64,000 nt of DNA. Source: Paraphysomonas bandaiensis (Eukaryota; Protista; Chrysophyceae). The notes below the pieces were generated by a model. That model was not told the origin of the DNA. It saw only the letters and a list, made by a program, of their open reading frames with translations, and made no database searches. Shown here in pieces: positions 1 through 64,000 of this stretch (the stretch's first letter is position 1; the number at the start of each line of letters is the position of its first letter). Where the stretch lies: contig CBFFRP010000169.1 in assembly GCA_965644295.1 (NCBI GenBank), positions 187,721-251,720 on the forward strand, written 5' to 3'. A program made the translations under genes and the position numbers.

Positions 1-55
1 CTAGTTGAATGCTAGACAGACTATTTAGACCTCTACCCATAACGAATCAGTATAG
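1..55 (-). mobile_element. Fragment of LINE 3' UTR (same family as 6354-8026)
   Basis: ctagttgaatgctagacagactatttagacctctacccataac matches 6411-6455 and 48177-48222. Confidence 0.7.
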
Positions 56-415
56 ATTTTCTATTCATCAGCTATATGATGACTCTATGTGTGGTATACA
101 ATGTTGACGTTCACAATGTGCTCCGTAGAGTACGCTGGACTATACGAGTGTTATATAAGGTGTGTATGTACACTGTGTGCTCTTCATACAACACGCAGAA
201 CACTCTGTATATGTGTTATATGATGTGCACGTTCACTCTATGTGCACCGTTTAGTACACACTGGCTATATATGTGCTTTATGATGTGTGTTCGCTCTACA
301 CTCTATGTCCTCCGTTCAGTTCACCAGGCCTATACATGAGATGAGTCTATTTTACTGTCAAGAATTTTTTCTCAGTCATAAAATAGCTAGGAGGCGTCAT
401 TGTACAACACTCAAT

Positions 416-740
416 AGAGGGGGAGTGTTGAGATCTGAAGATTCTATATGCTTGCCATTGAGTGCAGTATTATATGTGAGATGCAAGGATCGAAAGATAT
501 AATATATATGTAATTAGGTAATTAGTATATTACATATTGTAGTATGAAACTGAAGTATAAGTTGGTGACTATACAGGATACGACTACTGAGGGTGTGGTT
601 CGTACATTATAGAAGTAAATGATTGGTGTTGAACACACACCAAATTCAACTTAGGTTCTTTATCATGTAATGTTATGATTTCAATCTTATAAAATTGAGA
701 ACAACCAATCAACCTTGCTTAGCAAATAATGTCAACTTCT
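416..740 (+). mobile_element. Possible copia-type PPT plus start of a 3' LTR
   Basis: Purine run agagggggag (416-425) is directly followed by TGTTGAG. The LTR end was not identified. Confidence 0.3.
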
Positions 741-747
741 GTTGTTA

Positions 748-1195
748 CTCAGTGTGTACAAGTTTCATATCCCCTCTATTATCTACGGTTTACTGATTAT
801 TTCATTGAGGGGGCGTATTAGGATTCATCTTAATATAAGATAGTATATGTGAAATATAATGTTCAATGAAATATATCATATTAGAATTGATCTTTATAAT
901 AGTAAAACAATGTTGTGATTATTAGAGTGTAAGTAATGAACACGATAGAGTGAAAATTATGAATAACAATATAGAACGGAATAGTTAGAAGTGTAACTGA
1001 TAATGACGACGTTATGATGACGATCACGTATCTTCGACAGATACTCTCTCTAATTCAGTAGTTCATTGTATATTTCATTGAACATTATAACTCCCAGATA
1101 CAATCATGTATTAAGCTGAATCCTAATACACCCCCTCAATGAAATAATCAGTGAACCGTAGATAATAGAGAGAATATGAACTTATACACACTGAG
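748..1195. repeat. Imperfect inverted repeat (arms ~748-875 and ~1068-1195), related to the internal segment of the 17.3-21.4 kb palindrome
   Basis: ctcagtgtgtaca...gattatttcattgagggggcgtattaggattca pairs with tgaatcctaatacacccctcaatgaaataatc...tacacactgag. A similar sequence occurs at ~18210-18245 and ~20360-20440. Confidence 0.75.
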
Positions 1196-1345
1196 AGTAA
1201 AAACCAGAGTAGCAGTCACTAGTCAATAATAAACGAACTGCAGAGATGCCATATTGTGAGACCATCCTTCTAGTCCAGCATCATGTAATGTATTGAATAA
1301 AAGTAAAAAAAATGGTAAAAACTCCGTGTAACTCAAACTAGCCAT

Positions 1346-1465
1346 AGTGAAAGTCTTTTATTTAGCAATAGGCGTTGAAGGCCTGCACCGATTTATTAGT
1401 AGCTAGATGAATGCTAGTCAACCTAGTTAGACCTCTACCCGTAACTAACCAGTACAAACTCTCAT
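1346..1465 (-). mobile_element. Short 5'-truncated LINE 3' end
   Basis: tagtgaaagtcttttatttagcaataggcgttg...gaatgctag...gacctctacccgtaact matches 6355-6470. Confidence 0.75.
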
Positions 1466-2140
1466 ATCAGAGCGCTCATATCAGTACCAGGAAAATATAG
1501 ACTTTCCATGGCATTCAACTTCAATATTCGGTTCAACAGAAGCTCACTTCTATCGTAATTATGATAATGACAGTCATATGTACGACGTACATTACGTGAT
1601 TTCATTCATACCAGTATACATACCAGAATTCTCATTTGTTTCTTAATGTTAATCAGGGAACATCTATTTCTTTTTACAGCAAGCAAGCTACTAAAAATGC
1701 TACACAAGAATCTAATATTAAGTTTTCAAAATGAGAATAAGCTACAATTTAACCTAGGGAGAAAGCTGGGATAAAGAGTATAGAGTATCGTCCCTTGTCT
1801 AAAGTTATAACGATAGTCATTGTCAATTATACTTCTAACTATTCCGTTGTGTATGATGGTTATGTCCTGCATTATTATTCACTTTTCTACAATAATTACT
1901 GTGTTCATCACATTACACTCTAATGATCACAACATTACTAAGCTTACTATTACTAAGCTTAAATCTGCATTTAACGCATCATCACCCTCGTAGTTATCTC
2001 AGCCATATGAACAAACAAAAAAATGCAACTAGCACGAGTGCTAGTGCAACTACAACGTCTTCGTCTTTGAAGACGATGCACAAAGCCACGCCCACAATGA
2101 CGATGAAAGCTTCCAAACTTGCTCGCTTATTAGAAGACTA

Positions 2141-2392
2141 TCAGTTGAACACGTGAATACAATCTACAGATTGACAGAAGTGGAATGCATACCTCTTATA
2201 AAACTCAGCTCTGGCGCTTTCTTCAGCTACAGCTCTTTCAGCGTTCGCTACTCTTTCACGTAAGGCACGCACCTCCGCAGCTGTGAGGGTAACGGTCTCC
2301 TCTCCGTCGACATCGACATCGACAGGATCGGCTATGGATGGAGGTGTGATCTGAGACATTGAAGCGAGTGCTGCTACCTCATACAGCTTCAA
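2141..2392 (-). CDS. Small coiled-coil protein of the repeat family (MSQITPPS...AEVRALRERVANAERA), probably spliced; likely ATG at MSQ
   Basis: The ORF is conserved in five intact copies, with in-frame indels only. Candidate donor AG|gtatgc and acceptor ctgatag. Confidence 0.45.
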   Translation of the reverse strand: MKLYEVAALASMSQITPPSIADPVDVDVDGEETVTLTAAEVRALRERVANAERAVAEESARAEFYKRYAFHFCQSVDCIHVFN

Positions 2393-2440
2393 CCATATCG
2401 ATATTCATGCGTTCATATCCATATGGAACAAACAACAAAC

Positions 2441-2586
2441 CAGGGGGTGGTTGTGCATATAGATTTGTTCGTTTACTTCATCGAAAAATCATCGTTTTTT
2501 CAGTGAAAAGTCACATTTTTTCACTTTTCACTGAAAAAACGATAATTTTTCGATGAAATAAACGATGAACAAATCGAACCACCCCC
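2441..2586. mobile_element. hAT-like MITE/hairpin, TIR CAGGGGGTGGTT
   Basis: Long internal inverted repeat. A full copy lies at 19217-19390. It is absent from homologous arms at ~17350 and ~21255. Confidence 0.65.
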
Positions 2587-3947
2587 AGACTTCAGACTTC
2601 ACTTCAATTGTATGTGTTCGTTTCTAACAAAGAACAAATATCCAACAGTATCTTTAACAGGCATTTCGTTTACAGCTTTCCTAAATGAACTTACTGTACA
2701 ATGGTTTCCAGAAGTCACATCGCGATATATCGCGAGTACGTTGATTTTCATACCAACAATCCTACCACACAAGTCCAGAAAAATGAATTCTGTTTTTTTG
2801 TATGGGAGTGTGTGTAGGAGGGGGGTTGAAGTGGAGATATTCTGGTGTGCAGAATTCAGCGTTTATGTAGGTGATTCAGCGTTAATGTAGGTCCCTCTTA
2901 ACGACCATATCGAGCGTATGGCTGCGTAAAGGTACTTATATATATTATATTCTTGTAGAGGACTCTTATTACTACTATGTGCCTTACTGACAATATCTAC
3001 CGTGTGTAATCAGGTCAGTATTCCCAGTGAATAAGCGAACGTCATGAAAAAACAAATATGTTCCAGTGGCCACCATAAGGCGCGATGACAACACCTAAGA
3101 ACTGTTTAAGTCTCGATATTAGGCAGTCTAATATCCCCTACCTCTCATTGGGTGGCTTCATACTCCACTACGGTTGCCACAAAGGTGTCTGGTATTACAC
3201 TTACCAGGGTCAGTCAGAGCAGTGTAAATTGATTGATGATAATTAGAATTGTTGTAGTTTCATAGAGATATGCACAAACAGGTGATGGGGGAGTGCTTAA
3301 TGCCTGTCAGTTGTTGTTTTTGCGATCCGAGCCAGGAAATGCATTGACTGTGGCCAAACATTACTGCCTTCGAATTGATTGGCAATCGAAGCAAGCCTTT
3401 GTAGTGCTACAGTTGAGAGACGTGCTGATGCGTATGCCGAACGGCAATGTCAGTGATACCGTCAAATTATTTTTTAATGTTTGCATGTGTTGAAGCGTTA
3501 AATATCGGGATGTACCAAAACCTTCATAAGATCAATTAGAAGCATATCGAGAGGACAAAACAAGAGTTATTATTGATAGTGATCCAAGTCAAGAACTATC
3601 CAGTATCAAGAATTATAGTCCAAAGCTTCATGGAATGTACAACTCGTGAAAGGTTTAAACTTGGCACAAAGGTGTACATGAATTTCTAAATGAGAAAGCA
3701 AAGAAATTAATTTCGATTAGTTTGGATATATATATTTTTAGTAAGCCAATCTTGCCTATGATTATTATTTCCGTAATTAAGTGTTTGAATCATCGCTTGG
3801 GGGTGTTGAAGTGCTGTCCGAGATAGTTTCCGGTAGTTTTAATATTTATAGATTTTGTAGTGCGTATGTATTGTGTTATATCCACACATTACACTACAAC
3901 CAACTCCATATTGGGGTAATAATATAATAAAAGCATACCGGGATACT

Positions 3948-4799
3948 GGGGGGAGGTTGTAAGGCAGTGAGGTAGCATACATGGGTGCCTTGGCTAGTGG
4001 CTATACCTAGGCAGTACGGAGAATTAGGAGAGAGGAGTGCATAATATTCAATTGTTATAAAACATATATATATATAATTTCAAGATTATGAAAGCATTAT
4101 AGACATAGCATAGAGTGTACATTAATGCTTTGGTTTCCTCTGGGGGTGATATGGGGCCTGATGGGGTGGTTCATGTAAGTGCTTGTGACTGGGGTATAAT
4201 GTATAATTAGTAGTTGGTGGGATAAGAGTTTCCATATGTGTCAACATGTGTATAAAACCAAAATATAGCTAAAAATACAATGTTCATATTGTATACAATG
4301 TACTTGTCATTTTTTTCATCATCTGGAGGTCACCTAACAGCCTCTGGTGGTTGACATATTGAGGAGAACTATATCTGTATTGGAATAGTAAATTACAAGC
4401 TTATTATTATTATTTCTTGGGTTATCTGCTGTCAACGTATATATACTTATAATTTATATGTTTTTACGGTGTCTATGAAGGTGTACTCGGCTCAAGGGCT
4501 CACTGTGATTAATTCTGGCGATATGCATATTAAGGGTGTGAGCGTGTGTCAATGTGTTTCAACTCTGTACATATTTTCACACTCTCTCTATAGAAAAGAT
4601 AAAAGTTATACGCTCTATGAGTATAAATATACATAGACTCCGTATATTTAAGTCAACTTTTGGCCTTCTACTGCTCTTCTTCTTCATACTTACCAGATCG
4701 CCTGCTTGCTCAATAAGATGCTTAATAACGACTGGAATGACTCACTTAATGATGCCATGAATAAACCTCCTCTTATCTTTCCTTTAAAGGGTTGTGACA
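3948..4799 (+). mobile_element. Possible PPT plus ~840-bp LTR of a decayed LTR retrotransposon
   Basis: A G-run PPT precedes TGTAAG at 3958. There is a TATAAATA at ~4623, AATAAA at ~4760, and a GTGACA end at 4799. No second LTR was seen. Confidence 0.35.
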
Positions 4800-5115
4800 T
4801 TGCTGTCTTATGTCGATATTGTCTTGTATTTGTTGCTATCTTTTAATGTGTCTATCACGTCTTTTATCTCTTCCACAGATAGAGCTCCATTATTGGGGTA
4901 AACCGTATGCAATAAATTACCTTTTTTACATCTACCCTTTTCTCAATAGAATGCTGTATTTTTAGGGTAAAATGGGTAAAAATAGTAAAAAAGGGAGAAA
5001 AAAATAAATTGCCGCTATCCTTTAAACTGAGGTGTGATGAATAGTGAGTGGTGATGATGAGTGAGAACTTTTCTCGTTTTTCTGGACTTGTCTGGTAGGA
5101 AACAAGGGACTCAAA

Positions 5116-5266
5116 CATATCGGCATCCTTCGTACATTTTTGTTCTATGATGCCTCTTATATTGAGTCAACAATTATCTGTATTTCAGCCGTAGTTGTAT
5201 TCAAGTAATATAGAGAATATTTACTTCGTTATATTTCCGAAAAATAAGATGCTGGCTGCCCATACG
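5116..5266. mobile_element. 151-bp MITE-like element (diverged copy of 19050-19200)
   Basis: Termini catatcggca...tgcccatacg. The body is the reverse complement of 19050-19200. Confidence 0.65.
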
Positions 5267-5286
5267 TTTGTCACATCTTTCCATTC

Positions 5287-6353
5287 GGTCATATAGTACT
5301 CTAATCTATAATATACATCACCCCAACTTTTTAGATCATCTTCCTGTATCATTCATCTTGCACTGTGCTTAATGAGATTTTTCCTTTCATCACTGCCGTT
5401 TTCAAGTCTCTTGCCCTTATATGGAACTATCTGAAGGGCAAACCGGACTCATGGAGTTCGAAGGTGTTATCAAATCCGCGTTGCAGTACCAGGACAATCT
5501 TGAAGTGAAGTATATACTTGTGGTCCCGGATGTTTCGGGTTAGTGTCGACGGGTTAGTTGACCCAAAGGTTAAACGTTTCGCAAAAGAGGAATAGACTCA
5601 GCTGCAGTTCATTTTTGGAAGAGTGGAACCGGAGAGGCTGAGCATGGTGTGAAAGCTACTCGGCAGCCATATGGAAAAGGCAAAGTGGTTGCGATTGCGG
5701 ATGACCCTGACCATTCGATCACCGAGTTGATCCCTCAGCTTACCAAGGTCAACATTCAACTTCAGCTAGAGCTCTTGCGGCGTTCGCTTCTCTTTCACGT
5801 AATGCACGCACCTCAAACGCTGTGAGGGTAACAGTGGCCTCTCCATCGACATCGACAGGATCAGCTATGGATAGAGGTGTGATCTGAGACATTGAGGCGG
5901 TCAGTGCTGCTATCTCATCCCACGTCAACCATATTCATGCGTTCATTTCCATATGTAACTTATATAGACTTTACTTCAATTGTTCGTGATCTTTAATAAA
6001 GAACAAATATTCAACAGTATCTTTAACGGGAATTTTGTTTTCTTTGTTACTAAATGATCTAAAGTTAGCATACTACGAAGTGTGACGTACACAAAACATT
6101 AGATATTAAGTCAAACATTACATCTACTACCACTTAATCTCGTATGTCTATAAATAAGACTTGCGTATTATCACTGAAAACGTAATAGTTAAGCCTATTA
6201 AATATTGCATATTTGTATGTTTTTGTTCGCACATATTCCCGACTAATATGTTTAGTGGGGAGAGTACTGGTATATATATTGCGATTATAATTCCTAGGTG
6301 TAGTTATCGTCTATTGATTGCCATTTTGAAACTACATATAACCACTTGACTAA
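5287..6353 (+). repeat. 1067-bp direct repeat, copy 1
   Basis: Identical to 8027-9093 except for one substitution seen (5374 g vs 8114 t). Contains a decayed copy of the small-ORF repeat. Confidence 0.95.
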
Positions 6354-8026
6354 GTAGTGAATGTCTGATTATTTAGCAATAGGCGTTGAGACCTTGCATC
6401 AATTAGTGGCTAGAAGAATGCTAGTCATACTAGTTAGACCACTACCCGTAACTAATCAATACAAACTCTTTTATCCTACTATTTAACGCTACGAAAGCTG
6501 CTTGTGCGTCGCCGCAAGCACCAAGGTGCAACCACTTCCGTTCTTTTTGTGTGATATGAAATTCGCCTTTATCGTGTGTCCGTGGACTCACCGGCGCTTT
6601 TGATCTGGGGGTCTCCCTTTGGGATGGGTCTCCATTGGTTTTGGAGGGGGCTCAGCATTCTGAATTAGGGTCCTGAGTGCACCTAGTTCCAGATGTGTGG
6701 GTTGGGAGTGGTGGGGATTGTTGGGAGGAGGAGTTGGGTTTGTAGTATGTGTTACTGTGCTCCTGTGGGGCCGCGGGTGTAGATAGAGTTGTCGAAGCCG
6801 TCGGCGTTGTGGAGGTCTGGGCAGTCCAGTGCTCTGTCGGGTAGGACCTGTGAGGTGTGCACGTGTGTCTGGAGTCGGATACGCTGTGGGGGGTCTTCGT
6901 TGGACCCCTAGTAGTCGAAGGACTCTCGGACGTTGTCTTGACTGACTGCGTTTCGGACGGGGTCTCGGGAGTAGCCTGGGCGGCCTTTTGGACATGGTGA
7001 TATAGCGACAACCGCGATCCTGTAACATAAGCTTCGCTGCAGTGTAAAGCGGTTGCAGGAGATTAATAACCACTGTTTCTAGGTTCCGTAGACTGTGAGC
7101 CGTCAGGTGGTTGTGTATGTCATCTCCGAAGACCGTTTCCAGTTGGGCTGCTGTGATGGTTCCAGTCCAGTATCTCTCGACCTGTGGGATGGAGGGATTC
7201 CAGGCTCTGCTGGAGAGTCTCCGTAGTGCAGATGTGATCCAGTTGGGTAAGGTCTGAGTTCTCTGTATTTCGTGTAGCACATTTTTATGCGATTGAAATG
7301 CAGTTTCCCTTATTTGGGTGATGGATTCATGTGTGCAGTCGAGGCACATATGTTTTAGGGAATCTAGTCGAAACCCGCAGTCAGAGCATGCGGCTTTGGT
7401 CAGGTCAAGCCCCTGTTTGGTTTTGGCCCGGTTCCTCCCTATGCAGAAAGATTTGTCCCATGTCAGTGCCGTGTTGAGAATTCTTTGGCGTAGATTTGAG
7501 CTGAGTTTGTCTTTGGATGCACTGCCATCCGCTTGAGCTAGTTTGCGCGGGAGGTGTACTCCGCTATTGGTCCAGTAGCCAGGCGCTCGATCAGGATTGT
7601 TTCCGTAGCGTTGATCTCTGGTTGAAGTGTAGTTCTCAAGTGTCCTTAGGTCGCAGAGATCTTGGAAATCAGTAAGGAGTGGGCTAGAGTAGTATGGCCG
7701 TCTTGTACTGTGCAAACGCCAGTGCCATAATCCAGCGGTTAGTAAGCGTTCAATGGCACTGTCAATCGCAATTGTACAGACAGTGTAGTTATTTTTTCCA
7801 AGGATGCGATCGACTTCATGCCAGTCTTCACCCGCGACTGCGTCCGCAATATAGATGCCCTTGTCCTCAAACGTCCACTCCGTTTCATCTGTGGTACGTC
7901 GTTCGGGATGGGACCTCACCCAGGTCACCTGTCTTTTGCAATCTCTACTGGCCGCGATGCTTTCGAGTAGTACCCCTTTTGCACGGTGACCGAGAGCTCT
8001 GCGTCTTGTGGAGAGTCTTGTGGAGA
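6354..8026 (-). mobile_element. 5'-truncated non-LTR retrotransposon (LINE), 3' part
   Basis: The ORF carries an RNase H C-terminal motif (TWVRSHPE...GIYIADAVA) and a CCHC knuckle (CSDC-x8-H-x4-C). The 3' UTR has an AATAA signal and is shared with four other copies. Confidence 0.85.
6588..8026 (-). CDS. C-terminal part of LINE ORF2 (RNase H end, CCHC zinc knuckle, basic tail), 5'-truncated
   Basis: ORF 6588-7928 (446 aa). The frame stays open upstream (GHRAKGVLLESIAASRDCKRQVTW) toward the truncation point. Confidence 0.8.
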
Positions 8027-9093
8027 GGTCATATAGTACTCTAATCTATAATATACATCACCCCAACTTTTTAGATCATCTTCCTGTATCATTCATCTTG
8101 CACTGTGCTTAATTAGATTTTTCCTTTCATCACTGCCGTTTTCAAGTCTCTTGCCCTTATATGGAACTATCTGAAGGGCAAACCGGACTCATGGAGTTCG
8201 AAGGTGTTATCAAATCCGCGTTGCAGTACCAGGACAATCTTGAAGTGAAGTATATACTTGTGGTCCCGGATGTTTCGGGTTAGTGTCGACGGGTTAGTTG
8301 ACCCAAAGGTTAAACGTTTCGCAAAAGAGGAATAGACTCAGCTGCAGTTCATTTTTGGAAGAGTGGAACCGGAGAGGCTGAGCATGGTGTGAAAGCTACT
8401 CGGCAGCCATATGGAAAAGGCAAAGTGGTTGCGATTGCGGATGACCCTGACCATTCGATCACCGAGTTGATCCCTCAGCTTACCAAGGTCAACATTCAAC
8501 TTCAGCTAGAGCTCTTGCGGCGTTCGCTTCTCTTTCACGTAATGCACGCACCTCAAACGCTGTGAGGGTAACAGTGGCCTCTCCATCGACATCGACAGGA
8601 TCAGCTATGGATAGAGGTGTGATCTGAGACATTGAGGCGGTCAGTGCTGCTATCTCATCCCACGTCAACCATATTCATGCGTTCATTTCCATATGTAACT
8701 TATATAGACTTTACTTCAATTGTTCGTGATCTTTAATAAAGAACAAATATTCAACAGTATCTTTAACGGGAATTTTGTTTTCTTTGTTACTAAATGATCT
8801 AAAGTTAGCATACTACGAAGTGTGACGTACACAAAACATTAGATATTAAGTCAAACATTACATCTACTACCACTTAATCTCGTATGTCTATAAATAAGAC
8901 TTGCGTATTATCACTGAAAACGTAATAGTTAAGCCTATTAAATATTGCATATTTGTATGTTTTTGTTCGCACATATTCCCGACTAATATGTTTAGTGGGG
9001 AGAGTACTGGTATATATATTGCGATTATAATTCCTAGGTGTAGTTATCGTCTATTGATTGCCATTTTGAAACTACATATAACCACTTGACTAA
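8027..9093 (+). repeat. 1067-bp direct repeat, copy 2
   Basis: Offset 2740 from copy 1. Boundaries ggtcatatag...cttgactaa. Confidence 0.95.
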
Positions 9094-9292
9094 TATTCTA
9101 ATATTCGCTTATAAATGTTTGCCTATTATAACGTGTGGTTTGATAATATACTGCCTTGTTATGCATATAATTATGCAAGCAAATACTTCGATGCTAGCCC
9201 ACATGTAACTTGGAATAGTACACTACTCTTCTGTCAATAAAAATCAGCTACTGTACACCTTCGTAGTTTAGAACTAGACACTTGTGTGATAT

Positions 9293-12200
9293 TGTAACGC
9301 TGTGGCGTTCAACTATTATTCCATCGTACTCTCTATTCTCTAGCGGGCATATAATGGACTACGGATGTCGAGAATGAGTGTGACTCACACCAGCGGTGAT
9401 ATGTTGTATTTTATGCATACTATGTTACATCTATGCTTGCATGTACACTATACTATGCCTTGCACTGCATGTCATCATTGTATTGATATCGCATTGTATG
9501 CACTCACACTTATTACTATATCACCAACATCACTCACACTATACACATATGACATACATTATACACCTCACACCATACCACACATATATGACATACATTA
9601 TACATCATATATATCATTGCATACATACTACACTTCACACTTATAACTCTGTATGCTGTATTGGTATTGATTCTTCTCTAGCTGCAGATAGAAGGAATTA
9701 GATATCAATATAGTGCATTCACATTCATCTATACCTTCTTCTATCTCTATATGTATGTGTATCACCATCTATATACATTATCACACTCTTATCACTTGCA
9801 TACTGTATGGCATATAGTGCTCGTGCTTGTATAAGATCCAAGTCTTGTCATAAGCACGATCTGCATGTATACATGACATGAATATGACGTATGTATGGTA
9901 TATGTACACATTGTATCACCTGAGGGTCCATTCATCTTGTCATGAGGCCATTAGCATTCTCTGTGTGGTCTTCATATTCCTGTGGAGCGCAGTGGACTCT
10001 AACTCCTCGTGTTCATGATGTTTGGAGCCGTGACTTGCGTCGGACGTCTGTCATTATGGACTTGACTAGGGTGCCAAGTTTCATCGTCTATCTCTTACTA
10101 GTTATGGAGCGTTGGCATGTATCTGCAATGAGCGTTAAGAGCATCATCATCTTCAGTCTCTTCTCAACTGTTGTTTTTGTCGTATGCTGTATTTGCTGTA
10201 TTTGCTGTATACTCCTGGATGCTACTCTGGTATGCGGGATGTATATGACCTTGTACTCCTCTGTATATGCGATTGTATGATGCTGTATATGATTCTGAGT
10301 ATACAGTATTGTGCTGTTGTATATTTGTATATGGTCTATAGTACAGTGACGGTATATTGTTGAGTACAAGCATATGATTGGACGATATTCTCATTTTGGT
10401 GTGCTGGAGACTCTTTTGGTTGGAGTTGGTCTTCATAGCATTCTACGGGAGTGTTCCAGAAAACTGATATGTCCACATAATCAACCAAATCTTGTACAAT
10501 CTTTTGTAGAATATTGTTCTAGATGTTATTGTGTGTTTCTAGATAGCTTGTAGAACATGAGTGGTTCTTTATGAGTTATTTTGTGTTCTGCTTGCTGTTC
10601 AGATTTATGTTAGAGTGCCTTACACCTTAACACGTAGTTAGAGGTGTCTAATTATAAGAGCTTGGGGGTGCCTGAGCTGTTGTAAGGCTTAATAACAAAC
10701 ATATTCCTCTTCTTCTTTTCCTTTCTTCTTTCTTACATTTCCTTATTATTCATATATAGTGGCTGCACCCGGTGTTATACCTCGGGTTAGCTATAGTAAA
10801 TTTACTGGCGAAAAGCAGCTTTGAAATCTGCAGATTTTGATAACATTGTTGGAAGGATATATCTACGTCAAGTTAAGATAATAGTCCCCGTCACATGGAA
10901 CTGGCCAGCAGAACTACGTTCTCTAAGGATGTGGAGGAGATTTTTGACAGATACGAGCGAAGAATGGAACAGCACATTCAGGAGATGAGTCAGAAAACTC
11001 TAGACATGATCAGTCAACTTGGGCAGCAGTTTGTTGGACAGATTCTGGAGGTGCTTCAAAAATCTGAACAGATGCTGGAGAACCCCTCAGATGCGCCTGT
11101 TTCCTGTCCTGAGATTACTACCACGGAAGCGGCTGACCACAAACAAGAAGACTGTGCTTCATCTCAGCAGGAGCTTGGTATGGAACCTAAGGCATCTATG
11201 GTTCAGGAGGATGGCAATGCAGTCTCGCGAGTGTCAATTCCAGGGACAGAGACCATCAATGCTGATGCAAACCGGCTTTCTATCCATGTCCGAGTTCAAG
11301 GGGTACAGCAGCTCCGGTCCTCTCAACGTGAGATGATTTGTTCCAGTCCCGGGAAGTCCAGCTTGGTCCTAACTAACAAGTCTTTCCTCCCCAACCCTGT
11401 ACAGGGAATAATGGGTGATTTCCAGAATATTCCAGGATTTATCCGGCCTTATACTTGGGTGATGGCAATTTTTGAGGAACATGGTCCTGGGCCGCCACCT
11501 TGGGTCAGATTAGAGTGTTGATTCACAATTTGGGCTGTTACAAAGCCTCTAGATGCAGTTCGGCGGATTGGCTCTGTATTTTTGGTGTGCATGGAGCAAT
11601 GACTCTCATACTCCGGAATCCCCTACATTGCAGCGCGTGCATCACCTATAAGTTTGAGCAGCTAGAGATTTTCAACAGTTATTATGAAGAGGAGATCGGG
11701 AGCATGTGGTATCAAGGAGCATTTTCTACTAGAAGATTCATCAAGACGAGATTTTACTTGACTTGTCATTTGGGATTATTGTGTGGGAGTTCTATGGACT
11801 GTTCATATTGATAACAACTGTGAGAAAGAGAGAGAAGAGAGGGCAGTGTACAGCGGCGCTGCAACAACTGATCAACGGTATCCAACTGTAAAAGAGGAAA
11901 GCAAGGGTAGTGTAACGCTGTGGCGTTCAACTATTATTCCATCGTACTCTCTATTCTCTAGCGGGCATATAATGGACTACGGATGTCGAGAATGAGTGTG
12001 ACTCACACCAGCGGTGATATGTTGTATTTTATGCATACTATGTTACATCTATGCTTGCATGTACACTATACTATGCCTTGCACTGCATGTCATCATTGTA
12101 TTGATATCGCATTGTATGCACTCACACTTATTACTATATCACCAACATCACTCACACTATACACATATGACATACATTATACACCTCACACCATACCACA

Positions 12201-13413
12201 CATATATGACATACATTATACATCATATATATCATTGCATACATACTACACTTCACACTTATAACACTGTATGCTGTGTTGGTACTGATTCTTCTCTAGC
12301 TGCAGATAGGAGGAATTAGATATCAATATAGTGCATTCACATTCATCTATACCTTCTTCTATCTCTATATGTATGTGTATTACCATCTATATCCATTATC
12401 ACACTCTTATCACTTGCATACTGTATGGCATATAGTGCTCGTGCTTGTATAAGATCCAAGTCTTGTCATAAGCACGATCTGCATGTATACATGACATGAA
12501 TATGACGTATGTATGGTATATGTACACATTGTATCACCTGAGGGTCCATTCATCTTGTCATGAGGCCATTGGTACTCTCTGTGTGGTCTTCATATTCCTG
12601 TGGAGCGCAGTGGACTCTAACTCCTCGTGTTCATGATGTTTGGAGCCGTGACTTGCGTCGGACGTCTGTCATTATGGACTTGACTAGGGTGCCAAGTTTC
12701 ATCGTCTATCTCTTACTAGTTATGGAGCGTTGGCATGTATCTGCAATGAGCGTTAAGAGCATCATCATCTTCAGTCTCTTCTCAACTGTTGTTTTTGTCG
12801 TATGCTGTATTTGCTGTATTTGCTGTATACTCCTGGATGCTACTCTGGTATGCGGGATGTATATGACCTTGTACTCCTCTGTATATGCGATTGTATGATG
12901 CTGTATATGATTCTGAGTATACAGTATTGTGCTGTTGTATATTTGTATATGGTCTATAGTACAGTGACGGTATATTGTCGAGTACAAGCATATGATTGGA
13001 CGATATTCTCATTTTGGTGTGCTGGAGACTCTTTTGGTTGGAGTTGGTCTTCATAGCATTCTACGGGAGTGTTCCAGAAAACTGATATGTCCACATAATC
13101 AACCAAATCTTGTATAATCTTTTGTAGAATATTGTTCTAGATGTTATTGTGTGTTTCTAGATAGCTTGTAGAACATGAGTGGTTCTTTATGAGTTGTTTT
13201 GTGTTCTGCTTGCTGTTCAGATTTATGTTATAGTGCCTTACACCTTAACACGTAGTTAGAGGTGTCTAATTATAAGAGCTTGGGGGTGCCTGAGCTGTTG
13301 TAAGGCTTAATAACAAACATATTCCTCTTCTTCTTTTCCTTTCTTCTTTCTTACATTTCCTTATTATTCATATATAGTGGCTGCACCCGGTGTTATACCT
13401 CGGGTTAGCTATA
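9293..13413 (+). mobile_element. Non-autonomous LTR retrotransposon: LTRs 9293-10795 and 11911-13413, 4-bp TSD ATAT
   Basis: Two 1503-bp direct repeats (TGTAAC...GCTATA) with about a dozen substitutions. PPT aaaagaggaaagcaagggtag lies immediately before the 3' LTR. ATAT at 9289-9292 and 13414-13417. No pol. Confidence 0.9.
10895..11521 (+). CDS. Internal ORF of the LTR element, 208 aa, helical/coiled-coil N-terminus (gag-like remnant?)
   Basis: ATG-initiated ORF about 100 bp after the 5' LTR. No RT/IN motifs. Confidence 0.5.
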   Translation: MELASRTTFSKDVEEIFDRYERRMEQHIQEMSQKTLDMISQLGQQFVGQILEVLQKSEQMLENPSDAPVSCPEITTTEAADHKQEDCASSQQELGMEPKASMVQEDGNAVSRVSIPGTETINADANRLSIHVRVQGVQQLRSSQREMICSSPGKSSLVLTNKSFLPNPVQGIMGDFQNIPGFIRPYTWVMAIFEEHGPGPPPWVRLEC

Positions 13414-14344
13414 ATATAGGCAAACTTATACTTTATATTACTTGTAAACACATACTGTCAATCGTTGTATTTAAGATCTACGTATTATATATATAGCTAC
13501 TACTTTACTATGACTAGTACTTATTATTCAAGTTCGCATCGACTATAACGATATCATATTATTATTATAAATATCAACATGTCAACACACAGATACACAC
13601 ACATTCAGAACGCTCGTATATATAATATGCATACACACACAAACGCACAGATGACATATTCTCATATATATAAAGTCATGAACACTGATGCTTATATGTA
13701 GCATTATTGTAGGTAGAGTACACCCATATAAACCTAGTAAACATAAGGAAAACGTACATACATGTGCATATAAGTACATACAAAAGTATACATAATATAT
13801 ATATATATGTAGAGACATAAAACATACACATTCGTGGAGAGGTAGTTCGGGACAAAGTCTTGAGAATAGCCAACAAAGACTAGACATGTTTAGACATTCA
13901 ACAATCATCAGCTGCACTCGCCGTAAAGCCCATTTAATCGACAAATATGGCAGTAATTGCATTGTAGATGTAACAAGACCCTAATAAGCTGAATGATTGC
14001 AATATATTAGGTATCCTACATATATGACATGAGTGAACACTACTTGCTGTGACCCTACAGCACCGTAACATGATGGGGTTCCTGCAACCAACAATCTACT
14101 AGTAAAGGGTTAGGGTTAGACTTTACGGTAGTTCTTGCCGGGAGTGGACTTGGCTATCGGGATATATAGGTTAATCACCTGATGCAGAAGTTGCATCCTA
14201 TCCTTGCGAGCTTCGCCCTGGTGTGAGATGGCATTGTAGAGGAGATGGATGGAATTAAAGTCCATGTCTATGTCCTGTAGAAGGTCACGCAGGCGACATA
14301 TTATAGCATTCTTGTGTAGGTCTCAGCCTTAGCCTGGTAGAGGA

Positions 14345-14670
14345 CATCTGGGAATCCGAAGAAGGTGACGTAGCTACATTGACTATACAAGATGAGTATC
14401 AATGCTATAACGGATTACAGGAAATGATAGGGTCTCGGGGGATAATTGGAGAAGTAGGGTTGAAAATTGACAAGCCCACACCATCATTCCTGGATAGTCA
14501 ATGTGCTCAGGATATATCTGAAAACCCAGTGCGACACCAACGATAAAAAAATATTGAGAATAAGTATCATATGATTAGAGAGTACGTGGATGCCAAACAA
14601 TTTAATACAGCGAAATAAATTCATGTGAGCAGTCGGCAACAGATGGCTGATATATATGCCAAGACTTTGT
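14345..14670 (+). pseudogene. Ty1/copia RNase H remnant
   Basis: Translates as ...PTPSFLDSQCAQDISENPVRHQR*KNIENKYHMIREYV...QQMADIYAKTL, matching the copia D-N-x-x-A...NP..H.R.KHI...H..RE...QxADxxTK pattern, with internal stops. Confidence 0.85.
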
Positions 14671-15948
14671 GTGGTATTGAACAGAGGGAGCGAACTCTTG
14701 GAAAACAATTTAAGACCACTGAACACACTTTATCGCAGAGGTACCCAAGGTAAAAGAGAGCTCGACGTGTCTTGTGGTGTGAATGAATGGTGGGAGCTAG
14801 CAATACCAGCGGAGTCATCCGTCCACCAGTGTCCTAAGAGGTTCGGTGGTTGCGTAGTATCCGATAGCAATGCTTTTCACAAATCTTAGAATAGTTGACT
14901 ACATCCAATTGAGTGATGGTGTTGATTTCTGCAATATGATGTGATATATATATTGTGCAATTGAAGTGAATTAATAGTGTACAATAGGTGAAGTCAACTC
15001 ATAGGTGTTACGGGTGATCATAGTTACAAAGGAATTAAATTCAGTTACTGATGTGCTGATGTGTGACTATATAAGATATAGGAGTGACTGGTGAACATAT
15101 GATAAACAGGTGTTGGTGAGAACAGATGATTTACCAGCAGATGTTACATATATATGTATGTAGTGAAGTATTCAGATTAAGATTAATAATTATAATTTCT
15201 TACTTGAAAGTACATAGTGTTCAACATAACAAGGTTAAGGCTTACGTGTAGAGCAAAGTTAACTTCAGTGAAATGCCCAATTCTAACATGGTGTAGTAGA
15301 GAGTAGAGATAAATCGAGTTGGTGAATGACAATGAATGGTGTATGTTGACTAATGACCATTTTCAGATGATTAAGATCGTTGTAAGAGAAGTTTAAGTTA
15401 GTCAAACTAGATAGATTTCTTTATTATAATTGTATACACAATTGTGTGTGTTGTCATGTGACACATGTCAACAACATGATAAACTATTTCGTTCATGTCA
15501 ACCACTGCTCAACTTCCGTATCTTGAATCGTCATGATATAATACTTCAGTTTCACAGTTATAGCTATATAGCACCTTTGACTATTGACTACGTATTACTG
15601 TTTTTCACATTGTATTTAACGTATTCTACAGTACTATCTTAGAGAACCATACGTATTCCAACAGTGTATGATATCTCTTATAATTTTTCTGCTTTAAGAA
15701 GTGTTTATCTAAGCTTTCATACTAAGTTCAACTACTAATTATGTCGTTATCTAACAGAAACACCACTTCTAGAAGTAGCTATGGAGAAGTAGGTAGAGTT
15801 ATACGGGATTTTAGATATAGAAGAATTATACAGTAAAAGGATATAGTAAGCACAGTTAAGTGTTGGTGAAGTTAAGCGCTATCTATCTACCTTCTCTTGC
15901 ACACATGGATAAGGATGACATATACACTGAAACCCACAGAGATGATGC

Positions 15949-16951
15949 TCAATCACCCGATGTTTCCACACTGAGTACTCTGCATGCAATAGCATATCCT
16001 TTGAGATCTTCTGCACGGTTGAAAAAAAGCGAATACAACCCGAGAGAAATGTCAAAATCAAAACTTGTGTCTTGTGACAATATGATTTTTAGAAATTTCA
16101 CCAAGTAAACTTTATTGATCGTACTTCCACCAGAAGAAGATGTTACAGTCACACTGTGAGATGTGTGTAACGACCACGTACCAGGTGTGTTAATTTCCGG
16201 AGCTACCTGGCTGAAGTAAAATTTTTTCAGAAAATCATATTTGCCAGATATGAACAACTGAACGCCAATATCATCGAATGATTCTGATGTAAAATAAAAC
16301 TCTTGAATCAGTCCAGGGTGTGCGAGTTTCCATCCCCACGACTCTGTCACTAAACGTGGAATTTCTCCGTACGTAAGCTTGCCATGGCGCCACATGTTAG
16401 TCAATGACGTCATTTTGGTCGGCGTTATGTTAAGTTTACTTGCTGAAAACGAATAAATCATTTTTCAATAATTTATTGAACGCATTACCTGGGATTGCTG
16501 AGCTTGCTCCATTCCGCTCAGATACTGGATTGCCAATAGACATGTCTGCAAACAAGTTTTCAATTGATGGATCGCCCTCACCATGATCAAAACATCCACG
16601 ACTGTCAGTAATATCTGCACAAGTAGCATTAGTTCTTTCTTTTTCTCTAGTTGACTGTGTGCCACCCCCCCCGCCGCTATTATCAGCAGTATCAGTATCA
16701 TTTGCTAAAACAGTTCCATTCTCGTCACAATCTGCGCATTTCGTTGATACTTGTAAAGTTCCGCCATCAGTTCCAATCCTACGACACTGTAAACAAGGGT
16801 GTCGTTCACACTCTCTGGAATTGTCAATCCTACTATCGCTAGTATTTGAATCACATTGAGAATCACTCCTACTCCAAGTAATGGAATATCTGTGCGCAGA
16901 ATGGTCGACAGATCGTTTGGAATTTATTTCAGACCCTTCATCACCATGCAT
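15949..16951 (-). CDS. Hypothetical protein in two overlapping ORFs (frameshift or intron near 16440); possibly a pseudogene
   Basis: ORFs 16436-16951 and 15949-16461 with protein-like composition. No recognised motif. Confidence 0.35.
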
Positions 16952-17397
16952 TTATTTAAGTGCGTTGCTGTTCAATGGCCGAGTTCAGGAACACATTCGA
17001 TGCCGAAGGATGGTCACTATTTAAAGGCGACTACAACTATGACACCGACATCATCATACTTCGGATAGTTTCGGTTCAGCTCCCTTGCAGGATCTCATAG
17101 TTAACGAGTGTGTAATTCTACAACCTAAACTAAAAAATCCCCTGGTTTTTCACTCAAAAATGTTACAAAACTACAAGAGAGAATAAGTTTTTCTTGTGTA
17201 AATCGGGGGGTTTTCATACTTTTGATCATTAGAAAAATTCCGCTTTTGACCTAGAACAACTGAAAACGAAATGCCTGTTAAAGATACTGTTGGATATTTG
17301 TTCTTTATTAAAGATCACGAACACATACAATTGAAGTGAAGTCTGAAGTGTGTTCTGTTTGTTCCATATGGAAATGAACGCATGAATATCGATATGG

Positions 17398-17691
17398 TTG
17401 AAGCTGTATGAGGTAGCAGCACTGATCGCTTCAATGTCTCAGATCACACCTCCATCCATAGCCGATCCTGTCGATGTCGATGTCGACGGAGAGGAGACCG
17501 TTACCCTCACAGCTGCTGAGGTGCGTGCCTTACTTGAAAGAGTAGCGAACGCCAGAGCTCTAGCTGAAGAAAGCGCCAGAGCTGAAGAAAGCGCCAGAGC
17601 TGTAGCTGAAGAAAACGCCAGAGCTGAGTTTTATAAGAGGTATGCATTCCACTTCTGTCAATCTGTAGATTGTATTCACGTGTTCAACTGA
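17398..17691 (+). CDS. Small coiled-coil repeat-family ORF, copy with expanded AEESAR repeats
   Basis: ORF track. Homologous to 2141-2392. Confidence 0.45.
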   Translation: MKLYEVAALIASMSQITPPSIADPVDVDVDGEETVTLTAAEVRALLERVANARALAEESARAEESARAVAEENARAEFYKRYAFHFCQSVDCIHVFN

Positions 17692-18788
17692 TAGTCTTCT
17701 AATAAGCGAGCAAGTTTGGAAGCTTTCGTCGTCATTGTGGGCGTGGCTTTGTACATCGTCTTCAAAGACGAAGACGTTGTAGTTGCACTAGCACTCGTGC
17801 TAGTTGCATTTTTTTTTTGTTCATGGATGAGATAACTACGAGGGTGATGATGAGGAAGCACCTTCGCTCAGCCGATTCATCATATGCAAAACTCCATCTA
17901 AAAAGTGCTGATCATGTTCTTATTTTTCTGGAGCTCTACGTTATTGTAAATTCTTCCCTTTGTATTCGAATCTGTCCATAGTATTCACGATATATGCGTT
18001 AAGGACCTGTGTTGATGTTGTGATCATTAGTGTAATTGATAAACACAGTAGTTATTATAGAAAAGTGAATAATAATGCAGGACATAACATGACTACCGTT
18101 ATGATGACGATCAAGTATCTTCAACACATACACTCATTAATTCAGTTTATGATGTATTTGTTCATTAACTTTATATTTCACATATACTATCATATATTCA
18201 TATATTACGATGAATCCTACTTTCCCCCACAATGAAATAATCACCATAGACATTCCATGGCATTCAACTTCAATATTCGGCTCAACAGAAGCTCACTTCC
18301 TCTATCCTAATTATGATAATGACAGTCATATGTACGACGTACATTACGTGATTTCATTCATACCAGTATACATAATACATACCATTCATTTGAAACAATA
18401 TGAATTCTCATTTGTTTTCTTAAAGTTAATCAGGGAACATCTATTTCTTTTTACAGCAAGCAAGCTACTAAAAATTATACTTCTAACTATTCCGTTGTGT
18501 ATGATGGTTATGTCCTGCATTATTATTCACTTTTCTACAATAATTACTGTGTTCATCACATTACACTCTAATGATCACAACATTACTAAGCTTACTATTA
18601 CTAAGCTTAAATCTGCATTTAACGCATCATCACCCTCGTAGTTATCTCATCCATATGAACAAACAAAAAAATGCAACTAGCACGAGTGCTAGTGCAACTA
18701 CAACGTCTTCGTCTTTGAAGACGATGTACAAAGCCACGCCCACAATGACGATGAAAGCTTCCAAACTTGCTCGCTTATTAGAAGACTA

Positions 18789-19025
18789 TCAGTTGAACAC
18801 GTGAATACAATCTACAGATTGACAGAAGTGGAATGCATACCTCTTATAAAACTCAGCTCTGGCGCTTTCTTCAGCTAGAGCATCTCGTAAGGCACGCACC
18901 TCAGCAGCTGTGAGTGTAACGGTCTCCTCTCCATCGACATCGACATCGACATCGACAGGATCGGCTGTGGATGGAGGTGTGATCTGAGACATTGAAGCGA
19001 GTGCTGCTACCTCATACAGCTTCAA
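18789..19025 (-). CDS. Small coiled-coil repeat-family ORF
   Basis: ORF track. In-frame deletion relative to other copies. Confidence 0.45.
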   Translation of the reverse strand: MKLYEVAALASMSQITPPSTADPVDVDVDVDGEETVTLTAAEVRALRDALAEESARAEFYKRYAFHFCQSVDCIHVFN

Positions 19026-19049
19026 CCCTATTCATGCGTTCATTTCCAT

Positions 19050-19200
19050 CGTATCGGCAGTCAGCATCTTATTTTTCGGTAATTAATTGAAGTAAAATTA
19101 CTCTATATTACTTACATACAACTACGGCTGGAATACATATAATTGTTGTCTCAATATTAGAGGCATATGTGAACAAAAATATACACAGGATGCCTATACG
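19050..19200. mobile_element. 151-bp MITE with imperfect TIR CGTATCGGCA/TGCCTATACG and 2-bp TSD AT
   Basis: Interrupts ccat^atgg, which is uninterrupted in the other copies (2419, 17363, 21241). Confidence 0.75.
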
Positions 19201-19216
19201 ATATGGAACAAACAAC

Positions 19217-19390
19217 CAGGGGGTGGTTGTGCATATCGATTTCATAGATTTGTTCGTTTCCTTCATCGAAAAATCATCGTTTTTTCAGTGAAAAGTGAAA
19301 ACATGTGACTTTTAAATGAAAAAACGATGATTTTTCGATGAAATAAGCGATGAACAAATCTATGAAATCGATATGCACAACCACCCCCTG
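19217..19390. mobile_element. hAT-like MITE hairpin at the palindrome centre
   Basis: cagggggtggttgtgcatatcgatttcatagatttgttc ... gaacaaatctatgaaatcgatatgcacaaccaccccctg. Confidence 0.7.
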
Positions 19391-19433
19391 GTTGTTTGTT
19401 CCATATGGAATGAACGCATGAATATCGATATGG

Positions 19434-19694
19434 TTGAAGCTGTATGAGGTAGCAGCACTGATCGCTTCAATGTCTCAGATCACACCTCCATCCATAGCCG
19501 ATCCTGTCGATGTCGATGTCGATGTCGATGGAGAGGAGACCGTTACCCTCACAGCTGCGGAGGTGCGTGCCTTACGTGAAAGAGTAGCGAACGCTGAAAG
19601 AGCTGTAGCTGAAGAAAACGCCAGAGCTGAGTTTTATCAGAGGTATGCATTCCTCTTCTGTCAATCTGTAGATTGTATTCACGTGTTCATCTGA
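19434..19694 (+). CDS. Small coiled-coil repeat-family ORF
   Basis: ORF track. Confidence 0.45.
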   Translation: MKLYEVAALIASMSQITPPSIADPVDVDVDVDGEETVTLTAAEVRALRERVANAERAVAEENARAEFYQRYAFLFCQSVDCIHVFI

Positions 19695-20950
19695 TAGTCT
19701 TCTAATAAGCGAGCAAGTTTGGAAGCTTTCATCGTCATTGTGGGCGTGGCTTTGTGCATCGTCTTCAAAGACGAAGACGTTGTAGTTGCACTAGCACTCG
19801 TGCTAGTTGCATTTTTTTGTTTGTTCATATGGCTGAGATAACTACGAGGGTGATGATGCGTTAAATGCAGATTTAAGCTTAGTAATAGTAAGCTTAGTAA
19901 TGTTGTGATCATTAGAGTGTAATGTGATGAACACAGTAATTATTGTAGAAAAGTGAATAATAATGCAGGACATAACCATCATACACAACGGAATAGTTAG
20001 AAGTATAATTGACAATGACTATTGTTATAACTTTAGACAAGGGACGATACTCGATACTTTATACTCTTTATCCCTAGGTCAAATTGTTGCTTATTCTCAT
20101 TTTGAAAATTTAATATTAGATTCTTGTGTAGCTTTTTTAGTAGCTTGCTTGCTGTAAAAAGAAATAGATGTTCCCTGATTAACATGATTAAGAAAACAAA
20201 TGAGAATTCATATTGTTTCAAATGAATGGTATGTATACTGGTATGAATGAAATCGCGTACAATGTACGTCGTACATATGACTGTCATTATCATAATTAGG
20301 ATAGAAGTGAGCTTCTGTTGAACCGAATATTGAAGTTGAATGCCATGGAATGTCTATGGTGATTATTTCATTGTGGGGGCGAAATAGGATTCATCGTAAT
20401 ATATGAATATATGATAGTATATGTGAAATATAAAGTTAATGAAATACATCATAAACTGAATTAATGAGTGTATGTGTTGAAGATACTTGATCGTCATCAT
20501 AACGGTAGTCATTGTCAATTATACTTCTCACTGTTCCGTTGTGTATGATAGTTATGTCCTGCATTATTATTCACTTTTCTATAATAACTAGTGTGTTTAT
20601 CAATTACACTAATGATCACAACATCAACACAGGTCCTTAACGCATATATCGTGAATACTATGGACAGATTCGAATACAAAGGGAAGAATTTACAATAACG
20701 TAGAGCTCCAGAAAAATAAGAACATGATCAGCACTTTTTAGATGGAGTTTTGCATATGATGAATCGGCTGAGCGAAGGTGCTTCCTCATCATCACCCTCG
20801 TAGTTATCTCAGCCATATGAACAAACAAAAAAATGCAACTAGCACGAGTGCTAGTGCAACTACAACGTCTTCGTCTTTGAAGACGATGTACAAAGCCACG
20901 CCCACAATGACGATGAAAGCTTCCAAACTTGCTCGCTTATTAGAAGACTA

Positions 20951-21214
20951 TCAGATGAACACGTGAATACAATCTACAGATTGACAGAAGAGGAATGCAT
21001 ACCTCTTATAAAACTCAGCTCTGGCGCTTTCTTCAGCTACAGCTCTTTCAGCGTTCGCTACTCTTTCACGTAATGCACGCACCTCAGCAGCTGTGAGGGT
21101 AACGGTCTCCTCTCCATCGACATCGACATCGACATCGACATCGACAGGATCGGCTGTGGATGGAGGTGTGATCTGAGACATTGAAGCGAGTGCTGCTACC
21201 TCATACAGCTTCAA
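20951..21214 (-). CDS. Small coiled-coil repeat-family ORF
   Basis: ORF track. VD repeat expanded in frame. Confidence 0.45.
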   Translation of the reverse strand: MKLYEVAALASMSQITPPSTADPVDVDVDVDVDGEETVTLTAAEVRALRERVANAERAVAEESARAEFYKRYAFLFCQSVDCIHVFI

Positions 21215-21599
21215 CCATATCGATATTCATGCGTTCATTTCCATATGGAACAAACAGAACACACTTCAGACTTCACTTCAATTGTATGTGTTCGTGATCT
21301 TTAGTAAAGAACAAATATCCAACAGTATCTTTAACAGGCATTTCGTTTTCAGTTTACTAAAAGATTACCATATTGTACATACTCTGTACAGTACATGTAT
21401 ACGGTATACGCACGTATTGCATACTATGATACTGTGTATCATAATCTAGATATATACATACATATGAGCATATATGCATTGCCAGAGGCACAGATACACA
21501 ATACCCATTACCTACAGAGCGTACACAGAGCTCCACAGCCTACCACCGCTATGTATGTATGTACGCCGCCTCCTTGATTTACCTGGAACACTCTTACCT

Positions 21600-22596
21600 A
21601 ATCAGTATTCCAATACTAGACAACCAAGTAAGAAACCCTCATCATTAGGTGGAAAACTTCGTCAGGCAATTGAAGATTTACAAAAAAATATTCCTGTTAA
21701 TTGTGAAAAAAACAATTTGACTGATTTATTAGAAGAATATTTTCATTTCCCGTAAATCGGAATTAATTCTTCATGGTGTGTTTGCTGTAAATATTGGCGA
21801 TGAAGGGAAACTTCAGTTATACTCGGAAAAAGAGATTGAGGAATCAACTGCAAGAGAATTGTTTACTGAGCTATCGGGTGTTGACAATCGGGCTGATTTA
21901 TTGAATCGAATCACCGTGAGTGTGCTTTTACCTGCTGCAAAGTTTTCACCACCGATTGCTATAAGAAGTAGCTTGTTAGGTAGTTCTTCAATATTTGGAT
22001 ACGGAACTCTGACTCCTGTACTTGGAGAATTTGGCTTGTTTGGAATCACAGCCAAGCATTGTTAACTGCCTCCAACTGAACACCTACCAACAAGCGATGA
22101 ATATATTGATGTCTTTAGGTATCCGTTGTTGTCGAGCCTTACGACACGCCATATGCAGGAAGCCCCTGAAACGATTGGTGTGTTCTCAAATGAATGTCTT
22201 AGCTCGAATGATGATATTGTAGTTATAATGTTATCAGAGAACAATTCATATATGATTAATGAAGTTCACCCAGACATAACCATACGGTTGGGTGACAAGT
22301 CAAAAACCAAAGGTATTGCAACACGAAAAGGCAACGTAGTGAAAGTGGGTATATCCACATTGACAACGTTGGGGAAAATATGTGATATTACACCTGCGGG
22401 AGATTTTGTTGTAAGATCAATTCACTGTTGTTGTTTTGCAGCTCCGGGTGATTCAGGGTCATTGGTTGTATCATATAACAATGATGCTGACGATGGCGTT
22501 GTGCTAGGTATCATAACAAGGACACAAAATACTGGACGAGCGTGGTGTGTACCAAATTCGGCGTTGTACGATATTGACTTAATTAAAGATTGTTAA
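21600..22596 (+). pseudogene. Trypsin-like (PA clan, Nal1/Ssy5-like) serine protease, disrupted
   Basis: GTL...GITAKHC (His), DDIVVI (Asp) and FAAPGDSGSLVV (Ser) lie in one frame, 21778-22596, broken by TAA at 22063-22065. There is a frame change near 21750. Confidence 0.7.
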
Positions 22597-22898
22597 TTTT
22601 GTGTTGGGACAAAGACACATGACCTTGTTACATAAAACCATTTTTATTTTCGTAGGCAGTTAAGAGTTTGTTAATTAGCACAAAACAAAACATCATGTGC
22701 TGACAAGGTATCGAGTATCGAACAACAGAACAGTCTAGAACTATGTGCCAGAAGCACTAACTAGATCTACATAATAGTACTTGTGTTATCAATAATCAAT
22801 ACAACATGCATGATTACGAGAAACCCCACGCATTCTGGAGGGGCTAATCCAGTACCTTTCTAGTTTCTTGGTCTACACAACTACACAATAGTACATAC

Positions 22899-22949
22899 TA
22901 GGGCTAGGAAACAATAAATTGTATTGCAATATATTGTTTCCTATCCCCG
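22899..22949. mobile_element. 51-bp hAT-like MITE
   Basis: tagggctaggaaacaata...tattgtttcctatccccg; flanks gtacatac/gtacatgg (degenerate 8-bp TSD). Confidence 0.5.
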
Positions 22950-23456
22950 GTACATGGCACATACGTACATACATGTACTACATACATGAGCCAAGTATTA
23001 CCAAAAGAATTCCCGTGTAGTACTTTCTTCGCCACACACGGTTACATTATTGACTTTTTGTACAGGCCAGAGTGAAAATACTTTATGTTGTCAGCCAAGA
23101 TGGAGAACGGGGGTGTGGCAGGTAGGGAGAGCGTGTAATGTATAATTCGCGCAAAACCTTAGCACTATATGTGTCGCTTGCCTAATGTACCGGCGGTGAG
23201 TCTACACTGTGGCTATACTCTCGGAATGGGACAAGTACAGATAAAACATATATAATTAATCGGTGATTCAGCTTCTCATATTGAATTTTCATGAGCATCA
23301 TTATTTCAGGAAATAGAGTTCTTAATTAATATTTTCTTTTATACCATGAATTATCAGATATCCTTTTGGGATAGGCCATAGACTACTCATCGCAACAGCT
23401 GTGTAGAGAATATTACATCATATCTACTAGTGAGCGTTGCTCAATCTGTGAACAAG

Positions 23457-24461
23457 TTACTTGAGTATATGGTGAATCAGACAACGGAAAGCTTTCTTGT
23501 CGGCCTTCGATTTTCCTCGAAAAAGGTTCCAAACTGTGGCTTCGATAATGTCAGCTTTAGCATGATCGCTGTCACTGTCTTGAAGCCAATTCGACTCACC
23601 AAAAACATCATAAACTGCTGAGAATTTTGTGTTTGTGCAAGCATTAGTCACGGATGTCTGAACATCGCTGCTTTTTTTCTTCACCTCGTTGACAGCAAGC
23701 AGAAGATAGATTAACCTATCGCCGCAAAATTTAGAGGTAGAATAAGCGTCAAGATCTGGTGCACGTTGATCATTTCTGCTGTTGATCGTTATCTTCATGG
23801 CATCTTTCACAAGACTCTTTGCGTTTTCTTTTGGACTAGTACACAGATCACTGACCACATCGCCATAGCTTCTCTTTTCTTTGGTCGTTGCCTTTTGTTT
23901 GGCCTTTTGCTTGGCCTTTTGCTTTGGCTTTACCTGTTGTATGTTGCCAGGAGAACGGCCTGGGGACCACAATTCATTGTTAGCACTGGAAAGAGCACTT
24001 TTGACTTCTTCCAAGGTTTGGACATTTCTGCAGTGTACGGCATCTTTCAATGCGTTTTCTATATCTGGATACTCAGAACCTGAGCTCTGAGGCCAATACA
24101 CAATCACCTCTGCTGGTGCCTTAAAAAGAGTACTGACAGTTGAGGCAAACACATCGAACCACGTTGTAAAGCGCCGGGAAAGGGGATTACATACAAGTAC
24201 AATAGCCGCCTTTGTGACGTTATCTCTCTTCAAAGCATTGCTCAGTTGTTCAGTGGAGCTGCTATGGTTCTTTGAGTCAAGCCCAACCGTATCATAATAC
24301 GTATAACTGTCATCAGCAAACGTGTTAACTTTTTCTGTTCCGTCTTTGAACGGATCACTTGAGACATTAGCAGCAGTACTCACACCAGTGCACTCGTTGA
24401 TAAACGTGCTTTTGCCTACACCAGCAGCACCAAGAACGATCACAGCAGTATTAGAGCTCAT
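23457..24461 (-). CDS. P-loop GTPase (AIG1/GIMAP-like G domain) fused to a C-terminal RNase III-like domain, 334 aa, intronless
   Basis: G1 GAAGVGKST, G2 T, G3 DTVG. The C-terminus has SKFCGDRLIYLL (cf. LEFLGD) and KADIIEA (cf. ADxxEA). Confidence 0.75.
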   Translation of the reverse strand: MSSNTAVIVLGAAGVGKSTFINECTGVSTAANVSSDPFKDGTEKVNTFADDSYTYYDTVGLDSKNHSSSTEQLSNALKRDNVTKAAIVLVCNPLSRRFTTWFDVFASTVSTLFKAPAEVIVYWPQSSGSEYPDIENALKDAVHCRNVQTLEEVKSALSSANNELWSPGRSPGNIQQVKPKQKAKQKAKQKATTKEKRSYGDVVSDLCTSPKENAKSLVKDAMKITINSRNDQRAPDLDAYSTSKFCGDRLIYLLLAVNEVKKKSSDVQTSVTNACTNTKFSAVYDVFGESNWLQDSDSDHAKADIIEATVWNLFRGKSKADKKAFRCLIHHILK

Positions 24462-24915
24462 CCTATTAAGTATGTAATCTTATATAGATGTCTTATTGAA
24501 GGTTTAAATGAGTGGTTTAATATGTTGCATGCATAACAGTGTATATACCTCATGGTTGCATTGAGATCTTGAGATGGATATATAGGGACAGTTAGAGGTG
24601 AATATTTATATATAGAAAAATACGTAGAAAATCGTACTGATAGAGAGGAGTCTGGATATTCAGACAGCGACACACGCACAAGCAAATGGGAGACTATGGG
24701 GATATATAGCCAATCATATCTCCTGTAACTGTATTGGTGATATATGATTGGACAGATGTGTTTTGTCCTTTTTCTGGATGATTAACGTCTGCGGTATGGC
24801 GTGATATGCTACAGACTGCTGTGTCCATAGCACAACATCACATACAGTAAGAACAGAACACATATACATATACATACAGCCAGATACTGAAGACATCAGC
24901 CAACATCTGAGCGTG

Positions 24916-25731
24916 ATGGACTTCAAGGATAAAGTATGGCACACTGTGCAGTCCATGTATCACTTTATTGAAGCTGAAGGTACGGACAGAGATATCTTGA
25001 AGAGACAAATAGCAAACACTTCATTTTTCACAACATGTAACACAGATCGACCACAAATAAAATCATGTATTTTGACACGAAAATTGTGCTTTATTGACCT
25101 GATTATACCTCATGGCGTGACGCAAATCAGACAGCTATATGACGATGATGTGAATACACGAGAGTTCTATATTAAAGATCTTGTCTCACTTATGTGGACG
25201 GGATCAAAACAAGTTGACAGCAACAACCAGCTTATGGATGATGAACTTATTGCCATATCTGTTCAATGTGAAGAGGCGGTAATAAAAAAGCGCTGGATAC
25301 ACTTACTAACGACTTTTTATGCCAAAGTAATATTACTTCAACGAAGTCAACATGTCGATAGGCCTCATACTAAACGGAGATATGCAGAGAATATGACGAA
25401 TATTTATATTGGAAGATATTCTTTGGGACATATTGCCGTGAAGGGGAAAACAGTCGGTGATATTATCACTGATTGTGGACATGAGGATACCTTTCCTTCA
25501 GGAAGCAAAAAACGAATTATTATTGATGACGGCGTTAAGTATGAGTTAAATACGGTATATATGCCTAAGAAAGACTTTGGCGATTACAAAGCTGATGTAT
25601 ATTTTACCCCAAAGATGATAACTTGTATTGAAAATCATATTCAGTATCATTTAGGGAATGAAGTAAATTCCACTACCGTTCTCCATGCCAAGACTGCTGA
25701 AACAAAATATTTGGACAAGATGGAATATTAA
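24916..25731 (+). CDS. Hypothetical protein, ~271 aa, intronless
   Basis: Long ORF with globular composition, divergent from the GTPase gene. Confidence 0.55.
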   Translation: MDFKDKVWHTVQSMYHFIEAEGTDRDILKRQIANTSFFTTCNTDRPQIKSCILTRKLCFIDLIIPHGVTQIRQLYDDDVNTREFYIKDLVSLMWTGSKQVDSNNQLMDDELIAISVQCEEAVIKKRWIHLLTTFYAKVILLQRSQHVDRPHTKRRYAENMTNIYIGRYSLGHIAVKGKTVGDIITDCGHEDTFPSGSKKRIIIDDGVKYELNTVYMPKKDFGDYKADVYFTPKMITCIENHIQYHLGNEVNSTTVLHAKTAETKYLDKMEY

Positions 25732-26824
25732 ATATCAGTGCCTACCAAGAGAAATAACTTGACAGTAACCTTCTACCAACTCAAAACTTGCCTCAGTTAC
25801 AACTTGATATATCTTTCAAATCGCTGTTGTCTCATTTCTCATTTATTGCAACACTAGTAGTAGGAATATTCGCAGCCATTGCGTGGGATATATGACATTT
25901 ACCCATATGAAGTTCGTGCGTTTGTACCACAAGAGAAGATATTCCAGCAGTATTCTTTTAGACATTTTGTAAAACAATTTCTTGCTCTAGTTCTGCCTTT
26001 TAGACAAGTGGTTACATGCTAATAAAGTCCTAAAATTACTTGGGTTAAAGGCAAGCCAAAATGTAAATACAAATACTTTATGAGTTATTAGACATCCATG
26101 GTACATACAAACAAGAGTACTTGTATGAGAATAGATAACATAACTTTATCATGTAAAATTCACCCTAAATTATTGGGAAGCAAGCTTTCTAAAAGCTCCG
26201 GCTACTGATGATTCCGCACACTAGCCTTCCTGTCACCTTCATATGTTGAAGCGTTATATGTATTGCCTGCCAAATGTACCAGTGTCGAAATGAGCTAATC
26301 ACATATAAAATTTATATATTTAATCATTACTTCAGCCTCCCATATGGGCTTTTCACCTACCGTAGAGTGAGTTGAAAGGCTTTTTATTGTATTTCATTAG
26401 AATTTAGAAGATGTGTACATATGTATAACACATACTGGTGGTTGGTATAATGGTGGTTGGTATAAGAGTTACATTATATTCTCTTCATACCTCAAATGAT
26501 CAGATACCCCTTTGGAGATAGTGAAGCAAATTTCCGGAAGTGGCAACTCATCGCAACAATGTGTATTGTAAATGTTTTTGCCAAATGTACAGCATGTTAA
26601 CGTACACGTAATACACTGTCGGAATGGGGAAGCTATATATAAAACACGTATACATAGAAAAAATATACTTATAGTACTACACATTCCTACCATTAAAGGA
26701 AAAAAAAGCCAACCAGAATTGCTTTCAAAACACAATAGTTTACTATGAATTTATTGTGAGACCAGGCCAATACAAAAAAATTACATTGCATGGGCACTAC
26801 TAGTGATACAACATATACACCAGT

Positions 26825-27376
26825 CTATCCGATCGTAGTGTATTTATTAGGGTTCTGGCCGTTTCTCTGTGCCAACTCCACCGCCATCTGTGTGATGGCA
26901 CAAGGCGAGAACATGCAACAACAAGAGACCAAGCAATCTTTCAGCATGACATCATCGTCAACGGGTGCCGGTTTCGACGGTACTGCACCATCTTTAGTGT
27001 CTTCACGTAGATACCTGTACCTTATTTGTTGGCGCAGTTGGTAGACATTAGGTGGGAAGAGACAGTCAACTATAGAGCACTCGCGATACTCCATAGACGA
27101 CTTCATAGATGCAAGAGGGACACAAGGGACACAGCAGCTGATGAAGGTGATATCTGCATACTCAGAGAAGACCTTAGGGTCATAAAGAGACATCCCAAAC
27201 CCCGGCGAGAGGGAGTTTATGGGGTCAGAGTCAGAGTCTACTGGATCTGTCTGTTGACCCTCTGATTGTGTGGGAGGACGACTGCTACTGCCCTTGTTCT
27301 CTTCTGAGGGCTGCACTGATACAGGCTCCTCACTCTCGACTAGACTGTCACTCAGTGTGTCGTTTGTAGACATCAT
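26825..27376 (-). CDS. PLAC8-family cysteine-rich protein
   Basis: SCCVPCV...LRQQIRYRY...DCLVSCCCMFSPCAITQMAVEL. Confidence 0.85.
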   Translation of the reverse strand: MMSTNDTLSDSLVESEEPVSVQPSEENKGSSSRPPTQSEGQQTDPVDSDSDPINSLSPGFGMSLYDPKVFSEYADITFISCCVPCVPLASMKSSMEYRECSIVDCLFPPNVYQLRQQIRYRYLREDTKDGAVPSKPAPVDDDVMLKDCLVSCCCMFSPCAITQMAVELAQRNGQNPNKYTTIG

Positions 27377-27461
27377 ATTTGAAGTAGGAGGGTGTTAATC
27401 GTCCCTGGTAATATAAATACCAAACCTCATATCCAACATACCACCATACACTGTATGGTAC

Positions 27462-27950
27462 ACATACCTACCTACCTACCTACCTACCTACCTACCTACC
27501 TACCTACATACCTACCTATACATACCTACATACCTACATACCTACATACCTACATACCTACATACCTACATACCTACATACCTACATACCTACATACCTA
27601 CATACATACATACATACATACATACATACATACATACATACATACATACATACATACATACATACATACATACATACATACATACATACATACATACATA
27701 CATACATACATACATACATACCTACATACATACCTACATACCTACATACCTACATACCTACATACCTACATACCTACATACCTACATACCTACATACCTA
27801 CATACCTACATACCTACATACCTACATACCTACATACATACATACATACATACATACATACATACATACATACATACATACATACATACATACATACATA
27901 CATACATACATACATACATACATACATACATACATACATACATACATACA

Positions 27951-27982
<32 letters not shown>
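27462..27982 (+). repeat. (TACA)n/(TACC)n compound microsatellite, ~520 bp
   Basis: Direct observation. Confidence 0.97.
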
Positions 27983-28111
27983 CGTATCTGATCTTGCGTA
28001 TGATTTGTGCGCTGTGTTATTCAGTGGGATGTGCACATAACTTTCTTCTCGTATCATCTGCTCACGTAACTTATATCCATATACAGTTATTCCTTATAGC
28101 AGAGTGTCGTC

Positions 28112-29888
28112 ATGATAGGACTCTTCCACCCCCATATGATGGTCAATAGACAGGGAACAGAGACCTTAGATAGACCCACCAACAACTATGATATGGCGGG
28201 TGTCCCAAGAGGCCACTGGTCATCGGGTTTATTCGGGTGTCTGGAGAATATAGTGCCATCCTGTATACTGGCCTTCTGCTGCACTCCTGTGCTGTGGTCT
28301 CAGGTGATCTGCTGCTGCATACAGTGTATGTTATACAGTGTAGAGTGGATGCTATAGAGTGCATATCGTAGAGTGCACAGTATATAGTGTACAGTGGATG
28401 CAATATGCTGTATAGTGGATAGTACATAGAATAGTGTAGAGTGTACATCATATAGTTGATATTTTCTGGTAGATAGTGTATTGTGGGCGGTGTATTTTAT
28501 ATGATGTATGTTATATTGTATATAGTGTGATAGTGGATAGTTCATGGGATGGGACATGTGGTGTGGATATGAGTTCACTATACGGCTGATGTAGGTGGCT
28601 ATAAGATCTCAAATACCAGCACTTGTGGACTTAAAGAACTACTCCCATATTTCCCGACGAACTTCCGGGTATGTTTGCACGGTTACTTATCCCTAAGATT
28701 CAATTTAGTTTGTATAGGTACCACTGCTTGGTTGATTTATATGTCCTATTTATGGTGGTTGGTCTCCTGTTCCTTGCACTTTGCGTGATATTTTGGGGCG
28801 TTCCGTATGTGGGATATTTGTTTCTACTGCTAACACTGTTTACACTGGCTCCATTTTATTATATCCTTGGACACCTCCGAACTGCTTTTCGAATGAAGTA
28901 AGTAACAAGCTATATGCCTCATTGTAGTACCACGTCACTATATATACCGTCCTAAGGTTCTCGAGTAAGTAAATTCCCTGCAGGTATTCTATTCCGGGAT
29001 ATTTTCCTGAAGGAGCCGAGGCGTGGGATTGTGTTTTAGACGTAGTTATTGGGATATTCTGTCATCCATGTTCTCTATCTCAGGTGAATATTGCGCGTGG
29101 GTGGGTGTCATATATCATATTACTTTTCTTGGAGTGCTATCTCGTGAATGTTGTATTCAGTATCACAGTGTATATGAGTAGGTTAATTTGTGGTCTATAT
29201 CTTTAGCTGCACTATCTACGCGTTATTTCATTTCACATTACTCATGATGCAGTGATTATACTTATATATTATCATCTGCATTAAAGGCGCACTGTATGAT
29301 TTGCTTTTGACATGTACCAGATGGCAAGGCATGTCTTCCAGTACCAGAGATGGGACCCCGAAATCGGCCTTTTTCTCGGGGACCCTAGTACCCTCCCGCC
29401 CCTAGAGGGGGATTTCAGACGCCCGCCTGTGAGTCGATATATTATAGTGGGATATTCTTTAGTTTGATGGATACTTTATTGATTCAGGAGGCGGATAATG
29501 CAGGGTTGGCATGGATCAATGATACTCCCCTACCAGGCAGAGAAGGGTATGGGCAGGTGCGTACCGTTTAAGAGTAGAATTTACATTGAGTAGTGCAATG
29601 CGATTTTGTAGCACAATTAACATGGTTTTGTTTCTCTGTCTTTTGTTTAGTTGCACTCTTATGTTTAGACGCTTCTTATTTTCCGTGTTGTGATGTCAGG
29701 GGTGGCAGCATAGGCCAGGTGGGGCAGGTTCTTCGCAGCGCTCTCAGCATCCTACATTTGCAACGCCATCCCGTATGGAGGACAGAGAAGAAGCGCCGCC
29801 AGTTGCGCAAGCCGAACGGGTTCACGAGAATCATGGGCATGGTGGAGCAGTGTATGGGGCTGATGGGAAAGTCATTAGATCTCACTAG
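28112..29888 (+). CDS. PLAC8-family membrane protein, spliced (exons ~28112-28303, 28595-28668, 28718-28898, 28984-29083, 29321-29428, 29488-29556, 29700-29888; start uncertain)
   Basis: WSSGLFGC...CILAFCCTP, LRTAFRMKYSIPG, DVVIGIFCHPCSLSQMARH, joined through in-phase GT-AG introns. Confidence 0.8.
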
Positions 29889-30297
29889 TTGTTAATGTAG
29901 ATTAATCCGTCAGTGCAAATTGTAGTACTCACAACGATGTATAAAGTTTTCTTGTTGTATTACATTTCGTAATATTTCTTGTTATAATATAAGGATGTGA
30001 ATTGTATTTAAGTTAGCTTAAATTACCTAGCAAAGTAAATTATTTCATAAGTGTTCAAAATATTTTATTTAAAAGCTGTCAACAAGTACTGTGTGTTGAA
30101 ATAGTACAGCACTCGATTTAAATTATATACTCTCTACGTGATGCCAAAGTGTCGTGTTTACCTTCTCTCATGTGCCATTCTGAAATTTTGTATTTTCTTG
30201 CTGCCTACAGATATTGACAGCATTTCACACTTCACATGAATATATCAGTTAATGTCAATATTTATATCAATCTACAGTTACAATGGTACCAATGATT

Positions 30298-31763
30298 TCA
30301 CGCTGAATTTCCCACAGCAATAACGACCACAGAAACCATTAATGTACAAAATGAAGCAATATTCCACCGTAAACTTTTCGATGAAGAGTCATTGAACTCA
30401 CCTACACAATTATTCGTTAACTTAATATTTTCAAATTTAAGTGAACAACAATACCGAGCAAGCAGCTCCAGACCTATTGTTAAATAATGATTCATTAACA
30501 CACAAATCATAGCATTATAGTCAACGACATATACCTGCCCAGTAGCCACCGTTGTTATCATAATAAGCGGCCAAGCAATGCCCTCTCCTAATGGCCCCAT
30601 AAGAGTCTGTGAGTAACCATAAATTATAATGTGCGCCATCCAGACTATGGCCATTAACGCACAAACACAAAGACGAAAAAACAGTAATTTCCAAGAGAAG
30701 GAAGAGGTGGAACGCTCTAATGATATTTGAAACGAAAATGGGCTCAGCGTTTCGTCATCCTGAGGCTTGTCAAAATCATTACTTGCAGATGAACAAACGG
30801 TACAAGCATCACCGATATACAGCCTCCATGTACCCTACATTTACAATTATATTCTCCCACAAAGTCATACGAAGTTTACAGCCATGTAGTCAATGTACGA
30901 TATTAATACGAGCTACTGTGAAAGCAAGTTTATACCTTTTCAATGAGAAGAAACATAGGGTATATAATATTAGCAACTGCACCAAGACAAAAAGCAAGTA
31001 GCCATATTGGCTGAGATGAATTCACTGACGATACACCCAAATTTTCTGCCGTACGAACTATTGGGGAACCAAATACAAATGCAAATTGAAGCTGAGAAGC
31101 AAATATCCCACCTATTATAGCTACTATGACTCCTTTAAATCGATTCCTAAACACCGAATCTTTCTGAGTTTTGCATTGTACAGCTGATATACTATTCTGA
31201 TTCTCATCAATACAAGACGTTATGGAGGCCAAAGTGTTTTCGTTTTTAAGGCTACCAGCGACCGCACTTAAAGCAAATCCAGCCGATCCAATACATATTC
31301 CAACCACTGTCAAACTAAAGGCAGTGGTATGAGACTGATTTAAATGAGAATACAACAAAGGAAGCAATGTCCCCAACACCAACACAACACCCATAAGCAA
31401 TGAGGTCCCTATAGCTAATCCCAGTAACTTAACTGCAAGTCCAAACATGAATGAGCCGATTCCCCACATGAGACTAAAGACACACACGAGTATAACAACA
31501 GAAGGCTTCACGTCTATGTAACATGAGCTCAATGTATGCATATCAATAACACTGAGAGTGTATGTAATGGACAGGAGGACAGAGAAGAGTGTGTATATAA
31601 GCCATACGTTCTCCCAGTCCCAATAACTACACGTGTATAAGGGACTGGACACTAGACGGACTATACGAGGACAATGAGGTTTGAGAGGGAGTTGCCATGA
31701 GCCATTGCATATGCCTGCGAGGATGCATAGGCTACAGCCGAGTGGGAAAGTATATGTGCTCAT
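30298..31763 (-). CDS. RhaT-like L-rhamnose/H+ symporter family (DMT superfamily) transporter, spliced in its 3' part
   Basis: LAGICNGSWQLPLK, WENVWLIY, LGLAIGTSLLMG...LGTLLP, KGVIVAIIGGIF, LGEGIAWPLIM. Multiple TM segments. Confidence 0.75.
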
Positions 31764-32251
31764 GATATGAGTTGTGGAGTATATATACATGGATGAGAGG
31801 GTTAGACTGTTAGCTAGCACTGCATCCATAGACGTACAGCAGGACACTGTAGCAGTGTAGCAGTACACACTGCCGTACATGTCTACCACATAGTGTACCA
31901 TTCTACTTTTACACTCCACTGGTACACAAGTACATATCATACCACAACCATCCTCCACTGCACATATGATACGAACTGAAAATATTAAACTTGACCTCTA
32001 AAGATCCTCAACTCAACCTAATCGAATTGTTTTTGTATATGACAAGTCAGGTAGGGTCTCTCTCGTCTGTTGGTGTACCCATATACATATATATATACAG
32101 GTGTAGGCTGAGGTTAGTATATATATCACTATATCACATAACTTTATGCAAACATATATATACATTGCAGACCAATTCCTTCCCTCTGCGTATATACCCT
32201 CAACCGGAAGTGCATTCCCCTTCCACTGATAGTTAGATAATAGTAAATCAG

Positions 32252-34409
32252 ATGTTACAAGCCGCATATTTAGTCATACTCTCTTCACTGAGTCTCACCA
32301 GTGGCTTTTATCTGCCTGGTGTGGCCCCTCATAACTTTTACGCAGGGGAACCTGTGGAACTAAAGGTCAACAAGCTCAGGTATATATTTCAATACAAATA
32401 ACTGATTCATTATTAAGTTTATATGTATGTATATGTATGTAGCTCTGTACGCACTCAACTGCCATATGATTACTACTCTCTTAAGTACTGTAAGCCCACT
32501 GAAGGTGTGCAATCAGAGTCAGAGAACTTAGGAGAGTTCTTACGAGGAGATCGTATAGAGAATTCTCCTTATAAGGTATTTATCGTTAATATGAGTAGGT
32601 TTTAGTGCTAATTAATATGCTCAGATTGAAATGCTCGAAGAAGAGTTTTGCAAAGTTGTGTGTCAGGTGTCTCTGTCGAATGCTGATGTTGGCACTTTTA
32701 AGAAGACTATCAAGAATGCTTACCACAACAACTGGATTGTTGACAACCTTCCCGCCGCCTCTATACTTGATTCGGATCATTTTATCACCACTCAATACGT
32801 TGGGTTCCCCGTAGGATATAAGGAGGCCAACACGTACTACCTATACAATCATGTCAACATTGTATTGGAATATTCTACGGTTGAAGAAGATGGACATCGC
32901 ATTGTAGGGTTCTACGTCGAGCCACTTTCCATCAAGCATCGTTTTGTGGGTGGGAAACTTTGGGATGGCCGTGGAGAGCCACCATCTCTTGCGGCATGTC
33001 GGGATGGCGAGCATCTAGAGTTCGATAGTAACCGAGACGCTCAGAGGGTCGAGTCTGGGGCTTTGGTTTACACTTACGACGTTGAGTGGCGCGAGAGCTC
33101 TGTTCAGTGGGCGAGTCGTTGGGACGTGTATCTCTCACAGAACAATGCCGTATCGGACCGTGTTCATTGGTTTAGCATTGTCAACTCTGTGCTTATCGTA
33201 ATGTTTTTGGCATTTATGGTAGCCATGATCCTTGTACGCACTCTTAACCGGGATATCAGCAAGTATAACAGAGTCATGACGGATGAAGAGAAGGCTGACC
33301 AGGCAGAGGAGACTGGATGGAAGCTTGTACATGCTGACGTTTTCCGTCCCCCAACTCAATACCCAATGTTGTTCTGTATATTTGCTGGTACTGGGATGCA
33401 GATGTTTGTATGTGCGCTATTTTTGATCGTCTTTGCTGCGGTGGGATTTTTGTCTCCTGCTAACCGCGGATCTCTAATGATTGCTCTGCTACTAATTTTT
33501 GTGTTGCTGGGCTCCTTGGCTGGTTTTACGTCAGCACGGCTGTATAAGACTTTTAAAGGCAAGCAATGGCAACGTTGCACCTTGTTGACTGCCACTCTAT
33601 TCCCGGGCATCTGTTTCACTGTGTTTTTTATCCTTAATGCTGTTGTGTGGTCTTACGGATCAACCGGTGCAATCCCAGTTCTCTCTATGTTGGCTATTCT
33701 AACACTCTGGTTTGGCATTTCTGTCCCGCTTGTGTTCATTGGGGCATATTTCGGATACAAAAAGGATGCACTCACGTTCCCTGTGGTGACTTCTAATATC
33801 CCTCGCCAAATTCCTACACAACCGTGGTTCCTTGAGACTACTCTTACAACACTTCTGGGTGGTGTCTTGCCATTTGGTGCATGCTTCGTGGAGATGTTCT
33901 TTATCATGTCATCTGTTTGGATGGATCAGTACTACTACGTGTTCGGTTTCCTGTTGCTGTCATTCATCATTCTTACTATCACATGTGCAGAAGTCACTAT
34001 TGTTCTCTGCTACTTCCAACTGTGTGCAGAGGATTACCGATGGTGGTGGCGGTCGATGATGACATCCGGGTCAACCGCGCTGTATGTATTTCTCTATGCC
34101 TGCTTCTATTTCTACAGGCTGGAGAGCAACATGACTGTCACCTACTTTCTGTACTTCGGATACATGGGTATCATTTCGCTGGGTACTTTTCTGATCACAG
34201 GTAAGATGTACTGGTGTATGCTATTAACTGCTACAAATTTCTGTTAAAATACGCTGCCCTGCATGCGCATACTGTAATGTTTGTGTAATGTCATAACCTT
34301 GTTCAATGAATTATGATTTATTGGCTGATATATATTTTTAGGTGCAATCGGATTCTTCGCAGCTCTTTACTTTACTTATAGTATCTACGGGTCCATCAAA
34401 GTTGACTAA
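32252..34409 (+). CDS. TM9SF: Transmembrane 9 superfamily (nonaspanin/EMP70) protein; exons 32252-32379, 32443-32575, 32626-34200, 34342-34409
   Basis: Signal peptide plus FYLPGVAP; ENLGEFLRGDRIENSPY; WASRWDVYL; GWKLVHADVFRPP; EDYRWWW; C-terminal KVD. Confidence 0.96.
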
Positions 34410-34994
34410 ACTATCGATCACATCGTTTCAAGCCAGTTCCTGTGAATTGTGATGCAGGAACGTTAATTCGAGTTGTGTCTTGTAGCTATTTGATTAGAAA
34501 CTGGTTTAGAATGTAGAGTGATCAATGATATCATTTCGGAGTTACATTGAGAGTTTAATTAAACTATTTCTTCCTGTCAGTTAAAAGCGAGTATTTTATC
34601 CTTTACTGAAGAAAGAAAATTGCAATATATAATTAAATATGTCATCTTAAGGCGGCCTCATTGCTACTTGATGCATACTTGATATTAAGTAATTGAACTT
34701 GAATATACAACACATTCTCAATTCATTAAAATTGTGATAACATCTCTCATCATTCAACGATATTCGCTAAGCCTATGTCATCACAATCTTGAATAGCGAC
34801 AAGGGAAGAAAGAGCAATCAGATCCAATTAAGTAACGTTGTGTGTGAGAGTATAAAAAGTATACCCCTTTTGGGGTATTCGTACATAAATTTCAGAGTTA
34901 TTATCTGCTCCTAAAATCCATAAAAAATTATAATTAATATCAGCTCACATTCCAGCAATGCCACATTCATGTTTCACGTAACATTAAAGTATAG

Positions 34995-35810
34995 CTAGGG
35001 ACGGAGCTGAACTGTAACATCACATGTATCGTTATCATCCCCAGTCCAGTTAGTAAACCTGGCTGTTAGTCTATCTCTAGATTTGACATTTCGAGATAGA
35101 GCTATGGCCCCTGTCATTACTACTTGGCCTTTATGTAACATCTTATTCCTTTCGTTAAGTGAATTCGCCAACCAGGCTAAGGCCTGCAATGGGTTACCCA
35201 ACACATCAGACCCAAATCCCGATGATACTAGATCATCGTTAATTAAAATATCAGCCCTCAACTTAGAGAGTGTATCAAAACCACCAAGTAGTTTGTCTCT
35301 GCTGCAACTCTGGGACCCAAGTATAACACAACCATTCATTGCAAAATCAGCCACAGTGCCAGGGGCGGGTAAGGGAGATGTTGTAATCCGTGCTGAAGCT
35401 AATTCAATCGCTGGAGTTATACACTCTATTCGTTTTAAAACATCTTCTGCAGTATATCCCTTTTTAATAGGAGGGAAACTATCAGATAAAACAATTGCAA
35501 TCTCCGCCTCAACGGCTTTAAATACAGGTCCCAAAGAGGACATAGACACATCACTGCCCTCATGTATTGACCGTTCAAATAACGGACCATAAAACGGACC
35601 AAATCCAAGAGTTTTTTGAACTGCGCTACTTGTAGCTGCTATCTTCCATCCACAATGATCTCCCAGTAGACTCTTATCGCTGATAAGGATCATCTCATCG
35701 TGTGTTTTATATGCATCTGAGAGGGATAAGAGACCCTCTGGTAACTCCACTGGAATAGCAGAGGCTCTTGCATGAAGGAGGGATCTTGCTGCGGTGTGGA
35801 GGAGAGACAT
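34995..35810 (-). CDS. 2-keto-4-pentenoate hydratase-like (MhpD/FAH family), intronless
   Basis: GWKIAATS, VEAEIAIVL, PAIELASAR, VLGNPLQALAWLAN, GQVVMTGA. Confidence 0.85.
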   Translation of the reverse strand: MSLLHTAARSLLHARASAIPVELPEGLLSLSDAYKTHDEMILISDKSLLGDHCGWKIAATSSAVQKTLGFGPFYGPLFERSIHEGSDVSMSSLGPVFKAVEAEIAIVLSDSFPPIKKGYTAEDVLKRIECITPAIELASARITTSPLPAPGTVADFAMNGCVILGSQSCSRDKLLGGFDTLSKLRADILINDDLVSSGFGSDVLGNPLQALAWLANSLNERNKMLHKGQVVMTGAIALSRNVKSRDRLTARFTNWTGDDNDTCDVTVQLRP

Positions 35811-36249
35811 ATGGCGAGGTATACTTAATATGAGAAGGACTGTGATGGTTACTATCAGATCATGTACTGAGGAGCGAGTGCTGCACTGGTGTACTGGTGT
35901 ACTGGTGTACATACTGGACAAAATAGAGAAGTACAGTATCGAGTACTGCGAAAGTACTGGGGTACAGCAGTCGAAGTGTACTTGTGTGGTACAGAGCAGT
36001 ACATGTACGGCAGTACCGAAGAGTATAGGAGTACAGAGCAGTGTATCTGCAGTACCAAGTAGTACAGAGCAGTACAGTGTATAACAGTACTGTAGTACAG
36101 CAGCAGAACAGAGTAGCCGAGCACAGAATACAAGTAGCTTTACTTAAAGGATCTGAGGACACACTTCCCTGTACAATAATGCACTTCACTCCTCCTTCAC
36201 ACAATATCCATCTCATCCTTCCCTGTAAGTATACGTGAATTATACTAAC

Positions 36250-38013
36250 ATGAGCAATCGATCAGATTCTGAAAATGAAATCAATCGAAAAAAATACAAA
36301 AAAGAAAAGAAAGAAAGTCATTCAAAACATTCATATCAATCTTCTTTAAGGAGTGATAAGCGTCACAGGAGTAGTAGTCATAGTAGTCGCCGTAGTCGTA
36401 GTAGTCGGAGTTATCATGAGAGAAGAGACGCATATAATTCAGAAGAAGATAGACGATATAGCAGCCAATCATATCGTCGCGATAGACATGGAAGTAGAAG
36501 AGATAGAAGTAATAGTCGTGAAAGAAGTCGAAGTCGAAGAGAACGAAGTCAAAAAGAACGAAGTCGAAGTGATCGAGATAGAAGTCGAAGTGATAATAGA
36601 GGCAATAGATCTGATAGTAGAGACAGGCGTATAGATGAATCACGTGCATCTAGATCCCCATCTCTCTCCACACCTACTATTACTCACCATCAGCAACAAC
36701 AGCAGCACTTAGCTATGACTTTAGCTGCATGTGGTGGGATAGGAGGACCCTCTACTCCAACTACACCCGCTGCTCTTGCCTCTATATACACGAGTACATT
36801 GGGCATAAATTCCTTATCACTCCCATATAGCATCATCACTGCACTTGAACCCAAAGAACTCAGAGAGTTATTCATTGGCAATCTACCCCCTCAAACAACT
36901 GAACTAGTGCTCCAAGAGTTCCTTAATGCAGCTATGAGATACGTGGGATACGCTACTGGTCCAGAGGGTATGGATCCAGTTATCGCCACTAGAATGAATA
37001 ATAAATATGCATTTATCGAGTGTCGAACTGCTGATGATGCTACCAAATTAATGTCATTGAATAATATCCCATTTATGGGATGTTTTCTTAAGATTGGACG
37101 ACCCTCGAAATATAACGGTCCTCCAACCTATGCGCTTACATGGCAGCAATTGATTGCATCAACAACCTCACAGAATGATTCATCTCATGCATCACAATCA
37201 TTGTGTCAAACTGCTACATTGACCTCAGTTGATCCCACTACTAAAGTATATCGAGAGCTATTTGTGGGAAATACGTCTCCAGAAATGACTGAAAATGGAA
37301 TTCAGGAGTTTCTTGGCGGTGCATTGGAACGTATGGGGTTAACGACTGGTCCTGGTAATCCGATTATACAGTGTCGCACTAGTCCACGCTTTGCCTTTAT
37401 TGAGCTAAGAACTGTTGAAGAAACTGCGAATTGTATGAACTTAACAGGAATTCCATATATGGGGCAACCATTGAAGTTATCCCGCCCTTCGAAATATGCG
37501 GGACCATCCATCGCTTTTTACGAGTGGGATGACCTACTCTCCCGGTGGATGACCGGCGAGCTCAAGATTCAAACTGCAGGGCCGCCATCACCAGTTATCC
37601 GACTCACCAATATGTGCTCAGAGGGTGAATTGCGTGATAGTACGGCTCAAGAGGAGGTCATATCTGACACGCGGGAAGAGTGCACCCAATATGGTACTGT
37701 TGAGTTGATAACACTGCACGCTGGCCACGTGTTTGTACGAATGTCGTCAGAAGATGCAGCTAAAGCAGCACTAGTGGCACTGAAAGGAAGGACGTTTGAT
37801 GGGCGCGTGGTAGACGTGAAATTTTTTCCTTTGGAAAAGTTTATCGTAGGGGATCTGTCAGATCCACCTTCCGTCGTGGTCACTTCAAACGGTGTCACTA
37901 CAGTTGCTGCTGTTGTTGGAACAGTACCACGGCCTACAGCCGCCCAGTTATCAGTTGGTGGAGCATCAGCTCTTGGACAGTCAAGTCTGCAAAGTAGTTT
38001 TACTTTTACTTGA
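36250..38013 (+). CDS. U2AF large subunit (U2AF65)-like splicing factor: RS domain, two RRMs, C-terminal UHM
   Basis: RS-rich N-terminus, RELFIGN/RELFVGN RRMs ending RPSKY, UHM with GRTFDGRVV. Confidence 0.85.
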   Translation: MSNRSDSENEINRKKYKKEKKESHSKHSYQSSLRSDKRHRSSSHSSRRSRSSRSYHERRDAYNSEEDRRYSSQSYRRDRHGSRRDRSNSRERSRSRRERSQKERSRSDRDRSRSDNRGNRSDSRDRRIDESRASRSPSLSTPTITHHQQQQQHLAMTLAACGGIGGPSTPTTPAALASIYTSTLGINSLSLPYSIITALEPKELRELFIGNLPPQTTELVLQEFLNAAMRYVGYATGPEGMDPVIATRMNNKYAFIECRTADDATKLMSLNNIPFMGCFLKIGRPSKYNGPPTYALTWQQLIASTTSQNDSSHASQSLCQTATLTSVDPTTKVYRELFVGNTSPEMTENGIQEFLGGALERMGLTTGPGNPIIQCRTSPRFAFIELRTVEETANCMNLTGIPYMGQPLKLSRPSKYAGPSIAFYEWDDLLSRWMTGELKIQTAGPPSPVIRLTNMCSEGELRDSTAQEEVISDTREECTQYGTVELITLHAGHVFVRMSSEDAAKAALVALKGRTFDGRVVDVKFFPLEKFIVGDLSDPPSVVVTSNGVTTVAAVVGTVPRPTAAQLSVGGASALGQSSLQSSFTFT

Positions 38014-38745
38014 AATAGTTATCTGTAGTTGAATGATTATTTAGAGCAATTGTAATAAATGTGTGACTCAACCTGTAGTAGTTATTTGTGAGTAATAATT
38101 ATTCCCTTGATCGCGTAAAAATTACTATAAACAACATAAACTCAAAGTAGCTTCAAGCTAGTATAATACAGAAATGTCGTTGAAACATTTCTACTGAATG
38201 TAGACCCTGGTGATGTCGGCTGTGCATACATTATAGTTTGATAGTTTATACTTGCCAAAGGGAAAAAAGGGTAAATAATAAACGACATATATTAAAATAC
38301 GATTTCGATAATGCCATGTTAATATGCTAATCACCAGCTAGGACTGAATAATATTATCATTGCAGCAAAATAAACCAAACCAAGGTAAGTACATGTATCA
38401 GGTATCAGTATATGTACTACTGCACTATATAAAAATATTCGTTGGTTGTTAGAACTTTGAAATTCTGTTCATAAAGATGGCGTTAAGATTGTACTACGTA
38501 CTATCTCATCCATTAGCAGAGCAATCTATCACCAAACACCAAACATGGAATAGCACTGTACTAAATGTAAGTGAGTACAATAGAATTCTTTTAGGTCGAA
38601 TATTTTGAAGTAGGTTAAAATCTATATCAGCGCAATGATGTTTGCCCCATTCTGAGAGCGTACCCTAGTGAAGTGCTAGTGTTGACTATAAGCTAAGTAA
38701 CGTATAGATTATTAATAAAAATCTCAGCGTATTATTCGTGTGTTG

Positions 38746-39258
38746 GCATCAAGAAAGCTCTAGCTAGATCTACACTATACCTGCATAGCCTATATGAGAT
38801 TACGAGAAACCCCGCGCATTCTAGGGGAGGGAGGGGGGCGGCCAATGTCATGCATGGTCACGAGAATCCCCGCGTAATCTTTGTTAGGTAATGATGGGAA
38901 GGTACACATGGTCCTAATAGAATCTGCGCGAATTACATATATAAAAGTCATGCATAATTATGAGAAATCCCGCGTAATCTCAGCAAAGGTTAACACAGGT
39001 GGGGGGAACAACAGAATCTGCGCGTGATCTATATGGTCAGCAAAGTTGGCACACGGGTGGGTGGGTAGTAGAATTTGTGCTATATCTTGGTGTTATAGGT
39101 ATTATAGGTGGGGCACCAGCCAGCCTACATTATGGCCACGCCCTCGGAATGGGGCACTTTGTGTATCGGCACCAAGAAAACTCTAGCTAGATCTACACTA
39201 TACTTGCATAGCCTATATGAGATTACGAGAAACCCCGCGCATTCTAAGGGGGAGGGGG
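38746..39258 (+). repeat. ~90-bp direct repeats (38746-38835, 39169-39258) with internal cgagaa-cccgcg subrepeats; related copy at ~22748-22840
   Basis: ctctagctagatctacactatac.tgcatagcctatatgagattacgagaaaccccgcgcattcta occurs twice. Confidence 0.7.
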
Positions 39259-40007
39259 AGTGGGACAAGGTCGATCAGATGCAATATAAGATATTAATGT
39301 CCAGAAATAAAAGAATATGTAATATATTGAACTTTTACTGTACTTTCTGCTTCAGCTCTCTTGACTCTTGTAGAAAAGGCTTTTACGATGTTATGAAACT
39401 CTGTTATTTACTTATAGTTTCGTTAATATAGTAAATAACGGTTGTCACTATGTCTACCGCTATTGGAGGTGGGGACATATTTTAGATTATAAGTGCAGAT
39501 CAGTTGTCAGTACTATTATCACTATGTAGATTGACAAACAAACTTCCACAGATAGACTTTTTCTATTTCTGATATACTGATACTGACAAGACTGAAACAA
39601 TACAGCATATTTTTGAAATAATTTAGACACTCCTTCGTGTATCAAACTGCCTGTATTCTTCCAAGGCAATGTTGCTAGGAATAAACATAAGCTACACGTC
39701 GTAGTAAACAAGAAATAAAAATTATATAAACAGTCAATCGATCGTAAAATATTATAATCACTATTATTGATAATGTGTTGTTATAGATATTCCCATATTC
39801 TTTCGTAAACTACAAATACTACAAAAGGACAGTTAACTCGAAAAACTTAAAATGAAGATAACTGAATAGACTCGACTACTAGTAAATTATTAAACCAAAT
39901 ATGCTACATGCTATGGCATCGAATCATGTCAGTCAAACAAGATTAAGATACAGGAATCAAGTACATAGCACATACACCAATCGTACTGTATCGTTCCGTA
40001 TATACTC

Positions 40008-40628
40008 CTACATTCCTTCACCACGCTCATACGCATCAATCGCCTCCTGCAGAACAAGTTGTTAAGAATTCAAAATATAAACTATATCAACACACTTTAA
40101 ACTTGTCCTTAATGGTACCGGTTTCTGTCAAAAGATCATCCACAGCTGCTAAAAATACATTCTTGGGAGTACTTTTCTGACTCATTGTCTGTACTCTTAT
40201 GTGACAGTCGTTCACGAGAGGATGGGGCACTCTGTACCCTGCAAATCTAACTGAAGTATCTCGAAGTAGTTGACTACAGCAAACATCAGTATGAATCTAA
40301 CGGTATGAATACATGAACCTACATGCGTATTAAGTTCCCCATAGTATGATCCTCCTTACCAAGAACAAACAGACCTGTCGACGGGTCATACATACGAACA
40401 CACAACCATACACACATACACACATCTACACACACTAACATGCCATCTATATACACATGTATATACATGTTAACGTATACACACACTCCTATACATCTAT
40501 ACACAGAGAGCCCAGCGGCCACAGGCATCACCTGCATTAGGCATCTTAGTGTCCGGAATAAACTGTAACTTCTGTCCCTCGTCCTCGTCGTCCCATCTCC
40601 ATGATGTGAACCTCTCAGGAGCGTTCAT
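40008..40628 (-). CDS. RPB11: RNA polymerase II subunit RPB11, 4 exons
   Basis: MNAPERF...DTKMPNAG|LFVLGKEDHTMGNLIR|QLLRDTSVRFAGYRVPHPL...|EAIDAYERGEGM*. Confidence 0.93.
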
Positions 40629-40717
40629 ACTGATATGTATATACAGGTATAAATAGACGACGAGCTACACACTAATAACTATATGACTATAACTATATAC
40701 ACATATATACATGACTG

Positions 40718-41317
40718 ATGTATGTATGTATGTATGTATGTATGTATGTATGTATGTATGTATGTATGTATGTATGTATGTATGTATGTATGTATGTATG
40801 TATGTATGTATGTATGTATGTATGTATGTATGTATGTAGGTATGTATGTATGTATGTATGTATGTATGTATGTATGTATGTATGTATGTATGTAGGTATG
40901 TATGTATGTATGTATGTATGTATGTATGTATGTATGTATGTATGTATGTATGTATGTATGTATGTATGTATGTATGTATGTATGTATGTATGTATGTAGG
41001 TAGGTAGGTATGTATGTATGTATGTATGTATGTAGGTATGTATGTATGTATGTATGTATGTATGTATGTATGTATGTATGTATGTATGTATGTATGTATG
41101 TATGTATGTATGTATGTATGTATGTATGTATGTATGTATGTATGTATGTATGTATGTATGTATGTATGTATGTATGTATGTATGTATGCATGTTATGTAT
41201 GTATGTATGTATGTATGTATGTATGTATGTATGTATGTATGTATGTATGTATGTATGTATGTATGTATGTATGTATGTATGTATGTATGTATGTATGTAT
41301 GTATGTATGTATGTATG

Positions 41318-41348
<31 letters not shown>

Positions 41349-41489
41349 GTATGTATGTATGTATGTATGTATGTATGTATGTATGTATGTATGTATGTAT
41401 GTATGTATGTATGTATGTATGTATGTATGTATGTATGTATGTATGTATGTATGTATGTATGTATGTATGTGTATGTATGTATGTATGTA
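40718..41489 (+). repeat. (TATG)n microsatellite, ~770 bp
   Basis: Direct observation. Confidence 0.97.
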
Positions 41490-41564
41490 CGGAGGTGGGT
41501 AGGTATGTTATTGTTGATAGGTATATCTGTGCTGAAAGCAGGTCACGATCTAGTCCCACTCTAG

Positions 41565-43128
41565 ATGATTACCACGCCACCCTCATCTCCTACGGTCTAT
41601 CTTGTTCGTCATGGCGAAAGCGAGTCGAATGTTCATTTTAAGATAGCTGTGGAGTGTTTGTTGGGTCTCTGCTCCCCTCGCCTCTACTCGGCCTCAAGTT
41701 TCATCGCATTCATATCTGCAATATGGCACCTCACTGTAAGATATAATCCGGACTCTTGTCTTTCTGAACTGGGTCACAGGCAGGCGGCGTCTGTGAAGGA
41801 GTTCTTTGAGGAGTATCGCGATCTGCTGGGTGCAGATGTAGTGTACGCACATAGTGCACTACGGCGTGCTCAACAGACTGCCCGTACTGCCTGTGGAGAT
41901 GAAGTCAAATATATAGTACTAGAATGTTTAAATGAGGCAAACCAGACGGAGCATATATTTCCTCATCTTCTCAGAGACCGTATAAAACGGCTTGAGACTT
42001 GGGTGGCAGGTTTGGATCGCAGTTCTGTGGTGGTTGCAGTGGGCCATGCGCAATACTTCAAGCATATGTTGGGGCGGGATGACCACATGCAAAATTGCGA
42101 TGTTTGGCGACTTAAACCAACTTTCAGCATGTCCGGTGATACCACCGTGGATTGGGGGACACCTGAGGTGATATTTCGCTCCCCGTTGGCGTATTCGCAC
42201 CCCCTCAATCGACTCAAAGCATTGCTGTTTTCCACCCGACATGTCCCAGACAATACACCGCCCTCTGATATGGATGGCGCTGAGGATGAGCCAATGTGTA
42301 GAATATGCCAGGTATGAATTGTTAAGCATACAGCATTATTTTTCTGTATGTATCCAACTCTTGACTGATATGTGGTCCTAGATGACCCAATCAGAATCCC
42401 CAGAGTCTCGTCTGATTCGTCCCTGTCGTTGTACGGGATCGCTTTCATATGTTCACTTGAAATGTCTTAACGAGTGGCGTGCCACCTCATCTACGGCTTC
42501 ATACCAGTGTTTCGTGTGCAAGTACTCTTACCGAATAGAACGCACAGCCTTAGCAGAATTTCTTATGAGCGAAACGGCAGCTAGAGCCATATCTGTAATC
42601 ATTGTATTGGCGATGCTATGTCTGGCGGGAAGCGCATGTTTATTTATTGCAGTACCGGTATGGGGCCTTGATATTTGCCGTGAATTCTGCACGCTAGTTC
42701 ACTGGCGGCTCTGGTGGCGTTCGTGCACATTCCAACGCCTGCCGTATAACTATACTCCTGTCCGATTACTTCGTGAGTATATGTACGTTGATATTGAACA
42801 GATACGAGAGCGTCTGCTATGTAACTATGGTACATTTTTGGTAATAGAAATAAGTATGTCGGGGTGTATAGTCATTGGTACTGTGAGTATTATCCTATAT
42901 ATGATCAATGCAATGATAAAGTTTGTCCGCTCGAATGAGGCACGCGATGCTAGGGAACTTGCTTTGCTGACAGCTTGGGCTGCTAGCCTGACGCAGACAC
43001 ACATAGGCAGGCTGGGTATATGGGTAGGAATGGCAGTTGCATCCAGAGAGGTTTACTCAAATGTGATTGTCTATGGTCGAAAAATTGCCCAAGCTATAGG
43101 AGAAAATATTTTAGAGCCTAATCAGTAG
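41565..43128 (+). CDS. Histidine phosphatase (PGM-like) fused to RING-CH (MARCH-type) E3 ligase with TM helices; exons 41565-42311 and 42382-43128
   Basis: LVRHGESESN, SALRRAQQTA, AVGH. The RINGv CRIC|...PCRCTGSLSYVHLKCLNEW...CFVC spans a phase-0 intron. Confidence 0.85.
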
Positions 43129-43335
43129 TTATGTGTTACTATTATAAAGTGTGTACTACTTACTATCAATAGTTGTGTATTTTGCATTGATTATTTGTAA
43201 ATAAGCATGGCATGTATTCTACAAAAGTAGCACAGCACGTTAGTTAGAGAGCTATACATTTCGGTACTACCTATATCTTGTAGAATATTTTCCATCGCAC
43301 CGTTGAATAAAAACGGTGTTTACAATAATACATGT

Positions 43336-43420
43336 CAGGGCCTGGTAATCATTAATAGTAATGACATTATAATTGCAGGGAACCCATAAAGGGGCCATTA
43401 ACGGTCGTTACCAGGCCCTG
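43336..43420. mobile_element. 85-bp hAT-like MITE, TIR CAGGGCCTGGTAA, 8-bp TSD atacatgt/atacacgt
   Basis: Terminal inverted repeats and a near-perfect 8-bp TSD. A related end lies at ~49873-49885. Confidence 0.75.
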
Positions 43421-43520
43421 ATACACGTCCGCATTTGAAGGTTAATACAGTAGCCACACAGCGTTGTCGAGTCAAAAACAACAATATAGAATATAGTATA
43501 ATTAACTTAATGAATCTCCA

Positions 43521-44798
43521 CTACGAGGCAATTATTCTGTATATATATACTCTCGCCATTTGCCATGACATCTTATAAAAACTGTCACTAACTAGCATCA
43601 CATTGCTGCATCCCTTCGGCAGAGGCTTTAGTGATATAAAATACGAACTTGGCTTCATTCGACTAACTCTATCTCCAAGTTGCGTCATCATATCGTCTGT
43701 AAACAGCAGTGACGCACAATATACAATGTCCGCCTCTTCCCACCAATTGATCTCAAATATATCACCCGTATCAATACATATCTCAGGCATAGGACTACTA
43801 AGTGTGTACCTCCCCCCTGGGCTCATCAGGAGGCCCAATATACGATCCCTTGACATAACTACATCAGATTCCCCTGAGCCCACAACTTCGGTAACCTCAT
43901 CAGATTCACATGAGCCCACAATCTCGGCAGCAACATCAGGTTCACTCAAACTCACACCTTTGGCAGCCATATCAGGGTCATCACAATTCATATCTTCGGT
44001 ATTCGATTTGTGTATTCCTTCTACAGTGGATTGCTCATCACAAGCTTGTCTCTCACAGCTGTGTTCAACCATGGAGGGCGCACACAATCTGTCATTTTCT
44101 GAAGGGTCAGTGTTTGTATGAAATATCTCTACAACATCTCCGCGGACAAGTACCGAATCCGGATGAGCCATAAGAAACTTCTTAAATGTCTTATGGCCTG
44201 AATTTTTCAAGAGCTTCCTGTACTCTTTATGTCCTACAGTCTTACACAACGATGCCACCAACGACTCAATGTTCAGTGACCGCGCTGGAAGATTCTCTAG
44301 TTCAGTCTGTACCATACTAATCAGATTGCAGCCCGAGGTATCCGACGCAGAAGATTTGGTGCCTGTCACCTTTGATTCTGGTGCATCAGTTACTGGTCGC
44401 TGATGTTGATTCTGGCGAGCAGCACCCAAGAGTGACTGCAGGTTGGTGCTAACTGACGACGCTGCAGCTGAGAGTTCCGGTAGTAGTTCAATTCCCCATA
44501 CCTTCGAAAAAGTACTATCTGACCACAACGCAGCACACAGCACAGCAACACCGGAGCCGCATCCCAAATCAACGAACACCGCATTCTTCTTCTGAGCAGC
44601 AGAGGCGCACAAAATCTGAACAAAACTCTTCGGTACCACTTCGCCATATGTTAGCGACTTATCGTTTGCATCACGCTGAAGAGTAGACCGGTCCTTTAGG
44701 GACAGGGCCTTAGCGTGGACACCCCTGTAGAGCTCACGCAACAGCTTTACGATGAAATCATTGCGGTGCAGGGTGTTGGAACTCTTCTTTCTATGCAT
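43521..44798 (-). CDS. DOT1-like class I SAM methyltransferase with a large internal insertion (start uncertain)
   Basis: LTYGEV, FVDLGCGSG, WGIELLPEL, GDIF...ADIVYCASLLF. Confidence 0.75.
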   Translation of the reverse strand: MHRKKSSNTLHRNDFIVKLLRELYRGVHAKALSLKDRSTLQRDANDKSLTYGEVVPKSFVQILCASAAQKKNAVFVDLGCGSGVAVLCAALWSDSTFSKVWGIELLPELSAAASSVSTNLQSLLGAARQNQHQRPVTDAPESKVTGTKSSASDTSGCNLISMVQTELENLPARSLNIESLVASLCKTVGHKEYRKLLKNSGHKTFKKFLMAHPDSVLVRGDVVEIFHTNTDPSENDRLCAPSMVEHSCERQACDEQSTVEGIHKSNTEDMNCDDPDMAAKGVSLSEPDVAAEIVGSCESDEVTEVVGSGESDVVMSRDRILGLLMSPGGRYTLSSPMPEICIDTGDIFEINWWEEADIVYCASLLFTDDMMTQLGDRVSRMKPSSYFISLKPLPKGCSNVMLVSDSFYKMSWQMARVYIYRIIAS

Positions 44799-45311
44799 CG
44801 TTAGCGTCACACACGTAAATTTATTCCTTCGAAGGGTCAGTAGCCCCCCATGTGGCGTGTAAGGCTCGTATATAGATATGTGTGACTGTAGTAGTTCAGG
44901 TCAGGAGGAGTGGAGCCGACTTGTATGCATGGACATCACGCCACTGCGTATGCATGTATTATCAGTGTATTCCAGGTGGTGATACAGCAGTATGGTGAAG
45001 ACTGCGGTACTACAACTCGTACAACCACTTCGTAATACATTAAATAGTACCATACGGTATGACAGGGTATACAGTTGTATACACATGGCGTATACTTGTG
45101 TGTACAGCGTAGGAGTACAGCAGTATATAGGTAGGTAGGTAGGTACAGCAGTGTGCAGGTATGTATTTGTATAGGTAGGTATATGGGTGTCTCTGGAGAT
45201 ACGTGTGTATGTATGTATCATTGTCTCAGGCATCTTCATATTCCACCCTCACTATACATATACATATACATACCCCACCATCCAGTGGATAGGTTCCCAA
45301 AACACCCCACA

Positions 45312-47199
45312 ATGTCAGTATTCGGTTCAGATGCCCCTAGTATGTCCACTGAGGATGCAATGCGTGATTCTCTGTTAACTAACGCTCTATTGCCACCTGA
45401 ACAACGCTCGAGTTTTATGTCTCTCTTTACGAGATTTTTACAACAAAAACATCAATCTTCAAAGCAGATGCAGATATTAGATAGTCTAGGGGATGTTAAT
45501 GATGTAAGATGATATGCACTGTGTTTCTATTGATGATATATCTTACTTGTGGTTATACAGGAGAGACTCTTAAAGCGTGATAGTATACCTGCGTGTCCCT
45601 CTGATTCTGTTCTTCGACACGAGTTGTTGGACAAAGTTGTTGTCGTTCGATTGAATGGAGGGTTGGGTTCAACAATGGGATGTCACAGTATACCCAAATG
45701 TGCTATTGAAGTTCGTAACGGACAGTCCTTTCTGGATCTGTCTATACGTCAAATAGAATATCTTAATTCTCTACATGGTGTTGATTTGCCTATCATATAC
45801 TTGAATTCATTTAAAACTCACACAATCACAACGAAATTGATTCGCCGTTACAGGTATTGTTCTACTTATGTAGATGATCTGTTAATAAATCTCGCGTATT
45901 AGAAAACACAATCTTACAATCCACACCGTCCTCCAGAACTGCTTCCCGCGAATTAGCAAGACCACTTTAATGCCGATGCCCTCAGGTCCTTTCTCAGAAG
46001 ACGCTCCTGAGGAATGGTAAGATGTCCAAGCTCTAAATCCAATATATACATGACTATGCTAATGTTAGGTATCCACCTGGCCATGGTGACCTGTATTACT
46101 CTCTCTGGTCGTCCGGAGTTCTGGACTCACTTCTACATGATGGAAAGGTGCTTGTATTCAACATGTATTTATAGCATTGCTACTCTCGTTGTGACTGAGA
46201 ATAATTCAGGAATATATATTTGTGTCAAATATCGACAATCTGTGCGCTACTGTGGACCTGGACATACTATACCATCTCTTCTGCAATGAGGTAGATATGT
46301 GCATGGAAGTCACGAGCCCCAATCGAACTGATATAGACGGTGGATACCTCACTGTCAATGCAGATGGCAAGGTTAGTGTCGTTGTTCTGCCTGTAGTATC
46401 ATGTAATGGATGTTCCAGCTGAGACTGGTAGAAATCAATGAGGTTCCGATAGAGAAACGAGACGAGTTTAAGCGCAGACATAAACATTTCAATACTAACA
46501 ACCTCTGGATTAATTTGCGAGCTCTTAAGCGCACCATGGATGCTGGGGAGGCTCCGGAACGAGTGATTGTTACGGTGTGTGATAAATGTTTTGTTGCACT
46601 ACGTTTGTATTCCTTCAGATGACGAATGGATGTGCAGGAGAGGGAGGGAGGAGATATGGGGGTTACAGTACTGCAACTGGAGACCACTGCAGGATCGCTC
46701 ATCAGCAAACTACCAAAGCCCCTTATAATTGGTATGCGTGCATTTATCTCTCAATGTTTCGAATAGTATGCTTCCCATTCTGTGGTTAATATTTTGAATG
46801 AAATTGCCTTGTTTATACGCAGATGTGGAAAGGAAGAGGCGGTATGTACCAGTTAAGACCACTGCTGACCTACTCCTCATTCAGAGTGATCTATTTACAA
46901 TCAAACATGGTGCCCTCTGGTTGAATTCTGATCGTATGGACCAGCCTCTTCCATTGGTAAAACTTGGTCAAGAATTTGCATCAATTGATGATTATCAACG
47001 TCACATGAGGAACAACCGACCAAATATGCTTGAGTTGGAGCACCTCACTATTACGGGAGATGTCTATATTGGCGCGAATGTTACTCTCAAGGGCACGGTT
47101 ATCATTATTGCTGTAGATGGAAGTGTAATCATGATACCAGACGGTTCGACGCTTGTGGATAAGGTGGTTACAGGAAACTTAAAAATCCTGGATCATTAG
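45312..47199 (+). CDS. UGP: UDP-glucose pyrophosphorylase (UTP-glucose-1-phosphate uridylyltransferase), ~7 introns
   Basis: LNGGLGSTMG...PKCAIEVR, W|YPPGHGD, FVSNIDNL, FNTNNLWINL, VPVKTTADLLL, LKGTVII, GNLKILDH. Confidence 0.92.
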
Positions 47200-47619
47200 G
47201 ATTTTTGCGCGACGAAATGTATGGTAGTACTCTATAATATGCGCAGTGTATAACATGACGAGTTTATTGGCTCAAAATTGAAGCTCTAGTCTATGTACTC
47301 GGTAGTTCATTAGATTGTTTATTTCTTTGTTCTATAGATTGTTGCGAGTACTATAGCCATACTTGCTTTGAAGCTGCCCTGTAGCCCGTGGGCTGTAGTC
47401 ACGAGTAACGATTCTTGTTTCGTAAGTATTAATACAAAGAGATAGAATACAACATTTAGTTTCCGTATGACATACATCGGAAGAAGCGAATGTGGGTGTT
47501 ATGACTAAACCCGAGGAAAAGTAAGTTCTTACTGCATATTTCATTGTATATTATGGTTAAGTAAGGCATAAGATAACAAAACCCTTATTTATCTTTAATT
47601 TAAAAGCTGCACCTACGAG

Positions 47620-48491
47620 TGTTTTGTATAATCATGTTCTCATCATATATAGTTGCATGTACCTTTCTTGCGCAGTCCCACTCTCCTCTATCAGATATCA
47701 GATGTTGCCTCTTTTGCACCATCACACTCCTTCTCGACTCCGTGTTGCTGGACACACCGGATGACCCTCATATCCCACCCCTGTCCAGCTATACACTCTC
47801 TTGCATGTGCTCTCTACCGCTGGCTAAGACAGCAAAAGATCGACGACGCTTCTTCACAGTAGGCCATAACCTTTTGCAAGACTTCATCCACATACCTCCG
47901 AGCCACTTGGCACAATGCCTAAAGGAAGGCCACCAGATCGCCAATCTCAGCAGGGTATAGTACTGTGTTCCCCTGGTTGCCGTGAGGTACATAAGGCAGT
48001 CCCCAAAGCAAATTGCACACAATGTATGTGTAGTCTTAAGCGTTCCAGTGTTGTAGTAGTGGACTTAGATCACTGCTTTCACTTGTCATATGCTGTACGT
48101 TGCACAACGTGTCCCCTATATATTGAAGGTCTTTTTATTTAGCAATAGGCGTTAAAAACTCGTTCCAATACAGTGGCTAGTTGAATGCTAGATCTACTAG
48201 TTAGACCTCTACCCATAACTAATCGTGTCCCCTACATACACATCTCTCATATAGCGCCGGTGAGTCCTAAGACACACGAGCAGGCGAAACTCACAAACAA
48301 CATCAAGAACGAAAGTGGTCGCACTTTGGTGCTTGCGGCGACGCACAAGCAGCTTCTGTAGCGTTAAATAGTAGGATAATGGAATTTGTGCTGATTAGTT
48401 ATGGGTAGAGGTCTAACTAGTATGTCTAGCATTCAACTAGCCACTATATTGGTACAGGTTTTTAACGCCTATTGCTAAATAAACTTTCAAT
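47620..48491 (+). mobile_element. Decayed LINE 3' region (same family as 6354-8026)
   Basis: PKGRPPD-coding remnant at ~47918. The 3' UTR 48254-48491 is the reverse complement of 6355-6597. Confidence 0.7.
48121..48223 (-). mobile_element. Short LINE 3' end inserted into the older LINE copy, with an 11-15 bp TSD
   Basis: cgtgtccccta(tata) at 48108 and cgtgtccccta(cata) at 48224 flank the 3'-UTR fragment. Confidence 0.75.
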
Positions 48492-49130
48492 ATACCTTTC
48501 TTAAGATTGCAAACGCTCTATATAAATGGCTTGATTTCAAATAGTTTGATGCATTGGCAGAGCTATTACTTGCTGCTTTCATAGCTACATTTACGAACAG
48601 TAGTACGAGCTGAGTCACATGACAGATGTTTCGTGAAAAAACAGACAACATTCCTTTCGAAGCGCAGCGACAGCGGGAGATATTGTTTTTATAAGTCGTA
48701 CATAGTACATAGTACAAAGACACATAGACTGTATTAGATAAGCATATTAGCCCCTCCTAAAGACATAACCGGGTGCATTAGATAAGCATACAGCGTTGTT
48801 ACCCCCTCTTAAATACATAACCGGGTAATCGAACTATCTGTCAGCTCGATTATTTGATGAGTAATATCGAATTGAAGGTTGTGTTGGTCGTGCAGCACTA
48901 GACACCTGTTCCATATATTTCTGTATTCGTATTGATTATATAAGTAATCTGTGTCGATAGGAGTCGCAATGCACTCAGAAGATAATCGAGCTGGCAGGTA
49001 GTGCCTGTATTAGTTATCGCTTGGGTGATTTCGATCAGTGATCCTTTTGTAACCACGACTGAGCAGCAGGAATACTCTCAGGGTAATGTCATATGCTGAT
49101 ATATTTAATTCTCATTCTGCAGTGATGCCG

Positions 49131-49526
49131 CTCATTCTTTTCGCTCTTATACTCTGCTCGTTCCTTGGGAATGAGCTCTTGCAACATAGCGCTTTCTTGA
49201 GCCGCCTCAGCTTGGGCTTGTCGCCGGTCTTCGCTATCCCTTTATTTCTTCGAAAGCTTCAACATGCACTCAATATAAGCATAGAATTTGAAACGGAAAA
49301 TTAATAAAGCAAAAGCTGCAGTGGATAAAGATAAACGCCTCGAAGGATGGAGGCGAGAGCAAAAACTGCAAAAAACAAACGGAAATCTTCACAGCACAAA
49401 TTTATGAAGAAATAAAGGGATAGCGAAGACCGGCGACAAGCCCAAGCTGAGGCGGCTCAAGAACGCGCTACGTTGCAAGATCTCACTCCCGAGGAACGAG
49501 CAGAGTATAAGCGCAAAAAGAATGAG
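49131..49526. repeat. Inverted repeat, ~121-bp arms (49131-49251, 49406-49526), ~155-bp spacer
   Basis: gccgcctcagcttgggcttgtcgccggtcttcgctatccc is the reverse complement of gggatagcgaagaccggcgacaagcccaagctgaggcggc. Confidence 0.9.
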
Positions 49527-50896
49527 GGATAGCGCATTGCTCGATTGCTAGTATGAATCGTGGATGTGTTCGAAATGCATTTCATTAGCTCACTACCGTT
49601 AGTGTGCTCATAAACACAACAATTGTCACAATATTATGTCTGTACAACAATTTTTTAATATTATTAACAATTATATTATTATGTATATATACCACTATCT
49701 TTGACAGGTGCAGCAACACTTGGAGAACTGATACCAATCTACTATTAGACTGATATGATAACCACAGACTGGTAGAAGCTAATGGCGCATTAATGGGTGC
49801 CCAAATCCCTGCAACTACAATGTCCATAAATGAAATATGTCCTCGCAATTGTTATGGCATTACCATTACTGGTTACCAGGCCCCGATATCCATCCTTAGA
49901 AGATTGCTACTCTAGATAGCACATTCCAGAGTACTAATCATACTGATCTATGAATGTAGACTATTACATATTCAGATACAGAACACGTAATACATATCTA
50001 CCATAAAGTGCCGGCTCATTCGACAGTCCTCCGTACTCCATAGAGTGGACTGAATGTCAACATAGATCGTCATGCTTCAAAACAATGTCCTCAACTAAAT
50101 CAACACGAACAGGACACTGTGAGAAAGTATCTATACACCTCACACTCATATCAGTATATACCTTCAAGTGAGAGGGGGAAATTATACTCGTTACTCGCCC
50201 AAGTGAAGTTATTATTCTGATGTGACTCTCTTAAGATCAGCTCAGCTCAGTTCAGGAGTATGAGTGCCTGGCTTCATGTGCACTCATACCCTGAGAGTCC
50301 GCTGGTGTTGTATGACAGTCACACACAGCATATAGAGAGTATTAGAGTGAGAAAGGAAGAGTAATGAAGCTATACAGAGAGTCTCTATGGCTCAATATGA
50401 ATGCCCTTCCTCCTCTCTGTGTGTTCGAAGTAGATCAACTCTCTTGTGTGACTGCCACATAGCCATAACTTTAACGAAACTATATCAACAACTTGTACGA
50501 TCGCAGCATGTGCCAGTCCATGACATCACTATGAGTTGATGTAGCCATACATACATGTACATACAGTGCAGTGGAGTGTATTGATGATAGAAGTGTATGG
50601 AAAGTGACAGATTTTGACTTCAATGTGTTTGGTTTTGAGGTCAACTATGAACAAATTCTCGGGATTTTTTCCTGTTTATTATCCAAATCTAGAAATCCAG
50701 AGTTTTTTTACGAAGTATCAACAATATACGTAAAATATCAGGAATATTGACAAGTTGAAGTAAAATATCATTATCTTCTAATGAATTTGAACTTCATTTT
50801 CATTTACTTTCTTTGACGTATGTGAATATCAACAGCACACTTCATGCATATCGACCGACTCCAAGTGATCATGTTTATAAGTAACACACTGCTCCC

Positions 50897-52537
50897 ATGG
50901 ATACATCTGCTCCAAGCGAGAATCCAGTAGCTGCTGATGATGAGATGTATGTGGCGACCTTCTCTGATCGGTTTGTCAATGCGGTACTGCCGAAACAGAC
51001 AATTGTATTGCCTGAAAACTCGAAATGTCCGACTGATATGAAGAAGTTTATATCAGGCACTGAACCACACTCTCTGATGGATGGAGTTCGCTGTCCAGGC
51101 TGTCATCAACACTACACAAGATACAAGGGTCTTGTGAGTCGCTCCAAACAAAGCAGAAAGGATCAGCGGCGTAAACCTCATCCTAACACTCTTGAGGAGA
51201 AAGAAGACTGCTTTATATGTTTGACTGCTGAAATGGTACGAAACGAAGATGGCTTACAGTGCCTTCGCTGTCCTGTTTGTCGAACCGACGACAAACTGCA
51301 GCAACTTCTCTTTCACCGTTGCAGCAAGGCTGGCAACATGGAGGTTTTTGTTCCACCATCTGGTCAGTGTGATGAATGTGGTTATGTTTGTCGTGTAATA
51401 TGTAACTGTCCATTATGTGAAATTGCTCCACATCAGTTGGAGTTTCGCATTACTCCAGACCCTTATCATGTCACCGACGACGAGGGAAATAAAGTACTTG
51501 TCGTGTATCCTAAGTATCCTGAGCAGGAAACTAGCCTTAGTACATATGACTTGAAAAGGCGTATGCAGTATGAATCGAAGAAATATGCTCAACTACTAGC
51601 CAACAGAAGTAGACCATCATTCACATGTGCTGTTGTCAATGCCGAATTAAGGAAGCTTGTCGCCCAGCCGGATGGATATATAGTCCTGGCTGAACTGACT
51701 AAGAAAATTCCTGGACTTCTTGATCGAATTAATTCATCTGATTATGTCAAATCAAAAGTTATGGAAGAATATCGGAAAGATCAGTCTGATCAAAACACAT
51801 TTCAGTTAGCCCCCAATGCAGTTTTCCGCCTCGCTGAGCTTGTGAAGAAAATTGCTATAGCCACTGGAGCTGTGACTGATGTTCAATTTGATGTAGAGCA
51901 GTTGATAAATACCATTGTCAAACACAATGCTGTGAAGGTTTTAACAGAAGAACAGATAAAGTTGCTTCAAGGTGCTGCCGACAGAGCGAAAGTTGAGCAC
52001 CCGACCAATGTGAACCGTGATATCTCTCGAGGCGGCGGTAGCAGTGTACCAAAGAGTAGTAGTATACCGAAGAGTAGCAGTGGTGATAGCAGCAGCACTA
52101 CGAATAGAATTCTTGGTGTTAAGCGCAGTAGTGAGGATGCAGAAATTCTGGCCTTCACAATAACCGGAGAAAAGATAGCGAAACAGTCTGCTTGTGTGCG
52201 ATACTTAGTCACCTTGAGGGAAATCGTTTTTTTTTATTTTAAGGATCTGCTAAATCAAACTCCGTCAAAAGAAGTCGCATTAGCTGCCCTATATACCCAA
52301 TGCATGCAGTCTCTTACTTCAGTATTGACTATTGTCGTTTCCCATGACCAGGACTTGGCTACTAAAATTGAAATACTTTTAGAGCCTATGCTTGAAGAAA
52401 AGATTACAAATATGGAGCTGGGATACCATATTGCTAACATGAACTCGCTTATCTCTATTGTCAATCTTAATTTGCAGAATAAAATTAAACTAATTTCTCT
52501 GACTGTGTTATCAGGAAGTAATAAGTTGATTGAGTAG
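50897..52537 (+). CDS. Hypothetical 546-aa protein with a Cys-rich (multi CxxC) N-terminal region, intronless
   Basis: CPGC, CFIC, CLRCPVC, CDECGYVC, CNCPLC, then a helical C-terminus. Confidence 0.7.
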   Translation: MDTSAPSENPVAADDEMYVATFSDRFVNAVLPKQTIVLPENSKCPTDMKKFISGTEPHSLMDGVRCPGCHQHYTRYKGLVSRSKQSRKDQRRKPHPNTLEEKEDCFICLTAEMVRNEDGLQCLRCPVCRTDDKLQQLLFHRCSKAGNMEVFVPPSGQCDECGYVCRVICNCPLCEIAPHQLEFRITPDPYHVTDDEGNKVLVVYPKYPEQETSLSTYDLKRRMQYESKKYAQLLANRSRPSFTCAVVNAELRKLVAQPDGYIVLAELTKKIPGLLDRINSSDYVKSKVMEEYRKDQSDQNTFQLAPNAVFRLAELVKKIAIATGAVTDVQFDVEQLINTIVKHNAVKVLTEEQIKLLQGAADRAKVEHPTNVNRDISRGGGSSVPKSSSIPKSSSGDSSSTTNRILGVKRSSEDAEILAFTITGEKIAKQSACVRYLVTLREIVFFYFKDLLNQTPSKEVALAALYTQCMQSLTSVLTIVVSHDQDLATKIEILLEPMLEEKITNMELGYHIANMNSLISIVNLNLQNKIKLISLTVLSGSNKLIE

Positions 52538-52852
52538 TATAGTAGTGTCGTTAATATTTTTATATGCTTTGAACTTGCAGCGAAATTTGAATCGTGCTTG
52601 TGTAGTCTTTGCTTTCACAATGATGAATGTTAGTTATTTCACAACGTTTCAATTAAGTATGATCTAAATTCCGAGCGCCTAGCTCAAGTAGCTAAGCAAG
52701 CATTATTTTTTCTATAGCTCAATCACTAGGAATAGTACTACTTTCATTGACAATAACTTTTGTATTGTGGTAATAAAAATGGTGTCCTGTTTCTCTCAAA
52801 GCATCGACAACTGGACCATAATGTATATCTCGTCTGTCTATTGTAATTACTC

Positions 52853-53602
52853 TAGGCCCCGTGCCCACAAGTGAAGGAATTAACATAGTACGGCAAAGGC
52901 AAAGAATATTTCACATGTAGTACCTTGGTCGTATATATCAAATCACACACAATCCCGACACGAGCGTCAATAGTATTCTAATATACCCCTTTCCTGATCA
53001 TTAGTCTGAATTGCTCATCGTTAGGAGCAACATTAAAGGTGCTTGCCAAGACCTCACGTAATTTAAGAATATTACCAATATTACCATTGCTTCCCGCAGT
53101 TGAGTTTTATAGCACTCTTTCTACGCTCGAGCAATAAAACGCGTTGGTATCGAGAAACTGTATTTCAAAATACACCGGTGTTGATGTTTCAGCTCGAATA
53201 CCGTTTCATCTATTTCCATTGAGCAAACCCCATCAACCTCGATTGTCTTCCTGAATGTGATGTACGATTCCTCGTTACTGGAAATACATGCAATGGAGCT
53301 AACTGTTTCCTGAGAGTATCCATATTGAGGTGAGGCTTGAATAAAGAAGTAACTACTGGAAGGGTGTAGTGAGAGATGGTCCATACATCACGGCCGGGCC
53401 AACGAAGAGAAGCCTCTAATACCATGTTCCATAGCACATTGTACATTACTAGCATACAACCCACGGTCATCTAGATCAACTATATCCAAGAAATCTACAA
53501 GGAGAACATCTGGACAATCTCATCTTCAAGAGAGTTTACCCAGAATGCAACACGATCACTCTCGACTGGATAGTGTGCTTTATATACTTCATTAGGTTGC
53601 AT
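52853..53602 (-). pseudogene. Decayed coding sequence of unknown family
   Basis: Protein-like segments in shifting frames from an ATG at 53602, with several stops. Confidence 0.3.
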
Positions 53603-54006
53603 GTGAAACCCATCAGCTTAAGTTGTGAGTATACTACTGGCCTCTAGAGATTGCAGCACTGCACATGAGTCTGCACACTCTGCAGGAGTGACCCCAACCC
53701 ACACACACACATACACATGTATGTAAACAGATACATGCTCCCTCTTGGCCCTCTCATGCTGATGGGAAGAGAGATCGATAGATTCAGAGAGAGATAACAG
53801 TTAAAAATGGGGGGTTTCTGCTCTTATAAATGGGGAATATCCAGTAGATTTTCTCAAAAATGCATCATATAAACACAGATACAGTAGCTATGTGTACGTG
53901 TGTAGTGTACCTATATACTGTTACATACATGTATATACATAGACACCCATCTGAGTTAAGATCACGCACAGGTACATACATACAGTCACCTCTACAGCCT
54001 ACTCTC

Positions 54007-55294
54007 ATGTTAGCCTATCGAGTGTTTGTATTATGTTACGCTCTATGGATCTCTGTATGCTCCTCCAGCACCCTTCCCTCTAATCTGATAGTGGGATATG
54101 CCGGATGGGGAGAGTGCGATGAGAAGATCGTCAAAGCAGCTCAAGATGGAGTTAATGTCGTCATATGGTTTGCTATCAATCTATTGGCGGATGAGGAGAC
54201 TGGTGTGTGTGTTATGGATGCCTGTATACGTACATACACATACATATACACATATGCCTGTATATATACACATATACACGCCTGTTCAGTATACATACAC
54301 ACGCCTGTTGTGTATATATATGCATTTACGTCGTATGCGTAATACAGTGCGGTATATCACTTTGTCTATAGGCGCGCCTGTTATCACCGGAGGCCCAGAT
54401 TTATCATGTGTAGCTGATGTAAAACGTCGAATCGCATCGTTGGACCTTCCAACTACGCATCTTATATCTATAGGGGGGTGGGATGCGCCTCATCCGAATA
54501 CTTCCAACACCCCCGAAGCCATCTATGAAAATTGGGTGGAGTGGAATAACGGTTTATTTGACGGTTTTGACTGGGATATTGAGGGAGACGATGATCTGTC
54601 TAGTCCCAGTAATGTTATTACACTGGACTGCCTGAATCTCATGGGGCGTATGTCTCAACTGGGTAAAAAAGACGGTTATATTGTATCTATGGCTCCTCCT
54701 GAGAGCTACTTGGACCCAACTACAGGTCATTTTGACCGACTGCTGACTCATAATTATCCAGAGTGGGAAGAGTTAGAACCAAACTTTCACTACCACAGCA
54801 GGAACTCGTATGCATATGTGCTTCACTACTACGGCTCAACTCCATCTGCTGATGGAGAGTTGCAAACCTTTGATTTTGTATCTATTCAGTTGTATGAAAC
54901 TTACGCACATGCCTTATACAACATATCTATTTTGCATTCTCCAGCTGTGGAATATCTAACAAAGTACATCCCCAGCGTAATTAGCGGATGGGAAGTTAAT
55001 TTTATGCCTATTGCCTCACCTGCAATCGTAACCGTTCCGCCACCGCAACTTGTTATAGGTCTTGCAAACGGCTGGGCTAACACCTCCAAAACGGTTTTGA
55101 TCTGGCCCGAGGAGGCCGGCAAGGCTTACAATTTGTTGGGTAAACTGGGTTTCCAGCCCCGCGGATTTATGTTCTGGGATATTATGGATGAGGGCAAGGT
55201 CGTGTCAGGCACAGAGAGGGAGCTGTGGATGGCAGCAGGGCTGAATGAATTTTTGCACACCAGGCCCCCAGCTGGTGAGACTGAAAGTCGTTAG
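54007..55294 (+). CDS. Secreted GH18 chitinase-like glycoside hydrolase; exons 54007-54202 and 54372-55294
   Basis: Signal peptide, ISIGGW, catalytic FDGFDWDIEG (DxDxE), FVSIQLYE, GFMFW. Confidence 0.85.
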
Positions 55295-55818
55295 CTCGTC
55301 TACCGCACCGTTGGAGAATATATACATTATACATGATGAGCCTATTTGTGACTAGCTAATATACTCTTTCGTCCATCAAGTATAAATATTGTAATAGGCT
55401 CGTGAAGGTGGTTTTTGTGAATGATATACTATTGAATATCATTCTCACAAACTTAGAGTCATGTATAAATCATAAACCAGTAAAAGATATAGAGTAGCCA
55501 TGGCCGTGAGGCAGATATAGCCTGTCCAGACTCTATAAGTAATTGTATTGCTCCTATATACCTATCGAATGAAGGTGTTCCATGATAAAAATTGACATAA
55601 CTGAACAATACTCTCACTCTATACTGATATTACAAGTTAGAAACATAAAGGAACAAGGAACATATAATTCACTTATGATCAATATCACTACTAAATCGCC
55701 AAATTCATGATACCATATCGCAGCATCAAATGATCCGTCGGGATCAACATTCCAGTTAAGTTTCTAAGAGTTAATAAATCCAGCTAAGTAACAAACTAAT
55801 ATATAAGTTAGTGTACTA

Positions 55819-58800
55819 TTTGATATGTAAAATGGCTTCGTAGAACCCCTAGCTAATAGGAAGCATAAGGATGCATTTGATATGTAAAATGGCTTCGTAG
55901 AACCCCTAGCTAATAGGAAGCATAAGGATGCAATTGACCATTCATTGATATAGCACTGAGCAAAAACCCACCATTCATGTTATATTAATGGCAGGTGAGT
56001 AATAGTGCAGGAAACATTAAAACGACAATGAATACAATAAAAGATACAGCATGCATTTTGTACCTTCCATAATAGCAATGGCTCCGTGTGCTCATGCACA
56101 AAAACACTGGAATCTACCAAACAATCTAATAAACAAGTTACTATATTTATCGAACCACGTATATATTTGATATGTAAAATGGCTTCGTAGAACCCCTAGC
56201 TAATAGGAAGCATAAGGATGCAATTGACCATTCATTGATATAGCACTGAGCAAAAACCCACCATTCATGTTATATTAATGGCAGGTGAGTAATAGTGCAG
56301 GAAACATTAAAACGACAATGAATACAATAAAAGATACAGCATGCATTTTGTACCTTCCATAATAGCAATGGCTCCGTGTGCTCATGCACAAAAACACTGG
56401 AATCTACCAAACAATCTAATAAACAAGTTACTATATTTATCGAACCACGTATATATTTGATATGTAAAATGGCTTTGTAGAACCCCTAGCTAATAGGAAG
56501 CATAAGGATGCAATTGACCATTCATTGATATAGCACTGAGCAAAAACCCACCATTCATGTTATATTAATGGCAGGTGAGTAATAGTGCAGGAAACATTAA
56601 AACGACAATGAATACAATAAAAGATACAGCATGCATTTTGTACCTTCCATAATAGCAATGGCTCCGTGTGCTCATGCACAAAAACACTGGAATCTACCAA
56701 ACAATCTAATAAACAAGTTACTATATTTATCGAACCACGTATATATTTGATATGTAAAATGGCTTCGTAGAACCCCTAGCTAATAGGAAGCATAAGGATG
56801 CAATTGACCATTCATTGATATAGCACTGAGCAAAAACCCACCATTCATGTTATATTAATGGCAGGTGAGTAATAGTGCAGGAAACATTAAAACGACAATG
56901 AATACAATAAAAGATACAGCATGCATTTTGTACCTTCCATAATAGCAATGGCTCCGTGTGCTCATGCACAAAAACACTGGAATCTACCAAACAATCTAAT
57001 AAACAAGTTACTATATTTATCGAACCACGTATATATTTGATATGTAAAATGGCTTCGTAGAACCCCTAGCTAATAGGAAGCATAAGGATGCAATTGACCA
57101 TTCATTGATATAGCACTGAGCAAAAACCCACCATTCATGTTATATTAATGGCAGGTGAGTAATAGTGCAGGAAACATTAAAACGACAATGAATACAATAA
57201 AAGATACAGCATGCATTTTGTACCTTCCATAATAGCAATGGCTCCGTGTGCTCATGCACAAAAACACTGGAATCTACCAAACAATCTAATAAACAAGTTA
57301 CTATATTTATCGAACCACGTATATATTTGATATGTAAAATGGCTTTGTAGAACCCCTAGCTAATAGGAAGCATAAGGATGCAATTGACCATTCATTGATA
57401 TAGCACTGAGCAAAAACCCACCATTCATGTTATATTAATGGCAGGTGAGTAATAGTGCAGGAAACATTAAAACGACAATGAATACAATAAAAGATACAGC
57501 ATGCATTTTGTACCTTCCATAATAGCAATGGCTCCGTGTGCTCATGCACAAAAACACTGGAATCTACCAAACAATCTAATAAACAAGTTACTATATTTAT
57601 CGAACCACGTATATATTTGATATGTAAAATGGCTTCGTAGAACCCCTAGCTAATAGGAAGCATAAGGATGCAATTGACCATTCATTGATATAGCACTGAG
57701 CAAAAACCCACCATTCATGTTATATTAATGGCAGGTGAGTAATAGTGCAGGAAACATTAAAACGACAATGAATACAATAAAAGATACAGCATGCATTTTG
57801 TACCTTCCATAATAGCAATGGCTCCGTGTGCTCATGCACAAAAACACTGGAATCTACCAAACAATCTAATAAACAAGTTACTATATTTATCGAACCACGT
57901 ATATATTTGATATGTAAAATGGCTTTGTAGAACCCCTAGCTAATAGGAAGCATAAGGATGCAATTGACCATTCATTGATATAGCACTGAGCAAAAACCCA
58001 CCATTCATGTTATATTAATGGCAGGTGAGTAATAGTGCAGGAAACATTAAAACGACAATGAATACAATAAAAGATACAGCATGCATTTTGTACCTTCCAT
58101 AATAGCAATGGCTCCGTGTGCTCATGCACAAAAACACTGGAATCTACCAAACAATCTAATAAACAAGTTACTATATTTATCGAACCACGTATATATTTGA
58201 TATGTAAAATGGCTTCGTAGAACCCCTAGCTAATAGGAAGCATAAGGATGCAATTGACCATTCATTGATATAGCACTGAGCAAAAACCCACCATTCATGT
58301 TATATTAATGGCAGGTGAGTAATAGTGCAGGAAACATTAAAACGACAATGAATACAATAAAAGATACAGCATGCATTTTGTACCTTCCATAATAGCAATG
58401 GCTCCGTGTGCTCATGCACAAAAACACTGGAATCTACCAAACAATCTAATAAACAAGTTACTATATTTATCGAACCACGTATATATTTGATATGTAAAAT
58501 GGCTTCGTAGAACCCCTAGCTAATAGGAAGCATAAGGATGCAATTGACCATTCATTGATATAGCACTGAGCAAAAACCCACCATTCATGTTATATTAATG
58601 GCAGGTGAGTAATAGTGCAGGAAACATTAAAACGACAATGAATACAATAAAAGATACAGCATGCATTTTGTACCTTCCATAATAGCAATGGCTCCGTGTG
58701 CTCATGCACAAAAACACTGGAATCTACCAAACAATCTAATAAACAAGTTACTATATTTATCGAACCACGTATATATTTGATATGTAAAATGGCTTCGTAG

Positions 58801-61800
58801 AACCCCTAGCTAATAGGAAGCATAAGGATGCAATTGACCATTCATTGATATAGCACTGAGCAAAAACCCACCATTCATGTTATATTAATGGCAGGTGAGT
58901 AATAGTGCAGGAAACATTAAAACGACAATGAATACAATAAAAGATACAGCATGCATTTTGTACCTTCCATAATAGCAATGGCTCCGTGTGCTCATGCACA
59001 AAAACACTGGAATCTACCAAACAATCTAATAAACAAGTTACTATATTTATCGAACCACGTATATATTTGATATGTAAAATGGCTTCGTAGAACCCCTAGC
59101 TAATAGGAAGCATAAGGATGCAATTGACCATTCATTGATATAGCACTGAGCAAAAACCCACCATTCATGTTATATTAATGGCAGGTGAGTAATAGTGCAG
59201 GAAACATTAAAACGACAATGAATACAATAAAACATACAGCATGCATTTTGTACCTTCCATAATAGCAATGGCTCCGTGTGCTCATGCACAAAAACACTGG
59301 AATCTACCAAACAATCTAATAAACAAGTTACTATATTTATCGAACCACGTATATATTTGATATGTAAAATGGCTTCGTAGAACCCCTAGCTAATAGGAAG
59401 CATAAGGATGCAATTGACCATTCATTGATATAGCACTGAGCAAAAACCCACCATTCATGTTATATTAATGGCAGGTGAGTAATAGTGCAGGAAACATTAA
59501 AACGACAATGAATACAATAAAAGATACAGCATGCATTTTGTACCTTCCATAATAGCAATGGCTCCGTGTGCTCATGCACAAAAACACTGGAATCTACCAA
59601 ACAATCTAATAAACAAGTTACTATATTTATCGAACCACGTATATATTTGATATGTAAAATGGCTTCGTAGAACCCCTAGCTAATAGGAAGCATAAGGATG
59701 CAATTGACCATTCATTGATATAGCACTGAGCAAAAACCCACCATTCATGTTATATTAATGGCAGGTGAGTAATAGTGCAGGAAACATTAAAACGACAATG
59801 AATACAATAAAAGATACAGCATGCATTTTGTACCTTCCATAATAGCAATGGCTCCGTGTGCTCATGCACAAAAACACTGGAATCTACCAAACAATCTAAT
59901 AAACAAGTTACTATATTTATCGAACCACGTATATATTTGATATGTAAAATGGCTTCGTAGAACCCCTAGCTAATAGGAAGCATAAGGATGCAATTGACCA
60001 TTCATTGATATAGCACTGAGCAAAAACCCACCATTCATGTTATATTAATGGCAGGTGAGTAATAGTGCAGGAAACATTAAAACGACAATGAATACAATAA
60101 AAGATACAGCATGCATTTTGTACCTTCCATAATAGCAATGGCTCCGTGTGCTCATGCACAAAAACACTGGAATCTACCAAACAATCTAATAAACAAGTTA
60201 CTATATTTATCGAACCACGTATATATTTGATATGTAAAATGGCTTCGTAGAACCCCTAGCTAATAGGAAGCATAAGGATGCAATTGACCATTCATTGATA
60301 TAGCACTGAGCAAAAACCCACCATTCATGTTATATTAATGGCAGGTGAGTAATAGTGCAGGAAACATTAAACGACAATGAATACAATAAAAGATACAGCA
60401 TGCATCCACCATTCATGTTATATTAATGGCAGGTGAGTAATAGTGCAGGAAACATTAAAACGACAATGAATACAATAAAAGATACAGCATGCATTTTGTA
60501 CCTTCCATAATAGCAATGGCTCCGTGTGCTCATGCACAAAAACACTGGAATCTACCAAACAATCTAATAAACAAGTTACTATATTTATCGAACCACGTAT
60601 ATATTTGATATGTAAAATGGCTTCGTAGAACCCCTAGCTAATAGGAAGCATAAGGATGCAATTGACCATTCATTGATATAGCACTGAGCAAAAACCCACC
60701 ATTCATGTTATATTAATGGCAGGTGAGTAATAGTGCAGGAAACATTAAAACGACAATGAATACAATAAAAGATACAGCATGCATTTTGTACCTTCCATAA
60801 TAGCAATGGCTCCGTGTGCTCATGCACAAAAACACTGGAATCTACCAAACAATCTAATAAACAAGTTACTATATTTATCGAACCACGTATATATTTGATA
60901 TGTAAAATGGCTTCGTAGAACCCCTAGCTAATAGGAAGCATAAGGATGCAATTGACCATTCATTGATATAGCACTGAGCAAAAACCCACCATTCATGTTA
61001 TATTAATGGCAGGTGAGTAATAGTGCAGGAAACATTAAAACGACAATGAATACAATAAAAGATACAGCATGCATTTTGTACCTTCCATAATAGCAATGGC
61101 TCCGTGTGCTCATGCACAAAAACACTGGAATCTACCAAACAATCTAATAAACAAGTTACTATATTTATCGAACCACGTATATATTTGATATGTAAAATGG
61201 CTTCGTAGAACCCCTAGCTAATAGGAAGCATAAGGATGCAATTGACCATTCATTGATATAGCACTGAGCAAAAACCCACCATTCATGTTATATTAATGGC
61301 AGGTGAGTAATAGTGCAGGAAACATTAAAACGACAATGAATACAATAAAAGATACAGCATGCATTTTGTACCTTCCATAATAGCAATGGCTCCGTGTGCT
61401 CATGCACAAAAACACTGGAATCTACCAAACAATCTAATAAACAAGTTACTATATTTATCGAACCACGTATATATTTGATATGTAAAATGGCTTCGTAGAA
61501 CCCCTAGCTAATAGGAAGCATAAGGATGCAATTGACCATTCATTGATATAGCACTGAGCAAAAACCCACCATTCATGTTATATTAATGGCAGGTGAGTAA
61601 TAGTGCAGGAAACATTAAAACGACAATGAATACAATAAAAGATACAGCATGCATTTTGTACCTTCCATAATAGCAATGGCTCCGTGTGCTCATGCACAAA
61701 AACACTGGAATCTACCAAACAATCTAATAAACAAGTTACTATATTTATCGAACCACGTATATATTTGATATGTAAAATGGCTTCGTAGAACCCCTAGCTA

Positions 61801-64000
61801 ATAGGAAGCATAAGGATGCAATTGACCATTCATTGATATAGCACTGAGCAAAAACCCACCATTCATGTTATATTAATGGCAGGTGAGTAATAGTGCAGGA
61901 AACATTAAAACGACAATGAATACAATAAAAGATACAGCATGCATTTTGTACCTTCCATAATAGCAATGGCTCCGTGTGCTCATGCACAAAAACACTGGAA
62001 TCTACCAAACAATCTAATAAACAAGTTACTATATTTATCGAACCACGTATATATTTGATATGTAAAATGGCTTCGTAGAACCCCTAGCTAATAGGAAGCA
62101 TAAGGATGCAATTGACCATTCATTGATATAGCACTGAGCAAAAACCCACCATTCATGTTATATTAATGGCAGGTGAGTAATAGTGCAGGAAACATTAAAA
62201 CGACAATGAATACAATAAAAGATACAGCATGCATTTTGTACCTTCCATAATAGCAATGGCTCCGTGTGCTCATGCACAAAAACACTGGAATCTACCAAAC
62301 AATCTAATAAACAAGTTACTATATTTATCGAACCACGTATATATTTGATATGTAAAATGGCTTCGTAGAACCCCTAGCTAATAGGAAGCATAAGGATGCA
62401 ATTGACCATTCATTGATATAGCACTGAGCAAAAACCCACCATTCATGTTATATTAATGGCAGGTGAGTAATAGTGCAGGAAACATTAAAACGACAATGAA
62501 TACAATAAAAGATACAGCATGCATTTTGTACCTTCCATAATAGCAATGGCTCCGTGTGCTCATGCACAAAAACACTGGAATCTACCAAACAATCTAATAA
62601 ACAAGTTACTATATTTATCGAACCACGTATATATTTGATATGTAAAATGGCTTCGTAGAACCCCTAGCTAATAGGAAGCATAAGGATGCAATTGACCATT
62701 CATTGATATAGCACTGAGCAAAAACCCACCATTCATGTTATATTAATGGCAGGTGAGTAATAGTGCAGGAAACATTAAAACGACAATGAATACAATAAAA
62801 GATACAGCATGCATTTTGTACCTTCCATAATAGCAATGGCTCCGTGTGCTCATGCACAAAAACACTGGAATCTACCAAACAATCTAATAAACAAGTTACT
62901 ATATTTATCGAACCACGTATATATTTGATATGTAAAATGGCTTTGTAGAACCCCTAGCTAATAGGAAGCATAAGGATGCAATTGACCATTCATTGATATA
63001 GCACTGAGCAAAAACCCACCATTCATGTTATATTAATGGCAGGTGAGTAATAGTGCAGGAAACATTAAAACGACAATGAATACAATAAAAGATACAGCAT
63101 GCATTTTGTACCTTCCATAATAGCAATGGCTCCGTGTGCTCATGCACAAAAACACTGGAATCTACCAAACAATCTAATAAACAAGTTACTATATTATCGA
63201 ACCACGTATATATTTGATATGTAAAATGGCTTCGTAGAACCCCTAGCTAATAGGAAGCATAAGGATGCAATTGACCATTCATTGATATAGCACTGAGCAA
63301 AAACCCACCATTCATGTTATATTAATGGCAGGTGAGTAATAGTGCAGGAAACATTAAAACGACAATGAATACAATAAAAGATACAGCATGCATTTTGTAC
63401 CTTCCATAATAGCAATGGCTCCGTGTGCTCATGCACAAAAACACTGGAATCTACCAAACAATCTAATAAACAAGTTACTATATTTATCGAACCACGTATA
63501 TATTTGATATGTAAAATGGCTTCGTAGAACCCCTAGCTAATAGGAAGCATAAGGATGCAATTGACCATTCATTGATATAGCACTGAGCAAAAACCCACCA
63601 TTCATGTTATATTAATGGCAGGTGAGTAATAGTGCAGGAAACATTAAAACGACAATGAATACAATAAAAGATACAGCATGCATTTTGTACCTTCCATAAT
63701 AGCAATGGCTCCGTGTGCTCATGCACAAAAACACTGGAATCTACCAAACAATCTAATAAACAAGTTACTATATTTATCGAACCACGTATATATTTGATAT
63801 GTAAAATGGCTTTGTAGAACCCCTAGCTAATAGGAAGCATAAGGATGCAATTGACCATTCATTGATATAGCACTGAGCAAAAACCCACCATTCATGTTAT
63901 ATTAATGGCAGGTGAGTAATAGTGCAGGAAACATTAAAACGACAATGAATACAATAAAAGATACAGCATGCATTTTGTACCTTCCATAATAGCAATGGCT
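55819..64000 (+). repeat. 290-bp tandem repeat array, ~28 near-identical units, continues past the window end
   Basis: Unit starts at 55876, 56166, 56456 and so on. It is preceded by a 57-bp partial unit. Confidence 0.98.

Follow-up and report, generated by a model that had tools for sequence, protein, structure and literature searches.

We found that a 64,000-nucleotide stretch of the Paraphysomonas bandaiensis genome (hereafter, the window) contains an expressed, intronless nuclear gene whose single 334-amino-acid product carries both an N-terminal P-loop G domain and a divergent C-terminal RNase III domain. The explanation that we propose for it as a whole, a gene and domains as described here that act as a nucleotide-controlled endoribonuclease with an atypical active site, stands at about an even chance of being right. 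An earlier note on this DNA had called the architecture unfamiliar from characterized proteins, and a literature search agreed with this, returning no description of a GTPase–RNase III fusion and no named or characterized protein of this kind. The features of the locus, in window coordinates, are as follows.

23457-24461, minus strand: CDS of the G-domain/RNase III-domain protein, 334 aa (listed ORF, stop codon counted in)
23347-24528, minus strand: transcribed region, unspliced, with a 5' UTR of ~67 nt, the CDS, and a 3' UTR of ~110 nt (polyA metatranscriptome contigs)
23967-24461, minus strand: G domain, residues 1-165, a TRAFAC-class P-loop NTPase (Pfam, PDB profile, and fold searches)
24408-24431, minus strand: G1 or P-loop, GAAGVGKS, residues 11-18 (invariant positions in the family)
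24282-24293, minus strand: G3, DTVG, residues 57-60 (upstream, within DGT, is T42, the threonine of G2)
24093-24110, minus strand: strand beta-5, VIVYWP, residues 118-123, at the would-be G4 NKxD site (alignment; the strand is from the model)
23805-23966, minus strand: basic low-complexity linker, residues 166-219, with three KQKA repeats (repeat, dN/dS, and pLDDT)
23460-23804, minus strand: divergent RNase III domain, residues 220-334, with six predicted helices (AF2 model, fold and profile searches)
23709-23741, minus strand: equivalent of the signature motif, STSKFCGDRLI, residues 241-251 (alignment to Aquifex YETLEFLGD)
23538-23564, minus strand: second catalytic motif, HAKADIIEA, residues 300-308 (D304 = D114, E307 = E117)
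24462-24915, no strand: 454-bp intergenic region common to two divergent genes, a presumed bidirectional promoter (gene geometry)
24916-25731, plus strand: co-duplicated divergent neighbour gene encoding an orphan 271-aa protein (duplicated together with the GTPase–RNase III gene)

The ORF is intact and starts with ATG. An in-frame stop codon lies seven codons upstream, so an N-terminal extension of the protein is impossible and the protein therefore has no organellar targeting peptide. Transcript contigs from polyA libraries of environmental populations were colinear with the genome and limited to the GTPase–RNase III gene. Two metatranscriptome contigs in library X12 covered 23347-23718 and 23712-24386, two in library X13 covered 23364-23956 and 23958-24508, and a single 1156-nt contig in library X8 corresponded to 23374-24528 with 0 mismatches, spanning the whole ORF and both domains without splicing. 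The flanks at 23012-23323 and 24572-24675 had no contig coverage in X12 or X13, and the latter, within the intergenic region, was without coverage in the RNA libraries. These unspliced, colinear contigs bear out the intact, intronless ORF at 23457-24461 that had been read from the genomic sequence. The motifs quoted in that reading are also all present, namely GAAGVGKST (residues 11-19), T42, DTVG (57-60), the KQKA linker, and KADIIEA (302-308), together with KFCGDRLIY (244-252) and TNTKFSAVY.

The N-terminal domain was recognized by the Pfam model MMR_HSR1 (PF01926) with an E-value of 2.6e-8 and a score of 34.4 bits (curated cut-off, 21.9), and the same model matched all 15 of the 15 family members searched. 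In the 15 full-length members, G11, G14, G16, K17, and S18 are invariant, as are D40, G41, D57, T58, and G60 in the family alignment, and G1–G3 are present; R97-x-T99 and V-Y-W are additional motifs specific to this family. Neither NKxD nor TxxD is conserved family-wide at the G4 site, which reads V-x-V-[YV]-W in all members and V-I-V-Y-W-P in the query, and no G5 is recognizable in the domain. Because G4 (NKxD) and a recognizable G5 are absent, the domain can be called guanine-specific only putatively, and the same may apply to hydrolysis.

When the G-domain family profile was searched against the PDB, EngA (1e-11), Toc33/34 (3e-8), and Era (3.5e-6) all scored above GIMAP7 (3e-5). Structural comparison gave Z-scores of 13-11 against many small GTPases; as a means of family assignment it was set aside, since GIMAP, Toc, Era, Arf, and EF proteins all fell at Z 11-13. 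The AIG1 model (PF04548) did not match the query at E<=10; it matched 10 of 15 relatives at E<=0.01 (best 6.6e-6). The earlier designation of the domain as a GIMAP/AIG1-like GTPase thus holds for the P-loop G domain with its G1–G3 motifs; given the lack of an AIG1 match in the query itself, the ranking of GIMAP7, and the missing G4, the label is only loosely right. The query has G1–G3, including DTxGL, in common with the Toc33/Toc34, GIMAP, and Era/EngA GTPases, and Toc33 gave the longest structural alignment with it (163 residues, Z 12.9); it differs from them in lacking G4, C-terminal helical extensions, membrane anchors, and a KH domain. Dimerisation regulates GTPases of the Toc and GIMAP types; for Toc33, the title of PDB entry 2j3e indicates this.

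The same matches raise a housekeeping explanation, in which an Era/EngA-like ribosome-associated GTPase would bring the RNase III domain to pre-rRNA or other structured RNA, much as Mini-III acts on the 50S subunit. The best Pfam match is annotated as a '50S ribosome-binding GTPase', and the top PDB profile matches are EngA/Der and Era. However, Pfam detected no accessory KH or ribosome-binding domain and no tandem G domain, NCBIfam equivalog scores were far below their cut-offs, and the protein has neither a targeting peptide nor a canonical active site.

Between the two domains, the fusion is the sole functional link. The connecting linker contains a three-KQKA stretch, KQKAKQKAKQKA, encoded by a 12-nt tandem repeat at 23888-23931, and the broader stretch of residues 166-235 has a pI of 10.25. 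The linker shows a dN/dS of ~1.0, is nine residues shorter in the paralogue, and was modeled with a pLDDT of <50.

Judged from the family profiles and the predicted model, residues 220-334 are a genuine though atypical RNase III domain. Searched alone, this part of the query gave no RNase III signal in Pfam, NCBIfam, or PDB phmmer. When profiles were built from 18-31 relatives and compared with the PDB, 39 of 40 matches at E<=10 and all 16 matches at E<=0.01 were RNase III chains (best E 2.7e-5); the matched proteins were RNase III, Dicer, Drosha, or Rnt1, and the whole domain was covered. Five of 18 relatives also matched PF00636 singly, with a best E-value of 1.5e-5. The separate Pfam searches of the two parts that the earlier note had suggested were therefore positive for the G domain (PF01926) and negative for the C-terminus, in which RNase III was seen only via relatives.

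An AF2 model of residues 220-334, made from an 18-sequence domain alignment, had a pLDDT of 88 and a pTM of 0.81; an AlphaFold model from the two paralogues only had been discarded as unusable, with a C-terminal pLDDT of <50. In a VIA fold search with the model, every chain at ranks 1-30 had the RNase III fold, at Z 10.3-6.3; the first unrelated fold appeared at Z 4.1. The best 46 rows of a Foldseek search (TMq 0.50-0.68) were likewise of the RNase III fold, with the exception of two from a Toxoplasma conoid-ring entry. The host's canonical Dicer-like gene lies elsewhere in the genome (contig C377) and encodes two RNase III domains; an hhalign comparison with these two domains gave a weak match restricted to the signature region (E 4e-4, probability 35%), for which the two-sequence template was too thin. 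A feature search of the ESM Atlas with the C-terminus yielded nothing usable (best score 0.76). No dsRBD, PAZ, helicase, or second RNase III domain was detected by Pfam, which shows two domains only, as the earlier note had stated for dsRBD and PAZ, and the chain stops directly after the RNase III domain. An RNase III-fold match, a transcript, and both domains in one protein, the points on which the earlier note had staked its proposal, were thus all found.

The closest structural match was EhRNaseIII, a noncanonical Dicer of Entamoeba histolytica (5f3o/5f3p/5f3q), with a VIA Z of 10.3 and an rmsd of 2.5 over 111 residues, and it also ranked first in Foldseek. This eukaryotic protein has one RNase III domain, lacks a dsRBD, and has to work either cooperatively or as a homodimer (PMC5357909). 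The query is only ~13-15% identical to it, and differs further in its N-terminal G domain and in the K that replaces the first catalytic Glu. EhRNaseIII does cut dsRNA with its lone domain, and both binding and cutting are poor until a dsRBD is attached (PMC5357909). Mini-III of B. subtilis (4oun, Z 10.1; 6tnn) similarly consists of an RNase III domain alone, with no dsRBD; unlike the query, it comes from bacteria and lacks a fused NTPase. The position of Mini-III among the best folds (with 6tnn solved on the 50S subunit), together with mitoribosomal RNase III-like proteins, is a further point in favour of the housekeeping explanation.

In the profile comparison with Aquifex aeolicus RNase III (1yyk/1jfz), profile positions 10-125 aligned with chain positions 26-136, which is the entire nuclease domain (E 1e-4 to 3e-4). 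The signature G-D and the D..EA motif of the bacterial class 1 enzymes (Aquifex, E. coli rnc) aligned with the query, and the predicted query dimer uses the signature helix; in contrast to these enzymes, the query has no dsRBD, has Lys for E41, and has an added N-terminal G domain. The equivalent of class 1 E38 is S or Q instead, and the distance between the D45 and D114 equivalents is 56 residues in the query (D248 to D304), compared with 58-74 in the relatives measured.

In this alignment, K244 corresponds to E40 of Aquifex and E41 of E. coli, D248 to D44/D45, D304 to D107/D114, and E307 to E110/E117, with G247-D248 aligned to G44-D45. The earlier note had placed the D45, D114, and E117 equivalents in the protein with K at E41, and its assignment proved exact. 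Of the canonical signature, with both catalytic E41 and D45, only the G44-D45 part is kept. Among 31 family domains, residue 244 is K in 19, A in four, R in three, H in two, and C, T, or V in one each; it is acidic in none. G247 is conserved in all 31, D248 in 28, D304 in 27, and E307 in 28, and the family-specific H300 (27/31) and K302 (25/31) adjoin D304.

The E41 position is where the main alternative arises, namely that the RNase III-like domain is a pseudo-nuclease, a dimerisation and dsRNA-binding module (a sensor or scaffold) on an NTPase that has lost cleavage. Non-catalytic RNase III-like proteins occur in mitoribosomes (mL44, mL57) and in trypanosome editosomes, and such pseudo-RNase III domains usually lack the catalytic carboxylates. 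That 27-28 of 31 domains keep the D45, D114, and E117 equivalents, along with H300 and K302, would be unexpected for a purely structural pseudo-nuclease. On the other hand, a deep mutational scan of E. coli rnc showed that E41 tolerates no substitution (PMC10037077), and in vitro the E. coli E41A enzyme is weak and binds dsRNA poorly (PMC8708148, Table 1). Because the E41 position is never acidic in the family, and given these E. coli data, canonical two-metal dsRNA cleavage may have been lost. Some of the top fold matches are also non-catalytic, including the yeast mitoribosomal chain 3j6b_5 (Z 10.1), the RECC1 subunit 9dei_D (Z 9.9), and the human chain 3j7y_c (Z 8.1), and the abstract of PMC9508840 describes editosome RNase III pairs in which only one member is catalytic. 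Within the family itself, loss of D45, D114, and E117 is clear in three relatives (P0001, P0003, and P0004), which have an extra putative NTase-like domain; this indicates that the RNase III fold can persist in this family without catalysis.

The comparison with R3B2 of Mucor lusitanicus (6zdw, structural match Z 7.1) argues the other way. At the Aquifex E40 position, R3B2 has N52, which is non-acidic as in the query, and with its three acidic residues it is nevertheless an active RNase; it cuts ssRNA only, owing to its narrower dimer cleft (PMC8136814). R3B2 is unlike the query in having two dsRBDs and no NTPase. Considering both sides, we regard loss of cleavage as somewhat unlikely, although it carries appreciable weight.

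RNase III domains homodimerise through the signature helix. A homodimer of the C-terminal domain was predicted with a score of 0.33 (best control, 0.00), which barely reached the mark and may echo solved RNase III dimers already known to the predictor. Of proteins solved as one-chain pairs, 21 of 30 attained this mark, against none of 23 solved as single chains; among eukaryotes, 17 of 29 pairs and 0 of 30 single chains did so, with only one of the seven that have no older solved relative. The prediction runs had at least 91% of contacts in common, with a partner pLDDT of at least 72, and the predicted interface consisted of residues 238-271, the signature helix.

Under the endoribonuclease explanation, the RNase III domain would homodimerise via this helix to form an RNA-binding cleft with two active sites, each built from D248, D304, and E307, with K244 standing where the first catalytic Glu would be. 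The protein would then be a metal-dependent endoribonuclease acting on structured or double-stranded RNA, probably with an altered metal stoichiometry or substrate preference. The N-terminal NTPase would time the nuclease activity through nucleotide-dependent self-association or a conformational change. RNase L and IRE1 are endoribonucleases that become active when a neighbouring regulatory domain dimerises in response to a ligand or nucleotide; they offer a functional analogy only, because their folds (pseudokinase and KEN domain) are unrelated and there is no homology.

The search for paralogues and relatives that the earlier note had suggested was productive. The host genome contains one intact paralogue, on contig C247, that is 66% identical, giving two copies in all, and the two intact ORFs (324-334 codons) show motif-specific conservation. 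For the pair, dN/dS was 0.59 overall and 0.37 in the C-terminal domain, at a dS of 0.37. The neighbouring 271-aa gene was duplicated along with the GTPase–RNase III gene, its two copies, the only ones in the genome, being 66% identical in amino acid sequence; RNA contigs from it were found in libraries X8, X9, and X12. Its product had no Pfam match and no homologues, and an NTF2-like lead fell below the threshold (0.84). Conservation of the 454-bp intergenic region is seen only within the duplicated block. At both loci, the two-gene island is bracketed by a diverged direct repeat of ~100 nt that is visible only in a four-way alignment; neither repeat finding nor self-BLAST detected exact direct repeats around the island in this window. 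The surroundings are repeat-rich, with a high-copy hairpin at 22896-22952.

The bracketing repeat, the repeat-rich area, and the fairly high overall dN/dS are what might be expected if the gene were a chance ORF, a decaying pseudogene, or mobile-element cargo without a host function. This reading is largely refuted, and we consider it highly improbable, in view of the persistence of two intact ORFs at this dS, the polyA transcripts, the full-length relatives, and the restriction to just two genome copies.

Beyond the host, the family comprises ~35 clusters at 50% identity among 1.84 billion representatives, from marine microbial eukaryotes, and is recognizable by the signature [YF]-Q-x-[LM]-K-x-x-G-D-A-x-L ... 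N ... H-x-K-A-D-V-V-E-A. One relative is a complete MMETSP transcript, and many other eukaryotic contigs and transcriptomes contain relatives of full length. A scan of viral contigs found no relative, and a scan of metagenome contigs with the paralogue pair gave one short G-domain match only. A word-index homologue search with the single protein had no matches, and the same search with a 15-sequence alignment returned generic G-domain proteins only, because P-loop words saturated the candidate list. The gene neighbourhoods of the relatives showed no conserved or defence-type context, and ordinary housekeeping genes surround them.

These ordinary surroundings are compatible with the housekeeping explanation introduced above. 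However, a family of so few clusters is not a universal eukaryotic gene, and the paralogues have evolved fast, being only 66% identical at a dS of 0.37; we therefore judge recruitment of the nuclease to ribosomal or other structured RNA to be improbable. Given how sparse, fast-evolving, and architecturally variable the family is, we favour for the protein a role in RNA-level conflict, with viruses or transposons, rather than one in housekeeping. The features of a conflict type that we counted were the few clusters, the lineage-specific duplication, the NTase-bearing relatives, and the separate host Dicer.

RNase III proteins fall into bacterial, Rnt1, Drosha, Dicer, and Mini-III architectural classes, and the fusion of a G domain to an RNase III domain with a family-wide Lys at the catalytic Glu position lies outside all of them. 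Diatoms are major primary producers in the ocean and are hosts of RNA and DNA viruses. In its most far-reaching and rather unlikely form, the proposal would be that the family is a new eukaryotic class of RNase III in innate immunity, in which a Toc/GIMAP-related GTPase switch gates a Lys-for-Glu nuclease and viral or transposon RNA is cut independently of Dicer in the host and other marine protists, while sister proteins that have exchanged catalysis for a C-terminal nucleotidyltransferase act as OAS-like signalling RNA sensors. If the domain is inactive, the protein would be a conserved dsRNA-binding NTPase and still a candidate RNA sensor. If it is active, it would represent a new way of building and regulating an RNase III site, and would provide the host with a Dicer-independent, nucleotide-gated RNA nuclease.

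The open reading frame (ORF) of the GTPase–RNase III gene and the repeat in its linker were located as follows, the ORF exactly where the earlier note had placed it and with all the motifs quoted there present in the protein:

23457-24461, minus strand: GTPase–RNase III ORF, 334 amino acids, ATG start
23888-23931: 12-nt tandem repeat, 3.2-3.7 copies, encoding three KQKA units

Because an in-frame stop lies seven codons upstream of the start, a signal or transit peptide is impossible ahead of the P-loop, which begins at residue 11. Contigs of four sequencing runs were compared with positions 22700-25800. In two polyA metatranscriptome runs, the contigs (23347-24386 and 23364-24508) comprised the ORF and short UTRs, and 23012-23323 and 24572-24675, which had no contig in the same two runs, provided an internal silent control. 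The polyA contigs differed from the window at two sites, 24314 (D50H) and 24366 (N32K), both non-synonymous and both inside the G domain, between G1 and G3. A third run, whose RNA nature is only guessed, contained one contig of 1156 nt that matched 23374-24528 with zero mismatches and zero gaps. Because the contigs spanning the ORF are colinear with the genome, both domains are carried on one unspliced transcript, as expected from the earlier description of an intronless single protein. The matching reads came from marine sources, and one relative is a "type:complete" MMETSP transcript. It is established that the protein is expressed, that it joins a G domain to an atypical RNase III domain, and that it is one of a small, uncharacterised family of protist proteins.

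The window itself is nuclear DNA of a eukaryote and carries large single-exon genes, among them those for EMP70, an RRM protein, and DOT1, and the 62.5-Mb genome contains at least seven full-length genes for silicon transporters (PF03842; contigs C348, C406, C398, C150, C298, C149, and C405). Together with the marine origin of the matching reads, these transporter genes were taken as pointing to a diatom. The gene has exactly one paralogue in this genome, on contig C247, which is intact, encodes 324 amino acids, and shows 66% identity. The dN/dS ratios between the two, at a dS of 0.37, were:

whole protein: 0.59
G domain: 0.60
linker: about 1.0
C-terminal domain: 0.37

By these codon comparisons, constraint acts on the G domain and the C-terminal domain but not on the linker. 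That the protein is non-functional is highly improbable. The length of the basic linker changes via repeat slippage, since the 12-nt repeat lies there and the paralogue is nine residues shorter in the KQKA region.

As a lone query, the C-terminal domain had no match in Pfam, NCBIfam, the PDB, or Atlas. An exhaustive profile search built on the two paralogues collected 66 proteins; a domain HMM then recovered the same domain in about 35 of them, with motifs visibly nearer to those of RNase III (e.g., Y-Q-N-L-K-V-M-G-D-A-V-L and H-A-K-A-D-V-V-E-A-L). When a profile of 18 of these domains was compared with the PDB at E ≤ 10, RNase III, Dicer, Drosha, Rnt1, or Entamoeba RNase III accounted for 39 of 40 matches, and the alignments extended over the whole domain; with 31 sequences and E ≤ 0.01, all 16 matches belonged to the RNase III family (best, 2.7e-5). 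PF00636 was matched individually by 5 of the 18 relatives. The AlphaFold model from the 18-sequence alignment had six helices (pLDDT 88), and VIA-align against 48,161 chains placed the RNase III fold at ranks 1-30 (Z 10.3-6.3), followed by a drop to 4.1. Among the best 46 Foldseek rows, all had this fold save two of a Toxoplasma conoid-ring entry. Family profile, fold search, and model thus agree with the earlier note on the C-terminus, which is a true RNase III domain. Two further genes of this type were found in the genome:

C377:216520-217656 (excerpts L009/L010): canonical Dicer-like gene, 1695-aa open frame, two RNase III domains, intact motifs (ERLEF[LF]GD and AD.MEAL)
C451:113360-113605 (excerpt L011): RNase III-like gene, 476 aa, degenerate active site (ALLGD and GTMVEA)

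Residues were mapped by profile alignment to Aquifex RNase III and counted over 31 family domains:

K244 (Aquifex E40, E. coli E41): K in 19, A in 4, R in 3, H in 2, and C, T, and V in 1 each; no domain with D or E
D248 (Aquifex D44, E. coli D45): D in 28 of 31
D304 (Aquifex D107, E. coli D114): D in 27 of 31
E307 (Aquifex E110, E. coli E117): E in 28 of 31

This alignment bears out the earlier reading that the equivalents of D45, D114, and E117 are kept, with K at E41; H300 and K302 are further conserved residues specific to the family. The family active site is a coherent, selected variant rather than a decayed one; genuine decay was seen in the longer metagenome proteins P0001 (538 aa), P0003 (688 aa), and P0004 (624 aa), which have lost the D45, D114, and E117 equivalents. 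These three have an additional C-terminal domain with a GS...SD.D motif of the Pol-beta-type nucleotidyltransferases (weak matches: Pfam Polbeta, E 0.006; PDB MNT-type NTase, E 0.034) and may be a branch of the family that serves in sensing or signalling. The literature on losing the E41 equivalent cuts both ways: E41, D45, and E117 of E. coli RNase III tolerate zero substitutions (PMC10037077) and the E41A mutant performs weakly in vitro (PMC8708148, Table 1), whereas Mucor R3B2, which, like the query with its K244, has a non-acidic residue (Asn) at this catalytic position beside three acidic residues, is an active RNase, on ssRNA only (PMC8136814). A non-catalytic module for dsRNA binding or dimerisation is a somewhat unlikely reading.

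Homodimer prediction for the isolated RNase III domain scored 0.33 versus 0.00 for the best control, a narrow pass that may reflect memory of solved dimers and speaks for likeness, not binding. Proteins solved as pairs of one chain attained the mark in 21 of 30 cases and proteins solved as single chains in 0 of 23; in eukaryotes, the counts were 17 of 29 and 0 of 30 (only 1 of 7 where there was no older solved relative). At least 91% of contacts were common to the runs (partner pLDDT at least 72), and the predicted interface was symmetric and made up of the signature-motif helix (residues 238-271), the arrangement known from canonical RNase III dimers. The likeliest reading, at roughly even chances, is a homodimeric, metal-dependent RNA endonuclease, in which the active site would be modified by Lys at the first Glu position and the G domain would control the nuclease through its nucleotide state.

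The query G domain matched Pfam MMR_HSR1 (34.4 bits; curated cut-off, 21.9). A 15-member family profile matched EngA/Der (1e-11), Toc33/34 (3e-8 to 8e-7), Era (3.5e-6), and GIMAP7 (3e-5) in the PDB, and the fold search recovered a generic small-GTPase fold without discriminating among Arf, Toc33, EngB, and GIMAP4 (Z 13-11 for these and others). G1 (GxxGxGKS), G2 (DGT), and G3 (DTxGLDS) were invariant in the family alignment. Taken together, these matches and motifs identify the N-terminal domain as a TRAFAC-class G domain. The G domain of the earlier note was borne out, but its GIMAP/AIG1 label is not established: the query had no AIG1 (PF04548) match in Pfam, and EngA, Toc33/34, and Era all outscored GIMAP7. 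PF04548 was touched by 10 of the 15 family members, and the domain plausibly lies near the Toc/GIMAP–Era borderland. In the family alignment, the G4 motif NKxD was absent after strand beta-5, where V-x-V-[YV]-W occurred instead; guanine specificity is not assured.

The neighbourhood contains a second gene and a diverged direct repeat (core, about 100 nt) that brackets a 3.1-kb island:

24916-25731, plus strand: orphan gene, ~271 aa, oriented divergently to the GTPase–RNase III gene, 454 bp between
L002 (excerpt) 2803-3810, plus strand: paralogue of the orphan gene
23285-23430 and 26415-26575: repeat copies in the window
C247 118618-118657 and 121728-121767 (excerpts L002 1310-1450 and L004 2690-2830): repeat copies at the paralogous locus

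The block 22754-25656 is duplicated with both genes together, at about 76% nucleotide identity. One repeat copy lies in or adjoins the 3' UTR of the GTPase–RNase III gene, and the position of the repeat on either side of the island at both loci suggests that the two-gene island moved or was duplicated as a unit. The orphan gene, covered by RNA-library contigs, has only two copies in the genome (66% amino acid identity), and searches assigned it no Pfam family and no homologue; a sub-threshold feature lead (0.84) was NTF2-like. It could encode a functional partner of the GTPase–RNase III protein. In other eukaryotes, the relatives were surrounded by housekeeping genes, with no conserved partner gene beside them, and no relative was found in the viral contigs scanned.

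Just outside the duplicated block, the adjacent plus-strand ORFs 21778-22065, ending in ITAKHC (His motif), and 22126-22596, with GDSGS (Ser motif), weakly matched Peptidase_S32, S64, and Nal1_C in Pfam and together look like a split trypsin-like serine protease, in which the split could be an intron or a frameshift. The runs show very high contig depth and numerous loose ends at a MITE-like hairpin with 26-nt arms (22896-22952), which marks it as a high-copy dispersed repeat.

No prior description of a G-domain/RNase III fusion was found in the literature searched or among the database names of the relatives, where "EcfA2" is an automatic misnomer. Both domains are known already; what is new is their combination, together with the conserved exchange of Glu for Lys in the active site. 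A housekeeping factor for RNA processing or the ribosome is an improbable alternative. The family is sparsely distributed and evolves fast, with lineage-specific duplication and variable effector domains; these features favour, only indirectly, a putative immune or anti-transposon role.
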